Assembly (NCBI GenBank): GCA_001179505.1
Contig: CDMY01000164.1
Span: 62,001 to 126,000 of the forward strand
Direction of reading: 5' to 3'
Source: Vitrella brassicaformis CCMP3155
Taxonomy: Eukaryota; Protista; Chromerida
Length of the DNA: 64,000 nt
Shown: in pieces, positions 1 to 64,000 of the stretch
How the letters are laid out: every line of letters starts with the position of its first letter
Position numbering within the stretch: position 1 is the stretch's first letter
Program-made: the position numbers and the translations under genes
Notes under the pieces: model-generated
The model's input: the letters and a program-made list of their open reading frames with translations, nothing else
Database searches by the model: none
What the model was told of the DNA's origin: nothing

Positions 1-1
1 A

Positions 2-2911
2 CGTAGCCACGCACTGCACACCCATATTTCCACTCTGCCTTCTCCCTCCTCCTTGGTGGTGTTTCTGCTTCAGGCCCCTGACGGTTTTGGCGACGGCCCT
101 GACGGCTCTCTGGCGACGCTATTCAGCTTCATGACGCCTTGCGAGCTGTCGGCTCTCTTCCCGGACCGCCCCGTCGAACCACTAACAAACCAGCAAGCCG
201 ACCCCACCATCCACGATGCAGCCGTCCACCAGCAGACACACATCACCGTGGACTGCAGCACCCGTGCAGAGTGTCACTTCTGGGAGAGCATGACGCCTGA
301 GGCCGCATTCCAGCTGGGCAAGTGTCTCATCAACGTGACGGCACTCACCGTCCTGCAGCCACACGATCGTCCATCGTGGTGTCTGTTCACCATGATAGGC
401 ATCGTGGAGGGCCATGCCGCCGGGCGACGGAAGGCGTACGAGGCGAAGGATCGACAGCAGCACATGCCCGAGGGGTCTCTGGAGAGCATCCAATTTGTGG
501 CCAGCCCCATCAGCCACGCCGACCGACTAGGGCGGCAGCATTGCCCCACCAGAAAGAATCGCAACAGCAGCAACAATCGCGGCATCTACATTAAGGCCAG
601 GAGGGGCGGCGAAAGGACAAAGAGGAAGCGCCCCCCCATCCCCCCTCCCATCAGAGCGCCCCCAACCCTCCCTGCCCTCAGGACTGTCACAGGAGCCGTC
701 CCGGAGCACGCTGTGGTGTCCAGCAGCCGGTGGGTGATGCCCGCACTCGAGCACATAGACCAGCAGGGCTGGACGGCGGACCAGCTGGGCCTGTTCATCA
801 GCACTTCGCTGTCGCTGCAGCACGTGGGTGGGAGGGTGCGGGGCGCGGAGTGGGCGGCTGTGTTTAGGTATGTCCTCGTGGCACGTGATGGCCAGCCAGG
901 GCGGCTCAGACGGCTGCGGAGCATTGGATTGATCCATTACTGGACGCCGGAAGAAGTGGACGAGCTGCAGGTATGGACCATTACATCGAAAAGGAATCAC
1001 ATGTAATTATGTCATTGTCTTCACTTCTAGGAGGTATTGACGTCGCGTGGCTGCCGCAAGTCGCTCAAGAGCGTCAGCGTGCGGATCCTACCAATTGTCG
1101 ACCACCACACCCTCCCCGCCCTCGTCGCTGTCGACAGCCTCATCGACAAGTGCTGCGTGCCGCATGACGTCGACATCACCGTGCTGCCGGAAACTAACAG
1201 GACGACCCGCTATTTCCAGCTGTCCGTCCTCTATGCCGACGACCTGCCCCGTTCCCTCTCGCCCTTCGTCAGGAAGGCCTTGCAGGAGGCGGCACGGGTG
1301 GCATACGAGCTGCGATACACCATCAGTCAGCACGATATCACTCACTCCGTCGACGACCCGAGCCAGACGGCCATCGAGATCGCAGAGAGCCTCTCATTCG
1401 ACAACGTGAGGCTCGTGAACGCCATGAGTGCCTATGGCTTCGCCCCTCCGCCCGGGACCCCCTCACCCGCCCCCGCCATCATCGACCACCTGCAGCCCTT
1501 CCCAGCGGCCAAGGAGCTGCAGATCTGCAGCGGTCTGGGCGGGCCTGTGGGCAGCTTGCTGGCACAGAAGATGCCCATGGAGGTGGAAACGGTGATCATG
1601 CCCTCGGCTGTGAGGTCAGAGGACAAGACCAGGGTGCTGGAGGCGTTGGGGGAGGAGAGGGAGGTGGACACTATCTACGTCGGTGCAGCTGGGAATGCAC
1701 TGAGTGCATTGGATGGATGGAGGGCGGAGAGCTTCCCAGTGACGCACCAGATGAGTGTCCAATTTGGAGGTATGCAGAATACTAGGTGGTGTCCCGTTGA
1801 CGTGTGCATTGCTGCATTGTGTGTGTGTGCCTTCGCTCACTGCCAGACGACCGATATCGTTGCATCCACTTTCGAGTTGCACTGACATCGCCTGGCGTCC
1901 GCAGCTCGCTCAAGAGCCTCAGCGTGCGGGTCCCGGCATCTATCGACCATAACACCTTTCCCGCCCTCCTGGCTGCCGACAGCCTGATCAACAAATGCCG
2001 CGTGTCGGATGACGGCGACATCACCGTGCTGCGACAGAGCGAGACCACCAGACGTTCGGACAGGCCTCCTAGCTATTTCCAGCTGTCCGTCCTCTATGCC
2101 GACGACCTGCCCCGTTCCCTCTCGCCCTTCGTCAGGAAGGCCTTGCAGGAGGCGGCACGGGTGGCATACGAGCTGCGATACACCATCAGTCAGCACGATA
2201 TCACTCACTCCGTCGACGACCCGAGCCAGACGGCCATCGAGATCGCAGAGAGCCTCTCATTCGACAACGTGAGGTACGTAACGGTCTCGAACGCCGACGG
2301 CTTCGTCCCCCCTCCCGGCGCCCCCGCCCCCACACCCACCATCATCAACCACCTGCAGCCGTTCCCAGGGGCCGACAAGCTGCGTGTCTTCAGCGGTCTG
2401 GGCGGGCCTGTGGGCAGCTTGCTGGCACAGAAGATGCCCATGGAGGTGGAAAGGGTGATCATGCCCTCGGCTGTGAGTGCAGCAGACCAGAGCGGCGTGA
2501 TGGAGGCGCTGGGAGAGGGGCGGAAGGTGGACACTGTGTGGGTCGGTGTAGCAGTGGGGGGTGCACTCAGTCCTTTGAATGGCTGGAAGCCGGAGAGCTT
2601 CCCAGCGATCAACAAGATGTTCATCGACTCAGCAGGTGCGCATGCGCTTTGGCGTGAGTGGTGCGCCGCCTCATCTCATTCGCGCAGTGCTGCATTGTGT
2701 GTCTTGTTGTCGTTCAGTTCCTGGGCATGTGCGGGCTGTTGTGGCTGCCAGGCGGATCTCCGACGGCCTCTCGTCCGTTGTGCGCAGCATGCGGGGCCTC
2801 GAGCGTGTGATAGTGTCGGTGAATCGGAGGTCGGTCCGCAGCGCTATTCGGCGTCTGCTCCCCGACAGCGCGAGCAGCACCTTCACCATCTACTTGTTCG
2901 TCGACACCTAA
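2..2911 (+). CDS. F-box-like/LRR-like lineage-specific family protein, 5'-partial, with an internally duplicated C-terminal module
   Basis: The frame is open from base 2. The N-terminal F-box-like stretch is FLLQAPDGF..SLATLFSFMTPCELSAL. Inferred exons are <2-970, 1031-1769, 1847-2635 and ~2717-2911, with phase-compatible GT-AG introns (phase 0, 1, 1). It is homologous to the genes at 43-48 kb and 51.6-56.1 kb (shared FWESMTPEAAFQLGK, MPALE, FISSS.SL, LTSRGC.K, YTISQHDITH motifs) and has Lxx-spaced LRR-like motifs. Confidence 0.6.
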
Positions 2912-3513
2912 ACCGTGAGAAGGACATGCGGGGACACGCGAGTGCTTTGCATGGCGCATTGGGTGTCCGTGTGTGTGTGTGTGTGTGTGCCGTCAGTTCT
3001 CCTGAGCCGCACAAGACGACAGGGCAGCACCATGCCGTAGCTGCGGATGGACCGAGGCATTCCCTACGTATGTCGCTACTCAGTACCTTTGTGGATGAAT
3101 GTGTATAGGGCTGGGTGTGTGGACACCGCCAGCCAGCCAGCCAGCCAGCCAGCCAGACAGGTGGAGGGACTTAGTGATGGGCTAGTGGTGGTCGGGCTGT
3201 GTTTCTGAGCTGAGTTCATGCGTGCTGACGTACGCGTGTTGGTGAGTGTTGCTGACTGAGCGGCATACATTCGATTCAGCACATGGAGAGTTTGCGCATC
3301 ACGAGCGAGCCCCACAGTGTCGAGTGACGAATTGATTCACACTCGCACACAAAACCATTCATGCATCATCGCCGCACTTGCGGACAACAAAAGTGGCACT
3401 CCACATCTCTATCACCACCACCGCTTGCTACGGCACCAACAACAAACACACCGCGCACACCAACAAAACACGACTCACTCAACTCATTCACCAGCCTAGA
3501 TAAATGCTTGACG

Positions 3514-5095
3514 TCACTCGACCACCTCCCATTTGATCTCTCCCCCGCCCCCATCACACTCATCGATGATGCGGTATTCCCTCTCCTTGTACCGATCAGG
3601 CATGCTGGCTATCGCTGCTATCGTGTCCCTAAACACTTGCATGCGCAAGTCGATGTCCCTCGGCAGCTTCACCGTGACTTGCTGGTAGTCGTGGGGAAAT
3701 GCGTCGTGTGTGCCGGCTGCCAGGGCGTCCAGCAGCACACAGTATGGAAAGGCGGCCTCAAGCATCACCCAAGGAAATGACGGCAAGGAGGCCAAGCCCT
3801 GCAGCAAGGGGAGGGAAGGAGAGGAACGAAACATCCGCCGGCACCTGCCTGCGTACCTCGGTGCTGACGGTTCCCTTCAACACGGCAATGATCGCCTTCG
3901 TCTGGTGTTCCATCACTTTGAAGATGCCGGGCGCAAGCGCCGGCAGCCCCAGGAAGAAGAGAGTGGAAGGATGCTTCCTGTGGAAGAGGTGCACGTAGAG
4001 GGCATCACGGACGCTCTCGGGGCGGTTCATCGTGCGCGAGGGGAAGAGACCGCTCGACTCCGAAAAGAAGGGAAAATCTGGACGTATGATGTCACAGCCA
4101 ACCAGAATCGACAATGCACACGACACGCACAAACGCCCTTCGTTGGCTCCTGCTAACCGTATTTGTATCCCGTCGCGTAGATGACGGCATCAATCGTGCC
4201 GTCGCTTGTCACGAGCTCGTTGGCAGCCCCCTTCACCAGGTACCGCCCGTCGCTCTCCAGCCCTTCCAGGCGGCCGACAGGCTTCACGTTGGGGGGCAGC
4301 TTGCTCCTCACTGTCGCGGCCGTGTCAGGGTCGCTGAAGGAGGTACCCGACCAGACCACCATCTTGGCGACGCTTGCAATCTCCGAAACCAAATCTGAAT
4401 GCATGCACACACTGCTTCGGTGTCAGACAGCGCCTCTCCCTCTGTTGACTGACCTAGGCCACTTGGTCCCCCGCCGACGATCAACACGCGCTGATTGGCG
4501 AAGGGTGACGGCGAACGGTACTCCTTCGAGTGGATGGCAAAACCACTAAAGTCGTTCTTGATCAGCTGGGGATAGTTTGGGACATTATAGTGCCCATTGG
4601 CCACCACCAGTGCTTCGAAGAGCTCCTCCCCGTTGATGAGCCAGCCCCCCCTTGCACCATCGCCATGCGCCGACACGTATTCTGCCGACCGCACGGGTGT
4701 GGAGAGGGCGATCACCTCATGGAGGTTGAAGCGCTCGGCGTATGAGTGAAGGTATCTGAGGACGTCCTGGTGATTCATGAAGGAAGGCAGGGACGGAGAG
4801 AATGGGAAATCGCTATAGGCCATGATTTGCTTGGGCAGATTGGTGCGCAGACTCTTGTACAGAGCGCCGCGCGTGTCGCTGTAGACCCACAGGCCCCCGA
4901 TCTTGTCCGTCGCTTCGAACACCTTGACGCGGAAGCCCTCATCACGCAGCAGCTTGGCGGCAACCAGACCACCTGATGACACGTCGCATGAATCATAGAC
5001 AGATGAAGGTGCGTGTGCCATCCTTCTCCCTCCCGCCCATCTTAACCTGCCCCTGCTCCGATGACCGCCACCCTCTTGCTGTCGCCTTGGCACAT
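3514..5095 (-). CDS. Flavin-containing monooxygenase (FMO family), multi-exon
   Basis: Spliced start MCQGDSKRVAVIGAGA|GGLVAAK gives the FAD GxGxxG motif. Also present: GGLW, LYKSLRTNLPK, the FMO fingerprint FSGFAIHSKEYR, the NADPH motif RVLIVGGGPSG and DAVIYATGY. The 3' exon and stop position are less certain. Confidence 0.85.
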
Positions 5096-5404
5096 GGATG
5101 ACGCTCACAGCTCTTCGACGGGCAGCGGCTAGGTGCGTCTTCTGCTTCAGATTGAACACATCGCGTGGATCCAAAAGGCCAGACCAAAACTGGTTGGACA
5201 GAGAGCAGCTGATGGAGGCCTGCTGCACCACTCGTACGCTGTTTCACGAGGCTCCACACGTTGAGATTGAAAGGATCAGCCCAGCTCTTCTTGGCTCAGC
5301 ACCCGGCTCCTGGGGATGACCCCAGCGTCACGCGGACAACTAAAAGGCAGGAAAAGAGAAAGCGGCAAAAAGGCAGGAAAAGCAGATCCGCACAGAGAGA
5401 TAGT

Positions 5405-6129
5405 CTTACTACCTCTTAACGACCTGACAGTGACAGACACAAATGGAAATGAGGGCCCTTCCTCCACCGACGACGCCCTTGCTCCTTCCCGCCTGCCAAC
5501 GTACCCTCTCGTGTCCTGTCTGCAGCAGGAGGGCCCTCACCTCACACAGATCAAGGCAGATCTGCCGCCCTGGACCCACAAATCACTATGAGACGGAAAA
5601 TGGGGGATGCGCGTGAAGTCTTGAGGTCGCCTGGTCGCTCCACTGTCAATGATCTGCCAAAAGAATCGCGGGCATTACTTGGCTTAGCTCGCCCAGGGTG
5701 TAGGGTTTCCAAACCCTACTCTCAGGCACTATCCCCCGCTCGTGAGTCACATTCTCTCCGTGCCGCCGCAGAACCAGCAGCAGAGAACTGCTGCTCGACT
5801 CGGATCACCGTGCCCCTACCGGCGGAAGTCATCCGACGGTGAGTGGGGATGCAATTGGCTCATCACGAGTCAGCCATGTGATTCGCTGCTGCCTCTGTGT
5901 GTCGGTATACTTGTGTTGTGCAGGTCTACTTGTCGGCGGGACCATTGGCAATTTGCTCGCTTGTTTGCTCGTCTGGGTCCATAATTCGACACACGATAGG
6001 TGGGCAAGCACAGACACAAAGCTTCCACAAGTGCATGTGCCCGTCTCTCTCCATGACTTTTCTCTGTGTGGTGGATGCAGCTGTTAATTGGTGTGTGTTT
6101 GAGTGATGTCTGAATCTTACGGCATCGGC
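5405..6129. promoter_or_regulatory. Conserved upstream cassette between divergent FMO and ankyrin gene 1 (copy 1)
   Basis: Alignable by eye to the reverse complement of ~39331-40140, e.g. CCACCGACGACGCCCT..GCTCCTTCCCGCCTGCC and CACACAGATCAA.GCAGATCTGCC. Contains a telo-box palindrome. The regulatory role is inferred from position. Confidence 0.5.
5700..5719. promoter_or_regulatory. Palindromic telo-box pair GTAGGGTTT-CC-AAACCCTAC
   Basis: Perfect 9-bp inverted repeat with a 2-nt spacer. Each arm contains the AAACCCTA telomere-derived motif. Confidence 0.5.
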
Positions 6130-8472
6130 ATGGCCTCCGCTGCCATGGCTGACGGTGACGGTGACGATGCAGGTACACCGCAACCGAATGCACGACACAT
6201 CACACACACGGCACCCAACCACATTGTTTCATGTCGTTGTCCGTTTCATTGTGTTTGCAGACGATGTAGGCGAGGAGGGGCATAGCGGCGGCGGACCAAC
6301 AGAGGACGACAATCGCAATGGCATTGACAGCGGTGAGTGACCAACCAATCATCTCACATAGACCAGTCAACACACCAGCAGCACGGCATACTGATGTGTT
6401 CTCTGTCGGTGCGTCGCCTGTGTCTGTGGTCAGACGAGCAGCAGCAGCAGCAGGGCGGGATGGCCGACGAGATGGCCGATGAGGAGGGAAGTGATAGCGA
6501 ATCGGTAAGGCACTCATTTAGTCATTCACGAACACAACACGAGTCAATGCGATATGATGTCCGTCACGTTCTTCCTTGCCCCTTTGTGGTCTCGGGATCC
6601 CATGCAGGAGGATGGCGATAGCGATGGTGCTGGCGACGACATGAACGAAGACGACAATGAGGAGCCAGACGAGTACAGTGACATGTTCAGTGACTCGTCC
6701 GACGCCGGCTATGAGGAGGCGGGTACGCCGGACGGACAGATGTAACAATGCTATACACACACTCACTGTGTGTCTCCCTCGTGTGGCGGCTCCCGCATTG
6801 TGCTGCAGGCCATCCTGTGGTGGCGGCCACTAGCGTGACTGTCCCAGACGGTTGTGTGGGCGTCAATGACATCGAGGCTCGCTTCCCCATCGGCACCAAT
6901 GAGGCCACCAAGCAGCTGGGGCTGGGCGTCATCGGCCGCACCATCACCGACCCACGCCAAGTGACCGACCTCATCCAGCAGGAAGCAGCCGACCCCAACG
7001 TCATCCCTCGGCTGCGGAAGAAGGCCAGCATGCTTCCTGGCCGCGCCCACTCCCTGCTTTGTCTTGCCATTGACAACCTGTCAGACAATGCGATACCGAC
7101 CATCCGTGCAGAAATCGATGAGGGTGCTGACCGCGTCGTCACCATGCCGCAGTGGTCGTCAGATGGGCTGCAGGGGGGCGTCACGACGGCACTCATCGAA
7201 AGGGGCGCTGACATCAATGTGGGACGCACTGATCACGACGAAGACCCCAGGCCCATCTGTTTGGCCATCGCATCCGGCAACGAGACGACATTCAGCATCC
7301 TGGTGGAGCGGGACGACATCGACCTGCGCGGAGCAACGGTGATGAAGCTGCCGTGTCCGCTGCGTGACCCTCCCTCCGACTACCTGCAGCTGCTGTGGTC
7401 GATGTTCCAGCGCCTTATCGACCGCGACCCCACCCTCGCCGCCGAACAACGCTTCAACCACAACCTGGTGCATTTGGCAGCCACTCGGGCGGGGAGTCAC
7501 TACCCCAAGTCGTTCATCTACGCCTACCTGGACCTCATCACACAGCACGGGGCCGACATGACGGCAGTCGATGGCATTGGATGGACGCCACTGCACTACG
7601 CGGCAGAGTCTGGCTCCCCCTACGTGGCCGACTACCTCTGCCGTAAGCTGCCCGCTGACCAGATCGACAGACATGTCCTTATCAGCAACCACACGCCCCT
7701 CGCCATGGCTGCCAAACAGCTCGATCTGCTCCTGCAGGTCCAGGAGGCAGAGAACTACGAGGGGGCCGAGATCACTGAAGAGGAATGTCGTGCCGAGAGT
7801 GACAAGGTCAAGGCGATCATCCATTCGCTACTGCGAATAGGCGCCGACATCAACAGCCTCCCCACGGCCAGAGAGGAGCGCCGCCGTCGCCGCCAGCTGG
7901 TGCTGACTGAGTACACCACGGTGTTTAAGGAGGTGGGCCCTGCCTTCATGTCGGCCGTCAACGCCGCCCTCGCCCCCCACCGCGGCCTCGCTGCCCTCCT
8001 GACCCCCCGGCTGGCCGTCGGCCCGCAGGAAGCCCCCATCTTTGGCTGGCGCATCGCGTCATACCTCTTCGACATGGATGCCGCCCAGGAGGCCATCGGT
8101 GAGGCCATCGGTGTGCGGCACACCGACATGGCCCGGCGTTTGTGTGCGGCAGCGGAGCACTTGGTGCGTTCGGCGGTGTACAGGGCCAGCAGCAACAGGG
8201 AGGTGGTGGGCGGGACGGCCGATGTGGGCGGCCAGGTGGTGCGTGTGCCGCAGCTGCAGTGCTTTGTGGTGGGCGGTGTGGGTGGCCGCGAGATGGAGTT
8301 GCGTGAGGTGGTGCAGCGGGCCATCCTGGACGAGGCGGTCAAGTGGGGGCTGGCGGGGGAGATCGACAACGGCTTCAACAAGGATGTGGCTGCGGTGGTG
8401 TGGGGGGCACTGGGGTGTCTGGAGAAGGGGCGGGATGGCAGGGTGAGCTTCAGGTCGCTGCAGCTCACGTGA
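6130..8472 (+). CDS. Ankyrin-repeat protein 1: acidic multi-exon N-terminus, ANK core, conserved C-terminal domain
   Basis: Start MASAAMADGDGDDA, then short D/E-rich exons bounded by GT-AG and a long final exon ~6809-8472. ANK motifs include ALIERGADINVG, GWTPLHYAAESGSPYVADYL and HTPLAMAA. Paralogous to 36994-39330 and 40179-42403. Confidence 0.8.
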
Positions 8473-9152
8473 GAGAGGCACACAGATAGGTGACTGAGGG
8501 AAGGAGGCAGTGAGGGGGGTTTTAATGTGTAGACGGATGGTTGGTGGGGCGTGTTTTATCTATTCACTCGCGGCTCGACAGATAGACAAGATGGTGGGAT
8601 GGAAGGCAGGCACATGCAGAGACGTCACTCGGATGTGATGTGTTCACCCATCTATGGCGATATCACGTGAATGCAGTGGGTGATGAATGACTCACCTCCT
8701 GGCCGCCTTTTTGCATGTGAAGAGAAACGGTTGCTGGGTGGAGTGCCTGGCTGGCGGACAGTCTTTTACCGGTGCTTTGTGGTGACTGCCATGACATTTT
8801 GTGGTCAATGCGCAGCAGCGTATGGCCAGTGGATCAGCGTATCTCAAAACAACAGAATCTCGAAACATCCGCGTGCACATGCATATTGTCCCTGTACACA
8901 TCTAGCTATGATCCCTGACGTGTCCATCGATCTACCCCCTGCCGTGCCACTCCCACCTGTACAGCTGCTATCTATCCGCCACTCGTTCGTTTGTTCGCTA
9001 GTTTGCTGGTTCGTTCGTCAGTCCTTTTTCCTGTCCCTTTCCTCGCTGGTCGCCGCGGCCATCTCCTGCACTCGCAACTGAAGCTCCTTCCGCTTGCTCG
9101 ACACCTGCATGTGCGCACACACAGACAGATGTCGATATCGGCCTCTGTCTGC

Positions 9153-10055
9153 CTAGTTTGAAGGGGCTGTGTTTGCTACATGTTTGGGTGTGATGTCTGC
9201 CGGCTGTGTGGCCTGCTGTCCCAGGTGCTTGCGCGCAATGTGCTCGGCAAAGAGCAGAACGTACACACCGCAGTCCGTCGCGTTGGTTTGCTGCGCCGCC
9301 TTCTGCACCGTCACCGTCGCCTTGGCGCTGTTCGGGTCGTCCTGGGGTCTGAGCAGCGATGAGAGCTTGCGTGCGATTTTGGTGGCGACGGGGAGAATGC
9401 CGCTGCCCATGCTGTCATAGTAATCGAAAGACATGGGGCCGTCAGATGGATTGTGGATCACCTAGTAAAACAAGCAACGAGGGACGATACAATGTATCCA
9501 CCCTCCGTGTGTGGGTGAGGCTTGCTTACCAGGAGGCTCCAGTGGCTGCCTGCGTTGGCCACCTGGCGGTCTTCGTTGTCGTTGAGCGGAACAAGCAGTA
9601 GACGACGGCTCGACAATGACAACGCTGACCAAACAGCAACCAATATGCCTCTGGTGAGAGTGCATGTCCCGTTTCTGCCCATGCTTGCCTTCTAGTCCCT
9701 CCTTGAGGTCATCGAGGTCGTCCTCTATGTTCACCCAGAAGGAAGTGGCGGGGTCCATGAACAGCACATCGGACTGATCCCTGAAGGAAGATAAGACGCA
9801 TATGGGGCAGCAGCCATGAGTGGTTCTTGCGCTCACTTGAAGTCGCCGATGGTTGAAAGGTACTCCAACGCGAACCCAATGCAGCTGCACGACACAGCAC
9901 ATCTGCTGTGCAGAGATCTGATGCCTTTCGTCTGCATGGCGCATCTACCTGTCATTGAGCAAGTTGCCTTCCTGCAGAAGGCGGATGTCCTGGTCGTATA
10001 ATCTTGCGTTGTGGAGCGTCACGCGGGGCAGCACTGGATCACCACTAATGTCCAT
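9153..10055 (-). CDS. SENP8: Ulp1/C48 cysteine protease, SENP8/DEN1 (deneddylase)-like
   Basis: HNARLYDQDIRLLQEGNLLNDR, FMDPATSFW, LLVPLNDN..GSHWSLLV (catalytic His), YYDS (Asp) and QQTNATDCGVYVL (oxyanion Gln, catalytic Cys). It is a catalytic-domain-only protein, as is typical of SENP8. Confidence 0.8.
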
Positions 10056-10219
10056 GGCGGACCTTGAATGTTTCTTCAGGTCGATCGCGAGCTTAGAAAT
10101 GACGAGCTCGCGTCGTCCACGGACTGAGAATGGCATCCCCACGCTTTCGAAGGCGATGGGCCTGTGAAGAATGACATGAGGGACTGAGAGTCGTTGTCGC
10201 CGCTTCATTTGGTCGGCAG

Positions 10220-13200
10220 ATGTCGAAGCTCGAGGATTTCAAAGAGATAGCCCTCGTGGGGGAAGGCGCATACAGCAGGTGCGACACGGAGGGCCGGTGG
10301 GGCTTGTCGTCCATGACAGTGGCTGCCGTTGTGTGCGTGTTTGTTTGTGGTTGCAGTGTGTACAAGGTGTTGCGGCTGTCGGACGGGCAGGAGTACGCCT
10401 TGAAGAAGGTCACTCTGCCCAAGCTGTCGGAGAAAGAGAAGCAAAACGCCCTCAATGAAGTGCGCTTGCTTGCATCCATAAGGTGACTGACTGACTGTAC
10501 ATTTTCATCAAGGACACGAAGGGATTCTTGTGTGGATCGGAGGCCGTTTGTTTGTTTGTTGGTTGTGTTTGCTCTCGCTCATGCAGGCATCCCAATGTGA
10601 TCGCTTACAAAGAAGCATTTCTGGACGAGAGGAGCCACACACTCTGGAAAGACACCCACATGGCTGCGGGTCAGCATCCCGCATTAGCGCGTCATGGGTT
10701 CCTTACTTTGCAGCATTGTGACGGAGTTTGCCGATGGCGGAGACCTCTTTCAGAAGATTGTTCAGCACCAGAAGGCCAAGCAATACTTCAGGGAGGCGGA
10801 CATCTGGAAGATATTCATTGGGGTAGGCTGCCGTCACGTCAATGCATACGCGCCTCATCCGTACCTGCTGGCTGGCATCGGTTGCAGATGTGTCAGGGTC
10901 TGAAGGCCCTCCACGACCTCAACATTCTCCATAGAGACTTGAAGGTCAGCCACCGGCATTCACAAAACGGCACAGGCTGAACCAGGGTGCTGCTTGTGTG
11001 TTACGTGCAGAGTGCCAATGTCTTCCTCACGAAAGCACGCGCCGTCAAAATTGGGTAAAAACCTTTGCTTGAAGCCGACAGAGCAGCGCGTTTCGCATCA
11101 ACCGATTTGCTTGTGTCTGTGTGCAGTGACTTCAACGTGTCCAAAGTGGCGAAGCGTGGCCTTCTGTACACTCAGACGGGGACGCCATACTACGCCAGGC
11201 AAGCCAAGCCATGCACGCATCGACTCATGCACGCTAAGGATGGCCCCTGTATTGAGTGTGTCAATTGCATTTTCAGCCCTGAGGTGTGGCGCGACCAGCC
11301 ATACGATGCAAAAAGTGACGTCTGGTCGCTCGGTAAGCTAAGAAACGACAGCAATTGTGACCATGAATATCATGACAAGCTGTCATGTTCGCTTTTGTAT
11401 CCAGGCTGCGTTTTGTATGAGATGTGTGCACTGAAGCCACCATTCAGAGCTGACGACATGGAGGCCCTGTACAGAAAGGTAAATGGCAGACGAGACATAC
11501 CACGGAGGACGCACGCAAGCGTTCTTGCTGTCTTAGGTGCTGAAAGGCCAATACAGCAAGCTGCCCCACATCTTCAGCAGCGACATCCCCACATTGCTGG
11601 ACCTCTGCCTCCAGACCAACGCCATCCACAGGCCGTCGGTCACACAGATACTCACGCACCCCACCATAATCAGGCAGAAGGAGAGGCTGGCGGCATCCAC
11701 TGAGACATCACCAACCCCCCCAGAGACATCTGACGGGCTCCTCAACACCATCAAGCTGCCCAAGGATGTCGCGGTCAGTGAGAAAGAGCATGCGAGGATT
11801 GTTCATTGTGATATGGATTCGATTCTCACGATTTTGCAGGCGCTGACGGCTCACCTGCCAAAACCCAATTACGGCAGCCCCACGAAGAAAGGAGAAGGCA
11901 GCCGGTTGAGGCAAGCAAGAACGACCGATCAGCAAGGAGGAGAAAGATCGGTTCTGAAGGCCAAGAGAGAAGGCGGCGCTCTTGTCGAGTACCATGACAA
12001 GAGGAATCCCGGCAGCGCGCACGGGCCGCTGCTGGAAGGTCACTCGCAGCTGGTGGACATCCACGGCGAGCCTTCCCAACTGTCCCCCGCTCCACCGAGA
12101 CGGCCAGTCGCCTATCACAGGAGAGCACCGAAGTAAGAGAAACGCTCGTGTGTCTCTGCCCTTTTATCGTTCGTCGACCACTCACCTCTGTTTTGGTTTG
12201 CAGAGACATGCCTTCTCGCCCCCTTGTCAACGACTCAGCGGAGGATCAGATATACCCGGATGACTTCGAGCGAGAAAACCTGCCATCGAGACCACAGGCG
12301 CGCGCAGGGCAGAGGAGAAAGCTCTCTTCACTTGCGCGAGAGCAGCGGCCTGACGGCCTTCCAGTGGACGAGCCGACAAGCGCACCGCGAAGAAAGGATG
12401 ACCAGAGGAGAAAGAAGAACCGGCAAGAGGCCGAGCACATGAGGAACGGCTACCCCCCTCCTGTCAGCAACAACCCCAACAACCCCACGCCCCCGGCCCT
12501 CCCCCCTTCCCTTCCCCCCGTCAATCGGCCACAAGCTGCTGGCATGCCGGCAGGGCCCTACCCCCCCCACGCACATGCACAACTCGCATACCAGCAGTAC
12601 AAGAACTACGTCTATCACTCGCGGAGGAATCCCTACGGCTATGTCATTCCCCGCCTGCCGCCGGTCAACAACATGCAGAGGTACCACCTGGGAGGCATGC
12701 AGCCACCAGGGCGGTCTGAGTCACCGTACGACCGTTCTGAGTCGCCTCATGGCCATGCGATGCCGCTGCTGCCACCCCTTCGGGAGCATCATATGAAGGA
12801 GGCGCTCGTGTATGCGTACAGGCCGCAGGGCAGAGACGCGTATCTGGCGTATCACGACCGGGGCAGGGCCGATAGGCAGGGCGGCGGGGAGCCGAAGGGC
12901 GCGGCCAAACACGTGCAGAGACTGAGAAGAGGAAGGTATGTATGCCGGGACGGAGAAGGGAAGATAACAGGGGGATCATGTCTCTGTTTGCCTGTGTTGT
13001 CTGTGCATGCAGCAAGGACCGCTCGGTTGTGGCCCCCAATCCATACGCGAGCCCGCTGCCCTACCTGCCCCCGCCCGCCGCACCTGTGCGGGACGCCATC
13101 ATCGACAGGAGGAAAAAGGAAAAGGAGAGAGAGAGAGAACGGGAGAGACTATTCGATGGGCGAGAGTACGGCTATCATCATCATCACCACCACCACCACC

Positions 13201-13250
13201 ACCAGCACCACCCACATTACCCCCCCGCCCAGTACTACCACCATCTGTGA
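10220..13250 (+). CDS. NIMA-related (NEK) Ser/Thr kinase with long low-complexity C-terminal tail
   Basis: Spliced kinase motifs VGEGAYS, YALKKV, NALNEVRLLASI, HRDLKSANVFL, GDFNVSK, TQTGTPYYASPEVW, YDAKSDVWSLGC and PPFRADDMEALY. The tail is Pro/Gln-rich and ends in a poly-His stretch. Confidence 0.9.
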
Positions 13251-13764
13251 CGGTCTTTGTTGCTGTCTTGGTCTCTCTCTCTCTTGCTCATGTCTCTTGC
13301 CGACTCACTTGCCGTCGACTTGCTGATAGTGGAACGGAACATTGCTGGGGCCTTTGCGTGTGATGGGATGATGGACCTTTATCGTTTCACTTTTTTGTGT
13401 GATGCATGTGGGCATGTATATGTGTGCGTGTGTAAACGACTTACTCATTCACGAAGACATGTAGTCAACCAGGGAAGCAGTAGTAGTGTCAGCAAGAGTT
13501 TGTGCGTGTGTCTGCCAGGGGGAGGCACTGTTAGCATCGGCTCTATTCGAGCGCACGAACAGCTAACCTGCCTAAACGTCCCAGGCTACCCACACACACC
13601 ACATACCACACCTACTCGGCCACTCGCCCACGCGACAGACATCAAAAAGACATCATTGTCATCCGATCCATCTATCCATCCACCCATGGTACGAACGTGT
13701 ATAGGTCAGTCGAACGAGGGACAGATGGCAGCGCTATCTCATCGACGTCGATGTGACGAAGAGG

Positions 13765-15017
13765 TCATTCCTTGTCCTCCTTCTTGTCCTTTTCCTTTTC
13801 CTCTCCGCTCTCCTTTTCTTTGCCCGCCTCTTCGGCGCAAGTGCAGTGGCGGCCCTTCTTCTCCAGGAACTCCCCCTCAGACTCCACATCTAAGATGTCT
13901 CCGATTGGGATTTTTCCGAACAAATTGAGGTCACCCACCTTGGCTGCGCACACACACACACACGCGCACGCACACAGTCACGTGTTGTATCTGCTTGTCT
14001 GTGTGTCTGTCTGTCTGTCTGTCTGTGCCTGTGTGCCCGCGGGATGGCGCGTACCATCCACGAAGAATGAGATCGCTGGCACGGCGATGATTGCTGGTCC
14101 CTCTTCCTCGCCCTCATCAAGAGTGATTTCGACGTCCTCACCAAAAACGATTTCGACGTCCTCGAATGTCACATCGTACTGGATGAACTTGAAGGTCAGC
14201 GAGGGCTGAATCAACACAACGCAAACCACGTACACACACCTTCAAGTGTGCTGCGCAGGATGTAGCTCGTTCGCCGCCCACCAGTCCGTCTTTGGGCAGT
14301 GGGCATCGGAGGGTGACCTCCTCGACAATTTCACACGCTGTAATCGGCACCTTTATGGGGCCCACAAAGTAGGGAAACTGAATACACACACACACGCACG
14401 CACGAGATCAACAATGTATCGCCATCTGTCAATTACTGATACGGATCACTGACGGTGATTCTGAGGGGTCCGGCAGTCTCGAGGCTGATGTCCTGGACCT
14501 CCGCCGCGCCGATCAGCTCCATGAAACCGTCGGTGTTGTTCAGCTGGACAGGCCTATCGAAGGTGACATCGATAAACTTGGTGAGACCGGCCTTCACCAG
14601 TTCGTTGTCAGCCGGTGAGGACGAAACCTTCTGGGGACGAACAAACGGGTCCACAGCAGCCGCTGGGTCAACTGGCGGCTCAGGCTCCTTTGGCTGAGCT
14701 GGCGGCTCAGGCTCCTTTGGCTGAGCTGGTGGCTCAGGACCCTTTGGCTGAGCTGGTGGCTCAGGACCCTGAGATGGTGGCTCAGGACCCTTTGGCTGAG
14801 ATGGTGGCTCAGGACCCTTTGGCTGAGCTGGTGGCTCAGGACCCTTTGGCTGAGCTGGTGGCTCAGGACCCTGAGATGGTGGCTCAGGACCCTTTGGCTG
14901 AGATGGTGGCTCAGGACCCTTTGGCTGAGATGGTGGCTCAGGACCGTCCTGGCAGCGGACTGTGCCGAGCAGGAGCAGCAGGAGAGCCGCAAAGAAGCCG
15001 AGCCGTCTCAGCATCAT
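13765..15017 (-). CDS. Putative secreted protein with PEPP(S/A)QPK(G/E) repeats and a beta-rich C-terminal domain
   Basis: Signal-peptide-like start MMLRRLGFFAALLLLLLGTVRC. The repeat tract is followed by several short GT-AG exons and a K/E-rich end with stop at 13765. Confidence 0.7.
14674..14945 (-). repeat. Coding minisatellite of 27-nt and 21-nt units
   Basis: Units GGCTCAGGACCCTTTGGCTGAG(A/C)TGGT (27 nt) and GGCTCAGGACCCTGAGATGGT (21 nt), about 10 copies. Confidence 0.95.
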
Positions 15018-15074
15018 GGGCGGTGATCTGAGGGGTCTGTGACTGCTTTGGTCACAGATGCGGGGTGGGCATGC

Positions 15075-17097
15075 TCAAGTCCTCAACAGCAAATCGCGTA
15101 CGCACGTAAATTGGCAAGATGTAAACTTCGGCACGTCGACACTGCCCGCTTTGTCCATCGACGCACCAACTTGTGAAGGATAGACACGTGCACGCACTTT
15201 CATACCGGCTGGCCTGGCAGCCCCGATACATTGTGACCAGAAGGGACAGCCAGGCATTGTCCCCCAAACCCTGATTTGCCAGACAGCCCGCCCTGGTCCC
15301 TGCCTCGTTTTGCAGGACTGCTTATCGTTTCCATCATAGACACACTCGTTTTTGTGTTCAGTGGAGACGCAATGATTGAATGAACTTTCAGAATGAATCT
15401 GTCTGTCTGTCATGTCAGTCGAGGATGGCCTGGTGTGAGAGTGAGCGTGGGTGCATCTGTGTCCTCATCTTCTGGACAGGGGTTGGCCTCCAGCCACTCA
15501 TCTAGAGACTCCCGAGAGATTACCAAGCCTGAGAGACCAAGAATAGGTCATGTATTCAACACGCGTCTGATGCCCTTGTCACTGTGCCATGTCAACCTAC
15601 CTGTGTCGTCTGTGCGGGTGAAGGCAAGGCCTGGAGTGAAATCGTGTGTTAGGATCCTCCGGGCAGCATGGCTCGGGATGTTCACCTCGCGCACACGCCA
15701 GCCAGCGCTTGCACCACGCACCGGTTTCATCCTGATTATCAGCTCAGACGGTTCCAGATGGCCACGCTGTAGCCTGTCAAGATGGTAACGCACTGCAAAG
15801 CACATATGCAACCCTACAGACACACACGTGCTCGTGACGAAGCCTACGTGCGAGTCTGAAGACGGCGAGCGTCATGTCTTGTGCGCGCAGCGCCCTCAGT
15901 GGCTGCTCCACCTGCTTGTAAAACCACTCGGACGTCGCGTCGCCACGCTGACTGCACCGAAGAAAGAAAACACAGCGCCACAGTGGCTTCATATACCGCG
16001 CAGTTGAGCACACCAGCGTGCCTTCCTCCTCACCGTGGCTGCAATGGCTCTTCTCCCTCTTTCTCGCCTTCTTGCTGCTCCCACTGCAGCCGTGCGAGGT
16101 CCAAATCTAGCATCGTACCTGCACGGACACACACACAGGCTTATGGATGCACCCACACATACTGTGTACGGGAGTCATCGCACCGGCGACATAGGTGGCT
16201 AGCTGGCCAAGGTCCAGCACACGGGACGAAGAGGTTTGAGCTGCCTTCCCACACAGGCACCACAGAAGCAGAGAGCATCACGGAATCTTCATGCAACGGT
16301 CCCTTCTCTGCAATTGCTTCTCTGCCTGCTCGTACATGAGAATCAGCGGGCATGGCATTGAATCTCGCTGGTGGGATGCCCACATAGGCAATGGCGGCCA
16401 GCGCAACGCGCCGGGCACGACCTGCATACAGAAAAGAGAGCAGTGCGCTACACTGCTGTTGCTCGCATGATGGACGCCTCTGTGTCCGGATGCTGACCCC
16501 TGATGCACGCCGATATGAAGTCGGTGTAGATGTGGGCGGACCGGGATGGGTCGAGCACCCTGTTGGTTCGCAGGGCAATGTTCTTGCGGAAGACGTGAAG
16601 CTGCCGCTGCCAGTCGCCGGCCGACGGCCTAGAAGCGTCCTCACACGACCTGCACATACATAAACTCACTCGAGAAATGATTTGTACAACGAGTTGGTTC
16701 GGTGCTCGTGCGCTGCTTGCTGACTTGTACGTGTAGCAGTCGGTGCAGACGCCCATTGCAGCCACATCACGCAACAAAGAACCATCTACAGACATACACC
16801 CATCAGCCAACATCACTTTGCCCTCACATGTATCCCTTTGCGGCACTCATTCACCTTCAAGAGCGTCAGCAACAGACGACGACCCTCGCCGCAGCATCTC
16901 CCTGACGACAGACAGCAGCACGCAACCAGACCACGCCGTCATCAATATGCGCTGACCACCCTTCCTCCCTCCCTGGCCCCTCTTAGTAGCTAGTACCAAT
17001 CAGACAGCATGACAGGTTCTTGCAGTGTCACCAAGGATCCAAGATCTAACCTCATCAGCCGCTCAAACAACGTGTCGGTGCCCACTGCCGTGCTCAT
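15075..17097 (-). CDS. Hypothetical multi-exon protein, unknown function
   Basis: Several phase-compatible GT-AG junctions: ..ADALE|DGSLLRDVAAMGVCTDCYTYK|SCEDASRP..SACIR|GRARRVALAAIAYVGIPP.. The start, end and full exon chain could not be resolved. Confidence 0.4.
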
Positions 17098-17504
17098 AGT
17101 GGTGCAGCGATGCCTTCTGTGCAGCTTTTGGCCTTTGACCCGCAGTGGCCAGGCGGCCGGGCGGATGAATGCAGACTTGCAAGGGGCGAGGGGATGACTC
17201 GTTGCTGTGATCAGCGACCTTCTGCAGAGCGCTGCTGCTGCTGATCCATAGCAGCTGCAGGCGGCCAGCAGCACCAGACATCGCTGCGGTATGCCAGTGG
17301 CTGCTGCCTTCTGCGGAGATGGAACGCCGCCGTTTCTTTCCTGCAGAGCATCCATTACACCAAGAGCTGTCCACTCGCGTGCTGCCCAAGATCTGCGAGC
17401 TCGCAGTTGCAGATCTCTTTCGTTCTTTTCTTCATCGTTAACGGACACCGAAGTCTTTCAAAGGTGCCTGAACATTCCCCGTGTCATCTCTCGTCGCGTG
17501 CATC

Positions 17505-18627
17505 ATGTCGAAGCCGAAGCTGCTGTATTTCGACATCAAGGCCCGCGGGGAGCCCATTCGGCTGTGCTTCGCCATCGCCGGCATCGACTTCGATGACGTC
17601 CGCATCGGCCGCGATGAGCTGTCAGCCCTGAAGGAGGAGCCGGGCAAGCTGCCTTTCGGCCAGCTGCCCGTGGTGGAGATTGACGGCAAGCGGCTGGCAC
17701 AGACGCTCGCGTGCTGCATGTACGTGGGCAAGAAGGCCGGTGAGTGAGTGAGGCAGTCAGTGCCCTCCATGACATGCGGGTCGATGCCTGCATGTCTCAT
17801 GTGTGTGATCCCAACGCATGGCGTACCTCCCTGTGTGTGCGTCAGGTTTGGTGCCGACTGATGACTGGGAGCTGGCCAAGGTGAGACGAGCCCTGCACGA
17901 CGGGATCTATACATGCAGCCTCCGTCTCTCGCATGTTAATCTGTCTGTCTGTCTGACGGTGGCTGGCTGACGGCGTATGTGTGTGTAGATGTTTGAGTTC
18001 ATCGGTGGTGTCGAGGATACCCAAATGAAGATCACGATGTCCATCTACGAGCAGGATGCCGACAAAAAGAAAAAGGTACACAGATTGGATTGGGCGGAGG
18101 GGAGGGCCGATGTGCGTGAGACAGGCAAGGCATTTAGTATGGTGAGGTGCGTCGGATGTGTGTGATACGCTATAGATGCGCGAGGATCTGGCAACGACGA
18201 CACTGCCCAAGTGGTTCGGCTTCCTCGACAGCCTCGCGGTGCAGAACGGCAGCAACGGATACGCAGTCGGCAGCAAACTCTCACTCGCAGGTCCGCACAC
18301 ACAAACAGCACAGCCGGCCGGTTCACACAGTGGACGAACATACATGGCCTCCTCTGTGTGTGTTGGTGTGCAGACCTGTGGGTGTACATGAGTCTGGGTT
18401 GGATCAAGATGGGAGTGCTGGACGGCATCCCCGCCTCGCTGCCCGACAAATACGCCGCACTCAGCAAGGTGGGTGGGTGGGCCAGTCCCAGGACACCACA
18501 CACAGCACACACATGGATGTGTGTGGATGGATGGGTCGATGGATGTGTGTGTCAGGTGTATGAGACGGTGGACACGCACCCCAAGGTGGTCGAGTGGAAC
18601 GCGGCGCACGCCAAGCCCCCGCAGTGA
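17505..18627 (+). CDS. Glutathione S-transferase, sigma-like
   Basis: MSKPKLLYFDIKARGEPIRLCF (catalytic Tyr), LPFGQLPVVEIDGKRLAQT, GSKLSLADL and final exon ..VVEWNAAH. Multi-exon. Confidence 0.9.
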
Positions 18628-19524
18628 TCCATGCATCCACCGAGCTCACAAGACACGACTGCATAGCACTTTCATGTGGGAGTGAGTGGAGTGGAGTGGG
18701 ACTCATGACATTGGACCGCCACTTCTTCCTCTCGTGCCGCGCCATGTCGTGTCGTGTTGTGTCGTGCTCATGAATGTGTGCCTCAGCCAGGACACCGGCC
18801 GTCGCTTCTGGTGGTGGTGGTGCATCCACTCACAAGTTTTTCCCGTTTTCATATATGTCGTGACGATCGATGGGTGCGGTATCGTCGTTCATGACACAGC
18901 AGAAAGGCTCAGCCAGGCTACATTCCTGCACGAGCTCGGTGCGTGACGTCCGTCCCGAAGCAAGCCGTGGTCTGTGGCTTTCGCTGCCATTGCCCTCTAG
19001 ACAGACCGACCAGTGCTTGCTCCTAGAGGCCAGCCAGGTTGGTCTGTGCGATTGGCGATGGGTGCGAACGCCGAGGACCACAGTGCTTTAGCGCAAGGGA
19101 GAGTTTTATCTGTGCCATGCCGAGTCATTCATCTGTCTTCAATTTCCCAATTTGTACCATTGAGTCATTGCCGTCACGGCCACGGCGTCTCACAGCCCAG
19201 TGACCTTGGGCTGTGAGTGTCCGTAGCTGGAGCGGGACTGGCTCAGTGTGTCGCAAAGATGGGGGACTTTCATGCCGAGATACACCTACATATTTCTGCT
19301 CTTCTTGATAGGATTCTGGGACGCATTCCTCAAGTCCAATGGACGCATGTTGAGGTTAAGCATCATGGTGGTGTGTATGTAAGAGTCGCAGAAACTGCTC
19401 CAGACCCGTCTCTTCTATCATACACAGTCGACAAGTGGAACCCAAATCAAACGATGCAGCACAGGAGAGAGAGACCGACTATCGACCCCACACACAACTT
19501 CTCGAAAAACGGCCCCCCTTACTG

Positions 19525-21457
19525 CTACGTCTCAACGGGCCGCTTCCTGGGCGACCGTGACCGTGACCTCGCTCTCTGTAATTGTGGAGATGTGCTCCTC
19601 ACCGACCTGCTGCTGCCCTTTCGACCTCCTGCCTTCGACGCCCCAGATGACTCACCACCCCCACCAGCCCCTTGCTTGGTCCAATGTACAGCTTGTGGCC
19701 CGTTCAGCTGATGCCCCGGACTCTCCCCATTGCCCTCGCCCGCCAGCAGCAGCGCATCCAGTGGGGTGTCGGTCACAAATCCGCTCCTCTCCAGCACGTC
19801 TGCCGCCTCTCGCATCTCCATCTGACTCTGTACAAGGGCGAACAGCGGGTACGGCAGAGAAACGTCCTGCAGGGAGTCGGCCTCCTCGGTCATGCTGATC
19901 AGCCGCGTCATCATCGTCCGCAGTGGAGGGGTGCGCGCCAGCTGCCCGCACGAATGGGACTGCTTGACGGCCACTGACCGGAGGACAGGGCAGGGTGGAC
20001 GGCTGGGGGGCAGGAGTAGGTGCAGCAGGGTGGGGTTGGCCACAGTGAGGTGTGTGAGGGACTGCAGGGGCGGGAGGGCGTTGATCATGGCTCGCAGGAG
20101 GCCAGCGCCGGGCGGGCCGCATAGGAAAGAGCTGCCCGCGACGGTGAGGTGGGTCAGCTGTGCCAGGTGCTTGATGAAAGCGAGGGACGAGAGGGGACGG
20201 GACACAGTCGATGACCGCAGCTGCTCGCCTGCAGCATGATACAGGCAGGCACACATGTGAAATCGTGTGCCAACGTGTTTGCGTGAAGATGCTCACTTCA
20301 CTCACCCGCAGCATCGAATCTCCCTCTGAGAGCCACCGAGTGCACCGACAGCAGCGGTGCGATCATCAGCTCCTTGAGGTTGTCGCAGCGGAACCCGTCC
20401 CCAACCATCTCGCTCAGCGGCACATCCATCCGTGGCGCTATCACCAGCTTCTCCAGCGCCCCATACGCCTGCCCCGGCACCACGGGCATCGTGCCACCAC
20501 CACCACCACCATGACGGATCGGGAGGAAAGGCCCCGATAGCTCAAGTGTGCGCAAGGTCGGCACACTCCGGGCCAGCAGATCTCTCAGCGCCGTCCTCTC
20601 CCGCCCGGCACTCCCTCCACACGCCAACATGCACTCACTGAGCCGCTGGATGGACTGGAAAAGGCTCGCAGGGTCGCCGCTGATGACGCCACCACGCAGC
20701 GAGAGGCGGGTGAGTGAGGGCATCTGCACGCCTGGCGAGATGACGACCTTGATGCGCTGATTGGCGGGCAGGTGGATGTCCAGGCTGAGTATATGTGGGA
20801 AGGGGACAGCGGGGAATGAGATGGGTGCTCGAAAGGACTTCGGGGACAGCTGGGTGGTGGAGTTGAGGTGCATGCGGGAGAGCCGCGTGGCCGGACTTCC
20901 CTCCTCCCGGCCTGGCGCTCGCTGCTGAACGCTGACGTGGGTGAGGGTGTCGCTGTGCCACCCGATGACAGGCATGAAGCGGCCGAGGGATGATGCCTCA
21001 CAGACCTCAATGCGCTCGAGCCGCTGGAGGAGTCGGAGGGCGTCTCGACGAGATGACGGTGAGCATGGCGGCTCGTCGCTGGCCTCCGCGTATCCACTCA
21101 ACTTCAGGCTTCGGATGTTGCTCACTCGTGCCGAGCCGGCCGCGTTGGCAGACTCCGACGCACGGCGAAGACGCACTGGCAGACCTGCACACAGGCAAAA
21201 CACAACATCCTTCATCTGCCCTTGAGCCTCCTCACTACTCTCGCACCTGTGAGGAATTCTCCCACCCTCCCCTCCCTGTTGAGCAGCTTCGCCACGGCGG
21301 ATGAGTCGGGCAGATGTAGGAAGGAAAGGTGGTGGCTGGCCTCATCCAAGGCGTCCGACACGGCTGAGAGGGCGAAGATCTCGTTGGCCTCGAGGAAAGG
21401 CAGCAGGTTCTGTGACCATATCAACGTGGGGATCTCGCTGACGACAGATGACGACAT
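19525..21457 (-). CDS. F-box/LRR-like protein
   Basis: F-box-like start SEIPTLIWSQNLLPFLEANEIFALSAVS, followed by Lxx repeats (LQRLERIEV, LTHVSV, LTRLSL, LRTLELSG, LEKLVI, LKELMI, LTHLTV). The 3' end is uncertain. Confidence 0.7.
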
Positions 21458-21877
21458 GCTTATTGGGCTCCGATTGTCAGGACGGAAGTCAGCCGCTTTT
21501 TTTTCCCGAGGAACCGGCGGCCGACTCTTTGTTTGGCCATTATATGATTGCGTCTTGATAGCTGCGCTGCGTGTGCTCTGTATCGGTAGCATCTTGACGT
21601 GTTGACGTCATGTGTGTCCATGCCATCGATCACAGACAGACAGACAGACAGACAAAGAAGGCCAACACACAACAAGTATGTATGTATTGTGCCATGAAAT
21701 GAATGTATCTCCGCTATGCACACAACATAACATCACCACCTGTCTGCCTGTCCCAGACACCATGCCAGATAATGACAGACACCTCACTCTCTGCCTCTTC
21801 ACGGAACGGAACAGTACAAACAAGCCGGCCGGCTGACCAGAACCGATTGCCGTCGCACTGACTCACTGAGTGTATCG

Positions 21878-22830
21878 TCATTCCCCGGTTCCCTTGTCCG
21901 TCTCGCCTGACTGTCCGGTCTCCTCCCTCTCTCGAGTCTTCTCTGCCAACGGCCCCCCGGCATCATCTGGCGACGTCGCCTTGCCCTCCTTCCCCTCATC
22001 TCCCTTCTTGTTGCCCTCTTCCGCAGGAACCTTCTCCTTGACGACGACCACAGTATCATCCTTGTCGGTCGCCTTGCGGCCCACCACTTGCGGCTGTGGT
22101 GCTAGGGGCATCATGCTCGGGGTGATGTCCTCACTGGCACGTGCAGAGGTGACCCCCCTGATGTAGTGGGGCGGCAGGAAGGGTGTGCCGGATGGGCTGA
22201 TAGGGGAGCCCGCCCTGAGCTCCATTGGCGACTCATCATATTCGTAGTCCATGTCGTCGTCGATGCGGAAGGCCTCGTCATAGGGGTCGTCTTGGGAGCC
22301 GTGGAGGTCCTCAAACTCGATTTGCACATACTGCAGCAAGTAAGCCACCAAGACAGCCACAAAGAGGGACACCCAGGGTGGATGGATGGATGGAGAGAGC
22401 GATACATCGATAGCACGGCTGAGTAGTCGGGGGAGAGAGAGGGAGAGGGCAGGGGAGAGAAGAACCGCGGGCTGACATAGAAGCTGCTGGCTGGCTGAGC
22501 CCTACAGTCTTGCTGACTCATTCAATGTGACCGTACAGTCAGTATAGCGACGTCAATCATCCCGCCCGACATAGCAGAGGCAGCCCCTCTCCCTGCCCCT
22601 CCCCGTCCCTGTCAGCCCAGCCAATGAGGTGAAAGAGCCCCTCCACAGCCTCGTCAAAGCGGAGCTCCGCCAGCACCCATCCAAAATAGCCCTTCCGCTC
22701 ACTCCGCCGCCAACAGAACAGCTGCCGGCGCGTGTGGGTGGCTGGCTGGGCGAGGGTAGTGGGTGGCTCGCATTCCGGCTCCTCTGGGTGAAAAGGGAAG
22801 CGGCTGAGCAGATGACCGGCCTATGGCCAC
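21878..22830 (-). CDS. Exons of unknown function, possibly a C-terminal extension of the DMT transporter
   Basis: Coding-like exon LSRFPFHPEEPECEP..GYFGWVLAELRFDEAVEGLFHLIGWAD and an acidic terminal exon YVQIEFEDLHGSQDD.. ending at a stop at 21878. The exon chain is unresolved. Confidence 0.35.
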
Positions 22831-23099
22831 AAAACCAGACAGACACACACAGATATCTGCCCAACCCAACTGTACACCGGGAAGATGCGGGCAGACGAGG
22901 CAGGCAAGGCAAGAAGCGACCGCACCGCTTGGCGGCGCGGAAAACTCTACCTACAGCCAGACACTGCTCTCTCTCTCTCTCTGTATGAGGGTCACACCCT
23001 TGAGCTGACTGAACCGCATCGCATCGCATCGCATCGCATCGCAGCAAAGCACCGACCGTACAGCAGAGGGTCTGGTCTGATCTGCCCTGGCCTGCCACC

Positions 23100-24856
23100 C
23101 TACGCCCCACTGCCCCGGCCCCCAGCCAGCCTCACATAGCAGTCGTCAGCAACGCCTCCCCCCTTCCCCTCTCCCTCCCCCTCCCCTGTGCTGCCTTGAT
23201 GCGTGTGATGATGACCATGCGATGCCACCCCTCGCCCTCCCACGGGCCTCACCTTGCGGACATTCTCCTCATGCCGCCGGTCGCGGGCGCCCCTCGCCTG
23301 TGTCCGGTCGGCTCCACTGGACGGAGCTTGTGGCTGCTGGGCGATGGACACGACTATGACGCCGACGAAGACCAATAGGCTGCCGAAGAGATACATCCAT
23401 GTGAACCTGACACACACACACGTAAGTCAACAAACAGACATACAGACATACAAAGGGGCGTGGCGTGTTGCCGGTGTCAGTGTGGCGTCTTCGCCCGCTT
23501 ACTTGTGTTCTTTGAGTACGATGGCGTCTGCGATGAGAGAGACGGGGATCTGCATGGAAAGGCCCACGGTGGCGATGACGGGCGACAGCAGGATTATGGT
23601 CATCGCCCACAGATAGTCACTCAACACTGTGCCCAGTAGACCTGACACACGGATAGATGGATGGATGGATGGAACACACAGCCTTAGAAGGGTGTGGTGT
23701 GTGCATCTCCCGTCCCTGTCCGCACCGTTGAGCATCAGGAACCCCCATATGCTCCATGACGGCATCCGAAAAGACTCTATGCCCGTCAGGTCTGCAATCA
23801 GCAGCAGGGGAGGACCCACAAGAGCAATCACAATCCCGATGCACCTGCACACACACAACAGACAGACAGACACACACACAGACACACACAGACAGGTGAG
23901 CCACTCCATCAGGGATTTCCACGTCTGCCAATCTCGCCCACCCAAAGAAGAAGCCCATATCGATGTCGCGGTCATCAGGCGCCTGCTTCTTGAGCAGCGT
24001 GGTGAAGAAGGCATAGCACACGGCCGACAGCACGGCCAGACTTTGCCCCCAGAGGGTGCCCTTGATGTGCTCCCCGATGGTCGCCGGCGTGTTGAGCTCG
24101 ATCAGGATGACGCCCACGAAGGACACGCATATGGCGAGGAAGGTGGGCATGTGGAAGCGGTCCCGCAGGATGACCAGGGTCAAGAAGTAAGTGAAGAAGG
24201 ACGACGTCGACGAGAGGACCGTGTTGGTCGCCACGCTCGTGTGAAGGAGGCTCGTGTTGAACGTCAGCTGCGCACCTGATCAATCCATCCATCAGCAAGA
24301 TGCAGAAGAATACAGAGTGCTGCAGGTCGGTGGCCTTGGGTGCGTCGGTCGGCGAGTGGCGGCTTGGCTTACCGAACCAGAGGAGGCCGAGTGGCACCGC
24401 CAGCTGCATGAGTGCCTTCCGCGGGATGGCCTCTGCCACTTCATAAGGCGATCTGCTCTCCTCCTCCTCCTGCAGTATGTCCACCAGCCCCTGACGCACC
24501 AGCCGGTCACGACGCCTCTTGGACAAATACGAACGAACCAAAGACGGACCTGACCACACACAGCACACAGAGAGAGAGAGATGCAACAGAGAGAGAGGTT
24601 TGGCACATCAAATGCCCGGTTTCTCATGCAGCATGAATGCCGCCCTCATCCCATCTCATCTCTCACCGAGGAGCAGGATGGAGAGGACGGTTTGGACGAC
24701 GGTCATAAGGAGGGGTTTCTCGTACTTGACGTCCTCGAATATCTTTTGTATGAGGATGCTGGAGCCCACCCACAGCAGAATGACGCCGCCCAAGATGGTG
24801 AAACCCAACGCACGCCGCGACGCCGCACCAAACGAGCCGAGACCCAGAGTCGCCAT
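23100..24856 (-). CDS. Drug/metabolite (EamA/SLC35F5-like) transporter
   Basis: Multiple TM exons: ILGGVILLWVGSSILIQKIFE..YEKP, TSVATNTVLSSTSSFFT, LAVLSAVCYAFFTTLLKK..DMGFFFG, VLSDYLWAMTIILLSPVIATVGLSMQIPVSLIAD, typical of SLC35F. The 3' end may splice further downstream. Confidence 0.8.
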
Positions 24857-25132
24857 CAGGGAACCAGACGTGGAACCAGCGCTCGTGTGATTATGAATGA
24901 ACCTTCTGCTCTTCTCTGCTGACGAGTTGACACGTGGAGAAGGGAAGAGCACTTGGTGGAGAAAAGATGGTGCTAAAGGGAAAGCTCGCAGAGAGTTACG
25001 TGAAACGCATCGCGACCGGGGTTAAAACATGGATAAAAAGGGCTGAAAGGTGGCGGACGATGCCATCCTGAGTGCCCTGTGACCAACCCACCTGTTTGCC
25101 GGTCCGCATCTGTGTGACATCTGCCGCCCAGC

Positions 25133-28100
25133 ATGGCCAAGAACGAGGGCAGCTCCAAGCGGGATGCGGACGACCTGGTGGAGGACATCTTCATGTCCCT
25201 GCTCTTCGGGGTCATCAGCGCCCTGTCCCTCATCATCGGGGCCTTCATCGGCATCGTGCGCCTGCCGCCCCTCACCGTCCGGGCGGCACTCATGGCATTC
25301 GGTGGCGGCGCCCTCCTCTTCGCCCTCACACTGGAGCTCTTCGGACACGCCGTACACGAGCTCGAGGAACACGAAGTCTTCGGTAGGGGGGGGAGGAAGG
25401 GGAAAGAGGAAGAGCCCCGCGCAAGGCGCGTCCATCCATATGTTTCTTTCCATCCATCTGTGGTGTGGGCAGGTCGGAAGCTCATCGGCACCATGTTTGG
25501 GGCATCGCTTGGCGGCGGTCTTTTTTTCGCGGGTCTGAACCGCATTCTCAACTCGCAGGGTGCGTGGATCCGCAAGCCGGCGCTGGTCAAGGCGTCGTTC
25601 GACAAGATCCGCCGGCTCTTCGCCAGCACCATCGTCAAGCGGCTGCGCAAGATACCCATGTTCCAGGACCTCCCCGACGAGGAGCTCTACAGACTCGTGG
25701 AGGAGATGCAGACTGAACGGTAAGAGGAGATGCAGACTGAACGGTAAGATCATCGACAAGGCGGGGAGGAGCGAAAAGACAGTTTACACATTCCACCCAT
25801 CTGGTCCATCCGTCCATCCGTCCATCCATCTATGTGTGTGCAGTTATCGGAAGGACGACGTGATATTCCACGACCTGGACGAGTACACGTCTCTCTATGT
25901 GGTGGTGACGGGCCAGGTCATGATCGAGCTCAAGGAGGACAGGGCGGCCACACTCGCGGCCGACCCAACCTCCTTCCGCAAACTCAAGGAAGATATCGAT
26001 AAGCACCAGCAGCAGCAGCAGCAGCAGCAGGAGGGGCAGCAGGAGGAGGGCGGGGAGGGAGGTGTGGCTGGGGGTGAGGCGAGCAAGAAATACGAGGTGG
26101 GCAAGAGCCACCGCCGCGCGTCGGTGCGCAAGTCGGAGATCCTGGAGGTGTTCATCGCTGGTCAGTGGTCGGCTGGATGGATGGATCGGAGGGGCGGGGG
26201 ATGGGGGGCATGGATGTCGTATCTGTGTGGCATCTATGTTGTGTCAGGTCCCAACGATTTGTTTGGTGAGATGTCTCTGCTGGCTGGCGTGTCGCTGCGT
26301 GCCGAAGCGACGGCCATGGAGCCGACCAAGGTGCTGCGCATACCTAACTCAGCCATGCACCGACTACTCGCTTCAAGTACACTGCACCCAACCAACACAC
26401 ACAGCATGCCGCATCCACGTCCATCCATCGAACCATCAGGCACGGCGTTGCAGGAGAAGGTAGCGGCAATGGCGATCAAGAACTTCCAGGAGGAAGAGGC
26501 CTTCAAAGACGTACCTGCAGGTCGGGCGGGGGGGTGGGGGCGACACACAGAGGTCCCATGGAGTGTGATGTGTGTATGTTGGTTGTTTGTGTGTGGGGGT
26601 GCAGAGGTGCTGGTTCAGATGACCAACTACATGCACCACGAGGAGATCCCCGCGGGCGAGGTCATCTTCGTCGAAGTCGACCACACCACACCCATCTACT
26701 TCATCGTTTTCGGAGAGGTACACACCTCAATGACAGACAGACAGACAGACAGACAGACAGCAGGCAGCCAGAGAACCAGAGACGGTTGTGAATGTGTGTA
26801 TTGTGTGGTGTGTGGGTGTCAGGTTCAAGTGACGTATGTCGATCAGCGTGTGGACCAATTGGGCTCCCACGACCTCATCGGCCTGGACCACCTACAGACC
26901 GGCAAAACCGTCCAGTAAGCCTCTCTCCTCCCCTCCCCTCACACACACGTTGAGACACGTGTGTGTGTGTCACGTGGGCAGGGCGACGGCGATAGCTACG
27001 GAGCAGACGACGTTGCTGAGGTTGACGCGTGAGGACCTGACGCACATAGTGGAGACGGGCGATAAGGGCAAGGCGCTGCAGCGGGCGCTCGAGAGTGTCC
27101 CCAACAAGGAAATCACCAGACACGAGTCCGTGCGAAAGAGCAAAGTGGTCCCGAGTAAGCAAAGCCAAAGCGAGCCACTCATAAACAACCACCAACACGT
27201 GAACTGTGTGTGTATCGTGGCTACATATCTGCACCAACCGACCGTCGTGTGTCTGAGATAGAGGTGTCGCAGCAGCGTGCCCTGGGGTGGGAGCGCATAC
27301 CGTCCGATGTGGTCAGTCACATCACAGACAGATCTCTGATCCACACACCACACCCACATCCATCCCCGCTCATCTGAATGTCTATCGATGTGTGTGGCCT
27401 GCCTGCCTGCCTGCGTCAGAAACCCGAGGATTTGGAGGGCATGCAGCACGACCAGATCCGGCACATGCTCAGCAAGGCACACGACAGTCAGCTACCTACC
27501 CACCCACACCCGCCCCAGATGTCACTGACCCCTCCCTCCATGTGTGTGTGTGTGTATCAGCATCGAGCCGTAGCGTTCATGAAGGAGACCAAGGACGAGC
27601 AGCAGCAGAAGAAGCTCCGCAAGGGGCGCAGCAGGCTCAGCGTCCTGCTGCCCACCATACCGCAGGAAAAGACCAAGGATTACGTACGTACGCACCGATC
27701 AATGCAATGCACACACAGCCAAGGACAGGACAGGACAGGACAGGCAGGTCAACGGTCGGTCTTTCCAATCTCTCGTCGTCTCACTCAGGAGGAGTTGTTA
27801 GAGGACGACGCCGACCCCGTCGCAGAGGCAATTATCCATCCATCCACACGCACACCCACCCACCCCCCACACCCACCCATCCACCCCTCCCTGTTTGGTT
27901 GCTTTGTCCCCCATTGATTTGGTTGGTGCAGTTGGCCGAGGCCCGTCAGCTGATGATGCAGATCACCGAGGAGGAGGAGGGCCCCACCAGCGCCCGGCTC
28001 GGCCGCGAGATGCTCACCGACATCGCCGCACACGAGGACGTCGAGAAGCCCCACGGCGAGAAGGGCCACGGCCACGGCCATGGAGGGGGCAGCGCGCAGG

Positions 28101-28837
28101 CGGCCGTGATGATATGGCTGGGCATTCTGATCGACGCGGTGCCAGAGTCGCTGGTGATCGGCATTCTGTGGGTCAGCAAGGGGCTGGGGGGCATGCTGCC
28201 CTTCCTCATCGGCGTCTTCCTGTCCAACCTCCCGGAGGCCATGTCCTCCAGCGGCACCATGAGGGTATGTATGCATTGGTCCTGGGGGCACACACACGGC
28301 TCCGTCAGTCAGTGTGTGTGTGTGTGTTTGTAGGCGAGTGGGATGCGTGTGCCGACGATCTACCTGATGTGGACGGGCATAGTGATAGTGACGGGCGTGG
28401 GTGCGGGCATCGGGCCGCCATATTTCCCCCCGGAGACAAAAGCGAGGGAGAAGAGGTCAGTCAGCTCAGCGGAGCGATAGATACCAACTACAATAATGGT
28501 GTGGGTTGGTTGTGTGTGTGTATGTTTGGGGGGCCGCTGTCCGTTTGTCAGTTGGCCATAGGTGCGGTGGAGGGTTTGGCAGCCGGAGCGATGCTGACCA
28601 TGATAGCACAGACCATGCTGCCGGAGGCCTTCGACTAGGCAAGAAAGATCGATGAGACACACTCAGACAGACAGACGCGTGCGTCTCCATGTGTCTGTAT
28701 CTGTGTCTATATCTGTATCTGTGTCTGTGTGTGTGTGTGTGAATGCAATAAATCAGGGCGGCGATGTGGTGGGCCTGTCATGTCTGCTGGGGTTCCTCTC
28801 CGCCCTGGCCGTCAAACTCATACCCATGGACGACTAA
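25133..28837 (+). CDS. ZIP (ZupT/GufA-like) metal transporter containing two cyclic-nucleotide-binding domains
   Basis: TM1-3: SALSLIIGAFIG, ALMAFGGGALLFALTLELF, ASLGGGLFF. CNBD-A: IPMFQDLPDEEL..LYVVVTGQV..LFGEMSLL..RAEA. CNBD-B: FKDVPAEVL..IYFIVFGEV. His-rich PHGEKGHGHGH. TM4-8: LIDAVPESLVIG, FLSNLPEAMSS, EGLAAGAMLTMIAQTMLPEAF. The junctions checked by eye are phase-compatible. Confidence 0.85.
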
Positions 28838-28931
28838 CTAAACCAACTAGTCCACACATATATCGACAGCTTCTGTCCCTACCCTACACCACACCACCCC
28901 GCCCCCCCCCTCCCTCTCTGCGTGGCATCCA

Positions 28932-28962
<31 letters not shown>

Positions 28963-29355
28963 ATGTGTTTTAAGCTCTGCTTGCATTCTGCACAAACATA
29001 GGAAACATAGGAGGGGCATGCACGTGGGTGGATGGATGGGGTGTGCAGAGAGCTATTGGTGGGCGTTGAGGTGGGTGGGTGGATGGATGGATGGATGCGG
29101 GGGTCGTCGGTTTTGCTACGGATTTGGCTGCGATCTCCTTTTCTGTTTATGTGGTGGAGAATTGCTTGACCGAGTTGTCAGTCGGTTTGGCGTGGACTGG
29201 CTGCTTCTCTCCGTTTGTTGCGCCCATTAGCGAGCGGAACTGACGTCAAAGATACATGGAAATGAGAAGTATCACCTCACCGACCATTCTCCGTCCTTGC
29301 ATCCCGCACACGCACACACATGCTGATGATATCCGCGCGCCAATGCACCAATCAG

Positions 29356-32300
29356 TCAATCCAGACTCTGCAGCTCTTTGATGTCGAAATCAATCACGTG
29401 AAACACCTGACACACACACACACGAGACACACGAAGCCAATCCGCCCCCCAACCCTCATCCTCGCTCCCTCCCTCCCTCCCTCTCCTCCTGGCGTCAAAG
29501 ACCTGTGCCAGTGAACTTGGGCAGTAGAGTGCATCGGTCTCCGTGCCACCGGCCATCTCCACATCGATGCAGTAGCACGTCGTCAGGGTGTCGGCCGAGG
29601 TGCCCAGCAGCAGGAGGAAGGCATTAGACACCCACAGGGACAGCACCAGCACAAGGGGCAGAGACATGACGGGCGAGTGGTGAGCTCGCGAGTGGAGCGA
29701 CGTCTCGATGCCCAGCAGGTAGTGCACTACCGTGAACTCATCTGCACGTGTGGGTGTGCACACACACACACACACAGAAAGAGAGAGAGAGAGAGAGAAT
29801 CCTCCTCTGTGTGTGCGTGCGTTGTGTGTGTGGGGGAGCGAGCAGCTGACCTACCGGCCCCCGGAGCTCTGAAGGTGATGTATGCGAGGAATATGACGAC
29901 GACGGCTATGATGAAGTTGAGGATTTGGGCCACGGGGATCTTGTCGCTCGACAAATGGGGGATCTTGCCTGCAGCCATCACACCCATACCATCCAGGTAG
30001 GGTAGGCACCAGCCGACACACAGCCAAGAGACATGTACACGTCTACCTACCGAAGTTCCGATTGAGCAGTGCTTCGATCCTGAGGGCGGCCTGCATGTAG
30101 GGGTACCCCAGCAATGCAACCTACACACAGGCGAAAGGCGCAAGACCACGCATTGGCCGCAACCATTATATTTCGGTGCGTCTCCCTCCCTCCCTCTCAC
30201 TGACTGACCATGACGTATGCCGAGTCGGTGAAGTACCTCATGACCCGCGTCTCCAGGGCTATCAGCGGCATCAACACATAATACAACACTCTGATGGTTG
30301 GTTGGTTCGTTGGTTGGTGCACAGACAGACAGAGAGACGTCCCACATACACACACACACACATGAACCGGATGTGCCTTTCATGTCTCTCCCTGCCTCTT
30401 CACGTCGTTACATGCCTGTGTGTCTGCGATTCCGAAGGGTCGAATTCTGCCGGTATGAGGGGGGTCAGAATATACCGCAGCACCCGCACCGGCAGATTCA
30501 GCAGAGAACCAAAAGCCAAAGTACCCTGCACGCACAGCCACACACACACACACACACACCCAGACCACAAACAACGCCTCACACCCATGGATTTCCCGAA
30601 TGCCGTCGTGTGAGGTGACAAAGGGACCAGGTGGAATCTTAGATTGAGCATTCCCTGCAAGGCCTCCGACCCGATGTTGATCGTCCCATCGGGCGTGAGC
30701 AGCCCACCACGGGGCTTCACGTCTTCGCCGCCATACCCTGCACGAGACACACACACAAACATACATACAGACACAAAGGGGTGGGTGACGGACAAGGAGG
30801 ATTCTCTGCTCGCCTGATATCAGTGAGGGTGCTGCAGTGCTCCTCCCCGCTGCGATGGATGCAGTGCCGGCTGTGCGGGCGGTGTGCAGCAGGTGGGGGG
30901 GCAGACGGAAGTAATTCGCACACAACACTGCGCACACACAGGAACATTTTGTCGTGTGTCCTGGCGACCCGTCTCAGCCCTTCCCTCCGCCACCTGATGC
31001 GGCGACGAATTTGACGCACGCGGCGAGGAATTCGAGTGCCCACACGAGCAGAAAGCTCCACAGGATGAAGTAGAGGAGGAACACCGCACTGAACGACCTG
31101 CGGGCACCAAGAGGGGAAAGAGGGGAAATGGGTCTAAGGATCCAGCCATCCATCTGTCTGTCTAATGATCGTTGCCGCTGATACTGACATGGTCTTGACG
31201 GTCTCGATTTCGCCGAAGAGCTCCACCTCGGTCGAGCGCGGGCTGCCGCGAACAGACATCAATACATACGCAGATTTCACACTTGATGCCTTCCGTGTGT
31301 CCGTCCATACCTTCTGACCCCCATGAGCAGGACAGCCACCTGGGCCCACTGCACGATAAGGAAGAGCTCTGTCACCGACAGCACCAGCACGAGCACCAGC
31401 AGCAGGGGCGACTTGGCGACGTACCCAATGGTCCCCCTGAATATCCTGAACAGCTCCGCCCGGTACCTCAGCGACCGCATCGACACCACCAGCACCACCA
31501 GCCCCAACACGGCCAGGCCGTACTTGAGCAGCGGCGCCAGCTGCAACGAGTAGAAGTGCGCCTTCTCGAACACTATGTCCCTGATACACACATAGACAGA
31601 CACGCAAGTCTCACACACGGAGATAGATGACAACGCCCAAGACCCCTTACTTTGCGAATCGTCGCTGGTCGACGTGAATGAGGTATGCGAGGTAGAAGAG
31701 CAGCCCACACCCCACCACCACACACCCGATGGCTGTCACAGTCGGCATCGCGCGAATCGCCATGATGGCCACGGCCCCCAGCAGCAGAGAGGTCGACAGC
31801 ACGGCGGCCAGCAGCTGCGGATTGGAGAAGACCGTCGCCCACGCGTGGTAGAGCTCCTGCTGCAGCGAACCGTAGGTCACGGCCTCGCCAGCTATGTCGT
31901 GGTCCATCGGGAGGCAGTTGTAGTTGATGCCCAGCACCGACGCATACGAGTGGTGCGTGTAGAGCTTCGCCATGGGCCCATCGGGCACCGTGAAGGTCAG
32001 TCCCTCTGCGCCGTTGGGGCATTCCTTGACGCACACGCGGATGTCGCTCATCAGGGGGTTGGGGAAGTAGCCGTAGGGCTTGTCCGACACATCCGGGTCC
32101 AGACCACACATGGCGCCTGCAACACACACACACGTGTGTGCATCGTCCCTCTCCGCCTCCCTCTCCCTCTCCCTCTCACCGTTGAAGTCAGTGGGGTAGA
32201 AGAGTCTGTGCGGGTTGCCGTACTGTTGGGCCTCGCCGAAGATGAACAACGCGAACAGCACCGCACCGGCAAGGATGAAAAGGCCGAACACGTCAGTGCA

Positions 32301-32669
32301 CCGCCGACGTGTGGCCAGCCCGTCCACCTCCTGAGTGAGTGCAGCGATGGATAGATGGACACTGCATGGGCAGAAACCGTGGCATCTGCGGCTCGGGCGC
32401 ACCTGTCTGCCAAAGACGGAGAAGGCTTCATCCTCTGAGATGAGATACTGATACGCCACGCCCTCCGACTCATCAGCCAGCCTGCACACACACCGCACAC
32501 CACATTGAAGAGAAGAGGACTTCTGATGGCCATGGAGATCTTTCGGTATTCCATCCATCCATCCAATGGGTTACCCGCGTCCTTTCTTGGTTTTGCCCCT
32601 GCCGCCTCGCTTGAGGCGCTGGTGCCGCCTGCTCGGCAAACCAACCGCAGCAAACCCCTCAACAGCCAT
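29356..32669 (-). CDS. Choline-transporter-like protein (CTL/SLC44, PNS1 family)
   Basis: RRCTDVFGL, YGNPHRLFYPTDFNGAMCG, VCVKECP, GTLAFGSL and SADTLTTCYCID..LYCP are family hallmarks. Many TM exons. The start at 32669 was chosen by phase compatibility. Confidence 0.85.
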
Positions 32670-33067
32670 CAGTGCAGCCCTCGGATAGTTTCAGATTCTC
32701 GCCGTCGGAGACGGGCCCCCAGAATTAAAATTGAGTGCGTCTTCCCCGAAATTGCCCGGAATTGCCCGGAATTGCCTTCCTCGCTCGTTCTCCTCCTCGT
32801 CGGGGCGCCACAGCTAGGAATCTTCTTCCGGTATTCGTCCGCCACGCAGCATCACGCAGCCCGGACGGCGCCTTCTCCACCACCGCGCACATCATCGTTG
32901 CTGCTCGATGATGTGCGCGTGTCCGTTCTAACTTCCTTCCTTGGCAACGCCAGAGGCGAACTCGAGCCGCGACGCCCAAACTATTGCGAGGCTCAACACA
33001 AAGCAAGGAAGAGCTTGACGAGGTCAAAGCAGAGAACTGATGCCGTCCGTCTTCCCTCTCTCCCGAG

Positions 33068-34298
33068 ATGGAGGGTTTCTTTGTCTGCGGCTGCGGCCGA
33101 GTGCTCCCTGACTTCGTATGGTACGACGACATCAACGGCATGCATACCTTCATCGCACACGTCTTCGCCGTCTACTGCAGGCGCCGGAATGCTACGACTT
33201 CAAGTACGGAAAGGCCTCAGATATGTTCGCAGTGGGCGTCATCTTGTGAGCCCACGTCAAGCTTCTTTGAAATGGCATGCATTTATCTCTGTTGTGTGGC
33301 TTCCTGCAGATTCATGTTAATCTACAACGAAATGCGATGGGAACTTGACGAGGCCATATATATATATGAGGAAATCCCTTCTTGTCTCCTGTCGTCATAC
33401 GATTGCCTTTTCCTTCCAGCCGACGGTGAGGGTAACGAAGAGCGGCAGACGAGGCCTCCCACTTTCCCCACGCTGGGCAGGAGGCTTAGTCTCGCCCTGG
33501 TCGCCCAGCAACAGAGCAGCAGCAGCCGGAGTGAAGAACGACCGCACGGCCATCATTCTGGAGGAGGGTGTGGTGAACAGCAATGACTACAAGGAGCTGA
33601 TGGAGGTCGTCCACAACCTGCACCTGCCGACGGCCATCCTGTTTCTCCCCAAGCGCACCGCCACCGCCATCCTGCACACGTACACGACACTGGCTGGGTA
33701 CACCCCGGTTGAGGCCCTTATCTTCCATGACGAGCACAAGAGCAAGGAGGAGCTGAACGGCATCGGCATCGCAGGCGTCGAGATCGGAGTGGCCGTCACC
33801 GACGTGGCCAACATGCCCATCGAGCCGCAGCAGCAGCACCTCGCCCACGTCGCCCCCAGCATCCCCAAACAGGCAGACTTCCACCTCCTCATGACCACCT
33901 ATGCTCCCTTGCCAGGGGTGCGTGGGTGGTCATGCCCCCAGGATCTCCGACCGGTCTGCCCCCAGCCCATGACGGGGCCATCAGCGCGTTTGCTCGAGAC
34001 TACGGCTACGGCTTCGCACTTCAGGGCATGGAGGAGTAAGTACGCCAGTAAGGCGATAGACTGCTGGGGAGATGTGGGTGATGACATAAGACGACAAGAG
34101 GTCCGACACCACAAAGATATCCACGAGCTCAAGGTAGTTGAAATTCAGGCACATGAGGACGTTCCAGCTACTGTTGTGCGATATCTTGGTGCATCCACCT
34201 CACAGGGCGGAGACTCGCCACTGGTACGCATACACAATGCACATGACCTGCAGATGTGCTCTTTCTTGATCTCTGTTTCTTCAGGCTCTTCAGCGTAG
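33068..34298 (+). CDS. Hypothetical protein
   Basis: Long coding-like ORF (RTAIILEEGVVNSNDYKEL..). The 5' part is homologous to the Cys-rich exon at 35287. No family recognised. Confidence 0.35.
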
Positions 34299-34895
34299 GG
34301 ACACCAGAGAGCTCACAGTCTCGGGTGGCGCTGTCGAGCCGAGAAACCTGCGGACAGAAGGACGGCCCCGAACACTTGCATTCTCCAAGCAGAAGGTACT
34401 GCAGCTTTCTGCCGCCAGCATATTATCTCTTTCCGTCTGTCCTCGTCAGCCGGCAGTCAAAAAAGAAGTGAATACTCAAGAACCAACTAGACAACCTATG
34501 ACGAGAGTGCCGCAACGTAAGTAGCAAATTCGACACTCAAGGACGTGACACATGCACACTTGTGTTTCGTCTGTGGTGTCTCGCGCACGAACATTAATCA
34601 GGCGTGGCCATTCGACCGACCAACCAACGCGCCGCCCAACACCCACTCCTCTCAGCAACCACACACACCAGGCAAGTCAAATGACTCATACGAGTCTTAT
34701 GTGTGCATGTACGGGTTCTCCTATCTTTCTGTGCTTCCTTACACGACCAGGGCAAGAATCGATGCAAAGAGAAGAAAAAGCTGACAGAACATCTACTGTA
34801 GTAGGAGACACCTGGCGTCGCCCCTGTGTCACTGAATCGACACAGACGACGATTGAGGTCAAGGGATCTGTGGTTATGTCCACTTCTTCGTGTAG

Positions 34896-35830
34896 GAATA
34901 CGAAGAGACCAAGGAAGAGCTCAGCCGCCGCAACGCCGAGGCCAATGCCTTCCGGGAGGAGGCCATGGGAATCATCGCGCGACAGCAAGAGGCAATTCGG
35001 TGCGCCATGGAGAGAATCGATAGGCTGGAGGCGTCGGGGGAGGCGAAAAGGGTGCAGTCGGTCGGTGTCCAGGCGAAGGTGTTAGAGGGTCCACAGAAGC
35101 AGAGGGGCAAAAGCCTCGACGAGAATGCATCCGTCTTGACCTGTATGTCTGTCTCCACCTCTCTCCCGGTCTGCAGCTCCGTCACTGACCCTTCTGCAGG
35201 GTGACAACCAAGACGAAGGCTCCAGCCGGCAGAGAGGGTCAAGGCCAAGGCATATCAAAACGGCCGAAATGACCCTCTCTCTCGAGATGGAGGGTTTCTT
35301 TCTCTGCGGCTGCGGCCGAGTGCTCCCCGACTTCGTCAGCCAGTGTCCGGAGTGCAAGGCCCTCGAGGTAAAGCTCCTCCCACGCCTGCTTGATCCACTC
35401 ATCCATCCATCCATTCGTTCCTTGTCCCCTGTTGTCATACGATTGTCTTTCAGCCGACGGTGAGGGTAACAAAGAGCGGCAGACGAGGCCTCCCACCTTC
35501 CCCACGCGTCACATCCTTCCTCTGTGTCTGCGTTTGTCCACCTGCATGTGTGTGTGGGCAGGCGGAGGAGGCGCCAAGAAGAAGGCTAGCTGACTATAGT
35601 CCAGCGACCATACCATCAAAGAAATGCGCTGTCTGCTGTCTGTCTGTGTGTGTGTGTGTGTGTGTGTTGTGTGCAGGCAAGAAGGGACCCGCGGCGAGCA
35701 GCATCCAGCAGGTGCTGCACGTCGTCGGGCCCAACCTGCTGCGGCAGCAGGTGGCCAAGAGAGGGGCTGGTGGCACCTTCGATGGCCATCGAGTGGCACA
35801 ATCAAGGGAAGCCCAAGGACTACGGCCTCG
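34896..35830 (+). CDS. Hypothetical coiled-coil plus CxC..CxxC zinc-ribbon-like protein (internal exons only)
   Basis: Exon EYEETKEELSRRNAEANAFREEAM..AK splices in phase 0 to GDNQDEG..FLCGCGRVLPDFVSQCPECKALE. The gene ends are not resolved. Confidence 0.4.
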
Positions 35831-36993
35831 GTAAGAGAAAGAGCCTCCACGACCGGCATGATGAGCCTGTGGTTGAAGGCCTGCCATGTTGTGTATGATC
35901 GTCAGCCCACGGACACACACTCGACCAGGTCGTGAAGGAGGAGCTCGACGCCTTTTGCGGCGAGGTGAGTCCCCACGGTATCATCAGTCTCGCAGACGCG
36001 TGAAATGGTTCATCTGCCTGTCTACTGCTGTGGGCTCCTGCAGGCGAAGCCACTCAAGCGCAAGAAGGGCAAGCACCGCAAGTATGCACGGCTGAAGACT
36101 GGGGGAAGGAAGCGGCGCCAGGAGGTCTCTCTGCCTGTAATTTGTCTCTTTGTGTGTGCTTTGTTGTAGGTAGATAACTCCCCAGCAAAGCCGCCGGGCC
36201 TGCTGTGTGAGCATGCGTGAGATGTGATCGATGGCGTGCGGTTGCGTGGTGTTCTGTCTCTCTCCCCTTGGTATGGTATGTGGTATGCAGGCCAAGGACA
36301 GCGGCGGGACGAACCGCTGCCTACATTTTATATCGTTGTTTGTTCCTGGGCATGTATCTCCGTTCTGATCTATCAGTGAGACGCCGTGCAGGGGGTGTTG
36401 TGTGTTTTATCTACCTGGATGGAAGGGACAATGACCGTTGGTCGATGTGCTGCTGCTTGTCCGCGAAGAGAAGGATGGTAGATCTATGTGTGGACGAGCA
36501 TATTTGTGCGTGCCGTGCGTGTGCGTCTGGATGTGTGGGTGCTGTAGCCATCTGTCACTCGACACTGTGTGTACCATATACCCCATTGATGTGCTGATTC
36601 ATCGATGGCCACACTGAGTATCTCACACACAGGTCAGTCAGTCAGTCAGTCAGTTCGTCATCATACCAACAGACGGATTGAGAACACCCTCCAAGCAGCC
36701 AGTCAGCCACCGTCCCCATGGCACGCAGTGCAGGCAGCAGGTGAGCCATCACTGACTGCATCGTTCACGAGACACCTGCCTAGCCTAGGTGGGTGGGTGA
36801 GCACAGGAACACCTGCCTGCCTGCCTGCTTGCATTCCATCCACCGCCGTCCACACTGTCGAGCGCCGCTTGCAAAGATAACACAGTGCCGCGCGACAGGG
36901 AAGCACTCGAGTGAGTCAGACGGCGACAACCATACCATCCACAAATCAAAGTCCCCCCCATCCCTGCCACCCAAACCTGTCTATGTCCGCATC

Positions 36994-39330
36994 TCATGTG
37001 AGCTGCAGCGACCTGAATGTCTCCCTCCCGTCCCGCCTCTTCTCGACCCACCCCACAGCCACCCACACCACCGCAGCCACATCTTTGCTGAAGCCGTTGT
37101 CGATCTCCCCCGCCAGCCCCCACTTAGCCGCCTCGTCCAGGATGGCCCGCTGCACCACCTCACGCAACTCCATCTTGCGGCCACCCACACCGCCCACCAC
37201 AAAGCACTGCAGCTGCGGCACACGCACCACCTGGCCGCCCACATCGGCCGTCCCGCCCACCACCTCCCTGTTGCTGCTGGCCCTGTACACTGCCGAGTGG
37301 ACGAAGTGCTCCGCTGCCGCACACACACGGCGGGCCATGTCGCTGCGCCGCACACCGATGGCCTCACTGATGGCCTCCTGGGCGGCGTCCATGTCGAAGA
37401 GGTATGACGCGATGCGCCGGCCGAAGATGGGGGCCTCCTGCGGGCCGACGGCCAGCCGGAGGGTCAGAAGGGCCGCGAGGGAGCGGTGGGGGGCGAGGGC
37501 GGCGTTGACGGCTGACATGACGGCAGGGCCCACCTTGTTGAGCACCGTGGCGTACTCCGTCAGCACCAACTGACGCTCGCGGCGACGGTCCTCTGTGGCT
37601 GTGGGGATGAGATTGATGTCGGCCGCCGCCCGCAGCAGGCTGCGGATTGTCAGCTTGAACCTGTCACTTTCGGCGCGATTTCGCTCCTTAGTGTGCTCGG
37701 GCGTCTCCGGGTCCTGAAGCTCTCGAGTTCGACGATCGAGCTCCTCGGCAGCCATGGCGAGGGGCGTGTGGCCGCGGTTGTCCTGTCCGTTGATCTGGTC
37801 AGCGGGCAGCTTGCGGCAGAGGTGGTCGGCCACTTGGGGAGAGCCATGCACTGCCGCGAAGCACAGTGGCGTCCATCCAATGCCGACGGCTTCCGTCATG
37901 TCGGCCCCGTGCTGTGTGATGAGGTCGAGGTAGGCGTCGATGAAGGACTTGGAGTAGTACCCCCGCGCCCGCAAGGCGGCCTCGCGCACCAGGTTGCCAC
38001 CCGCCCCATTTCCTTCGGTGGCGAGGGTGGGGTCCTCTCGGATGAGGCGCTCATACATCGACATGAGCACCTTCTCATACTCGGGGGGAACGGGGCTCTC
38101 CGGGGGCCACAAAGATAGCACGCAGAGTCCACCTCCACGCAGGCGGATGCCGGGCCGCTCCATCAGCAGCTTGAAGGCCGTCTCGTTGCCTGCGCAAATG
38201 GCCCTTTGGAGGGGCGGCGACCAAAACCAGCTTGGCGTGTTGATGTCGGCGCCTCCGTCGATGAGTGCGGTCATGACGGCCTCCTGCAGCCCAGCAGACG
38301 ACCACTGCGGTAGGACAGCGGGGCGGCTAGCACCCTCATCGGCTTCTGCACGGATGGTCGGCATCGCGTTGTCTGACAGGTTGTCAATGGCAAGACAAAG
38401 CAGCGAGTGGGCGCGGCCACGACACTTGCTGGGGGGGCTGCCGGGCCAATTACGCATGCTGCCCTTCTTCCGCAGCCGAGAGACGACGTTTGGGTCGGCT
38501 CCTTGCTGCCGAATGAGGTCGGTCACTTGGTGTGGGGTGATGATGCGGCCGATGATACTCAGTGTCAGCTCCTTGGTGGCCTCGGTGGTGCCAAGAGGGA
38601 AGCGAGCCTCGATGTCATTGACGCCCACACAGCCGTCTGCGACAGTCACGCCAGTGGCCGCCACCACAGGGTGACCTGCAGCACAATGCACAGAGCCACC
38701 ACACGAGGCGGGCACACAGTGAGTGTGTGTGTAGCCTTGTCACATCTGTGTGTCAGGCGTACCATGCTCCTGGTAGCCGTCGCCGAGTGGGTCACCCCGA
38801 TCACCTGAGTCCTCACTGTCGTCGCCATCACCATCCGCCTCCTGCATGGTATCCCGAAACCACACACAAAGGGGCAAGGAAGAACGTGACGGACATCGAA
38901 TCGACGGGGAGTGTGTTCATGAGTGCCTCACCGGTTCGCTATCGGCTCCTGCCTGTGCACTTTCCACCTCATCGGCCGTTGCCTCGGCCATTCCGCCCTC
39001 CTCCTTCTGCTGCTCGTCTGACCACAGACACAGTCGACGCACCGACAGAGAACACATGAGTGTGCCGTACTGCTAGTGTGTTGACTGGCCTGTGTGGCAT
39101 GATATCGAATATCACTCACCACTATCAACGCCGCGATTGCGATTGTCGTCCTCTGTTGGTCCGCCGCCGCTATGCCCCTCCTCGCCTAAATTGTCTGCAG
39201 ACACAATGAAACGCACAACCGCATAAACGCAGTGGCGGGATGCCGTATGTGTGATGTGTTGTGCATTTGGTTGTGGTGTACCTGCATCGCCACCGTCACC
39301 GTCACCGTCAGCCATGGCAGCGGAGGCCAT
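36994..39330 (-). CDS. Ankyrin-repeat protein 2 (inverted paralogue of 6130-8472)
   Basis: Same MASAAMADGDG start exon, acidic exons, DGCVGVNDIEARFP block, ANK motifs (GWTPLCFAAVHG, GHTPLAMAA) and near-identical C-terminus ending FRSLQLT*. Confidence 0.8.
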
Positions 39331-40140
39331 GCCGATGCCGTAAGACTCAGACATCACTCAAACACACACCAATTGACAGCTGCATCCACCACAGAGAGAG
39401 AGCCATGAGATGGGTTATGCACCTGGTGGAAGCTTTGTGTCTGTGCCTGCCCACCTATCGTGTGTCGAATTATGGACACAGACGAGCAAACAAGCGAGCA
39501 AACTGCCAATCGGTCCCGCCGATAAGGAGACCTGCACAACACAAGATACCGACACACAGAGGCAGCAGCGAATCACATGGCTGACTCGTGATGAGCCAAT
39601 TGCATCCCCACTCACCCTCGGATAACAGCTGCTGGACACGTTGCTGGACAACGGCCATGGGACAACGGGTCTGTGAACTCCAATTGGTGAACTCAGTCTG
39701 CAGCTGCTGCCGCGCCGAGAGAACGTACGTGACTCACAAGCGATGGAAAGGCTGCCGATGGATCAAGGAAGGCGGCTGCACGATGAGCAATGAGTGGGGA
39801 GCATTTCTCTCACGTTAGGGTTTGAACCCTACACCCTGCGGGGCGAGCTGAGCTAAGAGAAGTGCCCGTGATTTTTTGGCAGATCATTGACAGTGGAGCG
39901 ACCAGGCGACCTCAATACACCACGGGCGTCTCCCAGTTTCCGTCTCATTGTGGTTTGTGGGTCCAGGTTGGCAGATCTGCTTTGATCTGTGTGAGGTGAG
40001 GGCCCCTCCTGCAGAGGACAGGACACGAGAAGGTACGTGGGCAGGCGGGAAGGAGCACCTAGGGCGTCGTCGGTGGACAAACGGCCCTCATTTCTCATTG
40101 TGTGTGTGTCACTCTCAGGTCGTCAAGCGGCGGCAGTAAG
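39331..40140. promoter_or_regulatory. Conserved upstream cassette (copy 2) between divergent ankyrin genes 2 and 3
   Basis: Reverse-complement homologue of 5405-6129. Contains the TAGGGTT-TG-AACCCTA palindrome at 39816-39831. Confidence 0.5.
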
Positions 40141-40178
40141 TATGAGGCCCTCTCTCTGCCCACCACCTAGCCCCACTC

Positions 40179-42403
40179 ATGGCCGCACGACAAGCAGCAG
40201 CTGAGCAGCAACAGGAGAGCGCCGCGGAGTCCCCGATGGACGTCGACGCCGTGCAGCAACTCCAGAGCGGCGATGAACCTGACCGTAAGCACCGAACTGC
40301 ATCTCAGACGCAATCACACTCGTAGCACTTGATTTGTGTCCATGTGTGTGCCCATGGTTGATTGTGTTCAGGTGAGGACAATGAGGAGGGCGGTGTGATG
40401 GCCGATGGGAGCCAATCGGTGAGGCATTCATTCGCGAGCACCCCGTCCGTCCATGTGACGCTCGTCACCTGGCTGTTCTCCCATTGCCTCTGTGTCGCTG
40501 TGTCAGGACGGTGGTATGCAGGACGACAGTGACGACGGAGGGATGCTGGACGAAGACCAAGACCAAGACGACGAGATGGATGACAGTGAGGGGGACGACG
40601 GCAGTGACTCAGACAGCGACGGTCATGACGATGGCTATGAGGAGAACGGTACGCCAGGCAGATAGACACATGAGAGGGAGGGAGGGAGGTGCGGGCCCAT
40701 ACATGCATTCGTTGTCGGTGTGCGTCGTCTGATGACGGTGTGTGTTGTAGGTAACCCGGTGGTGCCAATCACCTCGGTCGACGTACCAGACGGTTGTTTG
40801 GGTGTCAATGACATCGAGGCTCGCTTCCCTCTCGGCACCAACGAGGCCACCAAGGAGCTGGCATTGGGCATCATCGGCCGCACCATCATCGACCCACGCC
40901 AAGTGACCACCCTCATCCGGCAGCACCAGGGCGCCGAGCCGGATATCGCCCCGAAGCTGCGGCAGAAGGGCAGCAACTGTCGTGGCGATCGTCCCTGCTC
41001 CCTGGTCCATCTCGCCATTGACAACAAGTCGGACTACACCGTCGAGACCATCCATGCAGAAGCCGATGAGGGTGCTATCCGTCCCGTGGCCCTTCCGAAG
41101 TGGCCGTCTGACGAGCTGGAGGAGGGCATCCTGACCGCACTCATTGACGGAGGCGCCGACCTCAACACGGACTTGGACAGGCCCCTTCGAGGGGCGATCC
41201 AACGGGGCAGGAAGACGGTATTCGACCTGCTGATGGAGCGGGACGACATCGATCTGCGCGGAGCAACGGCGATGGAGCTACCCGACCCGCGTCGTCAGCC
41301 TCCCTCTTGAGTACCAGGCGCTGCTGCTGTCGATGTACGAGGAGCTCATCGACCGCGACCCCACCCTCGCCACCGAAGAACGCAACGACATGAACCTGGT
41401 GTACAGGGCAGCCCTTTGGGCCAAGGGGTTCTATCAGCAGTCGTTCATCAGCAGCTACCTAGACCTCATCACACAGCACGGGGCCGACATGCTGGCAGTC
41501 GATGGCATTGGATACACGCCATTGCACCTGGCGGCACTGCGTGGGTCTCCCTACGTGGCTGACTACCTCTGCCGCAAGCTGCCCGCTGACCAGATCGACA
41601 GACGGACGCGCCACGGCAAGACGCCCCTCGCCACAGCTGCCTATTGGCTCGATCTCGACACCCAACACCTGCAGGACCCGGACACACCCGAGGCCATCAA
41701 GGAGGAGTATCGCGCCAGAATTGACAACCTCAAGCTGATCATCCATTCGCTGCTGCGAGCGGGAGGCGACATCAGCACCATCCCCACAGCCACAGAGGAG
41801 CGCCGCCGTCAGCTTCGGCTGGTGCTGACCGAGTATGCCACGGTGCTCAACGAGCTGCCTATCGCTGTGATGTCGGCCGTCAACGCCGCCCTCGCCCCCC
41901 ACCGCTCCCTCGCGGCCCTCCTGACCCCCCGGCTAGCCGTCGGCCCGCAAGAGGCCCCCATCTTCGGCTGGCGCATGGCGTCATACCTCTTCGACATGGA
42001 TGCCGCCCAGGAGGCCATCAGTGAGACCATCGGTGTGCGGCACAGCGACATGGCCCGCCGTGTGTGTGCGGCAGCGGAGCACTTCGTCAAGTCGGCGGCG
42101 TACCAGGCCAGCAGCAACAGGGAGGTGGTGGGCGGGACGGCCGATGTGGGCGGCCAGATGGTGCGTGTGCCGCAGCTGCAGTGCTTTGTGGTGGGCGGTG
42201 TGGGCGGTGTGGGCGGCCGCAAGATGGAGTTGCGTGAGGTGGTGCAGCGGGCCATCCTGGACGAGGCCGCCAAGTGGGGGCTGGCGGGGCAGATCGACAA
42301 CGGCTTCAGCAAGGATGTGTCGGGCGTCCAGTGGGGAGCGGTGGGGTGGGTCGAGCGGGGGCGGGACGGTAGGGAGACGTTCAGGTCGCTGCGGCTCACA
42401 TGA
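40179..42403 (+). pseudogene. Ankyrin-repeat protein 3 with a +1 frameshift (pseudogene or sequencing error)
   Basis: Acidic N-terminal exons from ATG 40179 and a main exon from ~40751. An extra T at 41307-41308 (CCC TCT T GAG TAC) creates TGA at 41308-41310. The paralogue reads PPSDYLQLL through this site, and the downstream frame is intact to 42403. Confidence 0.7.
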
Positions 42404-42757
42404 GATGCGGAGGCCCACACATTTGAGTGGCAGGCAGGGTTCGGTTCGGTAAGTTGTGCGGTGTTTTGAGGGCTGTGTGGTGGTGTCCATGATGTGTTGT
42501 CTGTGTGTGTTTGATTCTGTCCGTCTGTTTCGTCCAAGGGGAGCGAGATGTCTGTGTGTGTGCGTGTGCATTACGACGGTCCCCGTGTGTGTGCGTGAGT
42601 GTGTCGCTCTCCCTCCCTATGGCTCTCGTGTAGGCGGCCTTGCTCCAGTAAGTAATTGGCTGATGGACATTGAGTGATGTCAATTTTGTTCAAATCACAA
42701 GCCCAACATTTAAGATTGAACAGCTACTCACCCGCACCTACCCAGGCAACGACCCTC

Positions 42758-42772
42758 TAGGGTTTTAACCCT
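42758..42772. promoter_or_regulatory. Telo-box-like palindrome TAGGGTTTTAACCCT upstream of gene at 43039
   Basis: AGGGTT-TT-AACCCT inverted repeat. TAGGGTTT is the reverse complement of AAACCCTA. Confidence 0.4.
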
Positions 42773-43038
42773 GTCGTTCCCCAAACCCCCTCCTGACAGT
42801 TTAGCGCGTGCAAGGAGTTGGTGCGCAGATCCGCGTGTTGCAGCAGATAAGCGCTCGCTCGTGAGTGTCCTGGCGAGGTCGGCCTCCTCGATAGGAGCCT
42901 CGGCTGAGAGAGAGGCCATCGCCCATTCGGTTCTCGTCAGCAAATCTCGTCGGTAGGTAGCACGTCAACGACGAGAATGCATGACAAGAGTGGTGCATAC
43001 CTCTGTGCCCTTCTCGTCAGCCGTGTTTAAGTGGTGCC

Positions 43039-43463
43039 ATGGCAGCAGCGGCAGCTTCATCATCATCTGCTGCTCCGCCGCCTCAGACAGAGGTGAGTGA
43101 AGGCACAGCACACGAATGATTCATCCATTCATTGGTTTGTTTGTTTCGTCAGGTCATGGCATCGTGTTCGTCGGCTGGTCGTTACCGGGAGGGCACTCGT
43201 GTGCTGCTGACGTCGGGCACCAGAAGGGGTGCCAATGAGAGCTATGTGTGGCTCAAGGCCGACGTCTATCGCATCGAGGAGACCAGCAAAGGGTCGCTGC
43301 TGTTCATGCGGGAGGTGGGCGGGCGGGAGGAGTTCAAACAGGTGGTGCCGCATCGGACCAGCGTGCCCATAAACACCAACCCACAGCCACCTGTGGTAGG
43401 CAGACACACCTCAACAGGAAGCTCCTTGGATGCCCCGCTGAATGATTGTCTTCGGTGCGGATG

Positions 43464-43498
<35 letters not shown>

Positions 43499-46495
43499 GC
43501 AGGTGTGGGATTTTAGCAAGAAGGTACACAGGCAGCTACACACGACACACAAACGATGCCAGCAGTCCTTTATCTCCGGTGGTCATGTTTCTGCTTCAGG
43601 CCCCTGCACACTTCAGCGACGACCTTCTAGCGTCGGTCTTTAGCTTCATGACCCCTCGCGAGCTGTCGACCATTATCCCGCCCACTCGCACCACTGCCCC
43701 CGACAAGATAACCCTCCTCTACAAGCAGCCCCGCAGACAGAAACCGATACGCACGAAATTTCGCTGGTAAGTGAGCAGATGGACGACAAGAGGGCAGTAG
43801 ATGCCGAGAGCCATGCACCCACCTCTGCCTTCGTCTGTGATCTTCTCGTCAGCCGTCTTTCATCCGTTGGCGGCCACACCACCACTCCTTCACCCCTCTC
43901 GGCCATGGCATCGTCTTCCGCTCTGCCGTGGCCAAATTTCGGTCCGCTTTGTGCGGGTGCCGCCTTCGGATCGTCCAATGGCGAGACGACGGCAGCGTCG
44001 AAGGAGGCCCCGGCCGACGTGGAGCTGCCGGGTGTGCCATCGGTATCATCTCTGTCCGGCGGCTTATCTCTGTCCGGTATATCGACGGGAGAGGGGGGCC
44101 TATGGAGTCCAGCTGCAGCTGGGTCGTCAGGCGCAGCCACTCCCGCACCCAAACCACGGACTCGCGCGAAGCGCGTGAGTGCCGCCCGTCCGGTTGCCTC
44201 GATCACCACAGGCCCAGCAACCACCACCACCACCCAGACACACGGTGGCAGCGCCGCCGCACCTGCCGAAGCACCATCCACAGCACAGTCGACAACCACA
44301 GCCGCCAGCGGCCCATTCGACATCGGCAAGGCGTCCACGCGGGGAGGTGGCAACCTGTTCGGTGGTGGGGCAGCGTCGGGTGGTGACTCCCTGTTCGGTA
44401 GAGTCGGGTCGACGGGCAGCCGGCTCAGCGGCACCGGCACAAGAACGGGTCGCATATTCGGGCAGACACCGGGGAGCGTGTTGGGCGGCAGCATCTTTGG
44501 CGGCACTGGTGAGTGACGTGGAGGGATGGATGGATGGACGGATAAATCGCGTGCTCGCTGCATGTGTGTGTGGGTCGATCAGGTGTCGCGGCGTCATCTG
44601 TGTCCAGTGGAGCGCCATTCTCAACAGGCGACAGCCTGTCTGGCGGTGCGGCCTTAAGAAGCGGGCAGCAACGGCCCGACGGCGCCGCACAGAGCAGCCC
44701 CTCCCTCATCCACACGGCAGCCCTTCACCAGCAGACCCTCATCGCTATCGACTCTTCCACCGATGCCGACCGTCAGTTCTGGGAGAGTATGACGCCTGAG
44801 GAGGCCTTCCAGCTCGGCAAGCGGCTACCAAACCTGACAGCGCTCAGGATGGTGCAGCCACGCAGCGACCGGTTGTGGGGTCTGGACAGGATGATATGCG
44901 TCGTAGAGGGCCATGCGGCCGGGCGGTGGGAGGCGTGCGAGAAGGAGGGGCAGCACCACATCGCGAAGGGATCTCTGGAGACCATCCACTTCACCCCCAC
45001 CAGCAGCACCAGCAGTGTGAAGCAGCCCCGTCCCCCTATCGCTCCTTCATTCGCCCCCCCGCCGACCCTCCATGCCCTCAGGACCGTTACAGGAGTCGCC
45101 CGACAGCACCGTGTCCTGGCCGACAGAAGCTGGCACATGCCCGCACTCGAGTATGTCGATCAGGAGGGGTGGGATGCCGAGACGCTGGGCCGCTTCATAA
45201 GCTCGTCGTCATCCCTCAAAGAGGTAGGGGGGCGGCGGCGGTCATGGGAGGAGTGGGCGGGTTTGTTTGAGAACTTACCCATAGCATTTGATGGGCAGCC
45301 GGGGCCGCTCAGACACCTGCAGACCATCGGGGGGATCGGGAGTGGGCGTGGCGGGACACTAGATCAGTACCGACAGGGGGCAAGGGGACTGCAGGTGAGC
45401 AATGACCACACAGCAGAGGCCTCCCTCATTTATGCGTGCAAACACACGAATGACGTCCTCCTCTCTTTATTGTGTATTGTAGGCTGTGCTCACATCGCGC
45501 GGCTGCCACAAGGCGTTGACGAGGCTTGACGTGCGGATTCCACCATTCCAGGACCACGACAGCCTCTCTGCCCTGCTCGCTGTCGACGGCTTCATCAGCA
45601 CCTGCTGCGTCTCACCGGACGTGCCGCTCAACGTGCAGGTCACGCGTCCGGGCAGCTTCGAGCTGTCCCTCTTCTACGCTGACGCATTCCCCCCTCGCCC
45701 ATCCCCCTTCATCAAGACGGCCATCCAGGAGGCGGCACGGCAGGCGCGGTACGTGACCTACACCATCAGCCAGCATGACATCACCCACCCCGTCTACAGC
45801 CCCAGCCAGACGGCCGTCGAGATCGCGAAGACACTCTCATTCGACAAGGCGAAGGAGGTGTATGTCTCCAGCGCCTACGGCTTCGTCCTCCCTCCGCCTG
45901 GCACCCCCTCACCCATACCCGCAGTCATCAACGACATGCAGCCTTTCCCAGTGGCCGAGGAGCTGCACATCCGCAGCGCATTTGGCGGGGCTCTAGGCCG
46001 TCTGCTGGGGCAGAAGATGCCCAAAATGCCCATGCGGGTGCAAGTTGTGTGGTTTGCTGCAGCTGTCAGTGCAGAGGATAGAATTGCCGTGTTGGAGGCG
46101 CTGGGGGAGGAGAGGGAGGTGGACAGTGTCGCTGTGGGTGATGAGGAGGAGCCGGTCAGTCTCACGCAGGGCGGCGCCTTTGATGGATGGCGGTCGCAGG
46201 GCTTACCGTCGCTTCGCAGCGTAGACATGTACCTATTAGGTATGCGAAGCAGGCAGTGAGTGCAGCAAAGGGGGCGCTCGGTCCGTCTCGTGTGTTCATC
46301 CGCCCTGTCTGTGTGTGTCTTTATTCAGTGCCCCATGACTTGGAGGATGCTGTTGCTGCCGAGCTCATCCGTGACGGCCTCTCGACTATCCTCACCGCTG
46401 GGCTGCGCGGCCTGAGGCGTGTGGAGCTGTGGCTGGAAGGGGAAGCGGATGACTCCATCCTCACGGCGATTCGACAGCTGCTCCCAAACGGCACG
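43039..46495 (+). CDS. F-box-like/LRR-like family protein with FG-nucleoporin-like low-complexity insertion; runs into a gap
   Basis: MFLLQAPAHFSDDLLASVFSFMTPRELS (F-box-like), then an S/G/T/A-rich exon with AAFG, PFDIG, NLFGG, SLFG, IFG and SIFGG, then the family core (HQQT..FWESMTPEEAFQLGK..MPALE). Intron phases match the paralogues. The first two exons are poorly resolved. Confidence 0.6.
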
Positions 46496-46795
46496 NNNNN
46501 NNNNNNNNNNNNNNNNNNNNNNNNNNNNNNNNNNNNNNNNNNNNNNNNNNNNNNNNNNNNNNNNNNNNNNNNNNNNNNNNNNNNNNNNNNNNNNNNNNNN
46601 NNNNNNNNNNNNNNNNNNNNNNNNNNNNNNNNNNNNNNNNNNNNNNNNNNNNNNNNNNNNNNNNNNNNNNNNNNNNNNNNNNNNNNNNNNNNNNNNNNNN
46701 NNNNNNNNNNNNNNNNNNNNNNNNNNNNNNNNNNNNNNNNNNNNNNNNNNNNNNNNNNNNNNNNNNNNNNNNNNNNNNNNNNNNNNNNNNNNNNN
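46496..46795. other. Assembly gap (300 N)
   Basis: Run of N. Confidence 1.
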
Positions 46796-48099
46796 AGGAG
46801 TGGGCGGGTTTGTTTGAGAACTTACCCATAGCATTTGATGGGCAGCCGGGGCCGCTCAGACACCTGCAGACCATCGGGGGGATCGAGTATGACGATGATG
46901 ATGAGACACCAGAGCAATACCGGGAGGGGGCAAGGCGACTGCAGGTGAGCAATGACCACACAGCAGAGGCCTCCCTCATTTATGCTTGCAAACACACGAA
47001 TGACGTCCTTGTCTCTTTGGTTTTAGGATGTGCTCACATCGCGCGGCTGCCACAAGTCGCTGACGAGGCTCGACGTGCGGATTCCACCATTCCAGGACCA
47101 CGACAGTCTCTCTGCCCTGCTCGCTGTCGACGGCTTCATCAACACCTGCTGCGTCTCACCGGACGTGCCGCTCAACGTGCAGGTCACGCGTCCGGGCAGC
47201 TTCGAGCTGTCCCTCTTCTACGCTGACGCATTCCCCCCTCGCCCATCCCCCTTCATCAAGACGGCCATCCAGGAGGCGGCGAAGCAGGCGCGGTACGTGA
47301 CCTACACCATCAGCCAGCATGACATCACCCACCCCGTCTACAGCCCCAGCCAGACGGCCGTCGAGATCGCGAAGACACTCTCATTCGACAAGACGAAGGA
47401 GGTGTATGTCTCCAGCGCCTACGGCTTCGTCCTCCCTCCGCCTGGCACCCCCTCACCCATACCCGCAGTCATCAACGACATGCAGCCTTTCCCAGTGGCC
47501 GAGGAGCTGCACATCCGCAGCGCATTTGGCGGGGCTCCAGGCCGTCTGCTGGGGCAGGAAATGCCCAAGATGCCCATGCGGGTGCAAGTCGTGTGGTTTG
47601 GTGCAGCTGTCAGTGCAGAGGATAGAATTGCCGTGGTGGAGGCGCTGGGGCAGGAGAGGGAGGTGGACAGTGTCGCTGTGGGTGATGAGGAGCCGGTCAG
47701 TCTCACGCAGGGCGGCGCCTTTGATGGATGGCGGTCGCAGGGCTTACCGTCGCTTCGCAGCGTAGACATGTACCTATTAGGTATGCGAAGCAGGCAGTGA
47801 GTGCAGCAAAGGGGGCGCTCGGTCCGTCTCGTGTGTTCATCCGCCCTGTCTGTGTGTGTCTTTATTCAGTGCCCCATGAGTTGGAGGATGCTGTTGCTGC
47901 CGAGCTCATCCGTTACGGCCTCTCGGCTATCCTCACCGCTGGGCTGCGCGGCCTGAGGCGTGTGGAGCTGTGGCTGGAAGGGGAAGCGAATGACTCCATT
48001 CTCACGGCGATTCGACAGCTGCTCCCAAACGGCACGGAGATCGACGACTTCACCATCAACACACGAAGAACTCTGGTGGAGGCAACTCGTCGCTATTAA
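46796..48099 (+). CDS. Tandem or allelic second copy of the 3' part of the 43-46 kb gene, with stop
   Basis: Highly similar to 45249-46495 and continues to ..EIDDFTINTRRTLVEATRRY*. Confidence 0.55.
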
Positions 48100-48714
48100 T
48101 CGGTGAGAACGACACGGGGGGCGGCCGAGGACTCACTCTGTGTGCACACCGCACACGTGTGTGTATGTGTGTGTGGCCAGGCTGTCTGTCTGTTTGTCCA
48201 CACACAAGACAAGACAAGGCAAGACAAGACAAGACAAGACAGGACAGCATCGTAGCCGTAGCTGCCGCATGGCCGGCCATCTGATTAGGCCCACGTGCAA
48301 ACACTCTCTTGATGGATGAGTGGATGGATGGATGAGTGGCCCGCCCAGCTGCGGTGTGTGCACGTGGGCGCTGTACAGTTGATCCTCGCGCTCCATTGGC
48401 AGCCCACCGTCTCGGTTGATGCCTGGTCATTCATGGTGACTCATCAATTGTACCAGGCAGACCGAGAAGGTGCCGCCTGGATGTGAGCGTGTGTGGATGG
48501 TTGCTAGCAGTGAGGCATGATAGCCCATGGATGGCTGGATTCATAGTGTGTGCGGGACTCGTCTGATTGTGTGAATACCTTCAATAGGCAAGTGGGTCGA
48601 GTCATTGGCTGCCGGCATACATGCAAGGAATTAAGTCGATAAACGAACATGTCGGCACGTCATCGCCTCAGCATTTCTCGGCCCGCCATGATTACCTACA
48701 CAATCCATTCACCT

Positions 48715-51088
48715 TCACACACACGTGCAGAAGCTGCCGGCAAATCTAGACTCGCCACGGGATGGCGTACCTCGTGGGACAAATAGAGATCGTATACACA
48801 TAGACACACAGCGAAAAACGAAAAAGACAGCTGTCACGTCGAGGGCGAGGTCTTCATCAAGGAGGCGACGGCACTCAGCCAATGCCACCCAGCAGACGGC
48901 TGAGCACACAGACAAAGGGGGAGGGGAGAGAGGGACGCACACCTCATCGTTTCTGTCTCGGTTGCTCCTTCTCTTCCTGACCTGCAGTGTGTAGATCTCC
49001 ATATCGGCAAGCATGAAGTCGGTGCTGGAGGCCAGGCTGGCGCGGCCCTTGTTGTCGGTGGTCCCGATGTACTTCTTGTACGCCGGCAGACGGTCCTTCA
49101 GCAGCCACTGAGCGCAGCCGCGAAGGTCGGCACTCTGACAGCCCAGCCACAGGCGGCCGGGGGCCTTGTGGATCATGTCACCGATGCACACCTTGCCGAC
49201 CGGCTCACACTCCACGTTCTTGACCGCTCCTTGTGTGCCAGCCACCCAAACAGGCTGCTCGGCCACGGGCAGGTCGATCTTGGTGATGCCGTCGCCCTCG
49301 AACGCACCGCACACCGAAAACAGCGACACGGGGCAACGGGTCATGGTCACTGCAGTGGGGTCGGCGGGCGGGGTGAGTCCGCCCTCGATGTGGGGGGGCG
49401 ACGACGGGGCCGCCGAGGTCTTTGAGCAGCAGCAGGAGGTCGGTGGCGTCGCCCACATTCTTGAACATGGCCTCGGACTCCCAGCCGTCACGCTCACCCC
49501 TGACAGACACACACACACAGAGGGAGCAAAGGGATATCATTCACGAGGCACCAACAGCTTCCCTGTCATCGGTGGCTCACTTGTAGAGGAGTTTTGGGGC
49601 CGCATCCGTCATGCCGGTCGCGTCGACGAGTGCTCGCAGGTCATCCGCAGTCAGGATGGGGTCGGCCGGCACGGCACTCCACACCTGCACACAGCCAGGA
49701 GAAGGATCTCATGATGTCCACAGTCACTTGTGTGCCCTCTGGTTGATGCCTGGCTGACCGACCTGGAAGACCTCCACACGCTGGAAGGTGGAGCGATAGG
49801 TCTCAGCCCCACAGAGGCTCACGGCCTCGCTGTTGATGGTCTTGCCCACAAACTTCCTGTTTGCCGGCAGCTCCTTCTTCCACACCCACTGATAGCACTT
49901 GAGAAGGTCGTCAATCGGGCCGTCCTTGCCAATCCCCAGCCACAGGCGGCCGCCAGCGATGCACACCTTGGCGCGTGGCACACCGTTCTCGTCCGTTACC
50001 GCCCCCCGTGTGCCCGCCACCTCCACGTCTTGCGCCTCCTCGGGCACCTCGATCTTGGTGATGCCGTCCTCAAACGCACCGGACACCGAAAAGAGCGACA
50101 CGGCACACCAGAACAGCAGCTCAGATGTGGGATCGGCCGGCAGCTGCAGTTTGGTGTCGGCGAAGACTGCGATGGTGTTGGTGTCGTCGCACTTTATGAC
50201 AAAGAGGAGGCCGCGCCGCCCCGCCACACGCTGCGCCAGACTGGTATACGACGAACCGTGCAGCGAACTCCTGACACACACATATCACACAAACAGACGG
50301 GCGAATGCATGGGGCATGGCGTGATGCCCTTCGTTTGTCTGCTCTCACTTGAAGAGGCAGGTCATCTTAGGTTGTTTCTTGCCGATCATGATGAGGAGGG
50401 TCTGCATGACGTCGTTGGCGAGGATGTTGGGGTACATGGCCTCGAGGACGCCATACATCTCACTCACACGCACCAGCTCGTCCTGGTGGGCACACGAGGG
50501 CGGTGGGACGACGGCGCCATCGGGGGCCAGGCGACACCGACGAGCGAAGTCGACGACGCTGCAAACACCAATAGACGAACAGATGAGCTCTCTTCAAGTT
50601 GCCTGTGGTGGTTGTCTGGGTGCCTACAGGTCGAAGTGGTGCCCAGACACGTCGACGATGGGAGTGCGACCATACCTGCACACGTGACACACAGGGGAGA
50701 AGGAGAGCCAATGACACACATTCCCTCTGTCATCTCCTCCTTGCCTTTCTCACTTGGTGAATCGGTCGTTGAGTGTGTCGAAGTCGGCCAGTGTGGCATC
50801 GGTGGTCGCCACTGTGCGGCCATCGACAGTCACACTGAGCACCTCCGTCCCTCCTCTTCCGCCCTTCATGGACGACTTGATGAAGGCGCCCATCATGGCC
50901 ATGAAGCTGCGGAATGCCGATTGGCTCTCGCTGTCCTCAGTCGGTTTGTCGATGGCGATGGGCGACTCGGCGAAGAATAAGTCGTGGTAGAAGGGGATGG
51001 GCTGCACGGCGTCGAACATCTCGATCTCGTCGACCCACCCATGCTTCAGACGGCAGAGCTTCTCACACAACCTGACACACACACAACC

Positions 51089-51120
<32 letters not shown>

Positions 51121-51357
51121 GCCACCAGTGAGTCAATGAGTGTCATTGGCTGCATGCTCCCCTCGCCACTCACCAAATGAAGTAGAAGGGATCTGCGTCG
51201 ATGAAGATCGTCCCGTCGGCATCCTTGAGCATCCACTCGTCGAACCGGTGCAGCAGCACCGCCACACACGTGCCCCCAGCCCCTCGCGCAGCAGCACGCC
51301 ACTCGGGAAGGCCATGACATAGCCGCCGACGTTGATCTGCATCACGCCGCCGCTCAT
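48715..51357 (-). CDS. BTB/POZ-like plus two TLDc-like domains; second TLDc interrupted by +1 frameshift
   Basis: KCTD-type BTB-like start MQINVGGYVMAF..IFIDADPFYFIW and a second BTB-like segment (LSVTVDGRTVATTDATL). The TLDc-like units are LFK|SSLHGSSY..LLFVIK..VSLFSVSG..VEVFQV and LLYK|GERDG..LLLLKD..VSLFSVCG..MEIYTL. The 3' end is uncertain. Confidence 0.65.
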
Positions 51358-51651
51358 GGTGCCTGCTGTGGCCTGGCTGCTCGTGGGTGATGAGTCCTGC
51401 ATGCGGTCAGAGAAGCAGATGAATCACGGGACCATCTCGTGTGCTGCTTGAGCTGGCAATGCAAAGCACTCTTGCGTGGCGGATGAAATGAAGGGTTTCG
51501 GCGACAACGCATTGGAGCTCGCAGCGAGCTTCTCTCTCCTCTCTCTCCCCTTTCTTTCCTCCCCCTGTGTTCCCCTTTGTTCCGCCTTGACACATCTTCG
51601 TTCGACTCATCTGGTTTCTCAGATTGCTTTGGTATTCATCGCAGAGAGGCC

Positions 51652-54600
51652 ATGGCTGACAGGGCGATGGAGGTCAGTGAGGCAACAGGGTGAAGCAGTT
51701 TGGGCACACTGACTGGCTGTGATTGGGTTATTGTTTTGTTATTGCTTGCTGCCTGTCAGACACAGAGGCGCTGCTCGGGAGAGGGAGATGAGCTGTCCCC
51801 CGCTGCTGCTGCTGCTGGTGTGGATGGAGCAGCGGCCGATGCAGAGAAGCAAATGAATGTCGAAAAGGTAAGTCAGGCGAGAGAGAGTGAGTGAGTGACT
51901 GACCCATTCGCTGTGTGTGTTGGCACCTGCAGATTTGTGTGTTGGTCATGCCGTTCCTGCCCCTCCATCTGCTCGTTCCGCTCTCCCAGAAGACCTGGCA
52001 AGAGGCGGCGGCCTTCCAGACACGGCTCGTCATCGACTGCGACACCACGGCTGACGACGACTACTGGCAGTGGACAAAGGGACTCGTGTTTTGGCAGCGA
52101 CTCCCTCTCGACTTTGTGATTCGGATAGCGGCACGGCTTACCCACTTGCGTGAGATCACCCTCCGCCACCCAAGATTCTGCCTCATGTGGTGTATTGATG
52201 CCTTCCTCACCTTTATCGAGACCACAGCCGCCCTACCCACGCCCACCGAGCAGCTCGGCAGCCATGGTGCGCCGCAACAGTCGGCCAGCCAGCGAGGAGG
52301 AGCGCTGCAGACTATCGCATTCGACTCGGTGGGGCTGACTGTCGCGGAGCTGCGCAAGCTGAAGCGGTCGAATCCGGATCTCCCTCCCCCCGTCACCCCT
52401 GCCCCCACCCTGCCCTCACTCAAGAGTGTCACAGGAGCCCTCCGAGAGCACCGTGTGCTGGCCGACAGGGGCTGGCGCATGCCCGCACTCGAGCGTGTGG
52501 AGCTAAACGGATGGGCTGCCGACGAGCTGGGCCGCTTCATAAGCTCGTCGTCATCGCTGAAAGAGGTGGAGCGGCGTTGCTGGACCTGGGGGGAGTGGGC
52601 GACCGCGTTTGAGCGCATGCCCGTAGCACCTTGTGGGCAGCCAGGGCCACTCGGACACCTGCAGACCATGAGAGGGATCGGGTATGTGCATGAGCCTTTT
52701 ATGGAATCAGTACAGGAGTACCGGATTGGAATCAAGCGGCTCCGGGTAGGCAATCATCACACATAAGAGGTCTTATCTGTGCGTGTGCAGGCACCAGTGG
52801 TGTCCTTCTCTCTTTGGTTTTAGNNNNNNNNNNNNNNNNNNNNNNNNNNNNNNNNNNNNNNNNNNNNNNNNNNNNNNNNNNNNNNNNNNNNNNNNNNNNN
52901 NNNNNNNNNNNNNNNNNNNNNNNNNNNNNNNNNNNNNNNNNNNNNNNNNNNNNNNNNNNNNNNNNNNNNNNNNNNNNNNNNNNNNNNNNNNNNNNNNNNN
53001 NNNNNNNNNNNNNNNNNNNNNNNNNNNNNNNNNNNNNNNNNNNNNNNNNNNNNNNNNNNNNNNNNNNNNNNNNNNNNNNNNNNNNNNNNNNNNNNNNNNN
53101 NNNNNNNNNNNNNNNNNNNNNNNGGCAGCCTTCCAGACACGGCTCGTCATCGACTGCGACACCACGGCTGACGACGACTACTGGCAGTGGACAAAGGGAC
53201 TCGTGTTTTGGCAGCGACTCCCTCTCGACTTTGTGATGCGGATAGCGGCACGGCTTACCCACTTGCGTGAGATCACCCTCCGCCACCCAAGATTCTGCCT
53301 CATGTGGTGTATTGATGCCTTCCTCACCTTTATCGAGACCACAGCCGCCCTACCCACGCCCGCCGAGCCGCTCAGCAGCCATGGTGCGCCGCAACAGTCG
53401 GCCAGCCAGCGAGGAGGAGCGCTGCAGACTATCGCATTCGAGTCGGTGGGGCTGACTGTCGCGGAGCTGCGCAAGCTGAAGCGGTCGAATCCGGATCTCC
53501 CTCCCCCCGTCACCCCTGCCCCCACCCTGCCCTCACTCAAGGGTGTCACAGGAGCCCTCCGAGAGCACCGTGTGCTGGCCGACAGGGGCTGGCGCATGCC
53601 CGCACTCGAGCGTGTGGAGCAGCCCCGTCCCCCTATCGCTCCTTCATTCGCCCCCCCCGCCGACCCTCCATGCCCTCAGGACCGTTACAGGAGTCGCCCG
53701 ACAGCACCGTGTCCTAGCCGACAGAAGCTGGCACATGCCCGCACTCGAGTATGTCGATCAGGAGGGGTGGGATGTCGAGACGCTGGGCCGCTTCATAAGC
53801 NNNNNNNNNNNNNNNNNNNNNNNNNNNNNNNNNNNNNNNNNNNNNNNNNNNNNNNNNNNNNNNNNNNNNNNNNNNNNNNNNNNNNNNNNNNNNNNNNNNN
53901 NNNNNNNNNNNNNNNNNNNNNNNNNNNNNNNNNNNNNNNNNNNNNNNNNNNNNNNNNNNNNNNNNNNNNNNNNNNNNNNNNNNNNNNNNNNNNNNNNNNN
54001 NNNNNNNNNNNNNNNNNNNNNNNNNNNNNNNNNNNNNNNNNNNNNNNNNNNNNNNNNNNNNNNNNNNNNNNNNNNNNNNNNNNNNNNNNNNNNNNNNNNN
54101 AGGCGGCAGCCTTCCAGACACGGCTCGTCATCGACTGCGACACCACGGCTGACGACGACTACTGGCAGTGGACAAAGGGACTCGTGTTTTGGCAGCGACT
54201 CCCTCTCGACTTTGTGATGCGGATAGCGGCACGGCTTACCCACTTGCGTGAGATCACCCTCCGCCACCCAAGATTCTGCCTCATGTGGTGTATTGATGCC
54301 TTCCTCACCTTTATCGAGACCACAGCCGCCCTACCCACGCCCGCCGAGCCGCTCAGCAGCCATGGTGCGCCGCAACAGTCGGCCAGCCAGCGAGGAGGAG
54401 CGCTGCAGACTATCGCATTCGAGTCGGTGGGGCTGACTGTCGCGGAGCTGCGCAAGCTGAAGCGGTCGAATCCGGATCTCCCTCCCCCCGTCACCCCTGC
54501 CCCCACCCTGCCCTCACTCAAGGGTGTCACAGGAGCCCTCCGAGAGCACCGTGTGCTGGCCGACAGGGGCTGGCGCATGCCCGCACTCGAGCGTGTGGAG

Positions 54601-56136
54601 CAGCCCCGTCCCCCTATCGCTCCTTCATTCGCCCCCCCCGCCGACCCTCCATGCCCTCAGGACCGTTACAGGAGTCGCCCGACAGCACCGTGTCCTAGCC
54701 GACAGAAGCTGGCACATGCCCGCACTCGAGTATGTCGATCAGGAGGGGTGGGATGTCGAGACGCTGGGCCGCTTCATAAGCTCGTCGTCATCGCTGAAAG
54801 AGGTGGAGCGGCGTTGCTGGACCTGGGGGGAGTGGGCGACCGCGTTTGAGCGCATGCCCGTAGCACCTGTTGGGCAGCCAGGGCCACTCGGACACCTGCA
54901 GACCATGAGAGGGATCGGGTATGTGCATGAGCCTTTTATGGAATCAGTACAGGAGTACCGGATTGGAATCAAGCGGCTCCAGGTAGGCAATCATCACACA
55001 TAAGAGGTCTTATCTGTGCGTGTGCAGGCACCAATGGTGTCCTTCTCTCTTTGGTTTTAGGGTGTGCTCACGTCGCGTGGCTGCCGCAAGGCGTTGACGA
55101 GGCTCGACGTGGAGATCCCGCCATTCGAGAACCACCACAGCCTCTCTGCCCTCCTGGATGTCGACGGGTTCGTCAGCACCTGCTGCGCGCGACCCGACGT
55201 CCCCGTCCCCACCACCGTAGAGAAGTATGCAAGCTTCGAGCTGTCACTCTTCTACGCCGATGACTTCCCCGCTCGCCCATCCCGCTTCATCAAGACGGCC
55301 ATCCAGGAGGCGGCGAAGCAGGCGCGGTACGTGACCTACACCATCAGCCAGCAAGACCTCACCCACCCCGTCGACAGCCCCAGCCAGACGACGATCGACA
55401 TTGTGAACAGCCTTTCATTCGACAAGGCACATATCGTGACGGTCGAAAATGCCCGTGGCTTCGTTCCCCTTCCCGGCACCCCCTCCCGAGCTTCCGCCAT
55501 CATCGAACACCTGCAGCAGTTCCCAACGGCCGAAGACCCGTGCAGTCTGTGGGTCAGGAGTAGTGTGGGCGGTACTCCGGGACGCCTGCTGGCGCAGAAG
55601 ATGCCCAGGGAGGTCGGGACCGTGCCGTTTGATCAAGATGAGAGCAGAGAGGATAGACGCCTTATGCTGGAGGCGCTGGGGGAGGGGAGGGAGGTGCGCA
55701 CTGTCCGTGTGGGTCATTGGAAGGGGGATCCGATCAGTCTCGCTCACCGCGGGCCCTTTGAAGGGTGGGGGTCGCCAGGATCGCCAGCTATTCGCGACAT
55801 ACACATTGACTTCTCAGGTATGCTGCCGGGAGGGCAGTGAGTGCGCCTTTCGGTTCACTTGTGTGTCCTTCCGCCTTGTCTGTGTGTCGTCATTCAGTGT
55901 CCGATGAGCTGGAGCCCCTTGCTGCTGCCGAGCTCGTCCGCGACAGCCTGGCAACTTTGCTCAATGCTGGCGTGCGCGGCCTGAGGCGTGTGGTGGTGTT
56001 GCTGCCGATGCAACACGACCTTGACGGCGCCATTCGACAGCTGCTTCCCGACAAAGTGGAGATCGGCGACTTCACTATCATCACCGATCCTCGGCGAACT
56101 CGGTGGACAGTGGTAGAGGCACATCGTATTGGCTGA
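51652..56136 (+). CDS. F-box-like/LRR-like family gene, fragmented by two gaps and present as three overlapping copies of exon 3
   Basis: MADRAME|TQRR..MNVEK|ICVLVMPFLPLHLLVPLS (phase-0 junctions, F-box-like), then the family core, then exons 55061-55817 and ~55898-56136 homologous to the paralogues. Confidence 0.55.
52824..53123. other. Assembly gap (300 N)
   Basis: Run of N. Confidence 1.
53801..54100. other. Assembly gap (300 N)
   Basis: Run of N. Confidence 1.
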
Positions 56137-57499
56137 TGAGAGGGTGAGAGAGACAGACAGACAGAGAGACAGACACTGTCTTGTTTGTCACTTTGTCCAT
56201 GGCACATGTGTGTGTTGTGTGTCTGCATGTGTGTGTCAGGCTGTCTGTCTGCCACCCAGCTGTGTGATGTGAGTACGGCCGCGGAGAGAGACTTTCGTGA
56301 TGCGTGTGTGCTCACGTTAGTGACAACTGGATGGATGGATGGATGGATTTGCGTGTACATTCAGACGGACCTGACGCTGTGCGTCAACTGTGCCTGCAGC
56401 GATTGAACTGCTTTCGGTTTTCCAGAGACATGACGCATAATGCATGAGAATGGGCAGTCAGGAGTCTGTTGTCATCAGACAGCCACCCTCCCGTCGGCGC
56501 ATGCGCACCCAAAAGGACAAGGCAGCAGAGAAGCGCACACACAGGAAGGCCACGACGAAGCCACGGGAGCACACCATGCACCGTCTCGTTGTTCGCGTTG
56601 TGTGTGTGTGCGGATCGATCTGTTTGGCACTCACACATTCTGCACACACAAGTCAGTCAGTCCATGTCGGTCGTCTCTTCACCGCAATCACATGAGCATC
56701 TGCATCACACCTTCGCTTCACTGTGGTCCGCTCGCATCGCATGAAGGTGTCAGTCAGTCAGTGAGTGAGCCAGCAGTCCGTCCGTCCACACAAACACAGT
56801 GAGTGCACGCCTCAGCCGTCTGACACCGACCGACAGGCAAAGGCAGACAGACGGAGTTGTCGAGCTCCTCGGAGGAACACACACACACAGATACGCACAG
56901 ATATGGTATGTGTTGGCAGCCGGCTAGACGGGGAACGAATCGACACCGACGAACATACGCACACACACATATACGCCGCCAGCAGACACCACTTAGATGG
57001 GCGAGTGAATGCACTCCCACACAACACACACACACACAGTCTCCCTCCCCATTCGCCTGTGTGTGGCCCATTGCACTGTCTGGCGTCACGCCAGCCGACC
57101 GATCGGCAAAACTGCAGTCCGCAGCACAGCAGATCTGAACGAAATTCACACCACACACAAGACAGCAATATGTCATTGATGACGTGCTCTGGTTGGCAGG
57201 TCTCAATTGTGATGCCGCGCCCACTCACTCACCGCTGCGCATGGATGGCCGGATGACCGAAGGCCCGCAAGGTGGTCGCCTTGCCACACAGAGTAGGTGT
57301 GTTTCAGCCCATTCACCATCTGCACAACGCCAGCCAGCCATTGACACACACCGATGTCCATTGAGAGCATTCATGACACCAATAGAGAGACGTGTGTGGG
57401 TGCTGACTGACCGGCCTGTGTTGGCTGTGGTGGTGCTGTCCTCTTTGGCAGGCTCAGGCGCACCACCACAGGCCTGGCCGTTGGCCATCACCAAGGAAG

Positions 57500-58460
57500 C
57501 ACAAAGGCCAGACAAACAGGTCCTCTGCACATCCGCTCATGAGCCCATCAAATAGAGCCCACGGGTCACTCCCACGTCCAAAAGGGATGCCATCAAGAGA
57601 ACGCAGTGCATGGAGTGGTCCAACATACGCAGGGATAGTGAATGGGCCGCCAGTGTGCCCGCTCTCGATGGGAGGCTGTGTGCATGTCGGCTCACTTGTT
57701 GTCTGTGAGGCTTGCGCAGCCGCCAGAGTGAGAACTTGAGCAGTTTGTCCATGTCCAATCCATGCTGCCGGGTGGCCACTGTGCCAGCTGAGCTGACGGC
57801 TGGCTCCTGCAGAAAGGCGCCCTTTGCAGCAGCGGGGCCATGTGAGGCGACACAACGTCAAGGAGTGGAAAGGGATGAATCGAATGGCCTTTTCTCGCTT
57901 CTGTCCTCCTCCCTGTCTGCTGGCCGTCTTAGATCTTCGCAGAAACGGCCGCCCTTCTCTGCCTTTCTCAGCGGCAAAACAGATCGGAAGCTCGCAGTGG
58001 CGGCGAGGGAAGGAGGGAGAACAAGGACGCCAACAGCTTCGTTGATAGGACCACTGCCCGCGGCTGATCGCATCTGCTCTCGAATGTGGTCATCGGACGG
58101 AGTGTTGAATTTGAAATGAAAAGGGATGAAGGAGAATCCCAAATGGCGGCTTCGAAGGGCCCTTCTGATGTTCTTCTCCGCAAACCACAGCGATGCTGGC
58201 AGCCATAACGTGTCAGTGACTGTTCGGCAGCACGACGGCGGACGTGGCTACCCCCACTCAGCAGTCAGACGTGGCCTCCGAGTCGGCAGGATGGTCTTCT
58301 TGGCTCTGCTTCTCTTCGTCGCCCCTTTACTTGGCTATCGGCGGTGGCTGGTCCGGCACAATGGGACGACAATGCGCAGCGGCTCATCGTCAACAGCATC
58401 TCTCAGCAGCAGCCTCGGCACTGCACTCATTGCATCCGGGAGATCGCCTCAACACAAAAG
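57500..58460. repeat. Segmental repeat copy 1 (blocks X-P-C)
   Basis: X (~57500-57780) recurs at ~58533-58800. P (~57780-58125) recurs at ~58800-59132 and ~62735-63090. C (58126-58460) recurs at 63091-63425. Confidence 0.9.
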
Positions 58461-58590
58461 GGACGCACTCTCGAGCTCCCACGCCCCGACACCCCGACCA
58501 CTGCTGCAGTACTTGCTCTCCTGGCTGTTTCAAACACAAAAGCCAGACGAACAGGTCCTCTGCACATCCGCTCATGAGCCCATCAAATAG
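58126..58590 (+). pseudogene. Truncated 5' fragment of the GT92-like gene
   Basis: MKENPKW..MVFLALLLFVAPLLGY.. matches 63091 onwards until ~58460, then runs into unrelated and X-block sequence and stops. Confidence 0.7.
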
Positions 58591-59132
58591 AGCCCACGGG
58601 TCACTCCCACGTCCAAAAGGGATCCCATCAAGAGAGCGCAGTGCATGGAGTGGTCCAACATACGCAGGGATAGTGAATGGGCCGCCAGTGTGCCCGCTCT
58701 CGATGGGAGGCTGTGTGCATGTCGGCTCACTTGTTGTCTGTGAGGCTTGCGCAGCCGCCAGAGTGAGAACTTGAGCAGTTTGTCCATGTCCAATCCATGC
58801 TGCCGGTGGGCCCTCTGACAGCTGGGCTGACGGCTGGCTCCTGCAGAAAGGCGCCTTTTGCAGCAGCGGGGCTCTCCATGTGAGGCGACACGTCAAGTCA
58901 ACGGAACAGAAAGGGATGAATCGAATGGCCTTTTCTCGCTTTTTTACTCCTCCCTGTCTGCTGGTCGTCTTAGATCTTCGCAGAAACGTCCGCCTTTCTC
59001 TGCCTTTCTCAGCGGCAAAGCGATCGGAAGCTCGCAAGGAGAAGCAAGGGAAGGAGGAAGAAAAGGAGGAGGGGCAGGACCACTGCACGCGGCTGATCGC
59101 ATCTGCTCTCGAATGTGGTCATTCAACGGAGT
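58533..59132. repeat. Segmental repeat copy 2 (blocks X-P)
   Basis: Near-identical to 57500-57780, then a P-block variant. Confidence 0.9.
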
Positions 59133-59294
59133 GCGATGATATTTGCCCCGTGGCTCTTCCTCTATGGCGGCAGATCTGATGCCGGTGCGCAGCACATTGC
59201 CCATGAGGGCACAGAACACCGACACAAAAAGCACACTGTCCGTGCTGTATCTGTGTGGCTGTGCTTTGTCAGGATATAGAGCTGCCTGGATCTG

Positions 59295-61155
59295 ATGGCG
59301 AGTAGCGGAGCAGGACCAACGGTGAGTGAGCACCCATACGTGATGACCACACAGCATCCATTGGGTACGTCACGTGGGCCGGGGTGTGTGTGTGTGTGTG
59401 TGTGTGTGTGTCAGTCGGTCCCCAGCAGGTGTTGGTTGGCGGGCTTGCCTGAGGATGTGGAGAGCTAACTGCTGGCCTCCCTCACGGCCGACGACTGCGG
59501 CCAACTCCGGGCCTCATCCAAGAGCGTTGGCTGCGAGCTGATCAGCGAGGCCTACCTGACGGACCGACTCGACGCAGCTATCCGCGAGAAGGGCCTCAGT
59601 GGAGTGCTGACGTACCAGAAGCGCTGCGAGACGGTCCTGCTGCTTCTGCTGCAGTGGATCGCGGCCATTGTCAGAGGTGTTTTCACTGTCGTTCAAGCTG
59701 CCGTGGGCCTGAGCGCTCTCAGCGTCGTTTATAACCTCATCTTCCTCCGTACCCGCGCCCTGATCCGTCCACCACCGATTGACTTTCTGCTGCAGCCGCT
59801 GGATGCATTACCGTGGATTCAGTGGAGCATCAAGCTGCTTGTCAAGGGGATCATCAAGCTGGCTGTCTCCTTTCTTACCTGGGTCGTCCCGCCCCTCGTG
59901 GTTGAAACGGTCGTTCGATTACTGGGAGAGGCGTCCTTCATCGTTCGAGCGTATAGGCAGTGTTGGGTGGCGTTTGGTGACTTAGGCAACCTTCTGCGGT
60001 CCGTCGCTCGCTCTGTCAGGAGCGGGTTGCGTGTGGCGCTGGCGATCGGCAGAATAGTCCTCGAGTGTTTTATGGCGCTGCTTCTCATCGATGGGATCCA
60101 GATCACCTGGCTCTGGGCCAGCGAGGACTTTTTGGTGCGGCTGGGAGAGGAGATACTGGTTCTTGGACAGCTGGGCGTCCCCCCGCCGCTCATCCCTGTG
60201 GTCATCCGATGGCTGCGCTGCACCTTGTCGCCGGTCTGCTTGGTCATAATATGCCGTCTAATCTGGAGTGAGCTGACGCATGTGCTGCTGCCAATCGACA
60301 GCAGAGTGGGGTATCTGTTGCGGCTGCTGTACGTGATCGAGGAGGGCGGCTGCTGGGACCGATGCGTGTCGCTCATCCACTACCTCAGGAACAGCAGCCG
60401 CCTCCCCTCTCTGCCCATCGTCATCACGGCATACGATCTGCAGCAAACGGGCGGCCGAGCGGTGTTCAGCTCGCGACCACAGGCGGTCCGTCAGTACTCG
60501 CTATTTGGCCACCGTCTCTCGATCATTGGCCGGTGTGTGGGTCTCATGTGTGTCAACGGCCGCGACTATCTGGGCGGCTCAGCAGACAGCGATGCGCTGA
60601 CGTACGTCAGCATCGATTTGACTGATCGCGACCCGCCGACCAAATGTGAGCAGAGCAGCAGGGAGAGCAAACACACACATGAGGGGGACGGCGGAGAGAG
60701 AGGTGAATGAACGTGTGAATCGTTTGTTTCGCGTCTGCTTTCTGTCTGCAGGTGGCAGGGACGTATTCTCTTCCTTCACGGACGCCATCGTCTTCCTGGG
60801 CGATGTGTACAGCGGGATGGACCCCCGGCTGCGCCCCCACTTCACCCACCCAAGTGAACTCATCACTCCACCTCCCACCCAGTACCGGCTCACGGAAGAC
60901 ATCATACTGCACTCACGGGGCAAGTGGAATGGCTGCCGCAAAGCGGGCGCGTGGTGGGTCAACAACGCAAATTTGCTGCGCCATTCGGCGACCTTCATTC
61001 TGTGTGGGGACAAGGCGGCTGATGAGTTTCTTGTCTCCGTCGACCAACGTCTTCAGATCTGCACCACCGAGCCCCCTGTGGCTTGGAAGCGCCGCCCAGA
61101 TGAGCGTTACCCTCGCACAGCCGCACTCATCCGCGAGAAGGTGGTGGCCGCATAG
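59295..61155 (+). pseudogene. F-box-like lineage-specific protein with long hydrophobic segment; in-frame TAA near the N-terminus
   Basis: MASSGAGPT| intron |SVPSRCWLAGLPEDVES*LLASLTADDCGQLRASSKS, with TAA at 59466-59468. The frame then stays open for more than 1.2 kb. Final exon ~60751-61155. Confidence 0.6.
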
Positions 61156-62723
61156 CGGGCGGCCTTCTGCCTATATAGGGGCACAGAGAGGGAGGGGGGC
61201 GGGGGTAGGTGAGTGTAGGTGAGTGGGTGAGGGTAGTGCGAGAAGGAAGTGCTGGTTTAAGTCTCTACTTGTGCATGAGATGGTGCACGAATTGGGTGCA
61301 GCGGTTGTGTGTTCCGGGCTGCCTTTGGACAGACAGGCAGACAGACAGACAGTGCAGCGGGTGGTGGCCTTAGCAATCTGGATGATCTACTTGAGTAGAG
61401 AGGGCGGGGAGGGGCGTGTGCATTTCTGTTGTGATGCTTGTTCGTTCGTGGGACTTTTTGTGCATCAATCGGTTCTTCCGGTCGCTCTAGCTGGTGAGGC
61501 ACATGCCGACTCACTGTGCATGCACCCATGGGGCACATTCGAATTAATGTCAGTCACCGCATGGCCTTCCTTCTAGCTAAGCCCATCTGTCCACCAGATG
61601 CCGTTGTCTTCGATCGTGGACGGTCGTGTGGTTCTGACTGATTTATGGCTGCGTTGCTCCCGCTGACGTGGACATTCACTGCCTCCCTCTCCATGTCAGT
61701 CAGTGTGTGTGCGTGCGTCTGGATGCTGTAAACAGTGAATGGCTGGCTCGTCGGCCGCATGGCATGGCTCCTGCCATTTGGATTGTTTCTGCCAGTACGT
61801 CGCTTGCGATCACGTCTAAGATATATTCATTCCGAAGCCGACTTACTTACCACCAACCAGCTGCTAGCACACACAGCACAAACACGAGACACGGACGATC
61901 ACATGACACAGCCTCGATCAACGCACCGATGGGCGGAGGGCACCAAAGGCGAACATGGGATAAGCCTGCAGGCCGACGCACACGCACACACACACACTGA
62001 GAAAGAGAGACGTGTGCGTGCGGCATGAGAGGCATGACATGAGTCGATGGGCATGGTCACTGACTGGCCTGATGGTAGATGTATGTTGGTGTGTAGACAG
62101 GCACTGTCATGGCGGTCGGTGTGGGCGGCCATATCACTGTCCTGTCGACACTATTCAGCGCGGGTACCTGCACAAAGACATCCCATACAAACAAAGGTGA
62201 CAGCGATGTGATGATCAGTGGGTGGTCCCCATTGGCTGCTCGTGTGTTACACTCCACACCTGTCCACTGGCCCAGGTTGGGGGGGAAGCCATCTGACTTG
62301 GCCAGGGGGTGGTGGGCCTGGCGGTGGCAGACCACGCATAACATCAGCAGCGTACGGCACCTGCACCCACACAGAGACACAAGTGGGTCGGTCAGCCATA
62401 TGTGCAAGTGTGGCCGCCGTGTCTCTCACTGCTGCCTGTGGATGAACAGCCTTGGGACTGACATGGTGAATGGTTGTCACAAAGGGTCGGCTGTGTGGGC
62501 CTGGGGTCTTCTCCATCTCTGCACTCGGCGCCGCCACTCGCAGATCCACACCACGCTGAACCTGAGCTCGCGTGGCATGTCGGGCCCTGAGCAATGACGC
62601 CTCAAGGAGATGGGTTCAGACATACAGGCCGCTGATTTGCTCTTTGCGAGGCGCCGAAACAGACCGAATTGATGACCGCAAAGGGGCCGAGTACACCTCC
62701 TGGCGCACTTGGCAGAGAACTTG

Positions 62724-63425
62724 AGCCGGTGGGCCACTGTACCAGCTGGGCCGACGGCTGGCTCCTGGAGAAAGGCCCCCTTTGCAGCAGCGGGGCTCTC
62801 CATGTGAGGCGACACGTCAAGTCAACGGAACAGAAAGGGATGAATCGAATGGCCTTTTCTCGCTTTTTTACTCCTCCCTGTCTGCTGGTCGTCTTAGATC
62901 TTCGCAGAAACGTCCGCCTTTCTTTGCCTTTCTCGGCGGCAAAACAGATCGGAAGCTCGCAGTGGCGGCGAGGGAAGGAGGGAGAACAAGGAGGCCACCA
63001 GCTTCGTTGATAGGACCACTGCCCGCGGCTGATCGCATCTGCTCTCGAATGTGGTCATCGGACGGAGTGTTGAATTTGAAATGAAAAGGGATGAAGGAGA
63101 ATCCCAAATGGCGGCTTCGAAGGGCCCTTCTGATGTTCTTCTCGGCAAACCACAGCGATGCTGGCGGCCATGACTTGTCAGTTACTGTTCGGCAGCACGA
63201 CGGCGGACGTGGCTACCCCTTCTCAGCAGTCAGACGTTGCCTGCGAGTCGGCAGGATGGTCTTCTTGGCGGTGCTTCTCTTCGTCGCCTCTTTACTTGGC
63301 TATCGGCGGTGGCTTGTCCGGCACAATGGGACGACAATGCGCAGCCACACGTCGTCATCAGCACCTCTCAGCAGCAGCCCCGGCGCCACACTCATTGCAT
63401 CCGGGAGATCAGCTCAACACGAAAG
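62724..63425. repeat. Segmental repeat copy 3 (blocks P-C)
   Basis: Matches copies 1 and 2 in mosaic fashion. Confidence 0.9.
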
Positions 63426-64000
63426 AGGCCCAGATCGTCACGGTGCTGCAACGGTCGGGTTGTCGCTGCAAGGAGAGGAGCTGTCATTCGTCGAGGGCTT
63501 TGTCACGACCGACAGGGCATCGGAAGGCGACTGGCAGGCCCTCCCCATCCCCTCTGAAGCGGCGAATCGCAAGGGCTATCTGTACGTCTATCGGGCCTAC
63601 TGGGACACCCGCATGGCCGAGCCGTCGGTGCGCATCATTGGGATGGCTCCCCTCAATCGCACGGGGCCGCTGGCGGCTCTTGATGACCTCAAGTGTCGGC
63701 TGAAGACGGCTACTGGTGATGGGGAGGAGGGGCAGACGATCGTCGACACGCCGGCGGTGACAGAGCGGCTGCCTGAGCACCACAACAAGACCTATGCGGC
63801 GCATTTCTTATTCTGTGGTGGCTCGCCCGCTGTGAGGGCTCCTACTGAAGTGGAGCTCTTCTTTGACCTTCCGTCCTCGAGCCGTATTGAGATGCCGGTC
63901 AGGTGAGAATGACGTCATGTGACCACGTAGGTCGGCCCTTATTTGTCTTGTTTTCTGCTTGCTGCAGGATTTTGTATCCCTTGTCAGGGAGTGAAGCCAC
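63091..64000 (+). CDS. Type II membrane glycosyltransferase, GT92/DUF23-like, 3'-partial
   Basis: TM anchor MVFLAVLLFVASLLGY (alternative start 63256), a Ser-rich stem, then LYVYRAYWDTR..VRIIG..KCRL..LPEHHNKTYAAHFLFC, which resembles the N-terminal region of GT92 proteins. Intron ~63903-63967. The catalytic region lies outside the window. Confidence 0.5.

What the first reader, a model, noticed from the sequence alone, without database searches (positions are those of the whole stretch)
25133..28837. ZIP metal transporter with two cyclic-nucleotide-binding domains in its cytoplasmic loop: candidate cAMP/cGMP-regulated metal permease
Seen: one spliced ORF with ZIP TM1-3, two CNBDs, a helical and His-rich linker (PHGEKGHGHGH), then ZIP TM4-8. 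CNBD-A keeps a phosphate-binding cassette (FGEMSLL..LRAEA) and carries a poly-Q/Gly-rich insert. CNBD-B is degenerate (LIGLDHLQ..VQATA; no FGE, no Arg). Established: characterised ZIPs have only a short His-rich TM3-TM4 loop and HNxPEG-type metal motifs. Here the motifs are DAVPES and SNLPEA, lacking both His residues. Inference: second-messenger-gated transport of a metal or altered substrate. I know of no functional characterisation of this architecture, but similar fusions may exist uncharacterised in bacteria.
Basis: partly seen in the sequence, partly recalled or inferred. Interest (0 to 1): 0.85.

Follow-up and report, generated by a model that had tools for sequence, protein, structure and literature searches.

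The report
Frame-broken ZIP transporter with two CNBDs
This Vitrella gene does belong to a real, widespread and untested family of ZIP metal transporters with cyclic-nucleotide-binding domains in their central loop, but this copy carries two frameshifts and a premature stop, so it cannot make the whole transporter.

Summary
The layout is real. Window 25133-28837 (+) of Vitrella brassicaformis carries ZIP TM1-3, two cNMP-binding domains, a His-rich linker and ZIP TM4-8. Spliced RNA contigs place the CNBD exons and the TM4-TM8 exons on one transcript.

It is not one open reading frame. Compared with a close relative (metagenome contig L001, open from exon 3 to the stop), this copy has:
- a 2-base deletion in exon 11;
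- a 1-base deletion in exon 14;
- CAG>TAG at the end of exon 15.

The RNA contig also keeps intron 8. The public annotation (CEL93415.1, 712 aa) stops before TM7-TM8. dN/dS against L001 is 0.19, so the decay is recent.

An intact paralogue (CEM33398.1, 864 aa) sits on one transcript in the same genome. This scan had flagged what is almost certainly that locus before (s1-233276). The family occurs in chromerids, dinoflagellates and a haptophyte, and at 563 or more bacterial loci.

The motifs D-x-x-P-E-S and S/A-N-x-P-E replace HNxPEG across the whole family. Many bacterial members keep a canonical FGE...PR[ST]A cassette. No eukaryotic member does: Leu sits at the Arg position of CNBD-A here.

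I found no paper and no curated NCBIfam model for the fusion.

The parts
25133..25382 (+). Exon 1: start codon, ZIP TM1-TM2 and the start of TM3. The 5' UTR reaches at least 25023 in RNA.
   Evidence: RNA contig X5 record 13 joins 25023-25381 | 25472-25718 | 25843-25991. Pfam Zip scores 14.6 bits. Translation.
25473..25719 (+). Exon 2: rest of TM3 and the helix leading into CNBD-A. A 24-nt tandem duplication at 25700-25747 duplicates the splice donor.
   Evidence: Joint 25381>25472 is GT..AG. Repeat found. RNA uses the first donor (25719|25844).
25844..26160 (+). Exon 3: first half of the CNBD-A beta-roll, plus the poly-Q/Gly/acidic insert holding an RRAS motif.
   Evidence: Pfam cNMP_binding scores 20.1 bits. 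The matching insert in paralogue P0005 (residues 220-305) is disordered in the AF2 model.
26248..26376 (+). Exon 4: CNBD-A phosphate-binding cassette FGEMSLLAGVSLRAEATA.
   Evidence: Pfam cNMP_binding scores 33.3 bits, above the 27.5-bit cut-off. Alignments to PKA-R and CRP place Leu at the Arg position.
26440..26520 (+). Exon 5: helices between CNBD-A and CNBD-B.
   Evidence: Record coordinates of RNA contig L002 account for exons 5-7 exactly.
26605..26914 (+). Exons 6 and 7 (26605-26717, 26823-26914): CNBD-B beta-roll with the degenerate cassette IGLDHLQTGKTVQATA.
   Evidence: On P0170 the best cNMP_binding stretch is residues 355-434, which is CNBD-B. Glu and Arg are replaced by Leu and Val (sequence).
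26982..27154 (+). Exon 8: end of CNBD-B and a long helix.
   Evidence: Joint 26914>26982 is GT..AG. Translation.
27155..27261 (+). Intron 8. It is retained in the assembled RNA contig and has an in-frame TAG at 27259-27261.
   Evidence: L002 covers 26982-27310 without a gap. Against L001 there are 20 gap columns here and none in the two flanking exons (8 and 9). The public annotation splices it out.
27262..27486 (+). Exons 9 and 10 (27262-27311, 27420-27486): the conserved 'LGWERIP...' linker element.
   Evidence: Joints 27310>27419 and 27486>27561 appear in X5 and X1. The element aligns to P0005 539-572, which is structured in the AF2 model with pLDDT 80-90.
27561..27683 (+). Exon 11: basic linker (RKGRSRLS). 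Lesion 1: 2 bases missing between 27571 and 27572 compared with L001, which shifts the frame.
   Evidence: Alignment to L001. The same sequence occurs in RNA of X5 and X1 with 0 gaps. The annotation avoids the shift with an acceptor at 27568 that the listed RNA joints do not show.
27789..27827 (+). Exon 12, followed by a GC-AG intron (27828-27931).
   Evidence: Joint 27825>27930, 104 nt skipped, in X5 and X1. The GC donor is conserved in L001.
27932..28264 (+). Exon 13: acidic helix, His-rich PHGEKGHGHGH, TM4 (DAVPES) and TM5 (SNLPEA).
   Evidence: Pfam Zip scores 20.2 bits. A phmmer search found 320 relatives.
28334..28455 (+). Exon 14: TM6. Lesion 2: 1 base missing in the G-run 28412-28414. 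The reading then ends '...AREKSWP*' in exon 15.
   Evidence: Alignment to L001. Joint 28453>28550 skips 96 nt, GT..AG. The same ORF end appears in P0001 (Logan and MMETSP) and in the annotated P0170.
28552..28638 (+). Exon 15: TM7 (LAAGAMLTMIAQTMLPEAFD). Lesion 3: TAG at 28636-28638 where L001 has CAG and the family has a conserved Gln. A GC-AG intron follows (28639-28756).
   Evidence: The family consensus is 'PEAFEQGGD'. X1 record 5 joins 28636|28755.
28757..28837 (+). Exon 16: TM8 (GGDVVGLSCLLGFLSALAVKLIPMDD) and the TAA stop. The 3' UTR runs to about 28954.
   Evidence: There is 1 synonymous difference from L001.

Best explanation
The locus is a recently decayed but still transcribed paralogue of a genuine gene family. 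In that family one or two cyclic-nucleotide-binding-type domains are inserted in the cytoplasmic TM3-TM4 loop of a GufA-like ZIP permease.

Shown:
- The domain order and a single transcript.
- Three ORF-breaking lesions (-2 nt, -1 nt, CAG>TAG) and a retained intron in this copy.
- An intact 864-aa paralogue in the same genome.
- A broad bacterial and algal family with its own metal-site motifs.

Inferred for intact family members:
- The CNBD module sits between the last scaffold helix (TM3) and the first transport-domain helix (TM4) of an elevator-type transporter.
- A change of shape in the CNBD could therefore lock or release the sliding of the transport domain.
- In bacterial members with a canonical FGE...PR[ST]A cassette the trigger is probably cAMP or cGMP.
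- In the eukaryotic clade the cassette has lost its Arg, and CNBD-B has also lost its Glu. There the tandem more likely acts as a cNMP-independent or differently liganded regulatory module, possibly tuned by phosphorylation of RRxS sites in the inserts.
- The transport site is reduced to one mostly oxygen-ligand site (Asp, Glu, Ser, Glu), and the second site of BbZIP is dismantled. This points to a harder divalent cation than Zn, such as Mn or Fe.

This particular copy most likely makes no working transporter.
For: - Transcript and junctions.
- Lesions against the open orthologue L001.
- The same lesions in DNA contigs (X2, X6), RNA contigs (X5), a second study (X1) and an MMETSP transcript ORF (P0001).
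- The public annotation is truncated at 'AREKSWP', with no TM7-8.
- dN/dS is 0.19 overall. Past the 1-nt deletion (codons 540-582, spanning TM7-8) there are 8 synonymous differences to 1 non-synonymous, so the decay is recent.
- The intact paralogue has its whole ORF on one transcript contig. Its Pfam scores are 96.8 bits for cNMP_binding and 48.3 bits for Zip.
- Family survey.
- Cassette statistics.
- AF2 model with 3+5 TM helices and two confident CNBDs. Foldseek's best hits are the tandem CNB domains of PKA-R and PKG.
- BbZIP residue mapping: with site residues and domain assignment from PMC9873690.
Against: - Logan contigs hide rare isoforms, and 5 further joints were not listed. A minor in-frame splice form around lesion 1 cannot be excluded, for example the annotated acceptor at 27568, exon-10 skipping, or a GC donor at 27477.
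- No such rescue is visible for the 1-nt deletion or the TAG.
- L001 comes from a metagenome, and its organism is unknown. It could be a strain, a sister species or an unassembled paralogue. It also carries an odd E>K change in the TM5 motif.
- Nothing about ligand, substrate or gating has been measured for any family member.
Confidence: 0.8

Rival explanations
1. The gene is intact and functional. Splice variants not seen here, or translational recoding (frameshifting plus TAG read-through), restore a full 8-TM ZIP with two CNBDs.
For: - Frames can be joined on paper with non-canonical junctions.
- The annotation finds an in-frame acceptor 7 nt downstream for lesion 1.
- The TM7-8 codons still look conserved.
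- Five joints were not displayed.
Against: - RNA contigs from two studies use the junctions that break the frame.
- The intron 14 junction is a canonical GT-AG and leaves the 1-nt deficit.
- The TAG is present in the mRNA.
- The two shifts would need slips in opposite directions, plus read-through.
- The orthologue L001 needs none of this.
Confidence: 0.06
2. A shortened product has taken on a new role. Candidates are the annotated 712-aa TM1-6 protein or the roughly 500-aa TM1-3 plus 2xCNBD product of the intron-retaining mRNA. Possible roles are a membrane-anchored sensor or a partner or inhibitor of the intact paralogue.
For: - The locus is transcribed and correctly spliced at most introns.
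- The N-terminal half, up to CNBD-B, is an intact ORF.
- ZIPs dimerise through the scaffold domain (PMC9873690).
Against: - The RNA-supported reading runs out of frame from exon 11 onwards.
- TM7-8 belong to the scaffold and dimer domain and would be missing.
- Conservation of the TM7-8 codons against L001 says the full-length protein was the selected product until recently.
Confidence: 0.1
3. The lesions are sequencing or assembly errors, and the real gene is open.
For: One lesion lies in a short G-run (28412-28414), a typical place for indel errors.
Against: - The window, the DNA contigs (X2, X6), the RNA contigs (X5, X1) and an MMETSP ORF all agree, with 0 gaps and 0 other letters.
- These come from different libraries and studies.
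Confidence: 0.03

Closest known systems
Vitrella brassicaformis CEM33398.1 / UniProt A0A0G4GS21 (P0005, 864 aa), the intact paralogue
   Same: It has the same domain order, the same motifs (DGIPES, SNLPEA), the same disordered insert in CNBD-A and the same 'GWER' linker element. It is 56% identical and is the sister of the window protein in the tree.
   Different: Its ORF is open and carried whole on one transcript contig. The window copy has two frameshifts, a nonsense codon and a retained intron.
GufA-subfamily ZIP transporters: BbZIP/ZIPB (PDB 5TSA), E. coli ZupT, human ZIP11
   Same: Shared features are the 3+5 TM ZIP fold, the Pro-Glu core of the TM4 and TM5 motifs, and the AAGAM...PE motif of TM7. 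The phmmer E-value to BbZIP is 5e-5, and the Chromera member is auto-named ZIP11.
   Different: - The TM3-TM4 loop holds 1-2 CNBDs instead of a short His-rich loop.
- H177>D, N178>A/G, Q207>S, D208>N, E240>T and H275-E276>Q-T, so the M2 site and the exit-site ligands are gone.
- HNxPEG is absent.
Tandem CNB-A/B domains of PKA regulatory subunits and PKG
   Same: These are the best structural matches to the AF2 model (Foldseek E 1e-10 to 1e-11). Both are tandem beta-roll CNBDs, and CNBD-A keeps the FGE helix.
   Different: In this family the domains are embedded in a membrane transporter. The canonical cassette Arg is replaced by a hydrophobic residue in CNBD-A. CNBD-B lacks both Glu and Arg.
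Transporters and channels with a CNBD (SLC9C1 sperm Na+/H+ exchanger, HCN/CNG/MloK1) and the ligand-free CNBHD of KCNH channels (from my own knowledge)
   Same: The shared idea is a CNBD-type module that regulates a membrane transport protein. KCNH channels show that a CNBD fold without the Arg can regulate without binding cNMP.
   Different: In those proteins the CNBD follows the last TM helix at the C-terminus. Here it is inserted mid-protein, between the scaffold and transport domains of an elevator-type carrier.
Bacterial ZIP-CNBD proteins (e.g. Myxococcota MAG L003, Haliangium ochraceum MAG L022, Thiohalocapsa halophila DSM 6210 L082)
   Same: They have the same insertion point and the same TM4 D-x-x-P-E-S and TM5 [SA]-N-x-P-E motifs. 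All 55 sampled have Pfam cNMP_binding and 48 of 55 have Zip.
   Different: They have one CNBD (about 430-460 aa) or two (about 610-630 aa) and short linkers. Seventeen of 55 have a strict canonical FGE...PR[ST]A cassette. The eukaryotic rows form a separate split in the tree.

Membership tests
ZIP (Pfam PF02535; GufA subfamily) | Pfam Zip score above the gathering cut-off (35.1 bits) | tested here: inconclusive
   The window pieces score 14.6 and 20.2 bits, and the annotated truncated protein P0170 scores 27.8 bits, all below the cut-off. The intact paralogue scores 48.3 bits, and 40 of 43 relatives match at E <= 0.001.
ZIP (Pfam PF02535; GufA subfamily) | Eight TM helices (3+5) encoded in one reading frame | tested here: not met
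   All eight TM segments are recognisable in the DNA. The RNA-supported mRNA breaks the frame in exons 11 and 14 and has a TAG before TM8. The paralogue's AF2 model has the 3+5 helices.
ZIP (Pfam PF02535; GufA subfamily) | HNxPEG motif in TM4, with a related motif in TM5 (PMC8844249) | tested here: not met
   The motifs here are DAVPES and SNLPEA. This holds family-wide: D is nearly invariant and P-E and N are invariant.
ZIP (Pfam PF02535; GufA subfamily) | Binuclear metal centre residues of BbZIP (M99, H177, N178, E181, Q207, D208, E211, E240) | tested here: not met
   Only E181 and E211 are kept. The rest map to D, A/G, S, N and T (alignment; residue list from PMC9873690).
Cyclic-nucleotide-binding domain (PF00027) | Pfam cNMP_binding score above the cut-off (27.5 bits) | tested here: met
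   Exon 4 alone scores 33.3 bits. P0170 scores 95.3 bits with two stretches.
Cyclic-nucleotide-binding domain (PF00027) | Phosphate-binding cassette with Gly-Glu and, nine residues later, Arg followed by Ser/Thr/Ala-Ala | tested here: not met
   In CNBD-A, FGE is present, but Leu aligns with the Arg and the Arg comes one residue later. In CNBD-B the two positions hold Leu and Val. None of 43 eukaryotic relatives matches the strict pattern, against 17 of 55 bacterial ones.
Cyclic-nucleotide-binding domain (PF00027) | Actual binding of cAMP or cGMP | not testable with these tools
   This needs ITC or fluorescence assays on the isolated domains.
ZIP-CNBD fusion family (unnamed; bacteria, chromerids, dinoflagellates, a haptophyte) | CNBD(s) inserted between TM3 and TM4, plus TM4 D-x-x-P-E-[SA] and TM5 [SA]-N-x-P-E-[AS] | tested here: met
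   The window exons carry all of these. In the tree the window protein falls inside the eukaryotic split, as sister to P0005.

The most novel reading that the evidence does not exclude
The intact relatives may be ligand-gated elevator transporters, which would be a first for the ZIP family. Bacterial members with a canonical cassette would be cAMP- or cGMP-switched carriers of a hard divalent cation such as Mn or Fe, using a single Asp/Glu/Ser/Glu site. The algal clade would have turned the tandem CNBD into a cNMP-independent regulatory clamp, controlled by an intrinsic ligand or by phosphorylation. The window copy is a dying member of that clade.
Probability: 0.35. Interest if true: 0.75.

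Novelty: new variant of a known kind. Interest (0 to 1): 0.5.

Why it matters
ZIP transporters are central to zinc, iron and manganese balance, yet how they are switched on and off is poorly understood. A ZIP family with a ligand-binding-type domain placed between the fixed and the moving halves of the protein would give a natural system for testing that control. The bacterial members with canonical cassettes are the easiest to test.

For this locus the practical message is a caution. The public protein entry is a truncated product of a decaying gene. Work on Vitrella should use the intact paralogue CEM33398.1 instead.

An earlier scan report described another frame-broken cyclic-nucleotide signalling gene in this genome. 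I did not test it. Together the two cases hint that this gene set may be turning over in Vitrella.

Tried and rejected
- **My first model.** My first hand-built model gave a 763-aa ORF. It used a GC donor at 27477, a non-canonical intron 14 and a non-canonical last intron. The RNA junctions rule these out.
- **Read-through ORF search.** I searched with the read-through ORF 25560-26915 as the protein query and found nothing. Low-complexity words probably caused this, so the blank says nothing.
- **Alternative genetic code or recoding.** I considered this for the TAG and the shifts. I rejected it because the orthologue has CAG there, and because the two shifts would need slips in opposite directions.
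- **Assembly error.** Rejected because several read sets agree.
- **Bacterial gene neighbourhoods.** Five loci showed no conserved partner. Two had GGDEF or EAL genes nearby and the rest were unrelated.
- **Tree building.** The IQ-TREE 'quick' run did not finish, so I used FastTree. The tree has no outgroup, so I claim no direction of transfer between bacteria and algae.
- **Foldseek on the whole 864-aa model.** The 50 best hits shown were all cyclic-nucleotide-binding proteins. The ZIP fold therefore rests on Pfam and on the BbZIP sequence alignment. TM1-3 alone found nothing in the PDB by sequence.
- **Literature and curated families.** Five literature searches found no paper on the fusion. 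NCBIfam has no dedicated model.
Full report
**What is there**

The window is GC-rich eukaryotic DNA with short introns full of GT/CA and GGATGG repeats. Earlier notes of this scan name the genome as Vitrella brassicaformis. The protein look-ups agree: the annotated product of this locus is CEL93415.1 of strain CCMP3155.

Reading the + strand from the ATG at 25133, I found exons that encode the following, in order:
- three TM helices;
- a cNMP-binding domain interrupted by a poly-Q/Gly/acidic insert;
- a second cNMP-binding domain;
- a long charged linker ending in PHGEKGHGHGH;
- five more TM helices, carrying DAVPES (TM4), SNLPEA (TM5) and AAGAMLTMIAQTMLPEA (TM7).

Pfam agrees on the pieces. 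cNMP_binding scores 33.3 bits on exon 4 alone, and Zip matches weakly on exons 1 and 13. On the annotated protein, cNMP_binding scores 95.3 bits in two stretches and Zip scores 27.8 bits.

**One transcript, but not one ORF**

Public runs that hold this stretch include one with spliced contigs (X5).
- One contig joins exons 1-3.
- Another, which I retrieved as L002 (Logan ERR558152_19833, 1817 nt), runs from CNBD-A to the 3' UTR.
- L002 is 100% identical to the mRNA I rebuilt from the junctions.
- The gap between the two contigs is the poly-Q repeat.

The junctions, however, do not give a continuous frame.
- Exon 10 ends at 27486 at a GT donor, also seen in a second study, X1.
- Exon 11 starts at 27561, and the ZIP frame is then off by one.
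- Intron 14 is a canonical GT-AG (28456-28551), which again leaves the frame off by one. The reading ends '...AREKSWP*'.
- The last intron is GC-AG (28639-28756), and the codon before it is TAG.
- The contig also keeps intron 8 (27155-27261), which holds a TAG.

**What broke**

A phmmer search of exon 13 against 1.8 billion proteins found a 97%-identical fragment, P0002. Its DNA is on a metagenome contig, L001. L001 aligns to 25837-28919 at about 96% identity in exons and 89% overall. With the same splice sites, including both GC donors, its coding sequence is open from exon 3 to the stop.

Against L001 the window lacks 2 bases in exon 11 (between 27571 and 27572) and 1 base in exon 14 (G-run 28412-28414). 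It has TAG where L001 has CAG (28636-28638). That Gln is conserved in the family: the consensus reads PEAFEQGGD.

The lesions are not assembly errors.
- DNA contigs (X2, X6) and RNA contigs (X5, X1) lie on them with no gaps or mismatches.
- The resulting 202-aa ORF, P0001, is also on record from an MMETSP transcript.
- The public annotation, P0170 (712 aa), avoids lesion 1 with an acceptor 7 nt downstream. None of the listed RNA joints shows that acceptor.
- P0170 still ends at 'AREKSWP', without TM7-TM8.

dN/dS between the window and L001 is 0.19. Downstream of the 1-nt deletion (codons 540-582, spanning TM7-TM8) the differences are 8 synonymous to 1 non-synonymous. The full-length protein was therefore under selection until recently. 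This copy is a young, still-transcribed pseudogene or a truncated remnant.

**The family is real and large**

Many hits are 600-930 aa long, with the ZIP exon matching near their C-terminus.
- Of 43 such proteins, 40 have Pfam Zip and 39 have cNMP_binding.
- One is CEM33398.1 of Vitrella (P0005, 864 aa). Its gene spans 3422 nt on CDMY01000781.1, and its whole ORF sits on a single transcript contig (L084).
- This is almost certainly the locus another first-stage note flagged (s1-233276, 3431 letters).
- Named sources of other members are Chromera (auto-named ZIP11), Prorocentrum, Ceratium, Biecheleria and the haptophyte Chrysochromulina.

A scan of one genome per bacterial species found at least 563 loci. 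Their ORFs fall in two size classes, about 430-460 aa with one CNBD and about 610-630 aa with two. All 55 sampled have cNMP_binding and 48 have Zip. Hosts include Myxococcota, Gammaproteobacteria, Bacteroidota, Spirochaetota, Scalindua and others.

In a FastTree, 40 eukaryotic rows form one well-supported split, with the window as sister to P0005. The bacterial two-CNBD proteins form a clade inside the one-CNBD forms, apart from the eukaryotes. The tree is unrooted, so I infer no direction of transfer.

**Metal site**

The paralogue's TM4-8 aligns to BbZIP with E = 5e-5. Using the residue list of PMC9873690, the mapping is H177>D, N178>A/G, E181 kept, Q207>S, D208>N, E211 kept, E240>T and H275-E276>Q-T.
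- D, P-E and N-x-P-E are invariant or nearly so in both the eukaryotic and the bacterial sets.
- The HNxPEG motif that marks GufA-type ZIPs (PMC8844249) is therefore absent by design, not by decay.
- Inference: there is one site made of oxygen ligands, so the substrate is probably a harder cation than Zn.

**CNBDs**

The AF2 model of P0005 (mean pLDDT 74, pTM 0.64) has confident 3+5 TM helices and two confident beta-roll domains. It also has a disordered insert in CNBD-A, a disordered linker and a small structured element at the conserved 'GWER' motif. Foldseek's best matches are the tandem CNB-A/B domains of PKA-R and PKG.

The cassette itself is not canonical.
- In ungapped HMMER alignments to PKA-R and CRP structures, the window's Leu sits at the Arg position and its Arg is one residue later.
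- Across the eukaryotic clade that position is hydrophobic, and the +1 Arg occurs in only a few members.
- CNBD-B lacks both the Glu and the Arg.
- The strict FGE...PR[ST]A pattern is found in 17 of 55 bacterial members and in 0 of 43 eukaryote-like ones.

**How it most likely works (inferred)**

In BbZIP, TM3 belongs to the static scaffold domain and TM4 to the sliding transport domain. A CNBD module inserted in the loop that links them is well placed to restrain or release the elevator movement.
- In bacteria with canonical cassettes, cAMP or cGMP is the likely trigger.
- In the algal clade, the module more likely works without cNMP or with another ligand.
- RRxS motifs in the CNBD-A insert and in the linker (sequence) suggest control by phosphorylation.
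- None of this has been measured.

**Novelty**

The fusion is visible in public databases under automatic names: 'Cyclic nucleotide-binding domain-containing protein', 'zinc transporter ZupT/CRP-like cAMP-binding protein' and 'ZIP11'. I found no paper on it in five searches and no dedicated NCBIfam model.

I rate the family as a new variant of known kinds and moderately interesting. The locus itself is a broken copy.

Noticed in passing
window 25700-25747: A perfect 24-nt tandem duplication (GAGGAGATGCAGACTGAACGGTAA twice) spans the exon 2 / intron 2 boundary, so the splice donor exists twice. RNA uses the first copy.
   Followed up: partly
window 27828-27931 and 28639-28756: Two of the 15 introns are GC-AG, with AG|GCAA-type donors. 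RNA joints confirm both, and both are conserved in the relative L001.
   Followed up: yes
window 27262-27486; P0005 residues 539-572: A short linker element ('QQRALGWERIP...DLEGM.HDQIRHML') is conserved among eukaryotic family members. It is predicted to be structured (pLDDT 80-90) in an otherwise disordered linker. Its role is unknown.
   Followed up: partly
window 26100-26135 and 27615-27640: Basic RRxS-type motifs (HRRASVRKS in the CNBD-A insert, RKGRSRLS in the linker) recur at matching places in the paralogue (IRRSES, RRRASW). They may be sites for cyclic-nucleotide-dependent kinases.
   Followed up: no
L001 position ~2390 (TM5 motif): The otherwise open metagenomic relative has SNLPKA, where the family has an invariant Glu (SNLPEA). 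This is either a sequencing error or a sign that this copy is also under relaxed selection.
   Followed up: no
window 23499-24960 (- strand): The upstream neighbour on the opposite strand looks like an EamA-type transporter gene with introns. Its Pfam EamA score is 24.7 bits, below the cut-off.
   Followed up: partly
same genome, other pieces (s1-233243, s1-221636): Earlier scan reports describe other cyclic-nucleotide signalling genes of Vitrella that are frame-broken or have lost catalytic residues. With this locus, that makes several decaying genes of one signalling system.
   Followed up: no
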